A stretch of DNA of 64,000 nucleotides from positions 30,077,400 to 30,141,399 of the forward strand of contig NC_090384.1 in NCBI RefSeq assembly GCF_036365525.1, given 5' to 3'. The notes under the pieces are model-generated. The model had not been told where the DNA came from. It ran no database searches and saw nothing but the letters and a program-made list of their open reading frames with translations. Below, in pieces: positions 1 through 64,000 of this stretch. This DNA is from Heterodontus francisci. Lineage: Eukaryota. Made by a program: the position numbers and the translations under genes. Position 1 is the first letter of the stretch; every line of letters starts with the position of its first letter.

Positions 1-1303
1 GTAGTTAAAATAGACTTCAATTATCCGAATATAGACTGAGATAGTAATAGTGTAAAGGGCAGAGAGGGGGAAGAGTTCCTCCGATGTGTTCAGGAGAATT
101 TTCTAGATCAGGTATGTTTCTGACCCAAAGAGGAAGGAGGTATTGCTGGATCTGGTTCTGGGGAATGATGTGGGCCAAGTGGATCAAATGTCAGTCTGGA
201 AACTTTTGGCGTCAGTGATAATGTCATAAGGTTTAGGTTAGCTATGGAAAAGGACAAGGAGAAATCCAGAGTAAAAATCATCAATTGGGGGAGGGCTAAT
301 TTCACTGGGGTGAGAACAAATTTGGCCAAGGCAAAACTCTGACAGAATAATGGGCTGTCTTTAAAGAGAAGATGGTTCAGATACAGTTGAGGTACATTCC
401 CATAAAGGGGAAAGGTAGGACAAGTCAGAGCTCCCTGGATGATGAGCGAGATAGTGTCAGGTGAAGTATAAAAAGAGTGTGTATGTCAGCTTGAAAATGA
501 GAACCAGGCTAAATTTAGAAAGCTCAAAGGGGAAGTGAAGAAAGAAATGAGAAGCAAAGAGAGTGTGAGAAGAGACTGGCAGCTAACATAACAGGAAATC
601 CAATAGTCTTCTATCGGCATGTAAATCGTAAAACGATTGTAAGGGGAGGGGTGGGGCTGATTAGGGACCAATAGGGGATTGATGCATGGAGGCAGAGGAT
701 ATGGCTGAGCTACCAACTGAGCATTTTGCATCTGTGTGCACCAAGGAAGAAGACGCTGCCCAAGTCATAGTGAAAGAGGAGGTAGTTGAGATACTGGATG
801 GACTAAAAATTGAGTAGACGAGGAATTAGAAAGGTTGACTATAATTAAAGTTGATGAGTCACCAGGACTGGATGACAAGCATCTGGGCATACTGAGGGAA
901 GTAAGGCTGGAAATTGCAGACATTGGCCATAATCCTACAATCTGCTTGGATACAGGGGTGGTGCCAGAAGACTGGAGAATTGCAAATGTTACACCCTTGT
1001 TCAAAAAAGGGTGTAAGGATAAACTCAGCAACTACAGGCCACTAAGTTCCTCATCACTGAGGTTAAAAGCTTTTTTAAACGATAATTCGAGACAAAATTA
1101 ATAGTCACTTGGACAAATGCGGATTAATCAAGGAAAGCCAACACAGTATGTTGAGGGCAAATTGTGTTTAACTCGATTGAGTTTTTAGATGAGGGAACAG
1201 AGAGGGTTGGTGAGGGTAATGTGGTTAATGTGGCGTACATGGACTTACAAAAGGTGTTTGATAAGGTGGCACGTAACAGGCTTGCCAGTAGGTTGAAGTC
1301 CAT

Positions 1304-1468
1304 AAAAGAAAAAAGACGTGCTTTTATATAGTGCTTTTCATGACCACTGGATGTCTCAAAGGTCTTTACAACTAATGAAGTACTTTTGATGTGTAGTCAC
1401 TGTTGTAATGTAGGACACAAGGCAGCCAATTTGTGCACAGTTTGCTCCCACAAACAGCAGTGTGATAT
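1304..1468 (-). mobile_element. 3' part of a Deu/SacSINE1-like SINE (L2-type tail) inserted in CR1
   Basis: Reverse complement matches the SINE body and tail at 39200-39265 and 40910-40987 (ttggctgc..tcctacattacaacagtgact..aagtacttcatt..tgtaaag..tatataaa). The CR1 frame resumes after 1468. Confidence 0.8.
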
Positions 1469-2287
1469 GGCAATGGAATGAAAGGGACAGTGGTAGCATG
1501 GATGCGGACTTGGCTGAGTGATGGGAAACAGTCGTGGTGAACAGTTGTTTTTCGGACGAGAGGGAGGTATACAGTGGGGTTCCCCAGGGATCGGTGGTAG
1601 GACCATTGCTCCTCTTGATCTATTTTGATGATCTAGACTTGGATGTGCAGGGCACAGTTTCAAAGTTTACATGTGATACAAAACATGCATGTATTCTGAA
1701 CTGTGAGGAGGCTGGTGATGGACTTCAAGAGGACATAGATAGGCTGGTGGAATGGGTGGACACATGGCAGATGAAATTTAATGCAGAGAAGTGTGAAGTG
1801 ATGCATTTTGGTACGAAGAACAAGGAGAGGCAATAATAAAATAAAGGATACAATTCTAACGGGTGCAGGAGTAGAGGGAACCGTGGGTATATGTGCACAA
1901 ATGATTGAAGGTGGCAGGGCAGATTGAGAATCTGATTAATAAGGTATATGAGATCCTAGGGCTTTATAAATAGGGGCATAGAAAACAGAAGTAAGAAAGT
2001 TTTATAAAGGTTCACCATAACTTTGGCCTCAACTGGAGTATTGTGTCCATTTCTGGGGACCACACTTTTGGAACGGTGTGAAGCCATTAGAGAGGGTGCA
2101 GAAAAGTTTACAAGCATGGTTCCACTGATGAGGAATTTTAGGTTATATGGCTAGATTAGAGAAGCTGGGGACCGTTCTCGTTAAAGAAAAGGTTGAGAAG
2201 AGATTTGATGGAGATGTTCAAAATCATGAGGGGTCTGGACAGAATAGATAGGGAGAAACTGTTCCCATCGGTGGAAGGAGACACCAA

Positions 2288-3458
2288 TAGGTGAGGTGAG
2301 AGTGACTGCCCTGGATATCAAGACAGCATTTGACTGAGTATGGCATCAAGGGGCCATAGCAAAACTGGAGTCAATGGGAATCAGGGAAAACTCTCCACTA
2401 TTTGGAGTCATACCTAGCACAAATGAAGATGGTTGTGGTTGTTGGAGGTCAATCATCTCAGTCCCAAGACATCACTGCAGGAGTTCCTCAGGGTCGTGTC
2501 CGAGGCCCAACCATCTTCAGCTGCTTCATCAATGACCTTCCCTCCATCATAAGGTCAGAAATGGGGATGTTCGCTGATGATTGCACAATGTTCAGCACCA
2601 TTCGCGACTCCTCAGATACTGAAGCAGTCCATGCCCACATGCAGCAAGTCCTGGACAATATCCAGGCTTAGGCTGATAAGTGGCAAGTAATATTTGTGCT
2701 AGGTAGTGACCATCTCAAACAAGAGAGAATCCAACCATCTCCCCTTGATGTTCAATGGCATTACCATCACAATGCTCCACTATCAACATCCTGGGGGTTA
2801 CCATTGACCAGAAACTGAACTGGACCAGCCACATAAATGCTGTGGCTACAACAGCAGGCTAAAGGCTAGGAATCCTGCGGCGAGTAACTATCCTCCTGTC
2901 TCCCCAATGCCTGTCCACTGTCTACAAGGCATAAGTCAGGAGTGTGATGGAATACTGTCCACTTAACTGGATGGGTGCAGCTGCAACAACACTCAAGAAG
3001 CTCAACACCGTCCAGGACACAGCACTTGATTAGCACCCCGACCACCACCTTCAACATTTGCTCCCTTCACCACGGATGCACAGTGGTGGCGGTGTGTACC
3101 ATATACAAAGTGCACTGTAGCAACTCGCCAAAGCTCCTTCAACAGCACTTTCCAAACCTGTGACCTCTACCACCTAGAAGGACAAGGGCAGCAGATGCAT
3201 GGGACCACCAGCATCTGCAAGTTCCCCTCCAAGCCCCACACCATGCTGACTTGGAACTATATCATTGTTTCTTCACTGTCACTGGGTCAAAATCCTGGAA
3301 CTCCCTTCCTAACAGCATTGTTGGTCTCCCTATAGCCCCTGGACTGCAGCAGTTTAAGAAGGCAGCTCACCACCACGTTCTCGAAGGCAATTAGGTATGG
3401 GCAGTAAATGCTGGCCTAGCCAGCGATGCCCACACCCAATGAACGAATAAAAAAAAAA
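2288..3458 (+). mobile_element. 5'-truncated poly(A)-tailed LINE (CR1/Jockey group, here 'family B') nested in CR1
   Basis: RT motifs AGVPQG..GPTIFSCFINDLPSIIRSE.GMFADDCTMF; hairpin-forming 3' tail and poly(A) at 3448-3458. The CR1 3' end resumes at 3459. Confidence 0.9.
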
Positions 3459-4349
3459 GTGACTGGCTAAAGAACCAAAAGCAATGCGGGGAAAAGCTTT
3501 TTTCTATATACAGTGTGTGGTTAGGATCTGGAATGCACTGCCTGAGAGAACAGTGGAGGCAAGTTCAGTTGTGGCTTTCAAAAGGGAATTGGATTAGCAC
3601 CTGAAGAGAGTATTTGCAGGGCTACGGGGAAAGGCAGATGAGTGAGACTAGCTGTGTTGCACTTGGAGAACTGGCATGGATGCAATGGGCCGAATGGTGG
3701 CCTCCTTTGCTGTAACCATTTTTATGATACTATTTGAAATAATTTGACGAGAAGTGTTGTAGAGACAAAAATATTATAGATGTTAGATGGATGCTAAGAT
3801 GTGAGAGTCAGGATGGTGGAATCATCATTGCTGATAGTCTACACTCCATTAACGCATTGCTTTTTAGCTGCTGTGTATTTTATTTCACGATTTAAGGGGA
3901 TGAACCTTGAAAGTCTAAATGGCTGTTGCCACTGTTCAAATATTTTGCAGTTTTCTGGAATAAAAGGGCAGATAAATTACCCACCAGAAGAATAATGGTG
4001 AAAAATCGAAGTGATCATGTTTCCTGCTTCAAACTTTGTGTGGAACCTGGAAAGTTGTTTATTTTTAGTAAGACACAATTCTGGAATTTTTAAAATATTT
4101 GGCGGCAAAGTATGTCAATTCCAATTATGTTATATTTTTTGTCCCAGAATATATAGCACAAAGATGCAATGACATCAGCTTGTAGAAAAATAGTTTGATA
4201 AGTAGTAGCATTTTTAAATGACAGTTTTTATGAATACATTTCTTGAAATTTTCACTTTTTTTTTAATAGTGAACTGATGAAGCAACATAATGTATCACTG
4301 AAATAGTGTCAGTAGTGATGCTTTGAGATGATTAGAAGTTTCAGAATTT

Positions 4350-5607
4350 AACAGGCAATTGAAGTTTCTTCTTAAGGAATGTCTTGGAAGGAGAGGTGTA
4401 GGAAGGGAATTTCAGAGCTTGGGGCCTAGGCAACTGAAGGCATGGTCACCAATGGTGGAAAGATTAAAATTGGGGATGCACAAGAGGCCAGAATTAGATG
4501 AGTGCAAGTTCTCCGCCAAGCCACACATCATCCTGACTTGGAACTATATCGCTGTTCCTTCACTGTCACTGGGTCAAAATCCTGGAACTCCCTTCCTTAC
4601 AGCACTGTTGGTGTACCTACACCCCAAGGACTGTAGCGGTTCAAGAAGGCAGCTCACCACCACCTTCTCGAGGGCAGTTAGGGATGGGCAATAAATGCTG
4701 GCCTAGCCAGCGACGTCCACATCCCCCGAATGAATAATTTAAAAAAAATTTGAGGATTACAGAGACAGGGAGGGGCAAGACCATGGAGAGCTTTGAAAAC
4801 AAACTTGAGAATTTTAAAATCAAGATGTTGCTTGACCAAGAGTCAGTGCAGGTCAGGGAGTTTAGGGGTGATAGGTAAACGGGACTTGGTTTGAGATAAG
4901 ACAGGAGCGGCAGAGTTTTGGATGACTTCAAGTTTATGGAGGATGGAATGTGGGAGACCAGCCAGGAATAGTCAAGCTTAGTGGTAAAGAAGGCATGAAT
5001 AAGAGTTTCAGCAGGAGATGAGCTGAGATGGGTGAAGTCAGGCGATAATACGGAGGTGGAAATAGGCAGTCTCAGTGCTGGCACGAACAAGAGTTCGAAA
5101 GCTCATCTCGGGGTCAAATGTGACACCAAGGTTGCGAACAGACTGGCTTAATCTCAGGCTGTTGCCAGGGAGATGGATGGAGTCGGTAGTAGGGAACTGT
5201 GTTTGGAGGCGGGTACCAAAAGCAGTGGCTTCAGTCTTCCAATATTAAATTGGAGGAAATTTCTGCTCATCCAGTACTGGATGTCAGATAAGCATTCTGA
5301 ATTTAGCTACAGGGGAGGAATTGAGAGAAGTAGTGTTGAGATAGAGCTGGGTGTTGTCAGCATACATGTGAAAGTAACGCTTTGCTTTTGAATGATGTTT
5401 CCAAGGGGCAAAATATAGATAAGAAATAGGAAGGGGTTAAGGATAGATCCTGGGGGGACACGAGAGGTAATGGTGCAGGAGTGGGAAGAGAATCCATTGC
5501 AAGTGATTCTCTGGCTATGATTAGATAGATAAGAATGGAACCAGGTGATAACAGTCTCACCCAGCTGGATGATGGTGGAGAGGGGAGGAGGTGAAAGCAA
5601 CGGCCAC
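4350..5607 (-). mobile_element. L2-clade LINE fragment
   Basis: Minus-strand fragments WFHSYLSNHSQ, VPPGSILNPFLFLIY and AETLIHAF..KLDY; homologous to the L2 at 12600-15386. Confidence 0.88.
4503..4749 (+). mobile_element. Family B LINE 3' end nested in L2
   Basis: Near-identical to 3215-3458 and 9266-9505, with an A-rich tail; splits the L2. Confidence 0.88.
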
Positions 5608-6113
5608 AAACAAATCTTTCCACCTTTTTAGTTAGATTGGTTGAAGTCCTCCCATGCTGCTACTCTTTTTCTCTCTCTCTCTCTCTCTCTCTTTTCCCTC
5701 TCCACCCCTAAAGACTCTCCTAAATATATCTGAGAGAAATTAACAGGGAGGAACATTCATGCCTCCCAGATATTCTTCCATTTGAGTTAGAATTTCTTGG
5801 GCAAAATGATGAGATTCTAAGAAAAGTAAATGTAACCACTAAAGTGGCTATAGACAAGCTGAAAGCATTTAAGGAAGTGAAGGCTGTGGTCCAGATGGAT
5901 TGCACTCATGGTACTTGAGCATTGGTTATGTTCTAAAAGGCAATTTTAGGTGTAGCAGCAATGAAATGGGGTGGGTGGAAAAAAATGGCAAGGAAACTGG
6001 GGATGGTGAAGAGGCAGAAGCGAGGGAGAGTGGGATGTAGGAATTGAGCGAAACGGAGATGAGGGTACTGTTCACTGGACTGCATCTCTGCTTGCTTGTC
6101 AGGATATGGGTGG

Positions 6114-6947
6114 TGTCATGCAGGCCCCCACCTGCCAAGAATGAGGCATTTTAATTTCGCCACATGGACATTAAATTTCAAATTGTTGCTGGGAAGAAGC
6201 GAAGGCCTGATAAGGGGTTGCTAGGCCCCTGGCTGGAAAGACATTTTTGCATATTAACAGACAGTATTTGTAGACAAAGGACCATTCCCTGACCCACCCA
6301 ATACACAAAGCCAGAAGTGGTTATACCAGTCATGTGACTACCCTGCTGACCAACTTGGAGAGTTTTAAATTGGAGAAAGTGTTTGAAGACAGAAAGCTGT
6401 TTGCTCCTGGGCTGAGAAGACCTCTCTTCTGCCTGCTCCCATCTCGTTCTCACGGAACTCCAAAAACCCACTGGAGACACATGAACCCGAAGAGAGAGAA
6501 AAGTTTGCTACAGTGAACAAGATTTAAGAAGAATACTGGGCCCCAGCGAAAAGCAAGACCATATCTTCAATCAAGGACTCTACAGCGAGCTCGAAGCACA
6601 GTAACAAAAAAAGCCCCTCCTCAGATTACCTCAAACTTTTCCACTTTTTTTCTCTTTTCTGTCCCTATCTGCATGTGTATCGCATACGCATGCCAGCGTG
6701 GACGGGTCGTGTATCCGTAGGCGTTAACCAAATTTAGAGTTTAAGTTTAATAAATTTCACTTTTCTTCTTTAAACCTAAGAAGGCCTGTTTGTGCTAGTT
6801 TCTTTGTCTTATAATTGGAAAGCGGTGAACAAGGATTCACCAGGAGGAGCTCAAAACACAGTGTGTTTAAAAATAAAACCCTGTTACAGTAAGACCAGGT
6901 GAAGGCTGAAAGGGACCCCTAGACCTCTTTCTCACCTGGTCGTAACA
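6114..6947 (+). mobile_element. Solo LTR (Gypsy-like), 834 bp
   Basis: Termini TGTCATG...CGTAACA; 4-bp TSD GTGG (6110-6113 and 6948-6951); AATAAA about 200 bp from the right end; no internal coding region. Confidence 0.85.
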
Positions 6948-7439
6948 GTGGAGAATTGACAATGACCAGAAAATTCAGCCAGCTAGCTGGAGGGGGTCGA
7001 AGAATACTGAAGAAAGGGATTTCATGGAAATAGATGTAGGAGTAATGAGGCAGGGGACAAACAGCCAATGGGGAGAACAGTAGCAAGTGTGGTGAGGGTT
7101 ACTTCTCTTACTCTTTCTCCCACATTGGTTCCGTTAGCCATTTATGACCCTGTTTGACCAATTTAAATTGTTCTAGGCTACTTATAATCCGTGCCACAGG
7201 GCATCTAACAATGCTTTTGTAAGGCATACTCGTACACCTCCTGTTGTGCTGACTGAGGGGTGGCGGTCTGGGGACTGCAATAAAAGGGGAACTAAAGCAT
7301 AGTACAGGCATCTTCTGCTGATGCCAGAGGGTGGATAATGTTTTGGATGTCAGAAAGGGAACTGTGGGTGGGGGTGGTGGGGAGGACATGATGCAGCCAG
7401 CTGTGATTGAATAGAATTTTCAGCCAACTGGAGGAGTCA

Positions 7440-10400
7440 AAGTTCGAGCGTGGGACCACAGAGATGTCACATCACCTGCACTGTTACAGGTATTGACAAC
7501 AGCTGGACCAACCACCATCTCAGCCTACCTGCCATCTCCATCACCCTAGCCCCCAAGCAGCGGGAGCAAGAAAAGCAATGCTGCAAGAAAATTAACATTG
7601 AAGGCCTCAAAGAACCTGCTAAAATTGCTCCTCTCAGTCAGCACCTCACCATCAACCTCCAACCATTAGGATTCACTGTATGCCATTAGTGCCTGGCCGA
7701 CTCCAAAAGCCACCATAACAGTCACTTACAAAGAGGTCTTTGGCTTCTTCACCAGGAAGCATCATGACTGGTTTGACGAGAATGACCAAGTAATACAGGA
7801 CTTAATAGAGCGTAAACGCAAAGCCTTAGCACACTGGAACCTTCACCACACATCCAAACTAAAGCAGCATTCCTACAGGCTCCTGAAGGCTGTGATGCAG
7901 CATAAACCCTGAGACATTAAAAAGAAATGGTGAGTAGAATGAACGTGGCAACTCAGCAACTTGTGGACACCAAGAACATAAATGGTTTCTTCAGTGCTGT
8001 CAAGGCGATCTATAGCCCAAGCACTCAAGGACACATGCCACAGAGAGTCATGAATTGAGGAGTACTCATCGAGGACAGGGAAGCAGTCAATGCTTGCTGG
8101 AGGGAACATTTCTAAGAACTCCTCAACCGACGCTCTTCAATTTGAATGTCCTCGACTCCATCCCTCAACACCCCGTCCGGCTCACTCTCAGTGCTACCCT
8201 AGTCTGGAGTGAGGTTGAAAAAGTCATTCAATAGCTGAAGGACGCCAAGGCCTCTGAAGCAAACTGAATCCCTGCAGAAATCCTGAAGCATGGTGGAGAT
8301 ACCAGACCAAGATGGTGGAGGTGAGGTGAGATGATTGGAGGTGATTGCCATTGACATCAAGGCAGCATTTGACTGAGTATGGCATCAAGGGGCCCTAGCA
8401 AAACTGGAGTCAATGGGAATTGGGAAAACTCTCCACTGGTTGGAGTCATACCTAGCACAAAGGAAGATGGTTGTGGTTGCTGGAGATCAATCATCTGAGC
8501 TCCAGGACATCACTGCAGGAGTTCCTCAGGGTACTGTCGTAGGCCCGACCATCTTCAGCTGCTTCATCAATGACATTCCTTCAATCATAAGGTCAGAAGT
8601 GGGGATGTTTGCTGATGATTGCACAATGTTCAGCACCGTTCGCGACTCCTCAGATACTGAAGCAGTCTGTAGAAATGCAGCAAGTCCTGGACAATATCCA
8701 GGCTTGGGCTGATGTGTGGCACAAATGTTACTTGCCATTTAAGTGCCAGGCAATGACCATCTCCAACAATGGAGAATAACCATCTCCCCACGACATTCAA
8801 TTGCATTAAGATCCCTGAATCCCCCACCATCAACGTCCTGCGGGTTACCATTGACCAGAAACTGAACTGGAATAGCCATATAAATACCATAGCTACAAGA
8901 GCAGGTCAGAGCTAGGAATCCTGTGGTGAGTAACTCACCTCCTGTCTCCCCAAATCCTGTCCACCCTATACAAGGCACAAGTCAGGAGTGTGATGGAATA
9001 CTCTCCACTTGCTTGGATGGGTGCAGCTCCAACAACACTCAAGAAGCTTGACACCATCCTGGACAAAGCAGTCCACATGACTGGCACTCCATTTACCACC
9101 TTCAGCATTCACTCACTCCACCACTGATGAGCAGTGACATCAGTGTATACCATCGATAAGATGCACTGCAGCAATGCACCAAGGCTCCTTAGACAGCACT
9201 TTCCAAACCCCCGACCTCTACCACCTAGAAGGACAAGGGCAGCAGATGCATGGGAACACCACCACCTGCAAGTTCCCCTCCAAGCCACACGCCACCCTGA
9301 CTTGGAACCATATCGCTGTTCCTTTACTGTTGCGTCAAAATCCTGGAAATTCCTTCCTTACAGCACTGTGGGTGTATCTACCCCACATGAACTGCAGCGG
9401 TTCAAGAAGGTGGCTCACCACCTCCTTCTCAAGGGCAATTAGGGATGGGCAATAAATGCTGTTCTAGCCAGTGACGCCCACATCCCATGATCAAATAAAA
9501 AAAAAACACTCCTGGCATGACTGCACAACCTCGTAACCCTTATCTGGGAGGAGGAGTGGTTACTGGGGATTTCAGGGAAGTTGTGATAGTGACTATTCAA
9601 GAAGGGAGATGAGACTGATTAGTAGCAACTACAGAGGAATCTTACTGCTGTCTGCCACAGGGAAGATCATTTCAAGGATCCTCCTCGATCACCTCTTCCC
9701 AGTGGCTTAAGAGCTCTTTCTGGAGTTGCAGTGTGGCTTTCGCGCGCAGAGAGGCACCACAGACATGATCTTCACTGCGTGGCAAATGCAGGGAACAATG
9801 CCAACTGCTGTACAGGCCTTTTTTTTGACCTCTCAAAAGCCTTTGACTCTGTCAACTGTGAAGGTTTATGGAGCATCCTGCTCAAATTTATCTGCCCTCA
9901 GAAGTTTGTCACTACCCTCTGTCGACTCCACGATGACATGCAAGCCGTGATCCTCACCAACAGAACCACCAAAGATGCTATATGTCGAACAAGATTCTGT
10001 CATCGCACCAACCCACTTCTCCATTTTCCTTGCTGCATGCTACACTTCACATCCAGCAAATTACCTGCTGGCGTAGAGATAATCTACAGAATAGATGGGT
10101 AACTATTCAATCTACGCCACCTTCAATCCAAAACTAAAATCACTTCAACCTCAGTCATTGAGCTTCAGTATGCAGCTCATGTTTGCATGTGTGCTTACTC
10201 TGAAACTGGGCTCCAGATCATTGTTGACGCCTCTGAAGCATATGAGAAAATGGGTCTTTCACTAAACACTCGGAAAACGAAGGTCCTCTTCCAACCAGCT
10301 CCAAAAGCACAGCACCTCCCCCTGTCAATCAAAACCTGTGATGAGATCCTGGAAAATGTGGCTAACTTTACATATCTTAGGAGCCTCCTCTTGTCGAAGG

Positions 10401-11150
10401 CAGACATAGATGACGGCGAGGTTCATCATTGCCTCCAGTGTGCTAGCTGAGCCTTCGGCTGACTGAGGAATTTGAGGATTAGGATCTCAAATGTGAGACT
10501 TAAGATCACGATTTACCAGGCAGCAGTGATCCTTGTGCTCCAATCTGCTTTGGAGACTTGGAAACCTGCAGTAGGCACCTCCAAAGCACTAGTGAAGTAC
10601 CACCAGAGGTGTCACTGCACGATCCTCCAAATCCAGTGGCAAGAAAGGCGGTCCAACAGCAGTATTCTCTCCAAGCCAACCTGCCCAATGTCGGGACACT
10701 AATCACCCAAAATCAGCTCCTTTGGGTGGGACATGTCATCTGCGTGCCTGACACCAGAGTCCCGAAGCAACTGTTAACTCAGAATGTGGTCATGACAGGA
10801 AACTCCCAGGAGGACAGCGGAAATGCCTTAGAGATGTCCTCAAAGTTTCCCTGAAGAGCTCAAACATCCCTGTCGACTCGAGAGTCCCTAGCTCGTGACT
10901 GTCCTAGGTGGCGAAAGCTCATTTGGGAAGGTATGGTACATCACGAGGGACTTCGTCGGGAACATGCGGAGGTGAATTGAGATGTTGGAAGGAGCGCATA
11001 ATAGCTACTCATCTACCTGACCCTTCAAGCACCACCTGTCCCTCATGGCAGAGTCTGCAGATCACACAATGGACCTGTCTGCCATCTCAACCCATCGAAC
11101 CAGAGTGGAAGCAAGTCATCCTCAATCCCAAGGGACTGCCTAAGAGAAGA
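7440..11150 (+). mobile_element. RTE-clade LINE, degraded, interrupted by a family B LINE
   Basis: HxDWFDEND, NYRGI.LLS..GKI, QCGFRA.RGTTDMIF, FFDLSKAFDSVN, LSLNTRKTKVL, FTYL motifs; RTE-type 3' end with short AAG repeats near 11140-11150. Confidence 0.88.
8318..9506 (+). mobile_element. Family B LINE, 5'-truncated, nested in RTE
   Basis: AGVPQGTVVGPTIFSCFINDIPSIIRSEVGMFADD; same 3' tail and poly(A) at 9497-9506; collinear with 2288-3458. Confidence 0.9.
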
Positions 11151-12134
11151 GGGCCAACTGGAAGTGATGGGAATTGAGTGCATTCAGTGACAGTCCATTG
11201 TAGGGAGAATATTCAAGGATCCCTATTCCTTGAGATGGGCGAGGGAGGTGTGGGTGTTGTCTAGATCAGTCAGAGGTGTTGGAGTTTTCTGCTGTTGTTG
11301 TTTAAAACAGATACTCGCAATTCTATTGCTTCTGCAGCCTCTCCGCATTAAACATAATCATTTCCTGCTTGGACTTGGTGACTTCTAGCCGTTTTTGATT
11401 GCACATCGTCCTCATCTTTCTCATTTTGTATGTGTGCATGTTTGGAGAGAGGGTAGAATCTTGCTCAGGGGATGAAAACTTGCTTCAAGGAAGGGGCAAA
11501 TGCTTTCTCACCGTTTTGGTGGGTGGAAGGGGTAGTTGCACAACTTTTACTACATTTATCAGCCTTTTTGTACATTGTTCTTTAGGCCTCTCTTGACACT
11601 ATGGGGAAGAAAAAGGAGATCATTCATTGAACTAAAACCTAAAATTTATGAACAAGTAGAACTGCCTTCTGACTGATTTGAGGAGTTTACATAAAGCTAC
11701 AACTGTCTAGATTTGTCAATGATTTCCTTGCAGCAAGTACTTTTGCAGATATCTTAAATGGACAGATCAGGTTAGCAGCTATACATCACAGCGTTAATGC
11801 TCCAAACGCTCATGCACAATGCCACAAATCAGTTGGTAAACAAATAAAAATGTATGTTCATAACCTGGGCTAAATACCAGTTGCAGACCAAAGGTACTTT
11901 ATCGACAGCTAGATGAAAATATCAGAAAATCTTAATTTCGTGTCTATGTTCAGATTAATTTCAAAAGAATAGTCAGGTGTGAGTGCTGTATAGGCTCCCT
12001 GTCATATATGTATGAAATGTTTTGCGCCTGCAGGCAGGCCCAGGTGAGGCACTAACAGCAATTTTTAGTGCAGGTGTCCATTGAATTGCCATAAAATGTT
12101 GATTTTGCTACCCAATCCTTCATTTAGATTAAAA

Positions 12135-12538
12135 GGGGAGACGGCGTCGTGGTAATGTCACTGGACTAGTAATCCAGAGGCCCAGGCTAATGCCCTGGGG
12201 AGATGGATTCAAATCTTACCATGGCAGCTGTTGGAATTTAAATTCAGTTAATTAACAAAAATCTGGAATTGAAAGCTAGTCTCAGTAATAGTGCCATGAA
12301 GCTATCATCGATTGTCATAAAAACCCATCTGGTTCATTAATGTCCTTTTAGGGAAGGAAATCTGCCAACTTTACCTGGTCTGGCCTACATTTGACTCCAG
12401 ATCCAAAGCAATGTGGTTGACTCATAACTGCCCTTTGAAATGGCCTAGCAAGTCACTCAGTTCAAGGGCAATTAGGGATGGGCAACAAATGCTGGCCTGC
12501 CAGTGACGCCCACATCCCATGAAATAATTTTTAAAAAA
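12135..12538 (+). mobile_element. Full-length tRNA-derived SINE carrying the family B LINE 3' tail (here 'SINE-B')
   Basis: tRNA-like head with A box (gtggtaatg) and B box (ggattcaaatc); central core; 3' end aagggcaattagggatgggcaacaaatgctggcctgccagtgacgcccacatccc matches the LINE tail at 9431-9487. Confidence 0.88.
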
Positions 12539-12599
12539 TTAGCAACCATAAATGGTCAAAATCATAATTTTCTATTGCCCTCCCAAGTATGATAGAAAA

Positions 12600-15386
12600 T
12601 GTTCTCATATCTTCACTATTTTCCTCCCTCAGTCTCTGCACCGAACGACTTCTCATCCTCTGTGATTTCAACCTCTATTTCAACTTATTATGCTCCCTCT
12701 TCTGAGTTCACTGCCCTCTCATCCTCCTGAAATCTCTTCCTCCATGTAAACTCTTCAATCCATATTCATGACCAACCTTTTGAACTTTCCATTCCACGTG
12801 GTCTTGCCAGTCCCATTGTATCAATCACAAGTGATCACTTTCTTGTATGACTCTCCATTCACACCCCCACCCTACTTGCTTCTGTCCTGGAGAAAACTAT
12901 ACCCCAATTCACTTACAACTGCCTTTTCAAAATCCCAATTGTCTAGCCTTTGGCCCTCCATTTACCACAACATTTCTGCAACTACTGATTGCTCAACCAC
13001 ACCCTCGCCTCCACCTTTGATGCTCTTGTTCCCAATAAAACCTTTATTCTCTCTCACCCTGGATGTTACCCTGATGTCATCTTCACTCTCTTCAGTTCAG
13101 GGGATGCAGACTTGAAAGGCCATGGCGGACACCTGGTTTCGCCATACATTGCCAGATCTGGCTGAACCACATAAAGCACTACTGGGTCCTGCTGTTGTCT
13201 GTTAAAACTGTTCACTATCCCAGGATAATCCTGGAATGCTCTACTGTAAATTGTTGCCTTAAACCCCTCTCCCTGTCTCCTGCACCCTCACTTCCAACAG
13301 TAAGTGTGAGGAGTTCATGGACCTCTTTGTCACTAAGATCAAGACTATCCGATCAGCTGCTTCTGCTGCATCCCTCCCTTCCACCAATCCACCAGGCCGA
13401 GTATCCTCTAAAACACCCTCCCAGCTCTAGCCTTGAACTCTCATCTTCCTCTAGTTTCTCTCCTATCTCCCTTCATGTCCTCTCCAAGATCATCTTGTAC
13501 ATGAGACCCACCTCCTACTGCCTTGGCCCTATTCCCACTAAACTGCTGACTACCTAACTCCCCTCATGGTCCCCATGTTAGCTGAAATTGTTAAGTGTTC
13601 TCTCTTAAGGTGTTGTCCCTCTCTCCTTTAAATATGCCATCATTACCCTTCTCAAAAAAAAACCTTTACTCCACTGTGCTTGCAAACTACAATCTCCATC
13701 TCCAACCTCCCTTTCCTGTCTGAAGTCCTTGAATGTGTTGTCTCCTTTCAAACCTGTGCCCATCTTTCTCTGAATCCCATGTTTGAATCTCTGCAATCAG
13801 GTTTCTGCCCTTGCCGCAATACTGAAATGGCTATTAAAGTCACAAATGACCTCCTATTGACTGTGACGAATGCAAACTATTTCTCATTCTTGACCTGTCT
13901 GCAGCCTTTGATTCAGCTGACCACATCATCCTGCTCCAATGCCTCTTCACTGTGGAGTAGCTGGGTGGGACTGTACTCATCTGGTTCCATTCTTATCTGT
14001 CCAATCATAGGCAGATTATCACTTGCAATGGCGTCTCTTCCTATTCCTGCACCATTAGCTCTGGTGTTCCCCCAAGAATCTATGCTTGGCCCCCTTCTGT
14101 TCCTCATCTACGTGCTGCCCCTCAGCGACATCATCCGAAAGCACAGCATAGTTTTCTCAGGTACGCTGACGACACCCAGCTCCACCTCACCGCTACCTCT
14201 CTCAACTCCTCCACTGTTGCTGAATTATCAGACTGCTTATCCAACATCCAGTACTGGATAACCAGATCTTACCTCCAATTAAGTATTGGGAAGACTGAAG
14301 CCATTGTTTTTGGTCCACGTTTCAAACTCTGTTCCCTAGCTACTGATTCCATCTTTCTCTTGGCAACAGTCTGAGACTAAACCAGTCTGTTCCCAATCTT
14401 AGTGTCATATTTGACCCCAAGATGAGTTTCTGACCTCATTCACAGTATCACAAAGAATGCCTATTTCTACTTGCATAACAGCGCCTGATTTTGCCGTTGT
14501 GTCAGTTCATCTGCTGAAACCCTCATTCATGCCTTCGTTATCTCCAGACACAACTATTCCAACAAAGTCCTGGCTGGTGTCTCGCATTCTATCTTCCATA
14601 AACTTGAGAGGTCATCCAACACTTTGATGCCTGTGTCTTAAATTGCACCAAGTTCTGTTCACCTATCACCCCTGTGCTCGCTGACTTAGATTGGCTCCCG
14701 GTCAAGCAACGTCCATATTTTAAAGTTCTCATCCTTGCTTTCAAATACCTCCATGGTTTCGCCCCTCCCGATCTCTATAAGCTCCTCCAGTCCCAGAAAC
14801 ATCTCAGATACCTGCACTTGTCTAATTCTGTACTCTTTAGCATCCTTGATTTTGATAGTTTCACCATTGGTGGCCAGATCTTCAGTTGGCTAGGCCCTAA
14901 GCTCTGGAATTTCTACTTTACAGCTCTCCAAGTCGCTCTCCCTCTCTCTCCTACTTTAAGACACACTTTTAAAACAGGGGTTGCCAACCTTTTCTTTAGT
15001 GAGAGCTACTTCTGATAAAGAAAAATATCATGCGCTGCCCCCCTTGTCGCTCGCTCCCACCCTCGCTGTTTGTTCCCCATCTCTCGCCGCTCGCTCATCC
15101 CATTGTGACATCCGTATGTGGTGACGTCAGGATGCGCGTGCGGGGATTAATGCTGCCAGAATGACGCGGGCGTTCGGACTGCATTGCCAGGAGCATTATG
15201 TGAGCTACTCAAAAGCTGAAGTGAGCTACCCATAGCTCGAGATTGACATGACGACCCCTGCTTCAAAACTTACCTCTTTGGCCAAGCATTTGGTCTTCTG
15301 ACTTCGGTGTCATATTTTCTTTTATAATGCTCCTATGAAGTGCCTTGGGATGTTTTTACATTAAAGGTACTGTATAAATATACTTG
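12600..15386 (+). mobile_element. L2-clade LINE, degraded ORF2 and 3' tail
   Basis: ISNLPFLS.VLE, LQSGF, LGPLLFLIY, YADDTQL (frameshifted), AETLIHAF, L.WLPVKQR; L2 tail tgaagtgccttgggatg..aaaggtactgtataaat. Confidence 0.9.
14975..15260. mobile_element. hAT-superfamily MITE (286 bp) nested in the L2 tail
   Basis: Terminal inverted repeats CAGGGGTTG / CGACCCCTG; imperfect 8-bp TSD TTTTAAAA vs CTTCAAAA; repeated subterminal GAGCTAC motifs. Confidence 0.8.
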
Positions 15387-15547
15387 AGGTCTGTTTTGAT
15401 GAATCTTCAGAATATATTGTGAGCAAAGGGTATTCAAAAAAATTGCACAAACCTTCACTATATTGTGTCTAAAGATATTGACTTATGTGCAAAAAGGTTG
15501 GAAGAAAAAGTGGATGAAAACTAGAAAAGTGTTGGTGACAATATCAT

Positions 15548-15672
15548 TGACAGTGCAGTATTCCCTCAAAACTGCACTGACAAATGTCTTTAGGTAAAAT
15601 GTTGAAGTCCATTGTGGAACTTTAACTCATACATTTCAAACTGAGGCAAATGTGCTACCAGTTTAATCAACC
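15548..15672 (-). mobile_element. Degraded 5' head of a Deu/SacSINE1-like SINE
   Basis: Reverse complement resembles the head of the adjacent SINE at 15681 (ggtagcac..ctcag..gttcaa..cccac..cagtgcagt..gaggga). Confidence 0.55.
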
Positions 15673-15680
15673 TAGCGCTT

Positions 15681-15903
15681 GTCAGCTGTTGCTCAATGGT
15701 AGCACTCCTACCTCTGAGTCATAAGGTTATAGGTTCAAGTCCCACTCTAGAGACTTGAGTACAAATCAAGGTTAACACTCCAGTGTAGTAGAGGGAGTGC
15801 AGACTGTCAGAGATGCTGTCTTTTAGATGGCATATTAAACAGAGGCCCTGTCTTCTCCCTCGGGTGGATCTAAAAGATCCCATGATACTATTTTGAAGAG
15901 CAG
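15681..15903 (+). mobile_element. tRNA-derived Deu/SacSINE1-like SINE, 5' half
   Basis: A box (gctcaatggtagc), B box (ggttcaagtccc), and core taaaagatcccatg..actattttgaagagcag shared with 38951-39265. Confidence 0.75.
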
Positions 15904-16559
15904 TTTCAACTCCATTTGTAAATAGTGTTCTGTGTTGCTGTGCAATTCTGTTTTATTCAGTATCGTGCTGTGCCATTTCACTTATCCGTATTAATTAATC
16001 TGTAAACAAATCTGACTAATAGCCTTAGAGAGCATGGTGGGCATTCTGTTATTTCCAGTGTGCTGTGTTCAGTAATTAGAGGTTATTAAATCAGGATACA
16101 TTAACCCATACATGGCATAAGGTCGCAGGTTTTGGATCAGTGATAATTCAGTCTTATTGAAGCTGCGTTCTGCTGTATTGGGGGAAAAGCACAAACTGTT
16201 GAGGACTTCAACAGTAGTAGTAGCTGATTGGGAAGTTGTTGAACGTTTGGATTTTGCAAGTTATTTCAAATATTACCAGTATTTTGGTTACAATTTTCAC
16301 AAACTAGTGTCTCAACATTCTTGTCATTTTAGTGAACTGAGAAAATGTAGATTCTGCATATGCAGTGAGTCTTAGTGCTGTTCCTGTGGAAGTTCGCAGT
16401 GTTTCTGTTAATCACCTCTGAGCAACTGAGTTACATCACTTCCTATTTGTTTTACTGCAGAATTTGGTAGTTTGCATCTAGGATAATCTTAACTAACACG
16501 CACAACTGCTCTGAATGTTACTGCCAGCTGGCACAGCATAATCTCCAAGTGCTCACATC

Positions 16560-16945
16560 TTATAATTTCCAGTTTTAATTTTGAAATATTCCAATGCTTT
16601 CCTGTCCAGCTTTGCATCTTCCATAAACATCTTGTCCAAAACTCTGCTGCCTGCATTCCATTCTTCACTAAATATTCGTCTTCTCTCACCCTTGCCCTTG
16701 TTGACCTACATTGGTACCCTGGCCCTACAAAAGCTTAAACTTTAAATTCACAATCTCCTGCTAAAATCCCTTCATGGCTTCGCCCCCTACCCCCAGACGT
16801 TTCCTTTCCTCCAATTGTGGCTTCTTGTGCACCCCCCTCCTTTTGATCCATCATCAGAGGGCTGTGCCTTTGGTTGCCTAGTCCCTATGTTCTAGAACTC
16901 CCCCTCTCTTTCCTAAAACCCATCTCTTTGACTATGCTTTTGGTC
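16560..16945 (+). mobile_element. L2 3' fragment
   Basis: Homologous to 14590-14960 (gacctacattgg, tttaaaatt, catggcttcgcccc, gcctt..tgcctag..cccta). Confidence 0.7.
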
Positions 16946-18592
16946 ACTTTTTTTTAATGCATCCATTTTTGTTTGAAGAACAAAAGGTTATCTGGGATGC
17001 AGAACTTCCTGCTCCACTTCGAATGGTGCAGTGTGTTCTTATGTCCATCTGAACCACGTGATGGATCCTTGGTTTGATAATGATGATCCCTGGTTCATTG
17101 TCGACAAAGATCAAAGGAAGATTCGGTTCTGTGGGTGCTGGCATGCTCACTGGTGGCTCAACAGGCCAATTTTAGATCTGCAGGCTCTTGGGCATTTGGG
17201 GCCCAAGGAATTCTTGACCTGGGGAGCCCGAGCAGAAGCAGCTTCCTACAGTTTTTGATATTTTGCTCCTACAGCTTTGTGTGTTAAGGACTCAAACCTG
17301 CACATGGTATTCCTGATTTTTGAGCACCAGTTGTTTCTCTCAGCAGCTTCCTGCTCCCAAGTCCATTGTCGGATGTCAGCCAGAGAGTTGTTTCTTCAGC
17401 TGGTTCTCGAAAAGTTTTCGCAGAGCACCTTGATTCTGATTCCTGAGACATGGTTCTCCATACAGCACTGCTTTTGGCATTCTGATGTCCTCCATGTATG
17501 ACATATTCCCTGTGCAGTGCAGTTGTCATAGGAGAATCCTCTCAATACTGAGCACTTCAGTATTTGTAATGTAGTCCTGCCATTTGGTATTCATGCAGCG
17601 CAAGCAGCGTTGATTGGAAGCATTCAAGTGGCTTAATTTGTTTACTGTACTGTAATTTGCTAGCTGTCGGAGTATCTCCATGAAGTTAGGTGGGCAACCC
17701 AATCTAGATTGAGTATTTCCCACAGTCCATCCTGGATGACTGTATCAAAGGCCTTTGCGAGGTCCATGAAGGAAACATATAGGCCCATGTTCTGGTCCCT
17801 GCATTGATCTGTCTCAGTATAAAGACCATATCCATGGTTTGTCTGCTTGGCCGAAATCCATACCGACTCTTGGAGGGTTTCGTTGGCAAATGTTTGTACA
17901 AGGTGACCCCTCTGTAAGTTGAGCAGTCTGACTTTTCACTCTTGTTTTTGTAGGGGGCGACAATCGGAGCATCTTGAAGGACCTGTGGCACTGTCCCTTT
18001 CTCCCAGCAAGCTGTAAACAGCTCTGCGAGCTTGTCGACAAGTGCACTTCCTCCCTGCTGGAATACTGTCGATGCTCGGGGCCTTGCGGAATTTCAGTAG
18101 TGCTCGCTATCTCTTCGAACTTTGTTTCCCTTTGTGGTATCTTCACTATCGAAGCTTCCTGCACTGTCCTTTCATCCCTATAAGTGCTCTGACCATCGAA
18201 TCATGGTCTCAGTAAGCAGTGTTGCGCTGTCAGAAGATTGTAGTGGTGCCTGCGTCAGGTCCGTCAACAATCTTCGAGGACTCATAAAAAAAAAAAAATC
18301 ACGTCACCGCTGTCTGCATAACTCTGTCTTCTCTGCCAGTGCTTGCCACCAATCGTTTTGAATGACTCGAAGCTTGGATTTTAGGGTGTTGCAGGCTTCC
18401 CAATAAGCAGCTTTTGTAGACTGGTCAGCTGGTCTCACAAGAAGTTTCAAATAGCAGGAGCGTATCTTTTGGAGCAGATCTTGGATTCCAGAGTAGTTTG
18501 CATTGAACCAGTCCCTGTTCTTTCTCATTAAGCAACTAACCACTTCCATCGTTTCTTGAAGAACTGATTGCAGCTACCTCCACTGTTCACCT

Positions 18593-18818
18593 TGTTAATA
18601 AGCTTTCTGGAGTTTAAGGATGGATGATGTTGGAGCCGATCTTTACTCAGTTTCACATTCCTTGTACAGAGTAAAAGGATTACAAACATATAGCTCCTCA
18701 CTCAAAACCCTCCACCAGTCTGCGTAAGTGTCTGCTTATAAGTGTTCAAGCAAGACCCCAATTAACACCCTCCACCTACATATAACCAAACAATTGATAC
18801 ACAATTAACAGATTAACA
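18593..18818 (-). mobile_element. Short solo LTR (226 bp) with a 5-bp TSD
   Basis: Termini TGTTAAT...ATTAACA; perfect TSD CACCT (18588-18592 and 18819-18823); TATAAG and AGTAAA on the minus strand. Confidence 0.82.
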
Positions 18819-19558
18819 CACCTGGGTCCGTCTGGAAACATGCTATCATTGAGCTCAATTTCCACTTTGCTTTCGAATTCTGCTTTAACCTCCAGCTGAC
18901 CTAATCAGTGAACTTGGAGTTCCTTTGTTATTGGGCCCTTACTCTTGGGAGGTGGCTTAATTTTGAGGGTGACCTTTGCTCTGACCAGTTCCTCTGCTTG
19001 GCCTGTCTGTGTTCAGTTATCACTGGGCATAACTCTAGTGTGAAGTACATCTCTGTCTTGTTGGCGGACTAGGATGTAATCCAAGAGGTGCCGGTGTTTT
19101 CAACATGGATGTCTCCCAAATGGTTTTAAATATGGCTTCCTGCTGGAACAGGGTATTGGTGATGCTGAGTTATTGCTCTCTATAGAATTCCAGAAGCAAA
19201 CGATCATCGTCATTGCAATTGCCGATGCTGTGCCCACCCAGCATGCCTTTCCAGGATTCTTGGATTTGCGTTAACTCTTGTGTATGATGAGCTTATCATT
19301 GGCGTTGGTCCTATGAAGTCTGTGCAGATCGTGGTAAAAGCCTTCTTTTACAACAAGATTATCCTGTAGCAGGGTGGCAAACTGGTTGTTTTGAATTGGC
19401 AGTCGAAGGATCGTGAGACGATCTGAATGACCAACGGGAAGGCAATGGAGCTTGCTTGCAATCATATTCTTTACCATAAAGCCGTCAACAGATAGGCATC
19501 ACTCCTCCTTTGTCTTTTCCTGACCAATAAAGTGTGTAGCCTTCTCAGTGTTCTGTCA

Positions 19559-20660
19559 CAGAATCACAGAATTGTTAGTGCAGAAGGCAATTTGGCCCAT
19601 TGTGTCTGCACTGGCTCTCCGAAAGAGCAATTTACTCCGTTCCATTCCCTCGCCTTCTCCGCCGTAACCTTGAGCGTTCTTCCTTTTCATATAACTGTCT
19701 AATTCCCTTTTGAATGCTTCAGTTGAACCTGCCTCCACCATAATCTCAGACAGTGCATTCCAGACCTTAACCAGTCTGTGTGAAAAAGTTTTTCCTCATG
19801 CCACTTTTGCTTCTCTTACCGAATACTTCAAATTTGTGTCCTCTCAATCTCGATCCTTTCACGAATGGGAACAATTTCTCTCTTTACACTGTCCAGACCC
19901 CTCATGAGTTTGAATGCCTCAATCAAATCACCTCTCCGCCTTCTCTTCTCCAAGGAAAACAGTCTGAACTTCTCCAATCTATTTTCATAACTGAAGTTTC
20001 TCATCCCTGGAACCCTTCTCGTGAATCTTTTCTGTACTCTCTCCAATGCCCTTGGGTCTTTCCTAAAGTGTGGTGCCCAGAACTGGACGCAGTACTCCAA
20101 CTGAGGCAGAACTAGTGTCTTATACAAGTTCAACATAGCCTTCTTGCACTTACATTCTATGCTCCTGTTAATAAAGCCCAGGTTACTGTATGCTTTATTA
20201 ACTGCTCTCTCAACCTGTCCTGCCACCTTCAATGACTTATGCACATATACACCCAGGTCCCTGTGCCCCTGCACCCCCTTTTAGAATTGTACCTTTTATG
20301 TTCTATTGTCTCTCCATGTTCTTTCTACCAAAATGAATCACTTCACATTTCTCTGCAGTGAACTTCATCTGCCACCCATATGCCCATTCCTCCAACTTGC
20401 CTATGTCCTTTTGAGGTTCTGCACTGTCCTCCTCACAGTTCACAATGCTTCTAAGTTTCGTATCATCTGCAAACTTTGAAACTGCCCTGTACACCAAGGT
20501 CTAGGTCATTAATATGTATCAGGAAAAGCAAGGCTCCTAACACTGATCCCTGGGGAACTCCATTACAAACCTTCCTCCAGCCTGAAAAACATCCATTAAC
20601 CACTACTCTTTGTTTCCTGTCATTCAGCCAATTTCGTATCCATGTTGCTACCGTCCCTCT
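19559..20660 (-). mobile_element. 5'-truncated CR1 LINE nested in RTE
   Basis: [36 protein letters not shown]; (ATTCTGTG)-type tail; flanks TTCTGTCA and TCCTGTCA form a probable TSD. Confidence 0.93.
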
Positions 20661-22008
20661 TCCTGTCAATGAACCTTGTTCTGCGAAGCAAACTTCACTG
20701 AGTGCTGTGATGTCGATGTCGAGCCGAGCTCGCTCTCTGGCAACAAGCGCAGATCGTCTTGGAGGGCGCATGTTGTCATCTGCATCAGTCATTGTGTGAG
20801 CATTCCAACACGCACATTTCAGAGTGTTTTGGCTCATTTCTTTTTTTCTGCACTGCTTGACAGATGCCCTTTTACCTCGGTAAGCCAACTGGGTAAGGTT
20901 GAGATGAGCAATATTTGCGACACCTTTTCTAGACCTGTCTCCATTGGACCAAGCAGTACTATCCCTAGAAAAGGCTGCCTTGGTCGCTCAGAGTGCTGCC
21001 GAATGATGATGTCTCTAAGTCAACAGTCAGATGATACATACTTCTGAGCTGCCTACATGCAGATTGAAGCTGTGGCTGCCAGTGCCACCTTGCACCTGCT
21101 GATATTGCTTCTCCCCATTGCTGTAGGCCTTATTCTTCCCGCCTGAGCTTAGTTGGTTTAAAGTAACGATCAGCTCGCACTGACTGATCTCTCCCTTTAG
21201 GCTAAGGGTTTCTCTGCAGTGGCTCAGTGGGCTGAGATGACCGTGAAAACCATGAAGCTGTAGGTTTGACATTGGAGTTTACTTCTTGCGTCTAGCTGAA
21301 GACCCCACCCCCAGGCATGGGTAGGTTTGAAATCAGAGTTTTCCCCTCCTAGACGATCTGCCAACCATGGCTAATGAGCTCCATCCACCCAAAGCAACTG
21401 GTTTTAAGACACCACTTGTTATCCTGAATAGTCAACCTCAGTAGTAGACCCCCTCAATAGACTCCCCCGCCTCAACATTAAACACCCTCAATAAAACCTC
21501 ACCTCAATATTAACTTAAACAATAAAACCCCAACTCGGCACTAAATTATCCATATTCGAAACAATCTTGCAATGTAACAGTTTGGTCGAGTGGTGGTGTG
21601 CCTTTTTTAAATTTAAAAACAGATGAATGTGGATGCATTTTAAACCCAAAATTTGAGAGTATAACTTACCAAGTGATTGGAGAGTCCATGAGAAAATGAA
21701 GTCCACGGTGTTCTCCATTTTAAAGGCAATCTATTCAATTCTCAGCTGAGGTTTGCATAGAAACTGGTGTAGCAGTCAACTGACATCCAATTAGAACACG
21801 AGGAGCCACAGTGTGCTCAAACATAATTTCGTCATGAAGAAAGTACTTTCTTTTGCCTGCTTTCTGTAATTTTTATGGTACTATGAACTCATTAGATTTA
21901 ATTTTTTTTATGTAAAGGATTAAATTTAATCTGCAGTTGTATGTTTCCTACTTCACCCCTTCCCCCACCAAACCACCAACATTTGACAATTAGACTTGTG
22001 TTTATAGC

Positions 22009-22185
22009 TTTCAAAACAACATCATTCTTCACATATTCAACCAAGCAGAAGGGTTCGTGCTTCAACTAAATCTACATGGAATAAGGAAAGTATGCAATTC
22101 ATAAAACTCTGGATTGCAGGAGCAAAGTGCGTTTTCCAGTATTTTACATCAAATTTTGAAAGGTCCAATTGGACTCGAAACCATT
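22009..22185 (+). pseudogene. Possible decayed heat-shock-factor (HSF) DNA-binding-domain fragment
   Basis: One frame reads FQNNIILHIFNQAEGFVLQLNLHGIRKVCNS*NSGLQEQSAFSSILHQILKGPIGLETI, which resembles HSF [30 protein letters not shown]...GL...FQHP.FL.G...LENI. Aligned by eye only. Confidence 0.3.
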
Positions 22186-22736
22186 GTTGCTTTGTGGTAC
22201 TTGGATATGAGCAGATTCTCTGCATGACAGAGTGTGATGTGCATTAAACAGTGACTATTCATCTGATTGCATTTCAAACAGGGCTTATAAATAGGGTAGT
22301 TTATATTGCACAGGTTTAGTAATGCCGTTTTATGGTCTGCTTCTGCTAGGAGGGAAAAGTTCAATAATTGATTTCTAATGTGGTATTTTACTTTACATTT
22401 TTCAAGCCTGTTTCATATTCTTGTAAATTGATTGGACTGGAAGTAATTGATAAGGCACTGTACATGTGCACTGGAGGGATCAAGATGGCTCTGCGGATGG
22501 CTGAAGATTGGCTTTAGTGAGTGTTTTGAAGCACTCCCTACTTTTGCGTTCACTTGCTGTTTAAATTTAAAAACATGTTGGCATAATGCCAGAGACTGCT
22601 GCTGTATGCATGTCTATTTGTATGTACAACCTTCACTTGGGTGTGGAGCTGCAATGTTCTTTAAAGCTTTTTTTATACTGTGAAAGTAGAAAAACAAAAG
22701 GAAACTAATACATGGATCATACTTTTGTTCTATTAG

Positions 22737-22784
22737 GATAATGGTTTTAAAAAGAATCCAAGCCAGAACGATTGTTCGAAGTGG
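22737..22784 (+). other. Candidate 48-nt internal exon of an unidentified host transcript
   Basis: Branch-like ACTAAT (22704), acttttgttctattag acceptor, GG|gtatga donor, length a multiple of 3, open frames DNGFKKNPSQNDCSKW and IMVLKRIQARTIVRS. Confidence 0.3.
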
Positions 22785-23118
22785 GTATGATTTTTGATAA
22801 ATTCTGGCAAAGACCTGTCTTCATCTGTGCGTTTTACCCTACGTTAATAATGAAGACTGTTAGGTTTTAAAACCTGGATTGCAATATATAAATACAATAA
22901 TATGTTTCTTGTTTAGCACAAATGCAGTATTCATAAAACAGCAACAAATCATAAATGAAAAGAAAGGAGATATTTAAATCATTTGCCATAAGCATTGATT
23001 AAGGAACTACTAGGGGCAGGTGGAAAAAGAAATCGAGTGAGCAGCAAGCAAAATATACGAATAAATGAAATAAGATTAATCAATAAAATTGTGAAATATT
23101 TTGTTTATTTGTGCCCTT

Positions 23119-23487
23119 TGTTCATTCACAGGATGTGGCCATTATTGCCAAGGCCAGCATTTATTGCCATCCCTAATTGCCCTAATAGTTTGATGCAACT
23201 GAGTGGTTTACTAGGACATTTCAGAAGGCAGTTAAGAGTCAGTGACATTGCTGTGGGTCTGGAGTTATATATAGGCCAGACTGGGTGAAGATGGCAGATT
23301 TCCTTCCCTAAAGGACATTAGTGAACCAGATGGATTTTTGTGACAATCTGGTAATTTCATAATCACCAGATTATGGATACTAGCTTTTATTTCAGATTTA
23401 TTTAATTAGCTGAACTTAAATTCCCCAGCTGCCATGGTGGGACTTGAACTTGTATCCAGATAATTAGTCCAGGCCTCTGGACTACTA
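23119..23487 (-). mobile_element. SINE-B, 3' portion (5' head displaced to 25922-25960)
   Basis: Reverse complement matches 12180-12530; sequence breaks at ctggactacta. Confidence 0.85.
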
Positions 23488-23551
23488 TAATAAAACAAAA
23501 TGTGCTGGAAAATACTCAGCACCTCTTGCAGCATCTGTGGAGAGAGAAGCA

Positions 23552-23590
23552 AAGTTAACATTTCAAGTCAGTGACCTTTCATCAGAACTG
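23552..23590 (-). ncRNA. Minimal type I hammerhead ribozyme motif in the Penelope terminal repeat
   Basis: Minus strand: cagtt CTGATGA a aggtc-act-gactt GAAA tgtt aacttt. Confidence 0.65.
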
Positions 23591-25123
23591 GCAAAGGTTA
23601 GAAATGTAATAGGTTTTAAGCAAGTAAAGTGGGGGTGGGGCAAAAGAGAACAAAAGGGAAGGTGTTGATAGGACATAGAATAACTGACGAGGAGGTCATG
23701 GGGCAAAGGCAAAGTGTGTGTTAATAGTGTGGTGAAAGACATAGCATTAGTGCAGAGAGGGTGTTAAATGACAGAATAATGAAAGCCCTAGCCAAAAGCA
23801 CAAACATGAAAAACAGCACTGGGCAGGCACATGGTAAAAAAAATTGAATGATGCAACAAACTAAAATAAAATGAAAAAAAAAGTAAAACTAAAAATAACT
23901 AAAGGGGGGGGGGCGTGGGGAGATGGGGGGCAGTCATGCTCTGAAATTATTGAACTCAGTGTTCAGTTCGGTAGGCTGTAGCGTGTCTAATCGCTAAATG
24001 AGGTGCTGTACCTCGAGCTTGCATTGATCACTGGAACACTGCAGCAAGCCCAGGACAGAGATGTGGGCATGAGAGCAAGGAGTGTGTTGAAATGGCAAGC
24101 GACAGGAAGCTCAAGGTCATGTTTTAGGACTGAGTGGAGGTATTGTGCAAAGTGGTCACCCAATCTGTGTTTGGTCTCCCCAGTGTAGAGGAGACCGCAT
24201 TGTGAGCAGCGAATACAGTATACTAAATTGAAAGAAGTACAAGTAAATTGCTGCTTCACCTGAAAGGAGTGTTTGGAGCCTGGGATAGTGAGGAGAGTGG
24301 AGATAAATGGGCAGGTATTACACCTACTGCGATTGCTTGGGAAGGTGCCATGGGAAGGGGACGAGGTGGTGGGGGTAATGGAGGATTGGACCAGGGTGTC
24401 ACGGAGGGAACAGTCCCTTTGGAATGCTGACAGGAGGGAAAGATGCGTTTGGTAGCGGCATCACACTGGAGATGGCAGAAATGGCAGAGGATAATCCTTT
24501 GGATCTGGAAGCTGGTGGGGTGGAAAGTGAGGACAAGGGGAATCCTGTCGCGGCTCTAGGAGGGAGGTAAAGAGGTGTGGGAAATGGGCTGGAAACGGTT
24601 GAGGGCCCTGCCAACCACAGTGGCGGGAATCCTCGGTTAAGGATAAAGGAATACATATCTGAAGCGCTGTTGTGGAAGGTTGCGTCATCAGAGCTGATAC
24701 GTCGGAGACGAAGAAACTGGGGGAATGGAATGGAGTCCTTACAGGAGGCAGGGTGTGAAGAAGTGTAGTCGAGGTAGCTGTGGGAGTCGGTGGGCTTATA
24801 ATGAATATTCATAGACAGGCTATCCCCAGAGATGGAGACAGAGAAGCCGAGGAAGGGAAGTGTCAGAGATGGACTATGTGAAGGTGAGAGAAGGGTGGAA
24901 ATTGGAAGCAAAGTTGATAAAAATTTCTAGTTCAGGGCAGGAGCAGGAAATGGCACTGATTACAGTCATCAATGTAGCAGAAAAAGAGTTGGGGGAGGGG
25001 ACCTGAGTAGGACTGGAACAAGGAATGTTCGGCACATTCCACAAGACAGGCATAGCTAGGACCCATGTGGATACCCATAGCAACACCTTTTACTTGGAGG
25101 AAGTGAGTGGAGTTGAAGGAGAA

Positions 25124-25480
25124 TTTTATTTTATTTTTTTTTTTAGAGATACAGCACTGAAACAGGCCCTTCGGCCCACCAAGTCTGTGCCGACCATTAA
25201 CCACCCATTTATACTAATCCTATATTAATCCCATATTCCTACCACATCCCCACCTTCCCTCAATTCCCCTACCACCTACCTATACTAGGGCAATTTATAA
25301 TGGCCAATTTACATATCAACCTGCAAGTCTTTGGCTGTGGGAGGAAACCGGAGCACCCGGCAAAATCCCACACAGTCACAGGGAGAACTTGCAAACTCCG
25401 CACTGGCAGTACCCAGAATTGAACCCGGGTTGCTGGAGCTGTGAGACTGCGGTGCTAACCACTGTGCCACTGTGCCGCCC
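25124..25480 (-). mobile_element. HE1-like V-SINE, full length, nested in Penelope
   Basis: tRNA head GGGCGGCACAGTGGCACAGTGGTTAGCAC..GGGTTCAATTC; V-domain-like GGGTGCTCCGGTTTCCTCCCACA; CR1-type tail GGGCCGAAGGGCCTGTTTCAGTGCTGTATCTCT followed by (TAAAA)n. Confidence 0.9.
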
Positions 25481-25921
25481 AAGTTGTTCAATGTGAGAAC
25501 AAGTTCAGCCAGGCGGAGGAGGGTGGTGGTGGATGGGGACTAGTTGGGCCTCTGTTCAAGGAAGAAGCGGAGAGCCCTCAAACCATCCTGGTGGGGGATG
25601 GAAGTGTAGAGAGATTGGACGTCCATAGTGAAGAGGAGGCGGTTCGGGCCAGGAAACTGGAAATTGTCAAAATGACGTAGGGCGTCAGAAGAGTCATGGA
25701 TGTGGTTGGGAAGAGACTGGACTAGGGGAATCTGTCAGAACAGTCCTGTTTATGGATTTTAGGAAGGAGGTAGAAGCGGGCTGTCCGGGGTTGCAGAACT
25801 ATGAGGTTAGAAGATGTAGGGGGAAGATCTCCAGAGGAAATGAGGTCAGTGACAGTCCTGTGGACAGTAGCTTGACGTTCGGTGGTGGGGTCATGGTCCG
25901 GGAGAGGTAGGAAGAGGCAGG

Positions 25922-25960
25922 TTATTAGTCCAGTGACATAATCACTATGCGACCGAACCC
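25922..25960 (-). mobile_element. Displaced 5' head of SINE-B
   Basis: tagtccagtgacataatcactatgcgaccgaaccc matches the 5' end of the copy at 47980-48012. Confidence 0.75.
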
Positions 25961-26829
25961 TGTGATGAGATTTTCCCGAAATGAAGTTTTACTGATGAAA
26001 GTAACATTAATGACCTAAAACCATTGAAGCATTTTGAATAAAATGTTACTTGTATAGTGTTGTAATTCCCTGGAAAATGTTTTCTTTAGGCTTAGTTATT
26101 GTGCTGGGAGCCTGAGACGCGATTGAGAGTATTTAGCTAGAGATTCAGTTCTTAATTTCCTGTGGACATTGTGATCCCCAAGATGAGTACTTCAAAGGGA
26201 TCTTTCTGCTACCTCAGCAGTTGTGACTGCTTTTACTATTGCTGTTACCACTGTCTCAGTTTTACTGCCTTGGTCAATTTCTCAGTCCCTTTTCTATTCT
26301 GCCAAATGGCGCATTCCATCTCCACTTTGTGTCCCACTGCCCGTTCCACCTGATAGTGTGAAACCACCACCTTTGCAGTGCTGCCATGTTCCATGTCTCT
26401 GAGCTTAATGCTGCCTAATGCCACGTGATGTTACTTCCCAATGCTCTCAAATGTTGGCACTCACCTTCCCATATCCCAGTGATCGCTTCCCCTCTCCTCA
26501 CCCAAGTGCTCTAAACATCAAGGCAACTTCTGGTGCTTCCAAAATGCAGCTTTTTCCTGTGCTTCAGGACCCCACCCGTATTTGCAGAAGACAAACAGAT
26601 TTCCACATCACAGCTTCATCCACCCCCACTGACCTCTGAAGAATGATGTCAGACACTACTCTCTCGCCACTTTCTTCCCCCACTCCCCACCAAACTCCCT
26701 GTATGTCTTTGCCAAGCCTAATTCACTGTTTCCACAAGGAATGACACTCCCAGAATTCCCTCTAGGTTTTGTTATGTCTTACATTCCTGTTCCATGTGCT
26801 TCATCCTTTTTTCCTCCTCCCCTGCCCCT

Positions 26830-29800
26830 TCCTTTCTCTCTCCGCCCCCCCTCTCTTTCTCTCTCCGCCCCCCCTCTCTTTCTCTCTCCGCCCCCCCTCT
26901 CTTTCTCTCTCCGCCCCCCCTCTCTTTCTCTCTCCGCCCCCCCTCTCTTTCTCTCTCCGCCCCCCCTCTCTTTCTCTCTCCGCCCCCCCTCTCTTTCTCT
27001 CTCCGCCCCCCCTCTCTTTCTCTCTCCGCCCCCCCTCTCTTTCTCTCTCCGCCCCCCCTCTCTTTCTCTCTCCGCCCCCCCTCTCTTTCTCTCTCCGCCA
27101 CCCCTCTCTTTCTCTCTCCGCCCCCCCTCTCTTTCTCTCTCCGCCCCCCCTCTCTTTCTCTCTCCGCCCCCCCTCTCTTTCTCTCTCCGCCCCCCCTCTC
27201 TTTCTCTCTCCGCCCCCCCTCTCTTTTTCTCTCCGCCCCCCCTCTCTTTCTCTCTCCGCCCCCCCTCTCTTTCTCTCTCCGCCCCCCCTCTCTTTCTCTC
27301 TCCGCCCCCCCTCTCTTTCTCTCTCCGCCCCCCCTCTCTTTCTCTCTCCGCCCCCCCTCTCTTTCTCTCTCCGCCCCCCCTCTCTTTCTCTCTCCGCCCC
27401 CCCTCTCTTTCTCTCTCCGCCCCCCCTCTCTTTCTCTCTCCGCCCCCCCTCTCTTTCTCTCTCCGCCCCCCCTCTCTTTCTCTCTCCGCCCCCCCTCTCT
27501 TTCTCTCTCCGCCCCCCCTCTCTTTCTCTCTCCGCCCCCCCTCTCTTTCTCTCTCCGCCCCCCCTCTCTTTCTCTCTCCGCCCCCCCTCTCTTTCTCTCT
27601 CCGCCCCCCCTCTCTTTCTCTCTCCGCCCCCCCTCTCTTTCTCTCTCCGCCCCCCCTCTCTTTCTCTCTCCGCCCCCCCTCTCTTTCTCTCTCCGCCCCC
27701 CCTCTCTTTCTCTCTCCGCCCCCCCTCTCTTTCTCTCTCCGCCCCCCCCTCTCTTTCTCTCTCCGCCCCCCCTCTCTTTCTCTCTCCGCCCCCCCTCTCT
27801 TTCTCTCTCCGCCCCCCCTCTCTTTCTCTCTCCGCCCCCCCTCTCTTTCTCTCTCCGCCCCCCCTCTCTTTCTCTCTCCGCCCCCCCTCTCTTTCTCTCT
27901 CCGCCCCCCCTCTCTTTCTCTCTCCGCCCCCCCTCTCTTTCTCTCTCCGCCCCCCCTCTCTTTCTCTCTCCGCCCCCCCTCTCTTTCTCTCTCCGCCCCC
28001 CCTCTCTTTCTCTCTCCGCCCCCCCTCTCTTTCTCTCTCCGCCCCCCCTCTCTTTCTCTCTCCGCCCCCCCTCTCTTTCTCTCTCCGCCCCCCCTCTCTT
28101 TCTCTCTCCGCCCCCCCTCTCTTTCTCTCTCCGCCCCCCCTCTCTTTCTCTCTCCGCCCCCCCTCTCTTTCTCTCTCCGCCCCCCCTCTCTTTCTCTCTC
28201 CGCCCCCCCTCTCTTTCTCTCTCCGCCCCCCCTCTCTTTCTCTCTCCGCCCCCCCTCTCTTTCTCTCTCCGCCCCCCCTCTCTTTCTCTCTCCGCCCCCC
28301 CTCTCTTTCTCTCTCCGCCCCCCCTCTCTTTCTCTCTCCGCCCCCCCTCTCTTTCTCTCTCCGCCCCCCCTCTCTTTCTCTCTCCGCCCCCCCTCTCTTT
28401 CTCTCTCCGCCCCCCCTCTCTTTCTCTCTCCGCCCCCCCTCTCTTTCTCTCTCCGCCCCCCCTCTCTTTCTCTCTCCGCCCCCCCTCTCTTTCTCTCTCC
28501 GCCCCCCCTCTCTTTCTCTCTCCGCCCCCCCTCTCTTTCTCTCTCCGCCCCCCCTCTCTTTCTCTCTCCGCCCCCCCTCTCTTTCTCTCTCCGCCCCCCC
28601 TCTCTTTCTCTCTCCGCCCCCCCTCTCTTTCTCTCTCCGCCCCCCCTCTCTTTCTCTCTCCGCCCCCCCTCTCTTTCTCTCTCCGCCCCCCCTCTCTTTC
28701 TCTCTCCGCCCCCCCTCTCTTTCTCTCTCCGCCCCCCCTCTCTTTCTCTCTCCGCCCCCCCTCTCTTTCTCTCTCCGCCCCCCCTCTCTTTCTCTCTCCG
28801 CCCCCCCTCTCTTTCTCTCTCCGCCCCCCCTCTCTTTCTCTCTCCGCCCCCCCCTCTCTTTCTCTCTCCGCCCCCCCCTCTCTTTCTCTCTCCGCCCCCC
28901 CCTCTCTTTCTCTCTCCGCCCCCCCCTCTCTTTCTCTCTCCGCCCCCCCTCTCTTTCTCTCTCCGCCCCCCCTCTCTTTCTCTCTCCGCCCCCCCTCTCT
29001 TTCTCTCTCCGCCCCCCCTCTCTTTCTCTCTCCGCCCCCCCTCTCTTTCTCTCTCCGCCCCCCCTCTCTTTCTCTCTCCGCCCCCCCTCTCTTTCTCTCT
29101 CCGCCCCCCCCTCTCTTTCTCTCTCCGCCCCCCCCTCTCTTTCTCTCTCCGCCCCCCCCTCTCTTTCTCTCTCCGCCCCCCCCTCTCTTTCTCTCTCCGC
29201 CCCCCCCTCTCTTTCTCTCTCCGCCCCCCCCCTCTCTTTCTCTCTCCGCCCCCCCCCTCTTTCTCTCTCCGCCCCCCCCTCTTTCTCTCTCCGCCCCCCC
29301 CTCTTTCTCTCTCCGCCCCCCCCTCTTTCTCTCTCCGCCCCCCCCTCTTTCTCTCTCCGCCCCCCCCTCTTTCTCTCTCCGCCCCCCCCTCTTTCTCTCT
29401 CCGCCCCCCCCCTCTTTCTCTCTCCGCCCCCCCCCTCTTTCTCTCTCCGCCCCCCCTCTCTTTCTCTCTCCGCCCCCCCTCTCTTTCTCTCTCCGCCCCC
29501 CCTCTCTTTCTCTCTCCGCCCCCCCTCTCTTTCTCTCTCCGCCCCCCCTCTCTTTCTCTCTCCGCCCCCCCTCTCTTTCTCTCTCCGCCCCCCCTCTCTT
29601 TCTCTCTCCGCCCCCCCTCTCTTTCTCTCTCCGCCCCCCCTCTCTTTCTCTCTCCGCCCCCCCTCTCTTTCTCTCTCCGCCCCCCCTCTCTTTCTCTCTC
29701 CGCCCCCCCTCTCTTTCTCTCTCCGCCCCCCCTCTCTTTCTCTCTCCGCCCCCCCTCTCTTTCTCTCTCCGCCCCCCCTCTCTTTCTCTCTCCGCCCCCC

Positions 29801-30627
29801 CTCTCTTTCTCTCTCCGCCCCCCCTCTCTTTCTCTCTCCGCCCCCCCTCTCTTTCTCTCTCCGCCCCCCCTCTCTTTCTCTCTCCGCCCCCCCTCTCTTT
29901 CTCTCTCCGCCCCCCCTCTCTTTCTCTCTCCGCCCCCCCTCTCTTTCTCTCTCCGCCCCCCCTCTCTTTCTCTCTCCGCCCCCCCTCTCTTTCTCTCTCC
30001 GCCCCCCCTCTCTTTCTCTCTCCGCCCCCCCTCTCTTTCTCTCTCCGCCCCCCCTCTCTTTCTCTCTCCGCCCCCCCTCTCTTTCTCTCTCCGCCCCCCC
30101 TCTCTTTCTCTCTCCGCCCCCCCTCTCTTTCTCTCTCCGCCCCCCCCCTCTCTTTCTCTCTCCGCCCCCCCTCTCTCTTTCTCTCTCCGCCCCCCCCCTC
30201 TCTTTCTCTCTCCGCCCCCCCCCTCTCTTTCGCTCTCCGCCCCCCCCTCTCTTTCTCTCTCCGCCCCCCCCCTCTCTTTCTCTCNNNNNNNNNNNNNNNN
30301 NNNNNNNNNNNNNNNNNNNNNNNNNNNNNNNNNNNNNNNNNNNNNNNNNNNNNNNNNNNNNNNNNNNNNNNNNNNNNNNNNNNNNNNNNNNNNNNNNNNN
30401 NNNNNNNNNNNNNNNNNNNNNNNNNNNNNNNNNNNNNCCGCCCCCCCCTCTCTTTCGCTCTCTCTCTCTCTCTCTCCGCCCCCCCCCTCTCTTTCGCGCT
30501 CTCTCTCTCTCTCTCCGCCCCCCCCTCTCTTTCGCTCTCCGCCCCCCCCCTCACTTTCGCTCTCTCTCTCTCTCTCTCCGCCCCCCCCCCCTCTCTTTCG
30601 CTCTCTCTCTCTCTCCGCTCCTCCCTC
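26830..30627. repeat. 23-bp minisatellite (CCGCCCCCCCTCTCTTTCTCTCT)n, about 150 copies before the gap
   Basis: Directly visible; 22-25-bp variants around 28850-29450 and near the gap; degenerate copies after the gap. Confidence 0.98.
30285..30437. other. Assembly gap (153 N)
   Basis: Run of N inside the minisatellite. Confidence 1.
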
Positions 30628-31053
30628 TTGGGAAACAATGCCGTTTTCACTGAGCTGCGCTATGGAAGGTGATAAATGTTTTAAAAAACCTTGCAGCTAT
30701 GTACGAATGAACTTCATTCAGATGAGGAATAATGTGCACTGCAGTCGGTTAAAGAATTACTCCACCTGAGGTTTGCTGGGGTGTTATAGGTGCTTAACCT
30801 CCTTAGAAGGGCTAAATGCCAAATGATATGCATGATAGAGGGGAAGAGAGAAAAATGTGTGCACCATAAATACACATTTTGCAACACGGAATATGTTGCC
30901 ATTATATTCTGTAACAAAGCAAAGAAAATGCAACAGTGTCATCTTATAACTCTGGTGACGCACAATATCTTTGGGTTTTCACTTTGTGAGATTGGCAGCA
31001 ACCCTGAGGCAAAGAGTTGAAAGCAACGAAGAGTACGCAAAGTTGTATCATTA

Positions 31054-31657
31054 CATTGAATACAAAAGTAGGGAGGTTATGCTTCACTTGTGCAGGAGAT
31101 TGGTGAGACCACATCTGGAGTACTGTATTGGTCCCTTATTTAAGGAAGGATGTAAATGCATTGGAAGCAGCTCAGAGAAGGTTTACTCGACTGCCTGGAA
31201 TGGGCGAGTTGTCTTATGAGGAAAGGTTGGGCAGGCTAGGCTTGTATCTGCTGGGGTTTTGAAGAGTAAGAAGCGACTTGATTGAAACATAAGATTCTGA
31301 GGGGTCTTGACAGGGTGGATGTGGAAAAGATGTTCCCTCTTGTGGGAGAATCTAGAACTCGGGGCCCATGTTTAAAAATAAGGGGTCGCCCATTTAAGAC
31401 AAGTGAGAAATGTTTTCTCTGAGGGTCATGAGTCTTCGGAACTTTCTTCGTCAAAAGGTAGTGGAAGCAGAGTGAATATTTTTAAAGCAGAGGTAGAGAG
31501 GTTGATGATGAGCAAAGGGGTGAAAGGTTATTGGAGGCAGGTGGGAATGTGGAGTTGAGGTTACAATCAGATCAGCCATGATCTTGTTGAATGGTGGAGC
31601 AGGCTTGAGGGGCCGAGTGGTCTACTCCTTCTAATTCGTATGCTTGTATGTCTGTAC
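31054..31657 (+). mobile_element. CR1 LINE 3' fragment
   Basis: IEYKSREVML.L...LVRPHLEYC; 3' tail gggccgagtggtctactcct..attcgtatg. Confidence 0.9.
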
Positions 31658-33343
31658 AGTATGACTTGCTGGAAAAATATGAAGTACAAGTTTGTTCATA
31701 TTTGTACTAGGCATTAAAAAGTACAGAAATTGATTTTTTAAAAAGTCGTTAGGCGCACAACACACAGGTACTGGAATCAGCCAAATGGCACTGGAAAATT
31801 TACAAATTTTTTTAATTTATAGATTTTGTTTTAAGTCAATATTTCTGTACTTTTGTGTTTTTGTTCATTTTCGTACTTGTATTTTTTTTTAAACTCTGCA
31901 AAACGAGTTTGTTAAGCACTCTTAAATAATGAGTGAACTTGTGATGGTTATAGTTAGCATAAATTACAAAAAGTACTGCGGACTAATGCATTACCCATAT
32001 CCCATATTTAAAAAGAGTCGTCTGTTTAAAGATGGAGACTTCTAGTATATTCGGAGTTAACATGTTGCCCGAACAGCATTTAGAATTTCTTTGTGAAAGT
32101 ATATGTGGAAAAAAGGAGGCCAAGTTACACTGCTAACCTGAACTAATCAGTTGAACACAGCAGTGCACAACTTCAGTGTCCTGTTTGATTTCAAGCTGCA
32201 CTTAACATCCAAGATGTGCTCCACCTCCAAAGCAGCTGGCTTACAACTTCAGACATCACCCACCAACACTGCTACCTTAGTGTAGGCAAGAGAAGCTGTT
32301 ACGAGTTTTTAATCTGCTCTGTGGCAATATTTTCAGTAAAATAAGGCAGCAGGAAATTCTCTCAGGTAGACATGAATTGCATCCTACCTATTTTCAGTGC
32401 TTTCCAAGCATACAAAGATATCAGACCAAAACAATTATGAAAAGTTGAGTCAGTGAATAGTAAAAAAAAAATGTTGAAGGTCAAGCAGTGTCATTATTTA
32501 CATATCTACAATAGTGTAAAAAATGAAAGCATATAGTGAACATTTTCAGCAGTATTTTTACTATAGAAAGGTGGACACTTTCTCCTTCCCCAAAAATGGC
32601 CACATTTTTGCCCAAATGCTTGCTAAATTCTAGCTTCTTGCAATTGATGAAATATTTTATAAGAGTTTGCATAGCTGTCCTTTTTGAGCTACCTAATTAT
32701 AAAACCTTAATGATTTGGTGATATTAATATGGGTGGTCTTTCTGTAAAATCTTCCGCAATCATGAAGGCTCGTTATGAAGGGAAGCCTAATACTGGAATT
32801 CCCAAAGACTTTAGAAGTGTAGGTCCACATAATTGCAATATGCTGTAACTAAATTAATATTGACTTTCAAAGGTTCCCTTTGTTAAATGATTATTTAATT
32901 CTGGTTAATGGCACTTGCTTGCTAGAAGGTCTTGCTTTACCCTGGACCAGAGGTACGCAGCCTACTAAAATTGTTAATGAGCTTTGGGTTTAGACTCCAA
33001 GTGAGCTTCCAATGATATATTGATATTTTGTTACTAATTTAATGAAAAGTTTTACATTAATATAGCACCTTCAGAAATGTCAAGGTATTTTACTTATGAA
33101 TTTTACGTTTAGTAATTGGGGATATAAAGTTGTATTAAGATTACATTAATTTCTTAATACATTTATATGCAAGTGATGCACTGTTCACATGTAGAAACTA
33201 GTCAAGTTTTTCAGTATGCTAGCATACATTCTATACATCTTGGTAGTTGAATTGTATAAAAGTGAATGGCGACTAGTGAACTGACCAACTGTTCTTTTTA
33301 GTTTCAAAACTCTGTCAATGAATAATATAGAGGAACAGATTGA

Positions 33344-33547
33344 ATTCACTGACTCGAGCATGATCTGTCTTTTACAAATCCATGCTGGCTATCCTTAATT
33401 AACTTGAACCTCTCCAAGTGCCTATTGATATTTTCCCTGATTATTGTTTCTAAAACCTTTCCCATCACTGATGTTAAACTAACTCGGCTGTAGTTGCTAG
33501 GACTGTCCGTACACCCTTGCTTGAATAAGGATGTCACATTTGCCAGA
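33344..33547 (-). mobile_element. CR1 ORF2 internal fragment
   Basis: ANVT.LFK.G..D.PSNY..VSLTSV.GKVLETII..QHGFVK.RSC. Confidence 0.85.
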
Positions 33548-34199
33548 TTAGGGACAGATCTGAGTACTCTGTCAAAGGGCTTGGGTGCAGGTGGTATCAG
33601 GATCAGCTCTCAGTTGTTGCCGTATTTTTATGGGAACCGCCAGGGATAGGACTGGATAGGAATTTTTGAAGTATTTGGGAAGCTAAAGCGTTGGAGGCGA
33701 AAAGGGCCTAACAACTTTGTGATGGTGGGTCCCAGGGATAATGGCGCTCAAATTATCATTGTCCACTTTTGAATCTTAAGTTGACCTCTTACTCTGGCCC
33801 ATTTGGATCCCTATTTTGTACCCTTGGGTATCCCTTGCTACCACTTTTCCCATTATCTGCCTGTTCCTATCATTATTCCTGTCATAAAGCATTTAAACGT
33901 AAATATTTTGCTTAAAATTAACGGGTTGAGAGTGCGCAGCTTCCTGATGTGCACTTCTGGTGCATGTCAGGAGTGTGTAACAGGAAAATTAAGTGTGACA
34001 TTGGTGAGTTTGCCAACTTGTATAGTCTATCAAATTTCCATCAATACACAAGCTCAAAATGCTCAGTTTAAAAAAAAAAAATAAAAACTAAAACCTGAGT
34101 TATTTAGAGGAAAGAAAATTTTAACTGAATATATACGAGGGGGCACTTTTGTAAAATTATTGGCTGCCCTTTTAGGACAGAGATGGTGGTGGAGGCGGG

Positions 34200-34380
34200 G
34201 TTATTGAATAATTTTAAGATGGAGGTAGATAGATTCTTGTTAGGGAAGGGAGTCAAAGGTTATCTAGGGTAGATGGGAGTGTGGAATTTGAGACACAAAC
34301 AGATCAGCCATGATCTTATTGAATGGCGAAGCAGGCTCGAGGGGCCGAACGGCCTACTTCTCCTAATTCATATGTTTGTA
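34200..34380 (+). mobile_element. CR1 3' tail fragment
   Basis: gatcagccatgatcttattgaatggcg..gcaggctcgaggggccgaa, as at 31570-31620. Confidence 0.82.
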
Positions 34381-34968
34381 CAACTCTTAAAAGGTAATTG
34401 ACTTAAAATCCATTTTCTGTAAGTCTCCGTTTACCGACCAACAACAAATAAAGCATGATAACTGTTGCTATTCACATATGCTTCCTCTTGCAAGTGATTT
34501 ACCTGTGGTGAATTTGTAACAGAAAAATAGAAATGTTAACGTAGGTTTATATTAAATGCTTAAAAACAAGCTTGGAGACTTCATTTTACATTTTATTTGC
34601 AAATCTTTTGGAAAACCAATAAACTTTCTACACAAAGGATGCACTCCTGTATCCTTCAAGTGCTGTTGATAAACAGATAACATACTGGAAAGATCTGCAA
34701 GCTGCACATACTCAATGGCTGTGTATGGTTTCAAAAATGATTGCCCTGGATAACTATACAGTCAAACCCCATGCTTTAGCAATACGTTGACGCCCTGGAA
34801 GAAATTTTTTAAAGGACGGTGTTGAAAGATATAAAAGACAATTCAGTGGACAAAATAGTCATTTTATTGTGATATATAATGAAATATATTTAATATATAT
34901 TGCTTAGAACCTTATTGGACATTGTCAAGTTCAGTGATTTGGAAAAACATCTTGAGTGATTTGCCACT

Positions 34969-35940
34969 TGTTACAAAAGTGCTTCCATTTTTTTTAAATC
35001 CATTTTTCTGAGGACTTGTGTGAAAACTGAAAAGATTCCATGGATGTGTTTTTTCTACCAAGTTCACCGAAGGGACACATGAGATGTTGTTTGAAAGCCA
35101 CTTGTGCTGGAAATCAGGTGCTTAGGGCTCAGTAAACAACAGAACCTTTGGTGACCCGGGGAAAAATTGTTAGAGAAGCCACATTTCAAGGTTTATGGAG
35201 GTCAGGAGATCGACTCTCTGGGGTTTGGATATTGTTTTCAGTGGGTGAACTGTTTGAAAACAGTTGGTGTTTTCCTGCCAAGGAAAAAGAAACCACCCAG
35301 CTCACCACCTCCTCTAGCTCTTTGAAGAAATCCTGCAAAGATTCTGTGTGGGAGAGCTAAAATCCCTGGTGCTGCATAGCTCCTGAGAAGCTGAAAAAAA
35401 TGTCTGCGATTCAAGTGTCTGCTGGCGGAAAACCCTGATGCCACATTTCTCCTGGAAAGCCTACTCAAATAATTCTTGACATCGCCAGAAAGGACTGCTT
35501 CTGAAACGATCCCAGTGACCCCTCTCCGTATACCTGGAAACCAAACCAAAAAAGGGACAACTGATTTCCTTCCATATCTTTTTTTTCCGTCAAGAATTAG
35601 CAAGTATTTAGCCAAAGTGGACTTTTTTTTTTGTAGCAGACCTCTGCATGGAGAATTTCTGTATTTTTCCAGTGTGTGTGTAATTGGGGAATTTAAAAAG
35701 GGAACGTTCATATTTCAATCTGTGTTAATGCCTTGCTTAGTTACTGTTGACGTCTTGGTTTATAATAATCTGATAATTTTGTTGTTTATTGAAGAAACCT
35801 GGTTGGTGTATTTTGTTCTGGGACATAAAAAAAGAGTGTATGATTGGCTGTACCGGTAACTGGGTAAACATTTAAATGTATGTTATGACCTGTGGAGAAG
35901 TGGAACTAGAAAAGACAGTGCACTCCTCCTGCCTTGGTCA
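34969..35940 (+). mobile_element. Solo LTR (Gypsy-like; same family as 41862 and 60143)
   Basis: Starts TGTTACA; TSD CACT (34965-34968 and 35941-35944); lacks 5 terminal nt (ends GGTCA instead of GGTCATAACA); reverse-complement homology to 41862-42833. Confidence 0.85.
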
Positions 35941-36440
35941 CACTTAAAAAGCCAGTGAAAGTTGACATAGGATAATTGAATGGGAAATTTTGACATTCCA
36001 ATTTTTACCCATTGTAACTTGGTGTGTGAGACAGAAAATCCTAAGTAGCATAGTAGTGAAACCGTATACAACATTTTTAATTAAGTTAAATATTGGTGAT
36101 CTAGTTCCTTACCGTGCAATCTACCATATCGGTGAGTCGTGTTTCAGTTTGCGTTAGGGTGGGAATTCAGTCCAGAGGTTTTTGAATAATTCATGATTGA
36201 ATATTGTGCTTTAATGTGAACTGATCATGCATTAGGCATTTCATTTTGTTCAACATTCTTGATTAAAAAACATAGTGCACTTTATTTGTTTTTTGTATAG
36301 CCAAGAATGAATGTCTTTGTTTTTATTTGTGTGGTCATAAAATGGAGCACTCTAATATAACTAATATTCCTCCCCCACCAATATTTACATGTTAATGCGA
36401 ACTCTGTCTTGAAAATCACTTTACTAATTGAAAAATTTGA

Positions 36441-36540
36441 AATAAAAACAAAATACTAGAATTGCACAGCAGGTCCAACAGCACCTGTAAAGGGAAAAGA
36501 CAACTCAAAGTTTTGGCTGTCACCCCTTTATCATAACTGG
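36441..36540 (-). mobile_element. Degraded Penelope terminal-repeat fragment
   Basis: ataaaaacaaaatact..cagcaggtc..cagca.ctgt resembles 23490-23590. Confidence 0.5.
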
Positions 36541-37299
36541 AAATCAAGTGAGTCCCTAAAGGGAATTAAACAACAAAAAAAGTGGGGTAGACAGAGGAAT
36601 AATAGCCAGAGTCATGAGTCAGGAATGCTGACATTGATCACAGAGAAGAGATAATTTGCTGAATACATTGTAAACAGACTGGAGAGAAGTCAAAATTGGA
36701 TATACAAAATAAGCCAACATTGGCCGTTAAAATTTTAAAGGGTCATGAAAATATCTGATCGAGGTCATGCAAAGACTGTGTTGGGACCCACACAAAAGCT
36801 GTTTTGATGCTAGAGGTGATCAGGTGCCTAGGCTGCACCAGTGTATCCTTTCAGGTGACCATTGCAGCCTCTGGTCTGAGCATTGACTTTTGACGTTTCA
36901 GGCAATAGCTGATTCTAGAGATCATTTAAAAATCCATTTTACCCAATCTACAGTAATAAATTTCTGAATTGTTCAGGTGGTAGTTCAACATTTTCTAAAT
37001 GTTTTCTTACTAAAAATCAGGTTTTGTGACGTGTATAATATTGGCATCACTGAAATGATGCACACCTGTTTCTGGACCTGAGTTTTGGCAAAGAGAAACA
37101 AGTCTTGAAATGTGGATTTTTTTTTAAAGGGACCAGGGTTATCTTTAGGTGTTACTCTGTGGAGGGTAATTCTTTATACAGCCATAAACATCGTTCTCAT
37201 TCCCAGTCAGGTATGGAGAAACTGCAGCCGTGCATTGACATGGTTGGCCATCTGAAAGCAGCTCGTCAATCAAAGACTGACTCAGGTCACATGCCAACG

Positions 37300-37500
37300 C
37301 ATTGTTGCCTTCAGCTGTCTAGGCCCTACATTCTGTAATTCCCTCCCTAAACCCCTCTACCCCTCTCGTTCCTCCTTTAAGACACTCCTCAAAACCTACC
37401 TCTTCAATCAAGCTTTTTGCCATATGTCTTCAGCTGTGTCACATTTTGTGAAGTGCCTTGGGATTTTTACTGTGTTGAAGGTGCTGTACAATTGCACATT
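37300..37500 (+). mobile_element. L2 3' tail
   Basis: gccttcagctgtctaggccc..ctcctttaagacactcctcaaaacctacctc..gtgaagtgccttggga. Confidence 0.75.
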
Positions 37501-38404
37501 GGAAACTAAAAGCAAGATCACAACTTTTACTGTCCCATAATCAAAGTGGCAAGTTTACTTTTTTAAAAAAACTATCTAGGTATTTGTTTACAGTTTTATA
37601 GTGAGCTGCATAGAAATGGTGTACAATTGTGGGCTGTTATTTATTCTGATTCTACCTTTTTATAAGTTTTAGCAATGTTTAAATTAAAAACTTTTTAAAC
37701 TGATTTTCTGCAAATTTACCCAGGCGTTTGAGGTCAAATTTCATACGCCACCGATCTATCTTTTCTTAAACACAAAATCCAAAAGAGTGTTTTAAAATTG
37801 CTTCTTAACTATTTCTCTAATTTTGTTGGGGGTCTACTTCTCTAATTTTCTTGGAGGCCATAGGTTGCTGGTGATTCTAAATCTACCTTGGCTTCTGGTG
37901 AGAGAGGAAACAATGACATGGACGTAGAATCTTTATCAGAACACAGCATTTCTAGTTTAAAAAAAAAATCTTATTTCAGCCATTTTCTTTTTATTAAATT
38001 TAACTGCATTTATATTTGTGTTGGAGGAATAGTGGTGCCATTGGTTCTTAGTGCATAGGCCTCGTGTTGTCATTGGGACCATTGTGTATCGTTGTTGGAT
38101 CTGCTGGTACTGGCTGTTGAAACACCTGATTTTTTTTTAAACTCGGTTTTTCCAGGAGATGATTTTGATGGGGCTGATGGGTTTGCCAGTGGCTGTGTAT
38201 GATCTGTGCATGGGCATTGACATCAGTACGTGCCTCATACCCATTTTCACCAGCTCACATTGCTATTTTCGAACCCATTTGTTCTTGTAATACCTTAGCA
38301 TTGTCTCACTAAGATCCATGTTCTCCAGAAAATCCATGAGTGCATCCTTGGGGTTTAGAGAGAACATATTGAATTGGCAACTGCAAGGCCATAGCAAAGA
38401 TATA

Positions 38405-38935
38405 CCAGCATTTATTGCCTAACACTAATTGCCCTTGAGAAGGTGGTGGTGAGCTGCCTTCTTGAACTGCTCCATTCCTTGGGGTGTAGGTACACCTACA
38501 GTGCTGTTAGGAAGGGAGTTCCAGGTTTTTGAGCCAGCGACAGTGAAGGAAGTTCCAAGTCAGGATGGTGTGTGGCTTGGAGGGGAACTTGCGGGTGGTG
38601 GTGTTTCCATGCATCTGCTGCCCTTGTTCTTCTAGGTGTTAGAGGTCATGGGTTTGGAAGGTACTGTCGAAGGAGCCTTGGTGAGTTGCTAGTGGAGTGG
38701 ATAAGGGCAGCAGGTTTCTTTTTCTAAGTGACATCAGTGAACCAATTAGACTTTTACAACAATCCAGCAACTTCATGGTCACTTTTACTAATACTAGCTT
38801 AATTCCTAGATTTTTAAAAAATTAAACTGAGTTCAAATTTCAAAACTGACATGGTTAGATTTGAACTATTCTTTGGGTTATTAGTCCAGACCTCTGCATT
38901 AGTGGCCAGTATGTAACCACTTGCTCTGTTACCCT
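38405..38935 (-). mobile_element. Chimera of SINE-B head and core (38935-38697) with a family B LINE 3' end (38693-38405)
   Basis: The first part matches 12135-12375 and the second matches 3119-3420, in the same orientation and directly joined. Confidence 0.75.
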
Positions 38936-38950
38936 TTCTGTCAAGTGTAA

Positions 38951-40987
38951 CAGCCCTGGCTCAGTTTGTAGCTTCCTCGCCTCTGTCAGAAGATTGTGGG
39001 TTCAAGCCCCACTCCAGAAACTTCACAAGAGTCTAGGATGACAATCCAGTGCAGTTCTGAGGGAATGCTAAGGCCTGATGGTGTGTCTCGTTTGCAGTAT
39101 ATCCCATGGCACTATTTTGAAGAAGAGTGGGAGATGTATTCCCAGTATCCTGGCTAATATTTATCCCCTAATCAGATTAAAGCAGATTATCTGGTCATTG
39201 CTGTTTGTGGGAGCTTGCTGTGTGTAAATTGGCTGCTGTGTTTCCTACATTACAACAGTGACTGCAAATAGGATCATAGGAAATAGGAGCAGGGGTAGGC
39301 CATTCAGCCCGTTGAGTCTGCTCCGCCATTCAAACAGATCACGTCTGATTATCTACCTCTATGCCATTTTTCCCTACTATCCCCATATCCCTTGATGTCA
39401 TTATTATCCAGAAATCTATCGATTTCTGTCTTGAACATGCTCAATGATTGAGCTTCCACAGCCTTCTGGGGTAGAGAATTCCACAGGTTCACCACCCCCT
39501 GAGTAAACATTCCTCCTCATCTCAGTCTTAAGTGGCCTACCGCTTATTCTGAAACTGTGTCCCCGGTTCTAGACTCACCAGCCAGAGGAAACATCCTATC
39601 CACATATACCCTGCCATGTAAGAATTTTGTAAATTTCAATGAGATTACCTCTCATTCTTCAAAACTCTAGAGAATACAGGCCCAGTTTCTGCAATCTCTC
39701 CTCATAAGACACTCTTGCTGTCCCAGGGATTAGTCTGGTGAGCCTTCGTTGCACTCCCTCTATGGCAAGTATATCCTTCCTTAGATGAGAGACCAAAACT
39801 GTACACAATACTCCAGTTGCAGTCTCACCAAGGCTTTATATAACTGCAGCAATACATCTTTACTCCTGTACTCAAATCCCCTTGCAATGAAGGCCAACAT
39901 ACCATTTGTTGCCTTAATTGCTTGCTGCATCTGCACACTAGCTTTTAGTGACTCATGAACAAGGGCACCTAGGTCTCTTTGGACAGCAACACTTCCCAAC
40001 CCCTCTCCATTTAAGAAATACTCTGCCTTTCAGTTTTTTTCTACCAAAGTGGATCTCTTCACACTTATTCACATTATAGAATCATAGAGTAGTACTGCAG
40101 AGAAGGTGGCCATTCGGCCCCTCGAGTATTCGCCTGTTCTTTCAGAGAACAATCCAGTTAGTCACACGCCCCAGTTCTTTCCCCATATCCCTGCCACATT
40201 TTCTCCTTGAAGTATTTATCCAATTCCCTTTTGAAAGCTACTATTGAATCTGTATCCCCCACTCTATCGGGCAGTGTTTTCCACTTGTTGCGGTAAATAA
40301 GTTTTTCCTTATGTTGTCTCAGTCGATCACCTGAAATCTGTGCCTTCTGGTTATTATAAACAGTCTATTTATTTATGCTATCAGAACCCTTCATGATTTT
40401 TAAACACCTCTGTAAAATCTCCTTTTTGCCATCTCTGCTCTAAGGAGAGCAACTCTAGGATCTCCAGTCTACCAACGTAACGGTAATCCCTCATCCCTGG
40501 TACCAATCCAGTAGATCTCTCCAAGCCTTGATGTCCTTACTAAAGTGCAGTGCACAGAATTGGACACAATACTCTAATTGTGTCAATGTATTCTCCTGTG
40601 CGTAGGATATAACACAAGAAATTTACAATATGTAGTTCTGACTTTGTTAAATGATAAATATTTTTATTTTTATTTTTTAAAAAGAACACACAGCAGAAAG
40701 ATTTTTTCAGTTGAGCAAAAAGCACAAAAGCATTCCAAAAGAACTTGTTCAGAACATTGCTCGAAAACATGATTAAGAAGTTTGCAGATGATGCAAAAAA
40801 TTAAATTCCATTTGCCATGTTCTTGTCCATTCACTTTGACTGTCCAATCCCCTTGAATCCTCCTCACAACTACATTCCAACCTAGTTTTGTGTCATCGGC
40901 AGGAAAAAAGGAAAGTACTTCATTGGCTGTAAAGCAGTTTGAGGTTGTGAACGATGCCATATAAATGCAAGTCTTGCGTTCTTTCTT
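38951..40987 (+). mobile_element. Deu/SacSINE1-like SINE split by a CR1 insertion (pieces 38951-39266 and ~40910-40987)
   Basis: tRNA head (ggctcagt, gggttcaagcccc); core tatcccatggcactattttgaagaagag; tail resumes at aagtacttcattggctgtaaagc..atataaatgcaagtc. Confidence 0.8.
39268..40905 (-). mobile_element. CR1 LINE 3' part, with a second CR1 3' fragment nested at about 40075-40580
   Basis: QRDLG.LVHESLK, LYKALVR.QLEYCVQFW, ADDTKLG; two separate CR1 tails begin at about 39268 and 40075. Confidence 0.85.
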
Positions 40988-41861
40988 AGATTTTCTCTCT
41001 TCTTTCGCACTCTATCTTGCTCCTTTTCCCTTTGTCGCATAGAAATATACTAATTGGTCTCCTGAGGGAGTGATGACCAAGTGTAGTCTTTAGGCAAAGT
41101 GGGGATGGAAGCGGGGTATAATTAGACCCTCCAACCCTCTTTGCCCCCCCCCCCCCCCCACCCATGGTGATCTAAACCAGGCTGGGAGATCACATGGACC
41201 AAGTATTATTTATGAAGATGCTTAACCTATATGATGTGATCTCTGCCCCAGTTCAGAACTGGTCCAGCTCCCTGTTGAAGGCATGCAGAGATTCACCACC
41301 CACCATATCAACTGGCAATGTATTCCAGAAGCTCACTGCCCTCTGGGAAAAATAACCGCCAGTTGCCATGATAAATATGAATGTAGGAGACAATGGAAAA
41401 AGATAACACAAAGTGTGGCAAAAATTTAATCAAGTTAAGTGGAGCAGATAGGAAATGGTCATAGCTGTAAAATGTTTGATTACAGTTTATATATAGAGTG
41501 ACCTTACTTTTAGGCAGAAAATAAAACCGTGACTAATTCATATCACTATCAGGTTAAGAAGGATTTTGTGGTTTTTGGCCACTTTTACATAACCTATAAA
41601 AAATAACGAGCAGGAGTAGGCCATTTGGCCACATGAGTCTGCTCCGCCATTTAATAAGATCATGGCTGATCTGATTGTGGCCTTAACTCCACTTTCCTGC
41701 CTACCCCCCATAACCCTTGATTTCCTTGTAGATCAAAAATCTGTCTAACTCAGCCTTGAATATATTCAATGACCCAGCCTCCACTGCTCTCTGGGAAAGA
41801 GAATTCCAAAGATTAACGACCCTCTGAGAGAAGAAATTCCTCTTCATCTCTGTCTTAAATG

Positions 41862-42833
41862 TATTATGACTGAGGCGGGAGGAGTGCACTGCTAATTCTG
41901 GTTCCACTTCTCCACAGGTCACAACATATATTTAAATTTTTTCCCACTTACCGATACGGTCAATCATAGACTCTATTTTTATCCCAGAATAAAACCCACC
42001 AAGCAGGTTTCTTTAAGCAACAAAATTAGCAGTTTATTTTAAAACAAGTCTTAACCAGTAATAAAGCAAAGCAGAAACACACAGACTGAAGTATAATAGT
42101 TCCCTTTTTATCTTAGCTCCGCACACTCACATACAAACACATCAGTTAACCAGAAAAATACAAGGGATTTTTGTTTTGAGCTCTGTTACAAAAAAACCCC
42201 AAAAAACACTTAGGCTGAATACTTGCTCATTCTTGAAGAAACAGTGGATGAGATATGTTGTGTTCCAAAACTGGTATACCGTCTGGCCTCCGAGTACACA
42301 TAGACAGGTCACTGGGATCTTTTAGAACAGTCCTGTTCAGGCGGCAATGAGAATTTATTTAGCAGGCTTTTCTTCAAAGACAGGAGACGAGATGAGTTGA
42401 CACAGTGGACTTCTCAGGATCTTTTAGAGAAGTGCTGGAAAGCTGAACTGTGTTGTGGTCTTCTCTCCTCCTTTGGGAATTCTTTTCTCTCCTTGGAAGT
42501 TCTCTCCCTTTTCTGCAGGCTTTTTAAAGAGATGGAACAGGTTAGGCTGAGCTGAATTTTTGTCTTTCAGGTTTTTAAAAACTCCAACCCCTTTTAATCA
42601 GTTCATTCCCAACTCCAAACAATTCAAAAGTGATGTCACTTCTCTGCACACATCTTTCCTAGTTACCAGGGTTTCTGTTTTATTTTTAACTTGTCATGTA
42701 AATGTTGTCAAACAAGTCTTTTCAATGTCCTCTTGATGACCCTCTTGAAAAAAAATTGGTCCAACATTTCTTCAGTTTGACAATGAATCCTCAAAGAAAT
42801 ACTTTTAACAAAAACAGAAGCACTTTTGTAACA
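41862..42833 (-). mobile_element. Solo LTR (Gypsy-like) in CR1
   Basis: TATTATGAC (TG mutated)...GTAACA; TSD AATG (41858-41861 and 42834-42837); CR1 is continuous across it. Confidence 0.88.
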
Positions 42834-45014
42834 AATGGGAATCCCCTTTATTTGAAACTGTGCCCCCTAGTTCTAGATTCCTCAGGAGGGGAAACATCCT
42901 CTCAGCATCTACCCTGTCATGTCCCCTCAGAATCTTGTATGTTTCAATAAAATCACCTCTCATTCTTCTAAATTCCAATGAGTGTAGGCCCATCCTACTC
43001 ACACTTTCCTCATAAGGCAACCCCTTCGTCCCAGGAATCAGTCTAGTGAACCTTCTCTGAACTGCTTCCAATACAGGTGTATCCCTCCTTAGGTAAGGAG
43101 ACCAAAACTTTCTACCTTATTTTTATACTCCATGCCCCTTGCAATAAGTGCTAACATTACATTCACCTTCCTAATTACCTACTGTACCTTCATGCTAACT
43201 TGTTCCATGTACAAGGACACCCAGATCCCTCTGCACTGTAGCATTCTGCAGTCTCTCTATGTAAATAATGTTCTGTTTTTCTATTGTTCCTGCCAAAGTG
43301 GACAACCTCACATGCTCCCACATTATACTGCATCCGCCAAATTTTTGCCCACTCACTTAGCCTATCTATATCTCTTTGCAGGCACTTTGGGTCCTCACAA
43401 CTTCTTATCCTACCTATCTTTGTATAGTCTGCAAATTTGGCTACAATACACTCGTCCCTTCATCCAAATCACGAATATAGATCGTAAACTGTTGAGGCCC
43501 CAACATTGATCCCTGTGGCACTCCACTAATTACAATTTGCCAACCTGAAAATTCCCCATTTATCCCAATTCTCTTTTTCTTGTTCGTTAGCCAATCCTCT
43601 ATCTATGCTAATATATTACCCCCAACACCATGAGCTCTTATTTTGTGTAGTAACCTTTTATGTGGCACCTTATTGAATGCCTTTTGGAAATCAAAATACA
43701 TTGCATCTACTGGCTCCCCTTTATCCACCCCTGCTTGTTACATCCTCAAAAGAACTCTAATAAATTTGTCAAGCACGATTTGCCTTTCATATAACCATGT
43801 TGACTCTGTCTGATTGCATTATGATTTTCTAAATGTCCTACTACTTCCTTAGTAATGAATTCTAGCATTTTCCAATGACTGATGTTGAGCTAACTGGCCT
43901 ATAGTGTCCTGCTTTCTGTCTCTCTTTCCCCCCCGCTTGTTCTTGGATAGAGGTGTTACATTTGTGGTTTTCCATTCTGCTGGGACCTTTCCAGAATCTA
44001 GAGAATTTTGGAAGATTACAACCAAGGAATCTGCTATCGCTGGAGCCAATTTGTTTAACACCCTAGGAAGCAGGCCATCAGGTCCAGGGGACTTGTCAGC
44101 CTTTAGCTCCATTAATTTTCCTAGCATTTTTCTCCAGTGATAGCGATTGTTTTAAGTTCCTCCCTCCCTTATGCCTCTTGATTTTCTGCTGTTCTTGGGA
44201 TGCTTTTTGTGTCTTCTACTGTGAAGACAGGTACATAATACTTATTCAAAGTCTTTGCCATTTCTTTGTTTCCCATTGTTAATTTCCCAGACTTGTCCTC
44301 TTAAGGGGCCAACGTTTACTTTAGCTACTGTCTTGCTTTTTATATATTTGTATAAGCTTTTACTGTCTTTTTTTGTTCTTGCCAGTTTACTCTCATACTC
44401 TAATTTCTCTTTTTTTGTCATCCTCTGCTGGTTTCTAAAATTTTTCTACTCTTCAGGCCTACCACGAATCTTTGCAGCATTGTATGTCTTTTCTTATCAA
44501 TTTGATACCATCCTTAACTTCCTTAGTTATCCATGGATGGTGCATCCTTCTCATAGTCTTACTTTCTCAATGGCGTATATCTTTGTTGAGAGTTATGAAA
44601 TATCTCCTTAAATGTCTGCCACTACTTCCCTGCCTTTTTACCTTTTAACTTATTTTCCCAGTCCTTGTTAGCCAACTGTCTTCATACCTTTGCAATTGCC
44701 TTTATTTAAGTTTAAGATACTAGTTTCAGACCCAAATTTCATACCCTCAAACTGGATGTGAAGTTCTATCATGTTACATCACTCTTGCCTAGAGGATCCT
44801 TCACTATAAGGTAATTTATTAATCCTGTCTCATTACACATAGGTCTAAAAAATTGCCTGCTCCCAGGTTGGTTCCTGAAGATATTGTTCTAAGAAACTGT
44901 CCCTAATATACTCTATGAACTCATCCTCCAGGCTATCTTTGCCAATTTGATTAGTCCAATCTATATGAAGATTAAAATTGCCTACGATTTCCATACAAAC
45001 ACGCATTATTTCTT

Positions 45015-45164
45015 TAATAAAAGCAAAATACTGCGGATGCTGGAAATCTGAAACAAAAACAAGAAATGCTGGATTCACTCAGCAAGTCTGGCAGCATCTG
45101 TGGAAAGAGAAGCAGAGTTAACATTTCGGGTCAGTGACCCTTCTTCGGAACTATTTATTTCTTG
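45015..45164 (-). mobile_element. Penelope terminal-repeat insertion with a hammerhead-like motif (45114-45152)
   Basis: 14-bp direct flanks ACGCATTATTTCTT (45001-45014 and 45165-45178); minus strand agtt CCGAAGA a gggtc-act-gaccc GAAA tgtt aactct. Confidence 0.8.
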
Positions 45165-47592
45165 ACGCATTATTTCTTGATTTAAATTCTGTCCTGCAGT
45201 GTAGTTACTGTTAGGGGGCCTATCAACTACTTCCACCAGCGACGTCTTTTCTTTGTTATGTCTTATCTCTATCCAAACTATTTCTTCATCTTGATCTTCC
45301 AAGCCAAGATCATTTCTCACTACTGTAGCGATCTTTCCCTTTATTAACAGAGCTACCCCACTTGCCTTTCCTTTCTTCCAAAATGTCAAATGCTCTTGAA
45401 TATTTAGTTCGGTACAATTGGCTATTGTAAAAAGAGCAAAAATGCAAGGATGTAGATTCTCACCATGTATATGACAATTACTTTCTATGATAAAGTGGAA
45501 ATCTGCTCCATTCAATGTTGTAGGAATCTTTTATATTTTGTTTTTCAATGTAAAACCACTTTAAGTTGATTTCTGCTGACTTGGCTTCTCTAGCTCAGAG
45601 TTTAGAGAATGTTCAATCATCTGTGAAAACCTTGGTCAGAAGTATGCATCAAAGGGCCCTGAAAGGTTTGGCAAGCTCCATCAGGCAATATTGCGAGCTG
45701 TTGACTCTTGCTCATGCCAGGGATTTGTCATTGTTTCAATGCTTGTTTACAGAGCCAGAGCTAATTATGAATCTACAAGGTGGCATGACTGTGTCATTTA
45801 CAGATATTCCATCCAGGTGCCACTGTATCTTTTGAGGAATGACCATCTTAAATGCCTGCAAAATCTAAATTTAAGTATGCAGGATCACCTGGCATAGGGG
45901 GTCTATGGGATGAAGGTGTTGATTGACAGCTTTATACCTCAGCACCTGGTTCCCAAAAACCCTTGTCTTTGCAGAGAAATATATTTTGCAGCATTTTGTC
46001 ATTTCAGCAGTTCTTGTTTTACTGATGAAGTGAATGCAGCAGATTCTCTGTAGTGTAATGTTAAGTTGTATATACGTTTGGTGTTGCAAGTACTTAGGGT
46101 TCAGTGTAATTAGCAGATCTAGTGAAATGTTTCTTTTTATACTGCAGACCGAGGGATTGTATGTTTAAGTTGTAATCTAGTAGAATCTGCTACCGTTTTA
46201 TTATTACTTGTAATAAAACTGATTTCTGGATTTTCATGAATTTTGATAGTGGTTATTCCATTGTCTTAAAACTATGATAAGTCAGCTCATGTCTTTTCTT
46301 TGAGAAAATTATAGTAATGAGGGTTCCAGCCAGGGTCATGCTGTTTTGCCAGATATTGGGTGTACAAGGTCATTTATTGGGAGCACATCCTCATTTACAG
46401 GACTGATCATGCTAAGCATGAGAGAAATATCTGGCACAGCCCAAAAATTGGAGCAAACTGTTATGTTGCTTGTCGTAACTATTCACATTGAACAAAAAAA
46501 AGTAACTTTAACCAAACAATGATTGTGTTGGAGGTATATCTAAATTAGTTTTTAAGTTTTGTCAGCAATGGTAAAATCATTTAAAACAGCCAGTGTAAAT
46601 AAATTAAAAATGCAGAATTCTGTTGACGCTGCAAACAGCCCTGATGAAGTTTTTTTAAAAAGGAAGTCGACTAATATTGTTCTGTGTTGAGTGGAATCAT
46701 GTCAATAGGATTGCTGTGCTGTTTAACAGCTTACCTCAGCAGCTGGTAACCTCCCTTTTTGGATCAGTTTGATATTTGGTTTCTTACTTTGATTATGACT
46801 AATTTAGATATGCATATTTGATCAAGTGAACAAAATTTTCTCTCAACTTATGCCAGATTTAATCTGGAGGATTATAAATAGTAAAATCTTTATGAAGGCA
46901 GAACAAATTTTCCAAGATGTCAATTCCATCAAAATTATGTATGTTAAGAATATATGGATGTAACTCATGAAAATTTAGGGCTGAACTTAAGGCAGAATTC
47001 TGTTGCTTATTGTAGTAACCGGTAAATGCCTGCGCGGCAAAGATGCACCAGCTTGCTAATTTTTGAACAGTTTCAACAAAAATGACAGTTTTTATTTTGC
47101 AATATTCTTTTGCAATCCAGTCCATTGTTGAACAGTTTCCAAGTGTCCGTTTGTATGAGTTTAGTGGTTCAGCTATTGGTTTTGATTTCCGGAATCGTTT
47201 TGCTTTCATTTAGATAACAAAATGCCATCACTATATAATAGACACACCACCCTGTTGCCTTGAATACTTGTTCAGCAGAATGGCTCATTTTGTACTCATC
47301 AAACGCCACTAGTTTTAGGATTCAGAAACTAGCAGTCCAGTTAAGCTCCGTGTCCAATATCTACTTAACAGGGTCAGAAGTGGGGGAAAAATAATTTAAG
47401 TAATGATTACATCAATGTGTTACGTGCCTTTTAATTTAGAAGCATTGAATTTTACAGCTTAGAAAGATAGCCATACATCCCATCATCTCCAAAACTTATC
47501 TACTCATGCTCTTTTATTTTTATTTACAAAATATTTATTCACTTCCCTTTTATAAAAGCTATTCAGGATTCTGTTTCATCCTCTGTTTCTGA

Positions 47593-48012
47593 TTTTTTTT
47601 TTAATTCATTCACTGGATTGTTGCTAGCAAGGCCAGCAATTATTCTCATTCTTAATTGTCCTTGAGGTATGTTGAGCGACTTTCTTGAATACAATGGAGC
47701 GGCTTGCTAGGCAATTTCAGAGGTCAGTTAAGAGTCAACTACATTGCTATGGGTCTGAAGTCACATATAGGCCACACCAGGTAATGACAATAAATTTCTT
47801 TCACCCAAAGAGAATTGGTGCACCAGATGAGTTTTTCTGACAGTCTGGTAGTTTCATAGTCACTGTTACTAATACTAGCTTTTTATTCCAGATTTATTTA
47901 ATTGAATTTACATTTCCCAGCTGCTGTAGTGGGATTTGAACTCCTGTCTCCAGCTCATTAGTCAAAGCCTCTAGATTACTAGTCCAGTAACATAACCACT
48001 ATGCTACCGTAC
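47593..48012 (-). mobile_element. SINE-B, full length
   Basis: Reverse complement collinear with 12135-12538; poly(T) at 47593-47602. Confidence 0.85.
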
Positions 48013-49009
48013 CAACCATTACAGGTGAAGCATCCCTATCCTAACAGCCTTCTGTGTTTAAAGAAAAGGCTCTGGCCCCCCCTACTTTATTCGGTGATTT
48101 TTTTTTTAAACCCTCTAGTTACCAGTTCAAAGACCGAAGGAAATAGGATTTATCTTGTCAAAGCTACTTTGTAGCTCTGAACATCTATAATCTCTCAACC
48201 TCTTTTTTTTTTATAATTAAAAATGGAGCGAGTACTTAAGGTCATTACATCCATCATTTTTATTATGCTAATAGCCTGATCAGTATTGATACATTGGGTC
48301 AACCATCTTTGATATATGATTGGATGCTAACTAGTCAAGCCATAATTCGTATCTTGGAACAGAAAAATAATGCAACGAGCAAAATTCTGATTAAAAATGA
48401 CGTGGAATGCAAAGCCCATAAGTGATTTTAATTTTGAACAGATTAAAAGTAAGACTATCACTGGGCATGAATTAAATCCAATATACACCGTAAATCACAT
48501 TGTGTTCACAGCATACAAAATCAAAGAACACTGAAAAATAACAGATTGATTATCCCCACCATTTTGACTTGGAGTTCAGGATGCTGCCAGTACATATTCT
48601 CCTTATGCAACTTTGCACAGGTTCCACAGTACTGTTTCTTACGAGGGGAGATGTTGTAAGCTTACTGTGCATCTGTCAATGTTTCTGACTCTGGGGATGA
48701 TTGAAGATTTGCTGTTCAAATTATATCAAAATTGATTTTTAAAAAATTTTTTATTCGAAGACATCGAGCTAGATACTAGAAAATCTAATGTACAAATATG
48801 GTCCCTTTTGGGTTCCAGAGGAAGAGAAAAACAGTATGTCTGTTGCCAACTCTTATGTACTTCAAATTATCTGGCTGAGATGCATTTGTGGCTTGCTGTA
48901 CCTTCATGCTTCTAGAGGCTTAGGCAGGGTAGTGTACTCTTTGGTTAAAAATCACTGGTTTGGTTTCTTAGTTAATTTGAGTGCAAAATGCCTTATTCCT
49001 TAGGTTATG

Positions 49010-51194
49010 GGACTGGTTTCAATCTCACATTGGAGAGCTGGAACCTGTCATAGCTGCTAAGCGCACTGCACTGCTGAACTACAAGAAAGCCCCCAGCGAG
49101 TTAACATCCGTAGCACTTAAAGCAGCCAGAAGCGCTGCACAAAGAACAGCCAGGCGCTGTGCAAATGACTACTGGCAACACCTATGCAGTCATATTCAGC
49201 TGGCCTCTGACACCGAAAATATCAGAGGAATGTATGATGGCATTAAGAGAGCTTTTGGGCCAACCATCAAGAAGATTGCCCCCCTCAAATCTAAATCAGG
49301 GGACACAATCACTGACCACGCAAGCAAATGGACCGCTGGGTGGAACACTACCTAGAACTGTACTCCAGGGAAAACATTGTCACTGAGACCGCCCTCAATG
49401 CAGCTCAGTCTCTGCCAGTCATGGGTGAGCTGGATGTACAGCCAACAAAATCGGAACTCAGTGATGCCATTGATTCTCTAGCCAGCGGAAAAGCCCCTGG
49501 GAAGGATGGCATTACCCCTGAAATAATCAAGAGTGCCAAGCCTGCTATACTCTCAGCACTTTACGAACTGCTTTGCCTGTGCTGGGACGAGGGAGCAGTA
49601 TCATAGGACATGCGCGATGCCAATATCATCACCCTCTATAGAACAAGGGTGACTGCAACAACTACTGTGGAATCTCCCTGCTCAGCATAGTGGGGAAAGT
49701 CTTCGCTCGAGTCGTTTTAAACAGGCTCCAGAAGCTGGCTGAGCGTGTCTACCCTGAGGTACAGTGTGGCTTTCGAGCAGAGAGATCCACCATTGACATG
49801 CTGTTGTCCCTTCGCCAGCTGCAGGAGAAATGCCGTGAACAACAGATGCCCCTCTACGTTGCTTTCATTGATCTCACCAAAGCCTTTGACCTCGTCAGCA
49901 GACGTGGTCTCTTCAGACTACTAGAAAAGATTGGATGCCCATCAAAACTACTAAGTATCATCAACTCATTCCATGACAATATGAAAGGCACAATTCAGCT
50001 TAGCAGTGCCTCATCAGACCCCTTTCCTATCCTGAGTGGCGTGAAACAGGTCTGTGTTCTCGCACCTACACTGTTTGGGATCATCTTCTCCCTGCTGCTC
50101 TCACATGCGTTCAAGTCTTCAGGAGAAGGAATTTTCCTCCACACAAGATCAGGTGGCAAGTTGTTCAACCTTGCCTGTCTAAGAGCGAAGACCAAAGTAC
50201 GGAAAGTCCTCATCAGGGAACTCCTCTTTGCTGACAATGCTGCTTTAACATCTCACACTGAAGAATGTCTGCAAAGACTCATCGACAGGATTGCGGCTGC
50301 CTGCAACGGATTTGGCCTAACCATCAGCCTCAAGAAAACGAACATCATGGGACAGGACGTCAGAAATGCTCCATCCATCAATATCGGCGACCACGCTCTG
50401 GAAGTGGTTCCAGAGTTCACCTACCTAGGCTCAACTATCACCAGTAACCTGTCGCTTGATGCAGAATTCAACAAGCGCCTGGGAAAGGCTTCTTCTCTTG
50501 GCCAGTCTGGACATAGCAGAGTGTGGGAAAATGGCACACTGACACAGAACACAAAAGTCCAAGTGTTTCAAGCCTGTGTCCTCAGTACCTTGCTCTACGG
50601 CAGCGAGGCCTGGACAACGTATGTCAACTCATTCCATCTTCGCTGCCTCCGGAGAATCCTTGGCATCAGGTGGCAGGACTGTATCCCTAACACAGAAGTC
50701 CTCGAGGCCCCAGCATATACACCCTACTAAGCCAGTGGCGCTTGAGATGGCTTGGCCATGTGAGCCGCATGCAAGAAGGCAGGAACCGAAAGGACACATG
50801 GTACAGCGAGCTCATCACTGGTATCAGACCCACTGGCCGTCCATGTCTTCACTTTAAAGACGTCTGTAAACACGACATGAAGTCCTGTGACATTGATCAC
50901 AAGTCGTGGGAGTGAGTTGCCAGCGATCACCAGAGCTGGCGGGCAACCATAAAGGCGGGGCTAAAGCGTGGCGAGTCGAAGAGCCTTAGCAGTTGGCAGG
51001 AAAAAAGACAGAAGCACAAGGAGAGAGCCAACTGTGTAACAGCCCCGACAACCAATTTTATCTGTAGCGCCTGTGGAAGAGTCTGTCACTCTAGAATTGG
51101 CCTTTATAGCCACTCCAGGCGCTGCTTCACAAACCACTGACCACCTCCAGGCACTTACCCATTGTCTCTCGAGACAAAGAGGCCAAAGAAGAAG
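49010..51194 (+). mobile_element. Relatively young 5'-truncated RTE LINE containing a 346-codon RT ORF (49690-50730)
   Basis: KAPGKDGI, QCGFRAERSTIDM, FIDLTKAFDLVSR, GVKQ.CVLAPTLF, LLFADN (catalytic DD changed to DN), FTYLGS, LLYGSEAW; C-terminal CxxC..H; (GAA)n tail. Confidence 0.95.
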
Positions 51195-51549
51195 GGATAG
51201 TCAGATAGCAAGTCTAATGATACAGATCTGTAACTGGCTATTTGGAGGCCTGTGGTTGCTGCTTTTTTTCTAACCCCTATTTCCCTTCATTGCCTCTGTG
51301 CTGTTCTTAGATACAAGCAAGATCAGACATATGTGGGTTGGTGCGGGGACAGGAGGGAAAATTGTCTATCTCTGTTATTCTGTTTTGTGGCATGGTACGT
51401 GAAAGCTCTGCTCCAAGCCCCAGTATTACAGTCCTAATATTGTTATGTAGAAGTACATGATGGAGGATTGTGGATTGCTGCGTTTTCTGCATTCCTATGC
51501 TTTATTTGTACTAGCTCATGCATGTAGTCCATTACACGTGAGGTCAACC

Positions 51550-52047
51550 TTCCATCTTGCGCCCTCCATAAACTTGAGCTCATCCAAAGCTCTGTTGTCG
51601 ATATACTAACTCGCATCATATCTTGTTCACACATCACTCTAGTGATTGCTGACCTACATTGGCTCCTGATCTGGCAACGCTGTGATTGTAAAATCTTCCT
51701 CCTTGTTTTCAGATATCGTCGTGCCCTTCCCCCCCCCCACTTCCTATTTCTGCAACTTCCTCCAGCCCTACAACACGCAAACCTCTATGCTTCTCCAATT
51801 CTGACCTTATGCACCCTGATTTTAATCACACTATCATTGGTGGCCATATTTTTAGCTGCCTAGGCCCTAAGGCTGGAATTCCCCCTCTGCAACACACTCC
51901 TTCTTTGAAGTTCCTTGAAATCCACCTCTTTGGCTTTTGGTCACGTCCCAATGTCTCCTCTTGTGGCTTCGTGTCTCATTCTGTTGATAGGGCTCCTGTG
52001 AAGTGCTTTGGGATGTTTTACTGCATTAAAGGTGCTATATAAATGCT
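51550..52047 (+). mobile_element. L2 3' fragment
   Basis: LHKLELIQ, ADLHWL; tail gctcctgtgaagtgctttgggatg..aaaggtgctatataaatgc. Confidence 0.82.
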
Positions 52048-52247
52048 GGGTACATTTTTCAGGTCAAGAAAAATGTGCTCTTCTGAGTCTGAACTACCCT
52101 TTGTATATGGCGAGAAGCAAGTTGTCTCTTCCACAGTTTGGAGGAACTTCCTGCAGCATCACCCATATTGTGTAACTCTTGATACGTTGAGCATAATCCT
52201 AGCAGTGGCCTTCAAGTCCTGGTTCAATATCATCGTTGATTTTTTTT

Positions 52248-52416
52248 AAAAAAGCAAAATACTGCAGATGCTGAAAATAAAACCAGAAAATGCTGGAAAT
52301 ACGCAACAGGTCTGGCATCAGGGTTCTGATGAAAGGTCACTGACCTGAAACGTTAACTCACTTTCTCCAAAGATGCTGCCAACTCGCTGAGTATTTCCAA
52401 CATTTTCTGTTTTTAT
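52248..52416. mobile_element. Inverted pair of Penelope terminal-repeat fragments
   Basis: aataaaaccagaaaatgctggaaatac... is the inverted counterpart of ...gtatttccaacattttctgtttttatt. Confidence 0.8.
52320..52359 (+). ncRNA. Minimal type I hammerhead ribozyme motif with an intact core
   Basis: GGGTT-CTGATGA(52326-52332)-a-AGGTC act GACCT-GAAA(52347-52350)-CGTT-AACTC: conserved boxes, stem II, palindromic stem III and stem I. Confidence 0.75.
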
Positions 52417-53651
52417 TCCATCATTGATGAGGACTCTTGTATTGACTGACATTTTAGGCTGAATTCCTGGTTTACCAGGCAGAGTGCACTGCCTATAGGG
52501 CCTAACCATTGTGATCATCCTATGAACCCTGGCATATACAAGTTCTAACTGCAGCTCATATGTGATTGCGGGAGCATCCCCCAAAATCCTGGTTGGCATG
52601 GATTGAAGAATTTATTCAAGATTGCTCAGCCTGAGGCAAGCATGGATGCTGGGGCTAAACCAGGAACAATTCTTTGAAATGTGGTTCTGGTCCTGGCTCC
52701 TTAGCATTTGACTGGCATGTCAGCAGTAACCCTCATATAAACCATGTGGCTAGCATCCAGAATATGCTGCACTCCTTCTGAATGAGGTAACTTATTGAGA
52801 CATTTGAGACCATCAGAAGTTACCAGGCTCTGAACACAGGGTAGCACAATAATAAACATCAGCAACACTGCCTGGAAGTACTCCCCAGGGTCAACTGCCA
52901 GTTGCTCAATGAGGTCATTCACTAACGGTGTATCATATAGATTATACCTTGTGCCTTTCTTACAATGGATGTAATTTTATGTCCACCTGTTATAAATAAA
53001 GGCAGTTACAATTTTTTTTTAAAGTGCTTTAAGTTGTGTCTCTGGTTCTCTCTCTCGTGATGTCAAAACTGCAGAAGAATGAACTTGAGGTGTACATTGG
53101 TCCTAAACTATTGACACAAATGTAGTATATCTGTAATATTCAATGTAATACATTTGTTCGGGGAGGATTGTGAGCAAACTGCAGTGGCTGTTCATTTTTT
53201 GATAGGTTGGAGCTCAAATCAGTATTTTGAGAAGGGAAATAAGGTTAAGGAAATACGCAAATAAGACTACTTGATCATCTTGATGTCGGCAACAGAGACT
53301 CCAGAAATGTGTTTTAATACTGTTAACTAATGCAGTTCAGTATATTGTGGCATATATAGATTTGTAGACCCATTTTACATTTACTGCATTTTAATGTTCT
53401 TCAATCAGAGTAGCTTGTAACTTATGACTTAGTCTATTTTTTTCCAACCAGGAACTGATTCAAATGGATACAAAATTGATCAGGAACTTGATTCACCAAG
53501 ATCAGGCAACTTGCAAAATGTGAAAGTGGTGGAATGTTGCACTGTTTGAGTGCAGTGTATATTTTGTTAAACTGCGAATCAGTTATATCCACCATACATA
53601 TGCCTACAAAACAAATGTTTAAAGGAAATCTATTCAGTTGTACTATGCATT

Positions 53652-53729
53652 ATAGGAACATAGGACTTAAGAGCAGGAGTAGGCCCTTTGAGCCTGCTCC
53701 ACCATTCAATAAGGTCATGGCTGATCTGG
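53652..53729 (-). mobile_element. CR1 3' tail fragment
   Basis: gagcaggagtaggccc..gagcctgctccaccattcaataaggtcatggctgatct. Confidence 0.78.
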
Positions 53730-56149
53730 TAATATAAAAATCCTTTCTTAGATCCTGCAGCAAATATTTATATATAATACACATTTATATCTTCAGAGAT
53801 AATGAATATTCTCAGATGGCTATCTTGTAGTTTTTGTGAAACAAGAAGCTGGAAAAATAGAATGACTTTACAAATGATTGTACAATGAAAATTAACTGGC
53901 AGCTACAGTGCCACCAATTTGAAGTGATGTCATTATACTTTAGTGTTCACACGGTATTTCAGCAAGCAGCCTCTTTCAAGAAAAGCAGCTGGGAGACGAT
54001 CACTGAGAATAACAAGACGTTGCATGTAACAGTTTTTTAAATAGATGAAAGGGGTTAGTCTTGCAACTGCTCACTACATGACGCAAGATGTTGGGGTGGG
54101 TGGTGTTGCGGAGAGCATAGCAATTGCTGTTGGCTCAGCTGTTTTTTCACATCTTCACAAGACTCAGTTATTAAACCAGGAGCAATGATTTTCATCAGGG
54201 AAATGGGATGCTTGAAAAAAAATTACTGTCACACAGGACATTTAGCACTAGTGATCAATATTTTTGGCTACTCAGTAGAAAGCTGGTAATGTATTACCAT
54301 TTTGGAGAGTTGCAGCAGGAAGAAGGTGTATTTTTGTATCAGATATTGATGCAGAACCCTGAATACTGTGGACTTCTCCTTGGAGGGCAGGGGAAAATGG
54401 GGGAACGTATTTGAAGAACTGTGCGTGCAAGCCTGTGCAAGATCAAAACTGCAAAGATCAGTGGCTAGATTCTGAGTCAGAAGGATTGGACAGACTGGAC
54501 GTGCTGCATTCAGGATGCAGAACTGGTGGAGGCTTCTGGATATAATCTGCACTCTTTTGTCTTTATTGCACTGTTATCAAAGCAGAATGCTTTATAAATA
54601 TGTGACTTAAGTGAAATACAAGAGTTTTGGTATGTAAATTACTGAACTATATACTATTGTTACCTCATGAACTATGAGCTTCATAAAATTCACTAAAATC
54701 CAACAGAAAATATTTTTTAAGTTAGCTTTTAAAAGGAATTATTTTCAATGATATTAGCTAGTAATACAAAAAACTGCTGATTTGCAGTCTGAAGAAAGAT
54801 TCTTGTCTCCCTTATGTTGCAATTTGGGGTAATATTCCATTTAAATAACTCCAGCTGAATATGGACAGTTTTCTGTTAAAGTGCAGATTTAAATGGTATT
54901 TCTTGCACATTTTTTTATTAATTAAAAGAACTGTTTGTCAAACATTAATTATTTTGATACTCTGCAATGATTCCTAATAATCCTTTGTATTCATGCTTCC
55001 TTGGTGTTCAGTATGTAATACTAAGTGTCCTCTTCAGAAAGGAAATTGAGAGGGGTGAAAGAGTGAACAGTGGTTCCAGTGAGTGCATTTTTGGAAACCC
55101 TGTATATTATTGGTCTCTGCTAAACAAATGACATTAAACCAAATGATACTTTTTCTGTTTGAGTTGTAATTGTTACTGGTCTGCATTCTAGTTATTAATT
55201 TTTAGTGAATTTTGTGCACTTTGCCAAAAGAAATGAAATGAATTAAGAGATTAGACTGATAAATCCATGCTTTTCTCATTTCTCCCGTATATTTCTGGGG
55301 AACATCATGGTAATATTTGCTTAATTATTAGGAATGTTTTTTTAAAGAGCGCATCATTTCTCACAAACTCAAGCAAGTTGTACTTATTTTTTTCTATCTT
55401 CCTTGTGGTGAAACACAATCCGATCAATGGTTTTGTTTAAAACAATGGCTAGAAAGCTCTTTTGTCTGCATGAAGATGATTGTAAAAGACCAAAACAATC
55501 AGGATTTTGGTAATGAATAATATCAATTTGTTACATTTCCTATTTTGCAGGATTAATATAGGGATTTCCTGCTTTTAACAAAAGCAAATGCTGGAGTGGA
55601 ACACTTCCATAACATTGTGGGCTAAGTATGAAGACTTAAAGCATTCATCTGAAATTCCTCTCTACTATTTTAGCAAAGATTTTAAATAGATGGGCTAATC
55701 GGTTCTACCAAAATAATGGAAATATTTCCAGGTGTAATTTCAAGGTCCTTGTTTTCCTGCACGTTAGAATTTATGTTCTCTTGGAATGGCCTGATCCTAT
55801 ATCTTAATGCATGTTTCTATCCATGGGAACATGGGTGCCCTCTTGCACTTGACTGATGAGATGTTCTTTATCTCCCTCCACGATTGGGTGAGTAATATAC
55901 ACAAGTGAACCAAAGAATAAATCGCATGTAAAGCAACTACCAATTCCACTGTGCTTCAATCGCTATGTTTCCGCAATCTGGCATAGGAGAAGATGGGGTA
56001 CTACAGTGGAGCTCAATGTGCAGAGGAATAATTTTTACCTGTCAATATGCTGAAAATTACCTGAATTTTGACCAGCTTGGTTATGTTGAAGTCATAAAGC
56101 ATCAGATTTCTAACTTAATTAAGTCACAAAGATATAATAAATCGAATGA

Positions 56150-56220
56150 TGCTAGAGGTTGATGCAGACTCGATGGGCTGAAGGGCCACTTCTGTACTGT
56201 ATTATTCTGTGATTCTGTTT
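56150..56220 (+). mobile_element. CR1/HE1-type 3' tail fragment
   Basis: gcagactcgatgggctgaagggcc..ttctgtactgta..attctgtgattctgt. Confidence 0.7.
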
Positions 56221-59200
56221 CTGGGTTAGGAGAGAATTGTTTTTCCACCTTGAGTTTGCAGTAATGTTCTTGGGCATTGTAATCTTTCAATTCTGTAACT
56301 CTTTGGCCTATAATTTACTTCACTAGCCCTCAATTGCAGTTACAAAGTTGAAGTATTAAATAATTGTGTAAATATGTAGAATATTTTAACCTAACATTTG
56401 TACTTCAATTTACTTTGATTGTTAGACAGCCATTTCTTGGCATAAGTGTCTCTGGTAAACGTACTACAAAATAAACTAGATTGTGTAGCTTCATCTAAAG
56501 GGATGAGGGAAATTGGAGTGCAAAAGTAATATTTTTCAGCCAGTATTTTAAATGTTCTTGTGCACTGTTTAAAAACAAAAAATCACTTTTTTTGTTTTTG
56601 CAGTTTGTGTGCTGTTGGTTTTTAGTAAAATTACATATCTTATGAAATGGACGTTTTCTTTGGCCAGCTAAAAAGTCAGGGGCTGTGGGAATTTAAAATT
56701 ACTGGAATGTGTGACTGCCTTAATTTCTTGGACTTCATATGCCCTTCAGTGGGCTTGCCAAATGAGTGTCTCTGTCAACTTAGATGTGCTGTCACAAGAA
56801 TACGTTTGAAGTTTTCAGTCTGTACTGAAAACCAGTTCCATTTTTAAAAAAAAATTTGTGTGGATAAAAGTTGAATAGATGTAATGTGCGAAAAAGGTCA
56901 AATAAGCTTTTCAGGTTACTGCTTCATGTTTGGTTTCAGAACTTAAATCACATTTCCCCCCCCCCCCCCCCCACCCCATTCACAAATAAAAATAAATCAT
57001 TTAAATAATTTCTGATGAATACTGCATATTTATTTTACCTTCTATTTGTAAAGGAGTCTGCTGGTAGGACACTGAGTCCTGCCACTTTCCAAGTCATCTG
57101 AATAATGGACCTTGCTTTCATATCTGCCATGCCTGATACTACCAAAAGGCTTGTGTTACTTATTCATTCAACATCTTCAGCACACTCCACTGTTGGGATT
57201 ATAGTCTAGTTCTGTGTGTTTTTGGAAAATCTTGTAGTCAATCACCTGAACATCGACTTTGATCTGAAACAATACGTCGAGTACCTGCTGGCTGAGGAGG
57301 GGGAAGGTGGGGCCTTGTTTACTCTGTTAGACGAGACCATGGCATTTATTGATTCGACTCCTTAAGCAAAACTGTCAAGAGTCTTTGCAGAATTAATAAG
57401 GGCCCTGGACCCATCTGCATCAGGGAAGACAAAACCTCTGTAGCCACTGGGACCTGCTTTAGAATGTCTTGACCGACCTTCAGGTGATTGGAAAAGAGAA
57501 TTCCTTGAGAGAGCAGCAAGATGGTAACAAATTAGCTGAGGGCAAATGATCACACCAGGATGTCAAATGCTCACAGATATTTTGATGTGAATGTTGTCCA
57601 AAGCTGCAGTCAAGCCCAGAGTGGTGGCATTTTTTTGAAATTCATATATGTTGTACAATGGGATTTTTCTTGGCTGCATCCCTGTGCATAACAATTACTA
57701 GGGTCTGAGCTGATGTATATAAATTATCAGCTGCTAATTCTAGAATAATCCAAATGTGCAGACTTGGCAGAATCCTTGTATAGCACTCCACTCCCAGGTA
57801 CGACATGCTACTCCAACTGTTTACCAGCATGGGAAATCCACCACATAGGACACCGACACTGAATTAACTGAGTGTCCAAGCAGGTAAATGCACATAATTG
57901 ACAAATCTTGGAACAGAGATCAATTCATGTTATGATGGCTATTCATTGGGTACAGTTTGTTCAGCCAAGGTCGTACAAATCCACGCGGTTGCTTAAGCAA
58001 ATTAGGGCATATTCTGTAGTCAATTACTGTCTTTTATTTTGGGCCAAATACAGCAAGTGGCAAAAGTCTATGTCCTAGCCTTGAGAGTTAGATACATGAG
58101 CAATGGGAGTAATGCTCTGCAAATTGTCTTGGCAGCATCTAGCATCATTCCCATCAGAATTTTAGAAACAACTAAAATGCACTGCCTTTTGACAAAAAGA
58201 TAATTTTGGGGACAAGTTTAGAGTTGCTGGAAGCTTGTAAGAAAAAGCACAAAACGTGTGCGCTATGAAAGCGAAGGCTCTGATCAGCAAGATAATTTTT
58301 AGGAGCTCTCCCTCCTTCCCCGTGCCATCATCAAGCAATGGCAGAGCCCACTCAGCAACTATTTCATGGAACTGCCCAGCTTCTGGACTCTAAAAGGCAC
58401 CTTTTGCATTACAGCATTTCTACAGTTATTTGATTCACCCAAAAGATCCTTCCAGGGATCCAAACTTTGCCTCAATAATTTGTCTGGTCATTGTCCACCT
58501 GGGACCCATGTTTAGGGGCAGCCTGTGGAAGTTTGCAATCATGTGAAGATCACTGAAGTTGCAATGATCCTAGATATTAATAGGGTAAGCTACTTATATT
58601 ATTTTGCAGAAACACCCATTGAGATTTGTCTAATCAAATGTAATCACTACGGGATATCAACGTAAAAGCTGTATTGTCAGCTGAGATAAACTTGCATGAG
58701 CGACATAGAATATTTTACCACAAACGGAGGAAACTGCATTTCTAATTCCCAAATATACATAGAGGCTCCTTCCCGTACTAGTCTGCAGAATGCTATAAGG
58801 AGTGATGCAAAATGACCATGCTGCTATTATCCAAATACTGGTATGCCTTAAAGCTTTTAAGGATTAGGTATAAGTGTTTAGTATCAGTTGAACTTCAAAT
58901 CAAATTGAACTGGTGCAATGGCACGGGTCTTGGTTTCTATCTGGTGAAAGAGTAAGGGACCGCAAGTGGTAGCTCCAATTTGTAACATCACATTTTTATT
59001 AATGTGCTTTTGGGGTAGTTTTAACTGGAAATGTCTTTTTTTCTAATCTTTTGGCATAGATTAGGGAAATCTTCCTTCAAAGAGATTACTTTGTGTACAT
59101 AGGAAAATGATTTAAAAATTAATAGGGATGGAGCACAAGAATGGTCCACAAGCATTCCCAATGCTTTAAACATCTGTCCATCAGTCATAGAAGGGGAATG

Positions 59201-59547
59201 GATGGAGTTTTCCTGTGTGAACCTACATAGACACTTTGGTACTTGTTAATTCTTCCATCCAGGGAATGTATTTTTTCTGGAGCAAGCTGATGGGATCTTG
59301 AAATAGTACAGTACAGAAGTGTTTTATACAGTACCAAAGTGTTTTACTCCAGAAAGCCAGGTGGTGAAAGGCAGAACTGCAACCAGCCTTTACACACTTT
59401 CCTAACTTGTATTTCGAGACGCACATTTCAAACATGCACCTCCTAACCCGACAACCACAGTTTGTCTGTTCCTATTTATAGGACACAAGTGAATCTCCAG
59501 TTAATGCCCACCACCTGCATGCAATTAAACACAGTTAATATAAAATT

Positions 59548-62450
59548 GATACAAGGAGGTCATTTTGCCCATTCAGACTGTGCTGGCTCTTTTGGAGCAA
59601 TCCAGTTAGACCCACCCTGCTGCTCTTTCCCCTTATCCCTGCAGTTTTTTCTTTGTGTTTATTGAATTCCCTTTTGAAGGTTCCTATTTAATCTGTACCA
59701 CCACCATATAAGGCAGTATATTACAAATTCTAGCCACTCTCGGTGGGCCGAAGGGCCTGTTTCAGTGCTGTATCTCTAAATAACATTTTAAAAAAATAAA
59801 CAAAAATGGTTTTTCCTAATGTCACTTCTGGTTCCTTTATCAATCACCTTAAATCTGTGCCCTCTGTTGTCAATCCTTCAGCCTTGGAAAAAGTTTCTCT
59901 TTATTTACTCTATCTAAACATGCCATGATTTTAAACTACTCTTATTAAATCTCCTCTTAGCCTTCTCTTCTCTAAGGAGAACAGCCCCAACTTCTCCATT
60001 CTATCCACGTTAACAATAATGTCTCATTCCTGGAACCAGTCTAGTAAATCTCTTCTGCACCCTCTCCAAAATGTTCCCATCGTTCCTAAATTGTGGTCCC
60101 CAGAATTGGACACAATCCTCCAGCTGGGACTCAACTAATGTTTGTTATGACCGAGGCGGGAGGAGTGCACTGTTAATTCAGTCCAACTTCTCCACAGGTC
60201 ACAACACATATTTAAATTTTCCCACTTACCGAAACAATTAATCATATACTCTACTTTTCCTTAGAATAAAGCACACCAATCAGGTTTCTTTAATAAACAA
60301 CAAAACTATCCATTTATTAAAAACCAAGTTTTAGCCAATAATGAAGTAAAGCATACATACAAATTGAAATTTTAAAGCCCCTTATTCTATCATTCACTCA
60401 CACACACAGACACATACACAGACACACAAACACATACACAACCGGTTAACTGGAAAAAAAGGGATTTTTTTTTTGTTTACAGCTGTTACAAAGAAATAGA
60501 AGGATTTAAAAAAAACACTTAGACTGAAAAGAAGGTATGGAAGGAAGGCCTTTGCTTTGGCAAGATGTCCCAAAGGCGAATAGGCGGCTGTCAATGGGAT
60601 CGTCCTAGAATAGCTCTTTCCAGGCAATATTGATCAGTTGAGGTAGGCTGTCAAAGAGATACAGCTTCAGAAGGCTTCACATAGGTCTTACATCAGGTGT
60701 GCAGCAACAAAGGTTTCAATTCTCTCATATTCGATGCAAAATTCCTTCAAAGATGCAAGGTTTCTGCAAATGTGCAGGATTTCTTCAATTACTGGAGGCA
60801 ACACACTTGAATACAGAATTTGCTTTTCAAGAGAGAGATGGGCTGGCTGAATATTCTTCTATTCTCCTGGCAGGTCAATAAGCAAACTCCAGCGGCTTGT
60901 TTTTAACAGTTCAAAATGAAACCAAAACCCTTTCAGAAACCAGCTTTGTGACCACCATAAATTTTGGCTTGTCACTTGTAAACATCTGTCCCAGGCAAAA
61001 CAACCCTGTCAGGTTATTTACAAACGGGTGCCTTCCAGTAAAACTTGTTTACATTCAGTCCAAACCTTCTGGTAATTTATTTTAAGAAAAACACCCAAAG
61101 TTCAGCTTCAAGATTCCAGCATCCTTGGAATCCTTTTCAGTTTTAAAACATAGATTCTCAAGTTTTAACAAAAAGTGTAAACCCTTGTAACATGTTCTAT
61201 ATAGGTTCAGCATGACTTCCTGGTTTTTACGCTCTATGCTTCTACTTATAAAGTCCAGGATCCCATATGCTTCATTAATGGCTTTGTTAACCTGACCTGT
61301 CACCTTCAAAAATTTGTGCACAAACATCCCCAGATGTGTCTCTTGCACCGCCATTAAAGTTATACTATTTAGTTTGTATTGTCTTCCCTCATTCTTTCAA
61401 CCAAAATGCATCACTTCACACTTTGTTGAATTTCATCTGCCATGTGCCCGCCCATTCCACCAGCCTGTCTCTGTCCTCTTGAAGTCTATTACTATCCTCC
61501 TCACTGTTTACTACACTTCCAAGTTCTGTGTCATGCACAACTTTCAAAATTGTCCCCTATGCCCCCTCAATTCCAAGTCATTAATGTATATCAAAAATAG
61601 CAGTGATATCAAAGTACTGAACCTTGGGAAGTGCCACTATATTACCTTGATACAGTCTGAAAAACAGCCATTCAACACAAATCTGTGTTCTGTCCTTTAT
61701 CCAGTTTTGTATCCATACTGCTACTGCCCTTTTATTCCATAAGCTTCAGTTTTGCTAACAAGCCTATTATGTGGTACTTCATCAAACACCTGTTGAAAAT
61801 ACATATACACATCAACTGTACTGCTTTCATCCACCCTCTGTTAACTCGATCACAAAATTCAACCAGTTAATCAAACATGGATTTTCCCTTTATTAATCCA
61901 TGCATGTCCAAGTGGCTGTTAATTTTCACCCAGATTATTGTTTCTAAAAGCTTCCCCACCACTGGCATTAAACTGACTGGCCTGTAATTGCCAGGTTTAT
62001 CCTCCTCTCTCTCTCTTTGAGCAAGGGTGGAACATTTGCACTGTTCCAGTCATTTGGTACAACCCCTAGACCTCGGGGGGGTTTGGAAGATTGTGGCCAG
62101 CACCTCAGCAATTTCTACTGTTCTTTAATTTAGCAGCCTCGGATGCATCCTATCCGGGCTGGCTGACCTATCCACTTGAAGTACTGTCAGCCTTTCTGTA
62201 CCTCTTTATGTTTATCTCATTTAGTATCCCAGCAACCTCCTTCTTTACAATATCTTTGGTGAAGACCTCTTCCCTGGTAAACTGATGCAAAGTATTCACT
62301 TAGCATGTTATTCCTGTCTCCTGCTTCCACCAGTGGATCTCCAAGTTAGTTCCTAATCGACCCCACTGCTCCCTTGACAACCCTTTTGCTGTTAATATGT
62401 CTATAGAAGATCTTTGGACTCCCTCATATTAGCTGCCAATCTATTCTTGT
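59548..62450 (-). mobile_element. CR1 LINE interrupted by a solo LTR and a V-SINE tail (59742-59800)
   Basis: HLG..VHK.LKV.GQV.KA, LNLY.TL, CVQFW.P, NYRPVSL; continuous across the LTR. Confidence 0.88.
60143..61192 (-). mobile_element. Solo LTR (Gypsy-like), 1050 bp
   Basis: TGTTATGA...TGTAACA; TSD TGTT (60139-60142 and 61193-61196); first ~350 bp collinear with the 41862 copy. Confidence 0.9.
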
Positions 62451-62570
62451 AAAAATAAAAGCAACCTATCTATTTAACAAAAACAGAAAATACTGGAAAT
62501 ACTCAGCAGGTCAGGCAGCATCTGTGGAGAGAAAGAGTGTTAATGTTTCAGGTCGGTGAGATTTCATCCC
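62451..62570 (-). mobile_element. Penelope terminal-repeat fragment with a degenerate hammerhead
   Basis: aaaacagaaaatactggaaatactcagcaggtcaggcagcatctgtggagaga..gttaatgtttcaggtc. Confidence 0.75.
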
Positions 62571-63548
62571 CTTTTCACTTCTCTGCAAAGAACCTTTTTT
62601 TTTTAAAGGACTTCGTGTGTGATTTGTTTGTGTGCAACTCATTTAAGTTTTTTTTATGCGACTGTGCACGCACAATAACTTTAAGGGGCCAACTTGTGTG
62701 TGACCTGCATGTGGGGATTCGGGTTGCTGCTTACAGGGAACATTGCTTCTTTGTACTTTATATGTATAGCGTGTTCCATTTTGTAATTTTTGATCTTTTA
62801 CTCTTTAGAGAAAGAATTTTGGAATTGCTTGCAGTTTAAATCAGTGAATTTAATTAGGATGTAAAAGAAAATGCTGCAAGCTACAGGCATTGACAATATG
62901 TATTAAAGCCAGACAGGAAGTTTGTGGAATGTCATAGGTCACGGATTATTTGAAACTAATGAAATGAGGGTCAATTGTCTCACTCTAGGCCAATTACCCA
63001 GTATGGCTTAATTCATTAAACCACCATTATACCCACATCTAAGAAGACTGCAAGTTACAGTTCTTGGCTCAGAGCTGGAAGCTCAAATGCAAGAGGCCAA
63101 TTTTTTCATTTTGAACTTCTTCACAAAGCAATGTATGTCCGATGGAATTATTAGCCCAAGAATGGGACAGGCTACATTATTGATGATTTTTCTCTTTATG
63201 TTCTTGGGAAGTGAAATTGAGCTAAATAAATGGAGTTTGCTTTGATTATGCCCTGACGATTTGCTGAAGAGATAAAGCAGTTTAACAATATCTAGCTTTG
63301 ACTCCCCAAGTGTCTTATTTTTTCATTTTGGACAGATTGAAGGAGTGCATGTGTGAAAGACACTACATTCCAGTTCAGATTGCAAGGGGTCCTACTGGTA
63401 CATCCATGAGTTATTCTTTCATATAATTAGATATTGTGCAGTACTGGCACATTTCTGAATGTAAGATATTCAGGCCTGTTATGAGTCAGTAGCAGTGTAT
63501 ACGGGAGTAGCTAAGGCAGCCTTGAAACTTATAACACTAACTCTTCGG

Positions 63549-63665
63549 AAGCTTAAAGGGACTCTCAATTTTAAATTTCACTGATTCCACCACTCATTCA
63601 AAACTAGTCTTAAGCTATAAAGGATTCTCCATTTTAAATTTAATTGATTCCACCACTGATTCTAC
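63549..63665. repeat. Two-copy tandem duplication with a period of about 63 bp
   Basis: aagct..aaagg..tctc.attttaaattt.a.tgattccaccact.attc occurs at 63549 and again at 63612. Confidence 0.7.
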
Positions 63666-63874
63666 AGTTTAAACCAAAATTATATCAAAATGAAGCTAAT
63701 GTGCATACAAACTTTAGCAAAATTGTTTTATAGTCTCATTTTTGAGGTGACAGTGCAAATAGGACTCAGTTTGGGATGGGTGAATGTGGTCACCTGTCAG
63801 CAAATTTTTCAGGTATTCTATTGCCAGTGTGTAAAGTGCAGGAAATGTATTTATGTAGGGAAACATTCCATGAT

Positions 63875-64000
63875 AAGAAATCAGAGCAGAAGTAGGCCAT
63901 AGGGCTCTTGGAGCCTGCTCCACCATTCAGTAAGATCATAGCTAAACTTGAACATCACCTCCACTTTTCCGACCTATTCCCATATCCATTGATTCCCTTC
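63875..64000 (-). mobile_element. CR1 3' tail, cut by the window end
   Basis: gagcagaagtaggccat..gagcctgctccaccattcagtaagatcatagct. Confidence 0.8.

What the first reader, a model, noticed from the sequence alone, without database searches (positions are those of the whole stretch)
52320..52359. Intact minimal hammerhead ribozyme inside a self-inverted Penelope remnant
Seen: both catalytic boxes (CTGATGA and GAAA), a 5-bp stem II (AGGTC/GACCT), a loopless palindromic stem III (ACGT) and a stem I (GGGTT/AACTC), with a predicted GUU cleavage site after 52354. It sits within a ~170-bp inverted repeat. Established: Penelope-like elements carry minimal type I hammerheads, proposed to cleave as dimers through the palindromic stem III. 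Inference: this is the only copy here with an undecayed ACGT, so it could cut a plus-strand host transcript or pair in trans with other copies.
Basis: partly seen in the sequence, partly recalled or inferred. Interest (0 to 1): 0.7.

Follow-up and report, generated by a model that had tools for sequence, protein, structure and literature searches.

The report
Ordinary Penelope stub with intact hammerhead
This 39-base hammerhead ribozyme motif is real, but it is one of at least 16,052 equally intact copies left by a Penelope-type jumping gene, and across copies its core letters decay as fast as the neighbouring ones, so it likely has no job of its own at this spot.

Summary
The motif is there as described (52321-52359, predicted cut after 52354). 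It lies in a 178-bp head-to-head stub of an endonuclease-bearing Penelope-like element (Neptune-type linker), flanked by a 10-bp target duplication. Its exact 34-mer occurs 1,824 times and an intact-core pattern 16,052 times in this genome. Across copies the core is no better kept than the flanks (2.2% vs 2.3%, p=0.87), and the ACGT decays at CpG rate; about half of copies keep it. A plus-strand spliced transcript lies 1.6 kb downstream, but nothing links it to this copy. The family-level pattern is more informative: 35 of 90 copies picked by flank alone begin at the first bases of stem I, behind TATA/initiator-like motifs, and only 2 near the cut site, which likely marks the start of an uncut template RNA. 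This scan has noted that pattern many times before, in this genome and in others; I did not find it in print. Ordinary copy of a known kind.

The parts
52231..52240 (.). left target-site duplication (10 bp)
   Evidence: 9 of 10 identical to 52419-52428, the difference being a CpG-type change
52250..52320 (-). inverted arm: element positions about +129 to +52 (C of CTGANGA = 0), carries the optional ~35-nt tail, lacks the hammerhead, has a small deletion
   Evidence: alignment to the family majority sequence; blastn
52321..52322 (+). 2-nt junction between the arms (2-3 nt, alignment ambiguous); supplies the two outer pairs of stem I by accident
   Evidence: the family reads CCAGTT here
52323..52418 (+). 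forward arm: element positions -3 to about +95, ending at the tail-less 3' end; 89 of 98 aligned bases equal the family majority
52321..52359 (+). minimal type I hammerhead motif (stem I 52321-52325/52355-52359; core 52326-52332; extra A 52333; stem II 52334-52346; GAA 52347-52349; palindromic ACGT 52350-52353; predicted cut after 52354)
   Evidence: sequence, descriptor scan; activity not tested
52419..52428 (.). right target-site duplication
23487..25920 (-). longer remnant of the same family: broken RT/GIY-YIG reading frame, 3' repeat and hammerhead with ACGT decayed to ATGT; ties the motif to its parent inside the window
   Evidence: 81% identical over 117 aa to the C-terminal part of the open genomic ORF in L222
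45009..45151 (.). second head-to-head stub of the family (CCGAAGA core, ATGT), hammerhead on the minus strand
62476..62568 (-). decayed family stub (ACAT, damaged stem II)
53988..57000 (+). neighbouring low-depth transcript with a GT-AG intron (about 54630-55550); not shown to include the hammerhead
   Evidence: joint 54628>55550 in contigs of 2 of 3 runs of one sample

Best explanation
This is a short, likely inert insertion of a Penelope-like retrotransposon's end repeat, and the hammerhead is the element's own motif, carried along and likely still intact only because about half of all copies have not yet lost their CpG. Mechanism, step by step. Shown: the parent is a 3.3-kb unit with RT and C-terminal GIY-YIG; copies end at two 3' sites about 35 nt apart; about 4 in 10 flank-picked copies begin at the first bases of stem I and read straight through the predicted cut site; this copy is two such pieces joined head to head between target duplications. 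Inferred: the repeat is a polymerase II promoter (TATA-like word at -29, initiator-like CCAGTTC) whose transcript starts at the first base of stem I; the element's RT primes at a nicked AT-rich target, starts internally 95-135 nt into the uncut RNA (as shown in vitro for Anolis Poseidon), runs off the 5' end, and a second, oppositely primed or folded-back cDNA supplies the inverted arm. After insertion the motif decays neutrally. Selection on the fold likely acts only in the source elements. A lone copy would cut poorly: it needs a partner for stem III, and the flanking hairpin and misfolds compete.
For: Parent: open 874-residue frame with RVT_1 and GIY-YIG hits (both below Pfam's cut-offs), a CX4CX2C linker and CxxC in the nuclease; junction matches spaced 3,290-3,296 bp apart. 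Abundance: 1,824 exact 34-mers, 16,052 intact-core matches, 19,561 exact flank 41-mers, 51 flank hits in 600 kb of evenly spaced stretches. Neutral decay: core 14/640 vs flank 29/1236 (p=0.87, 64 flank-picked copies), 6/237 vs 39/1306 (p=0.84, 24 random copies); CpG of ACGT 29/128 and 7/46. Source-level constraint: subfamily differences fall on N7, loop II and the first pair of stem II (A-T 31, G-C 24, G-T 51, non-pairing 3 of 109, no A-C). Start pile-up: 35 of 90 at -6..0, 36 further upstream, 19 downstream, 2 within 2 nt of the cut (p about 3e-23 against uniform starts over -60..+39); 10 of 50 at -4..-1 in the random set. 12 of the 35 show a target duplication of 8 nt or more abutting the edge. 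16 of 19 adjacent inversions have an arm ending at -6..0 (two rows are one insertion). TTAAAA/TTATAA at the TATA distance in 39 of 68 long-copy hits. G before AGTT in 40 of 100 listed non-C cases vs A 28 (hand count; p=0.006) and in 10 of 20 plain ends, as a cap would give. Print: internal RT starts, uncut RNA as main template, no RNA ends at the cut site (PMC11167929); no monomer cleavage and low dimer cleavage for a minimal hammerhead (PMC4209133).
Against: Copies that read through the tail into the ORF start at -2/-1 in only 2 of 30 cases; 13 start further upstream and 15 downstream (p=0.011 among those that reach the motif), so one start site does not explain long copies. The start site is inferred from motifs only, and the same bases read as a branch point plus 3' splice site; D. 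virilis Penelope has an internal TATA-less promoter and an intron that ends at helix I. The cap-G excess is modest, and some G's lie inside target duplications. A plus-strand transcript is nearby, so a weak effect on a host RNA is not excluded. The decay test pools copies and cannot see selection on one locus. The flank-picked sample comes from the first 26 Mb of one contig and favours young copies.
Confidence: 0.72

Rival explanations
1. One reading: this copy is an active ribozyme that cuts a plus-strand host transcript, pairing in trans with another copy through ACGU, and matters to the host.
For: All core bases are present; a plus-strand spliced transcript lies 1.6 kb downstream; thousands of intact potential partners exist in the genome; dimer cleavage is reported for this class (PMC4209133; review PMC6765202).
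Against: No conservation of the core over flanks across copies; intact ACGT is the common state; no intact same-strand partner in the window; the double-hammerhead fold scores -13.7 kcal/mol against -17.6 for two misfolded monomers and -26.6 for an extended duplex (nearest-neighbour model, no tertiary terms); the 181-nt region folds into a long hairpin without the active core; A10.1-U11.1 instead of the usual G-C; the Anolis motif needed the element's protein to cleave.
Confidence: 0.07
2. Same inert stub, but the shared 5' edge comes from the RT stalling or switching template at a protein- or dimer-bound hammerhead, not from the RNA's 5' end.
For: The edge coincides with the first base of stem I; ORF-bearing copies rarely start there; short repeated words occur at some junctions.
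Against: RT meets the 3' strand of stem I first and has unwound a monomer by the time it reaches -4; 36 of 90 copies read through; TATA-like spacing and the G excess fit a capped start.
Confidence: 0.12
3. Same inert stub, but the edge is the 3' splice site CTAAY...CAG|TT, the template being a spliced or splice-cleaved RNA that begins at -2.
For: Branch-point and acceptor-like words lie right there; in D. virilis the intron ends at the 5' end of helix I (PMC4209133).
Against: 27 of 30 copies starting at -6..-2 carry the G at -3 and most the A at -4, which an exon start at -2 would lack; no shared upstream exon; 12 of 35 have the target duplication abutting the edge.
Confidence: 0.06
4. The short copies are a self-propagating SINE- or retrozyme-like family with its own source gene, inverted form included.
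For: Very high copy number and a shared start; animal retrozymes are reported as non-autonomous PLE derivatives (bioRxiv 10.64898/2026.07.22.740005).
Against: Short copies carry the same subfamily variants and both 3' ends as long copies, and every inversion junction differs; they are not tandem arrays of a short unit.
Confidence: 0.03

Closest known systems
Minimal hammerheads (min-HHR) of metazoan PLE pseudo-LTRs (Cervera and de la Pena 2014, PMC4209133; read parts 1-2 of 4 and searched supplement file 2)
   Same: Type I, no loop III, palindromic 15.2-16.2, unpaired base before stem II, 4-5 bp stem I, mostly solo in truncated copies, sometimes close pairs on opposite strands, thousands per vertebrate genome.
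   Different: Stem II is 5 bp (7-8 in Schistosoma); this copy has A10.1-U11.1, not G-C; copy number here is higher (at least 16,052 intact against about 4,000 and 9,000 in coelacanth and frog); no shark entry found in the searched supplement (file 1 not searchable).
EN+ Penelope-like elements of Neptune/Nematis type with inverted 5'-truncated copy and optional 30-40-bp tail (Craig et al. 2021, PMC8557442, Introduction and passages; Arkhipova et al. 2013, PMC3846280, passages)
   Same: RT plus C-terminal GIY-YIG, Zn-finger-like linker, partial tandems, inverted arm, tail on one end only, target duplication; a TATA plus Inr was proposed for a rotifer pLTR.
   Different: Here the insertion is only the first ~100 nt of the repeat plus an inverted arm; the sharp start at stem I was not in the passages I read. 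Clade rests on the linker motif; no tree was built.
Poseidon PAc of Anolis carolinensis (Frangieh et al. 2024, PMC11167929; read parts 1-2 of 4, supplements searched without hits)
   Same: Two internal RT starts about 100-135 nt behind the hammerhead, AT-rich targets, uncut RNA as template.
   Different: In PAc the ORF starts inside the hammerhead; here the likely ATG lies about 170 nt downstream, beyond the tail.

Membership tests
minimal type I hammerhead (min-HHR) | CUGANGA and GAAA boxes with NUH triplet | tested here: met
   CTGATGA 52326-52332, GAAA 52347-52350, GTT 52352-52354
minimal type I hammerhead (min-HHR) | stem II with an unpaired base at its 5' end, supported by covariation | tested here: met
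   5 bp, extra A 52333; first pair is A-T, G-C or G-T in 106 of 109 copies; few independent events
minimal type I hammerhead (min-HHR) | loopless palindromic stem III | tested here: met
   ACGT 52350-52353
minimal type I hammerhead (min-HHR) | stem I of 4-5 bp closing the motif | tested here: met
   5 bp with one G-U here; 4 bp AGTT/AACT in the family
minimal type I hammerhead (min-HHR) | usual G10.1-C11.1 pair (highly conserved, not obligatory) | tested here: not met
   A-U in this copy and its subfamily; G-C and G-U in others
minimal type I hammerhead (min-HHR) | self-cleavage as a dimer | not testable with these tools
   only folding energies, which disfavour the active dimer
Rfam hammerhead families | covariance-model match | tested here: not met
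   no hammerhead hit at E up to 1 in the window; the loopless form may simply not fit the models (inference)
EN+ Penelope-like element | single ORF with RT and C-terminal GIY-YIG linked to this repeat | tested here: met
   L152, L156, L218, L228 run from the repeat into the ORF; Pfam hits E 1e-5 and 2e-3, below curated cut-offs
EN+ Penelope-like element | direct/inverted pseudo-LTRs, optional 30-40-bp tail, target duplication | tested here: met
   3' ends at about +95-100 and +130-135; tail on one arm and a 10-bp duplication in this copy
Neptune/Nematis clade | CX2-5CxxC linker between RT and EN | tested here: met
   CNRRRCNTC in L222; definition from PMC8557442
Neptune/Nematis clade | placement in the RT tree | not tested
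   no named reference proteins were fetched
non-LTR retrozyme | tandem short units, each with a hammerhead | tested here: not met
   single head-to-head stub with one motif
host-domesticated ribozyme | core conserved above flanks or at orthologous loci | tested here: inconclusive
   not met across paralogous copies; orthologues in other species not available here

The most novel reading that the evidence does not exclude
The hammerhead occupies the first bases of the capped Penelope transcript, and stubs like this one are failed 'strong-stop' cDNAs: RT starts inside the uncut RNA, runs off at the cap, and normally transfers to the repeated stretch at the RNA's 3' end (or works on a cut-and-closed circle) to make the longer-than-unit copies. 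That would explain why short copies stop at -4 while ORF-bearing copies mostly run past it, and would make the pseudo-LTR work like a retroviral R region. Hundreds of thousands of stubs would map the pathway.
Probability: 0.2. Interest if true: 0.6.

Novelty: new member of a known kind. Interest (0 to 1): 0.17.

Why it matters
For this locus: little; it is one of many thousands of equivalent, decaying copies. For the family: what Penelope hammerheads do is still open in print (PMC8557442). The genome records that copied RNA was mostly uncut and began at stem I, which gives exact positions (-4/-3 against +29) for CAGE, cyclic-phosphate sequencing and in vitro RT tests. With at least 16,052 intact motifs, a strand-bias test in introns could also show whether stray hammerheads cost the host anything.

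Tried and rejected
Rfam scan: no hammerhead hit, one chance match. Folding of the 45-nt motif: z = -0.83, active core not predicted. Simple 'all copies end at the start site' model: failed on ORF-bearing copies. Host coding exon: 150 of 308 open frames of 45 aa or more in 30.8-64 kb scanned with Pfam, no credible hit; a crude exon scan, a piece covered at 47999-48165 and a suspected CpG island near 35 kb gave nothing. Pfam on the window's own Penelope fragments: no hit; identity came from the comparison with L222. Lunse et al. 2016 on dimer cleavage is not held and is known to me only through a review passage. Searches for the start pile-up in print (listings only, plus the passages named) found no report; subscription papers and bioRxiv supplements were not visible and may hold it. 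'Shark-like' for the organism is my recall of the repeat and the wording of earlier notes; no call tested it.

Full report
Observation. A descriptor scan found only this site and a decayed relative at 23585 with the family's full layout. CTGANGA alone is at background in the window (56 against 46.7), and Rfam reports no hammerhead. The 34-mer 52326-52359 occurs 1,824 times in the 6.0-Gb genome, reversed control 0.

Anatomy. The insertion spans 52241-52418 between 10-bp target duplications, 9 of 10 identical. A minus-strand arm (52250-52320; element +129 to +52, counting the C of CTGANGA as 0) carries the optional tail. After a 2-3-nt junction a plus-strand arm (52323-52418; -3 to about +95) carries the hammerhead and equals the family majority at 89 of 98 aligned bases. 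The arms pair over about 45 nt at 82%, not 170. The RNA is predicted to fold as a long hairpin (z = -4.2) without the active core; the motif alone misfolds too. Only GTT of stem I comes from the element.

Parent. In the window a minus-strand remnant at about 23487-25920 ends in the same repeat. Genomic copies run from the repeat through the tail into an ORF whose likely ATG is near +170. An open 874-residue frame (L222) has weak RVT_1 and GIY-YIG hits, below Pfam's cut-offs, a CX4CX2C linker and CxxC in the nuclease. By the definitions in PMC8557442 that is an EN+ Penelope-like element of Neptune/Nematis type. No tree was built. Tandem units recur at 3,290-3,296 bp.

Is this copy special? No. 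An intact-core pattern matches 16,052 times; 60 evenly spaced 10-kb stretches hold 51 flank hits, about 5e5 arms if extrapolated (50 analysed, two of them double hits on one copy). For an unbiased look I picked copies by a 41-nt flank that excludes the motif: 90 of the first 100 listed of 19,561 (left out: 3 already fetched by the motif, 2 partner arms, the last 5). Substitutions at ten invariant core positions run at 14/640 against 29/1236 in flanks (p=0.87), and 6/237 against 39/1306 in the random set (p=0.84); subfamily-diagnostic positions were excluded from the flanks. The CpG of ACGT is changed at 29/128 and 7/46 sites; GAAACGTT survives in 45 of 85 and 20 of 38 copies. One intact copy among four in the window is unremarkable. 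Constraint shows only between subfamilies: differences fall on N7, loop II and the first pair of stem II, which stays paired in 106 of 109 copies. One common subfamily has U4C (14 of 29 random copies), a change reported to lower activity in vitro while allowing viroid infectivity (PMC3088659, one passage).

Could it cut a host RNA? Contigs from 2 of 3 runs of one sample, guessed to be RNA, join 54628 to 55550 across GT..AG, so a plus-strand transcript lies 1.6 kb downstream. No contig links it to the copy, and no coding exon was found. In print, a Schistosoma minimal hammerhead did not cleave alone and cleaved weakly as a dimer (PMC4209133), and the Anolis motif cleaved only with the element's protein (PMC11167929). 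The double-hammerhead fold of two copies scores -13.7 kcal/mol, against -17.6 for two misfolded monomers and -26.6 for an extended duplex; this model lacks tertiary terms. The three other window copies are on the other strand and decayed. A weak effect is possible; function is unsupported.

How such stubs arise. Of the 90 flank-picked copies 35 start at -6..0 (27 at -5..-3), 36 further upstream, 19 downstream, and 2 within 2 nt of the cut; in the random set 10 of 50 start at -4..-1. 3' ends cluster near +95-100 and +130-135, matching the two internal RT starts shown for Anolis Poseidon. Twelve of the 35 have a target duplication abutting the edge, so no upstream exon came along. In 16 of 19 adjacent inversions one arm ends at -6..0, and the junctions all differ. 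Upstream, long copies show TTAAAA or TTATAA about 29 nt before the A at -4 (39 of 68 hits, some loci counted twice), and CCAGTTC fits the initiator consensus (recalled, not from a call). An extra G before AGTT is modestly enriched (40 G, 28 A, 32 T of 100 listed, hand count; 10 of 20 plain ends). I infer a capped start at the first base of stem I and run-off copying of uncut RNA. Against a single simple model: of 30 copies that continue into the ORF only 2 start at -2/-1, 13 start upstream and 15 downstream. Long copies therefore need read-through tandems, circles or strand transfer, which I cannot tell apart. The acceptor-like reading of the same bases is disfavoured because 27 of 30 copies starting at -6..-2 keep the G at -3.

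What is known. Minimal hammerheads in PLE repeats, solo copies in thousands, and opposite-strand pairs are described (PMC4209133, parts 1-2 of 4). Inverted arms, tails and target duplications are standard (PMC8557442, PMC3846280, passages), and a TATA plus Inr was proposed for one rotifer repeat, whereas D. virilis has an internal TATA-less promoter (PMC2377424, passages). Retrozymes are reported in one chondrichthyan (bioRxiv 10.64898/2026.07.22.740005, part 1 of 5 and passages). I did not find the start pile-up in five searches, but Lunse et al. 2016 was not held and one supplement file could not be searched. I had noted the pattern before looking at the scan's notes, which report it repeatedly: 79 notes in this genome fit 'hammerhead Penelope' (8 shown) and several from other genomes. 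These are unchecked AI notes, not support. One (e1-8654857, another genome) reports starts at the cut site, which this family does not show.

Verdict. Observation confirmed, interpretation partly supported. An ordinary, likely inert copy of a known class; interest 0.17. The bolder family-level reading, stubs as failed strong-stop products of an LTR-like transfer, has probability 0.2 and would merit 0.6.

Noticed in passing
window 53988-57000 (+): Low-depth transcript with a GT-AG intron of about 921 nt (54630-55550), unspliced contigs running into the intron, and AATAAA words near 56986-56996; no Pfam hit; looks like a 3' UTR or long non-coding RNA.
   Followed up: partly
window 45049-45151; L152, L228, L238, L239: A common subfamily, including long and tandem copies with little CpG decay, has CCGAAGA/CCGATGA (U4C) in the core together with a G-C first pair of stem II.
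   Followed up: partly
L152, L156, L228, about +140 to +170 of the repeat: A second pyrimidine tract ending in CAG lies two bases before the likely ATG of the ORF; a possible 5' UTR intron whose donor I did not find.
   Followed up: no
L099, L189, L198, L200, L079: Short words copied from the motif's first bases are repeated just before the 5' edge, as if RT stuttered or re-primed at the template end.
   Followed up: no
L069, L085: Copies that run about 130 nt into the ORF start and then jump into an upstream part of the repeat, giving short partial tandems with two hammerheads about 500 bp apart or less.
   Followed up: no
window about 25140-25480 (-): A tRNA-like SINE with an A-rich tail interrupts the RT frame of the Penelope remnant (label from recall).
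   Followed up: no
window about 26770-30650: Nearly 4 kb of a short C/T-rich tandem repeat with high CpG content, containing the 153-base N stretch (30285-30437); gives long spurious open frames.
   Followed up: no
window 49642-50730 (+): 362-residue open frame of a LINE-type reverse transcriptase (RVT_1, E 8e-27), unrelated to the Penelope copy.
   Followed up: partly
L003/L004 and L221/L222: Pairs of loci share the insertion and its flanks (24 kb and 1.0 Mb apart), i.e. segmental duplications or assembly duplicates; copy counts are slightly inflated by such cases.
   Followed up: no
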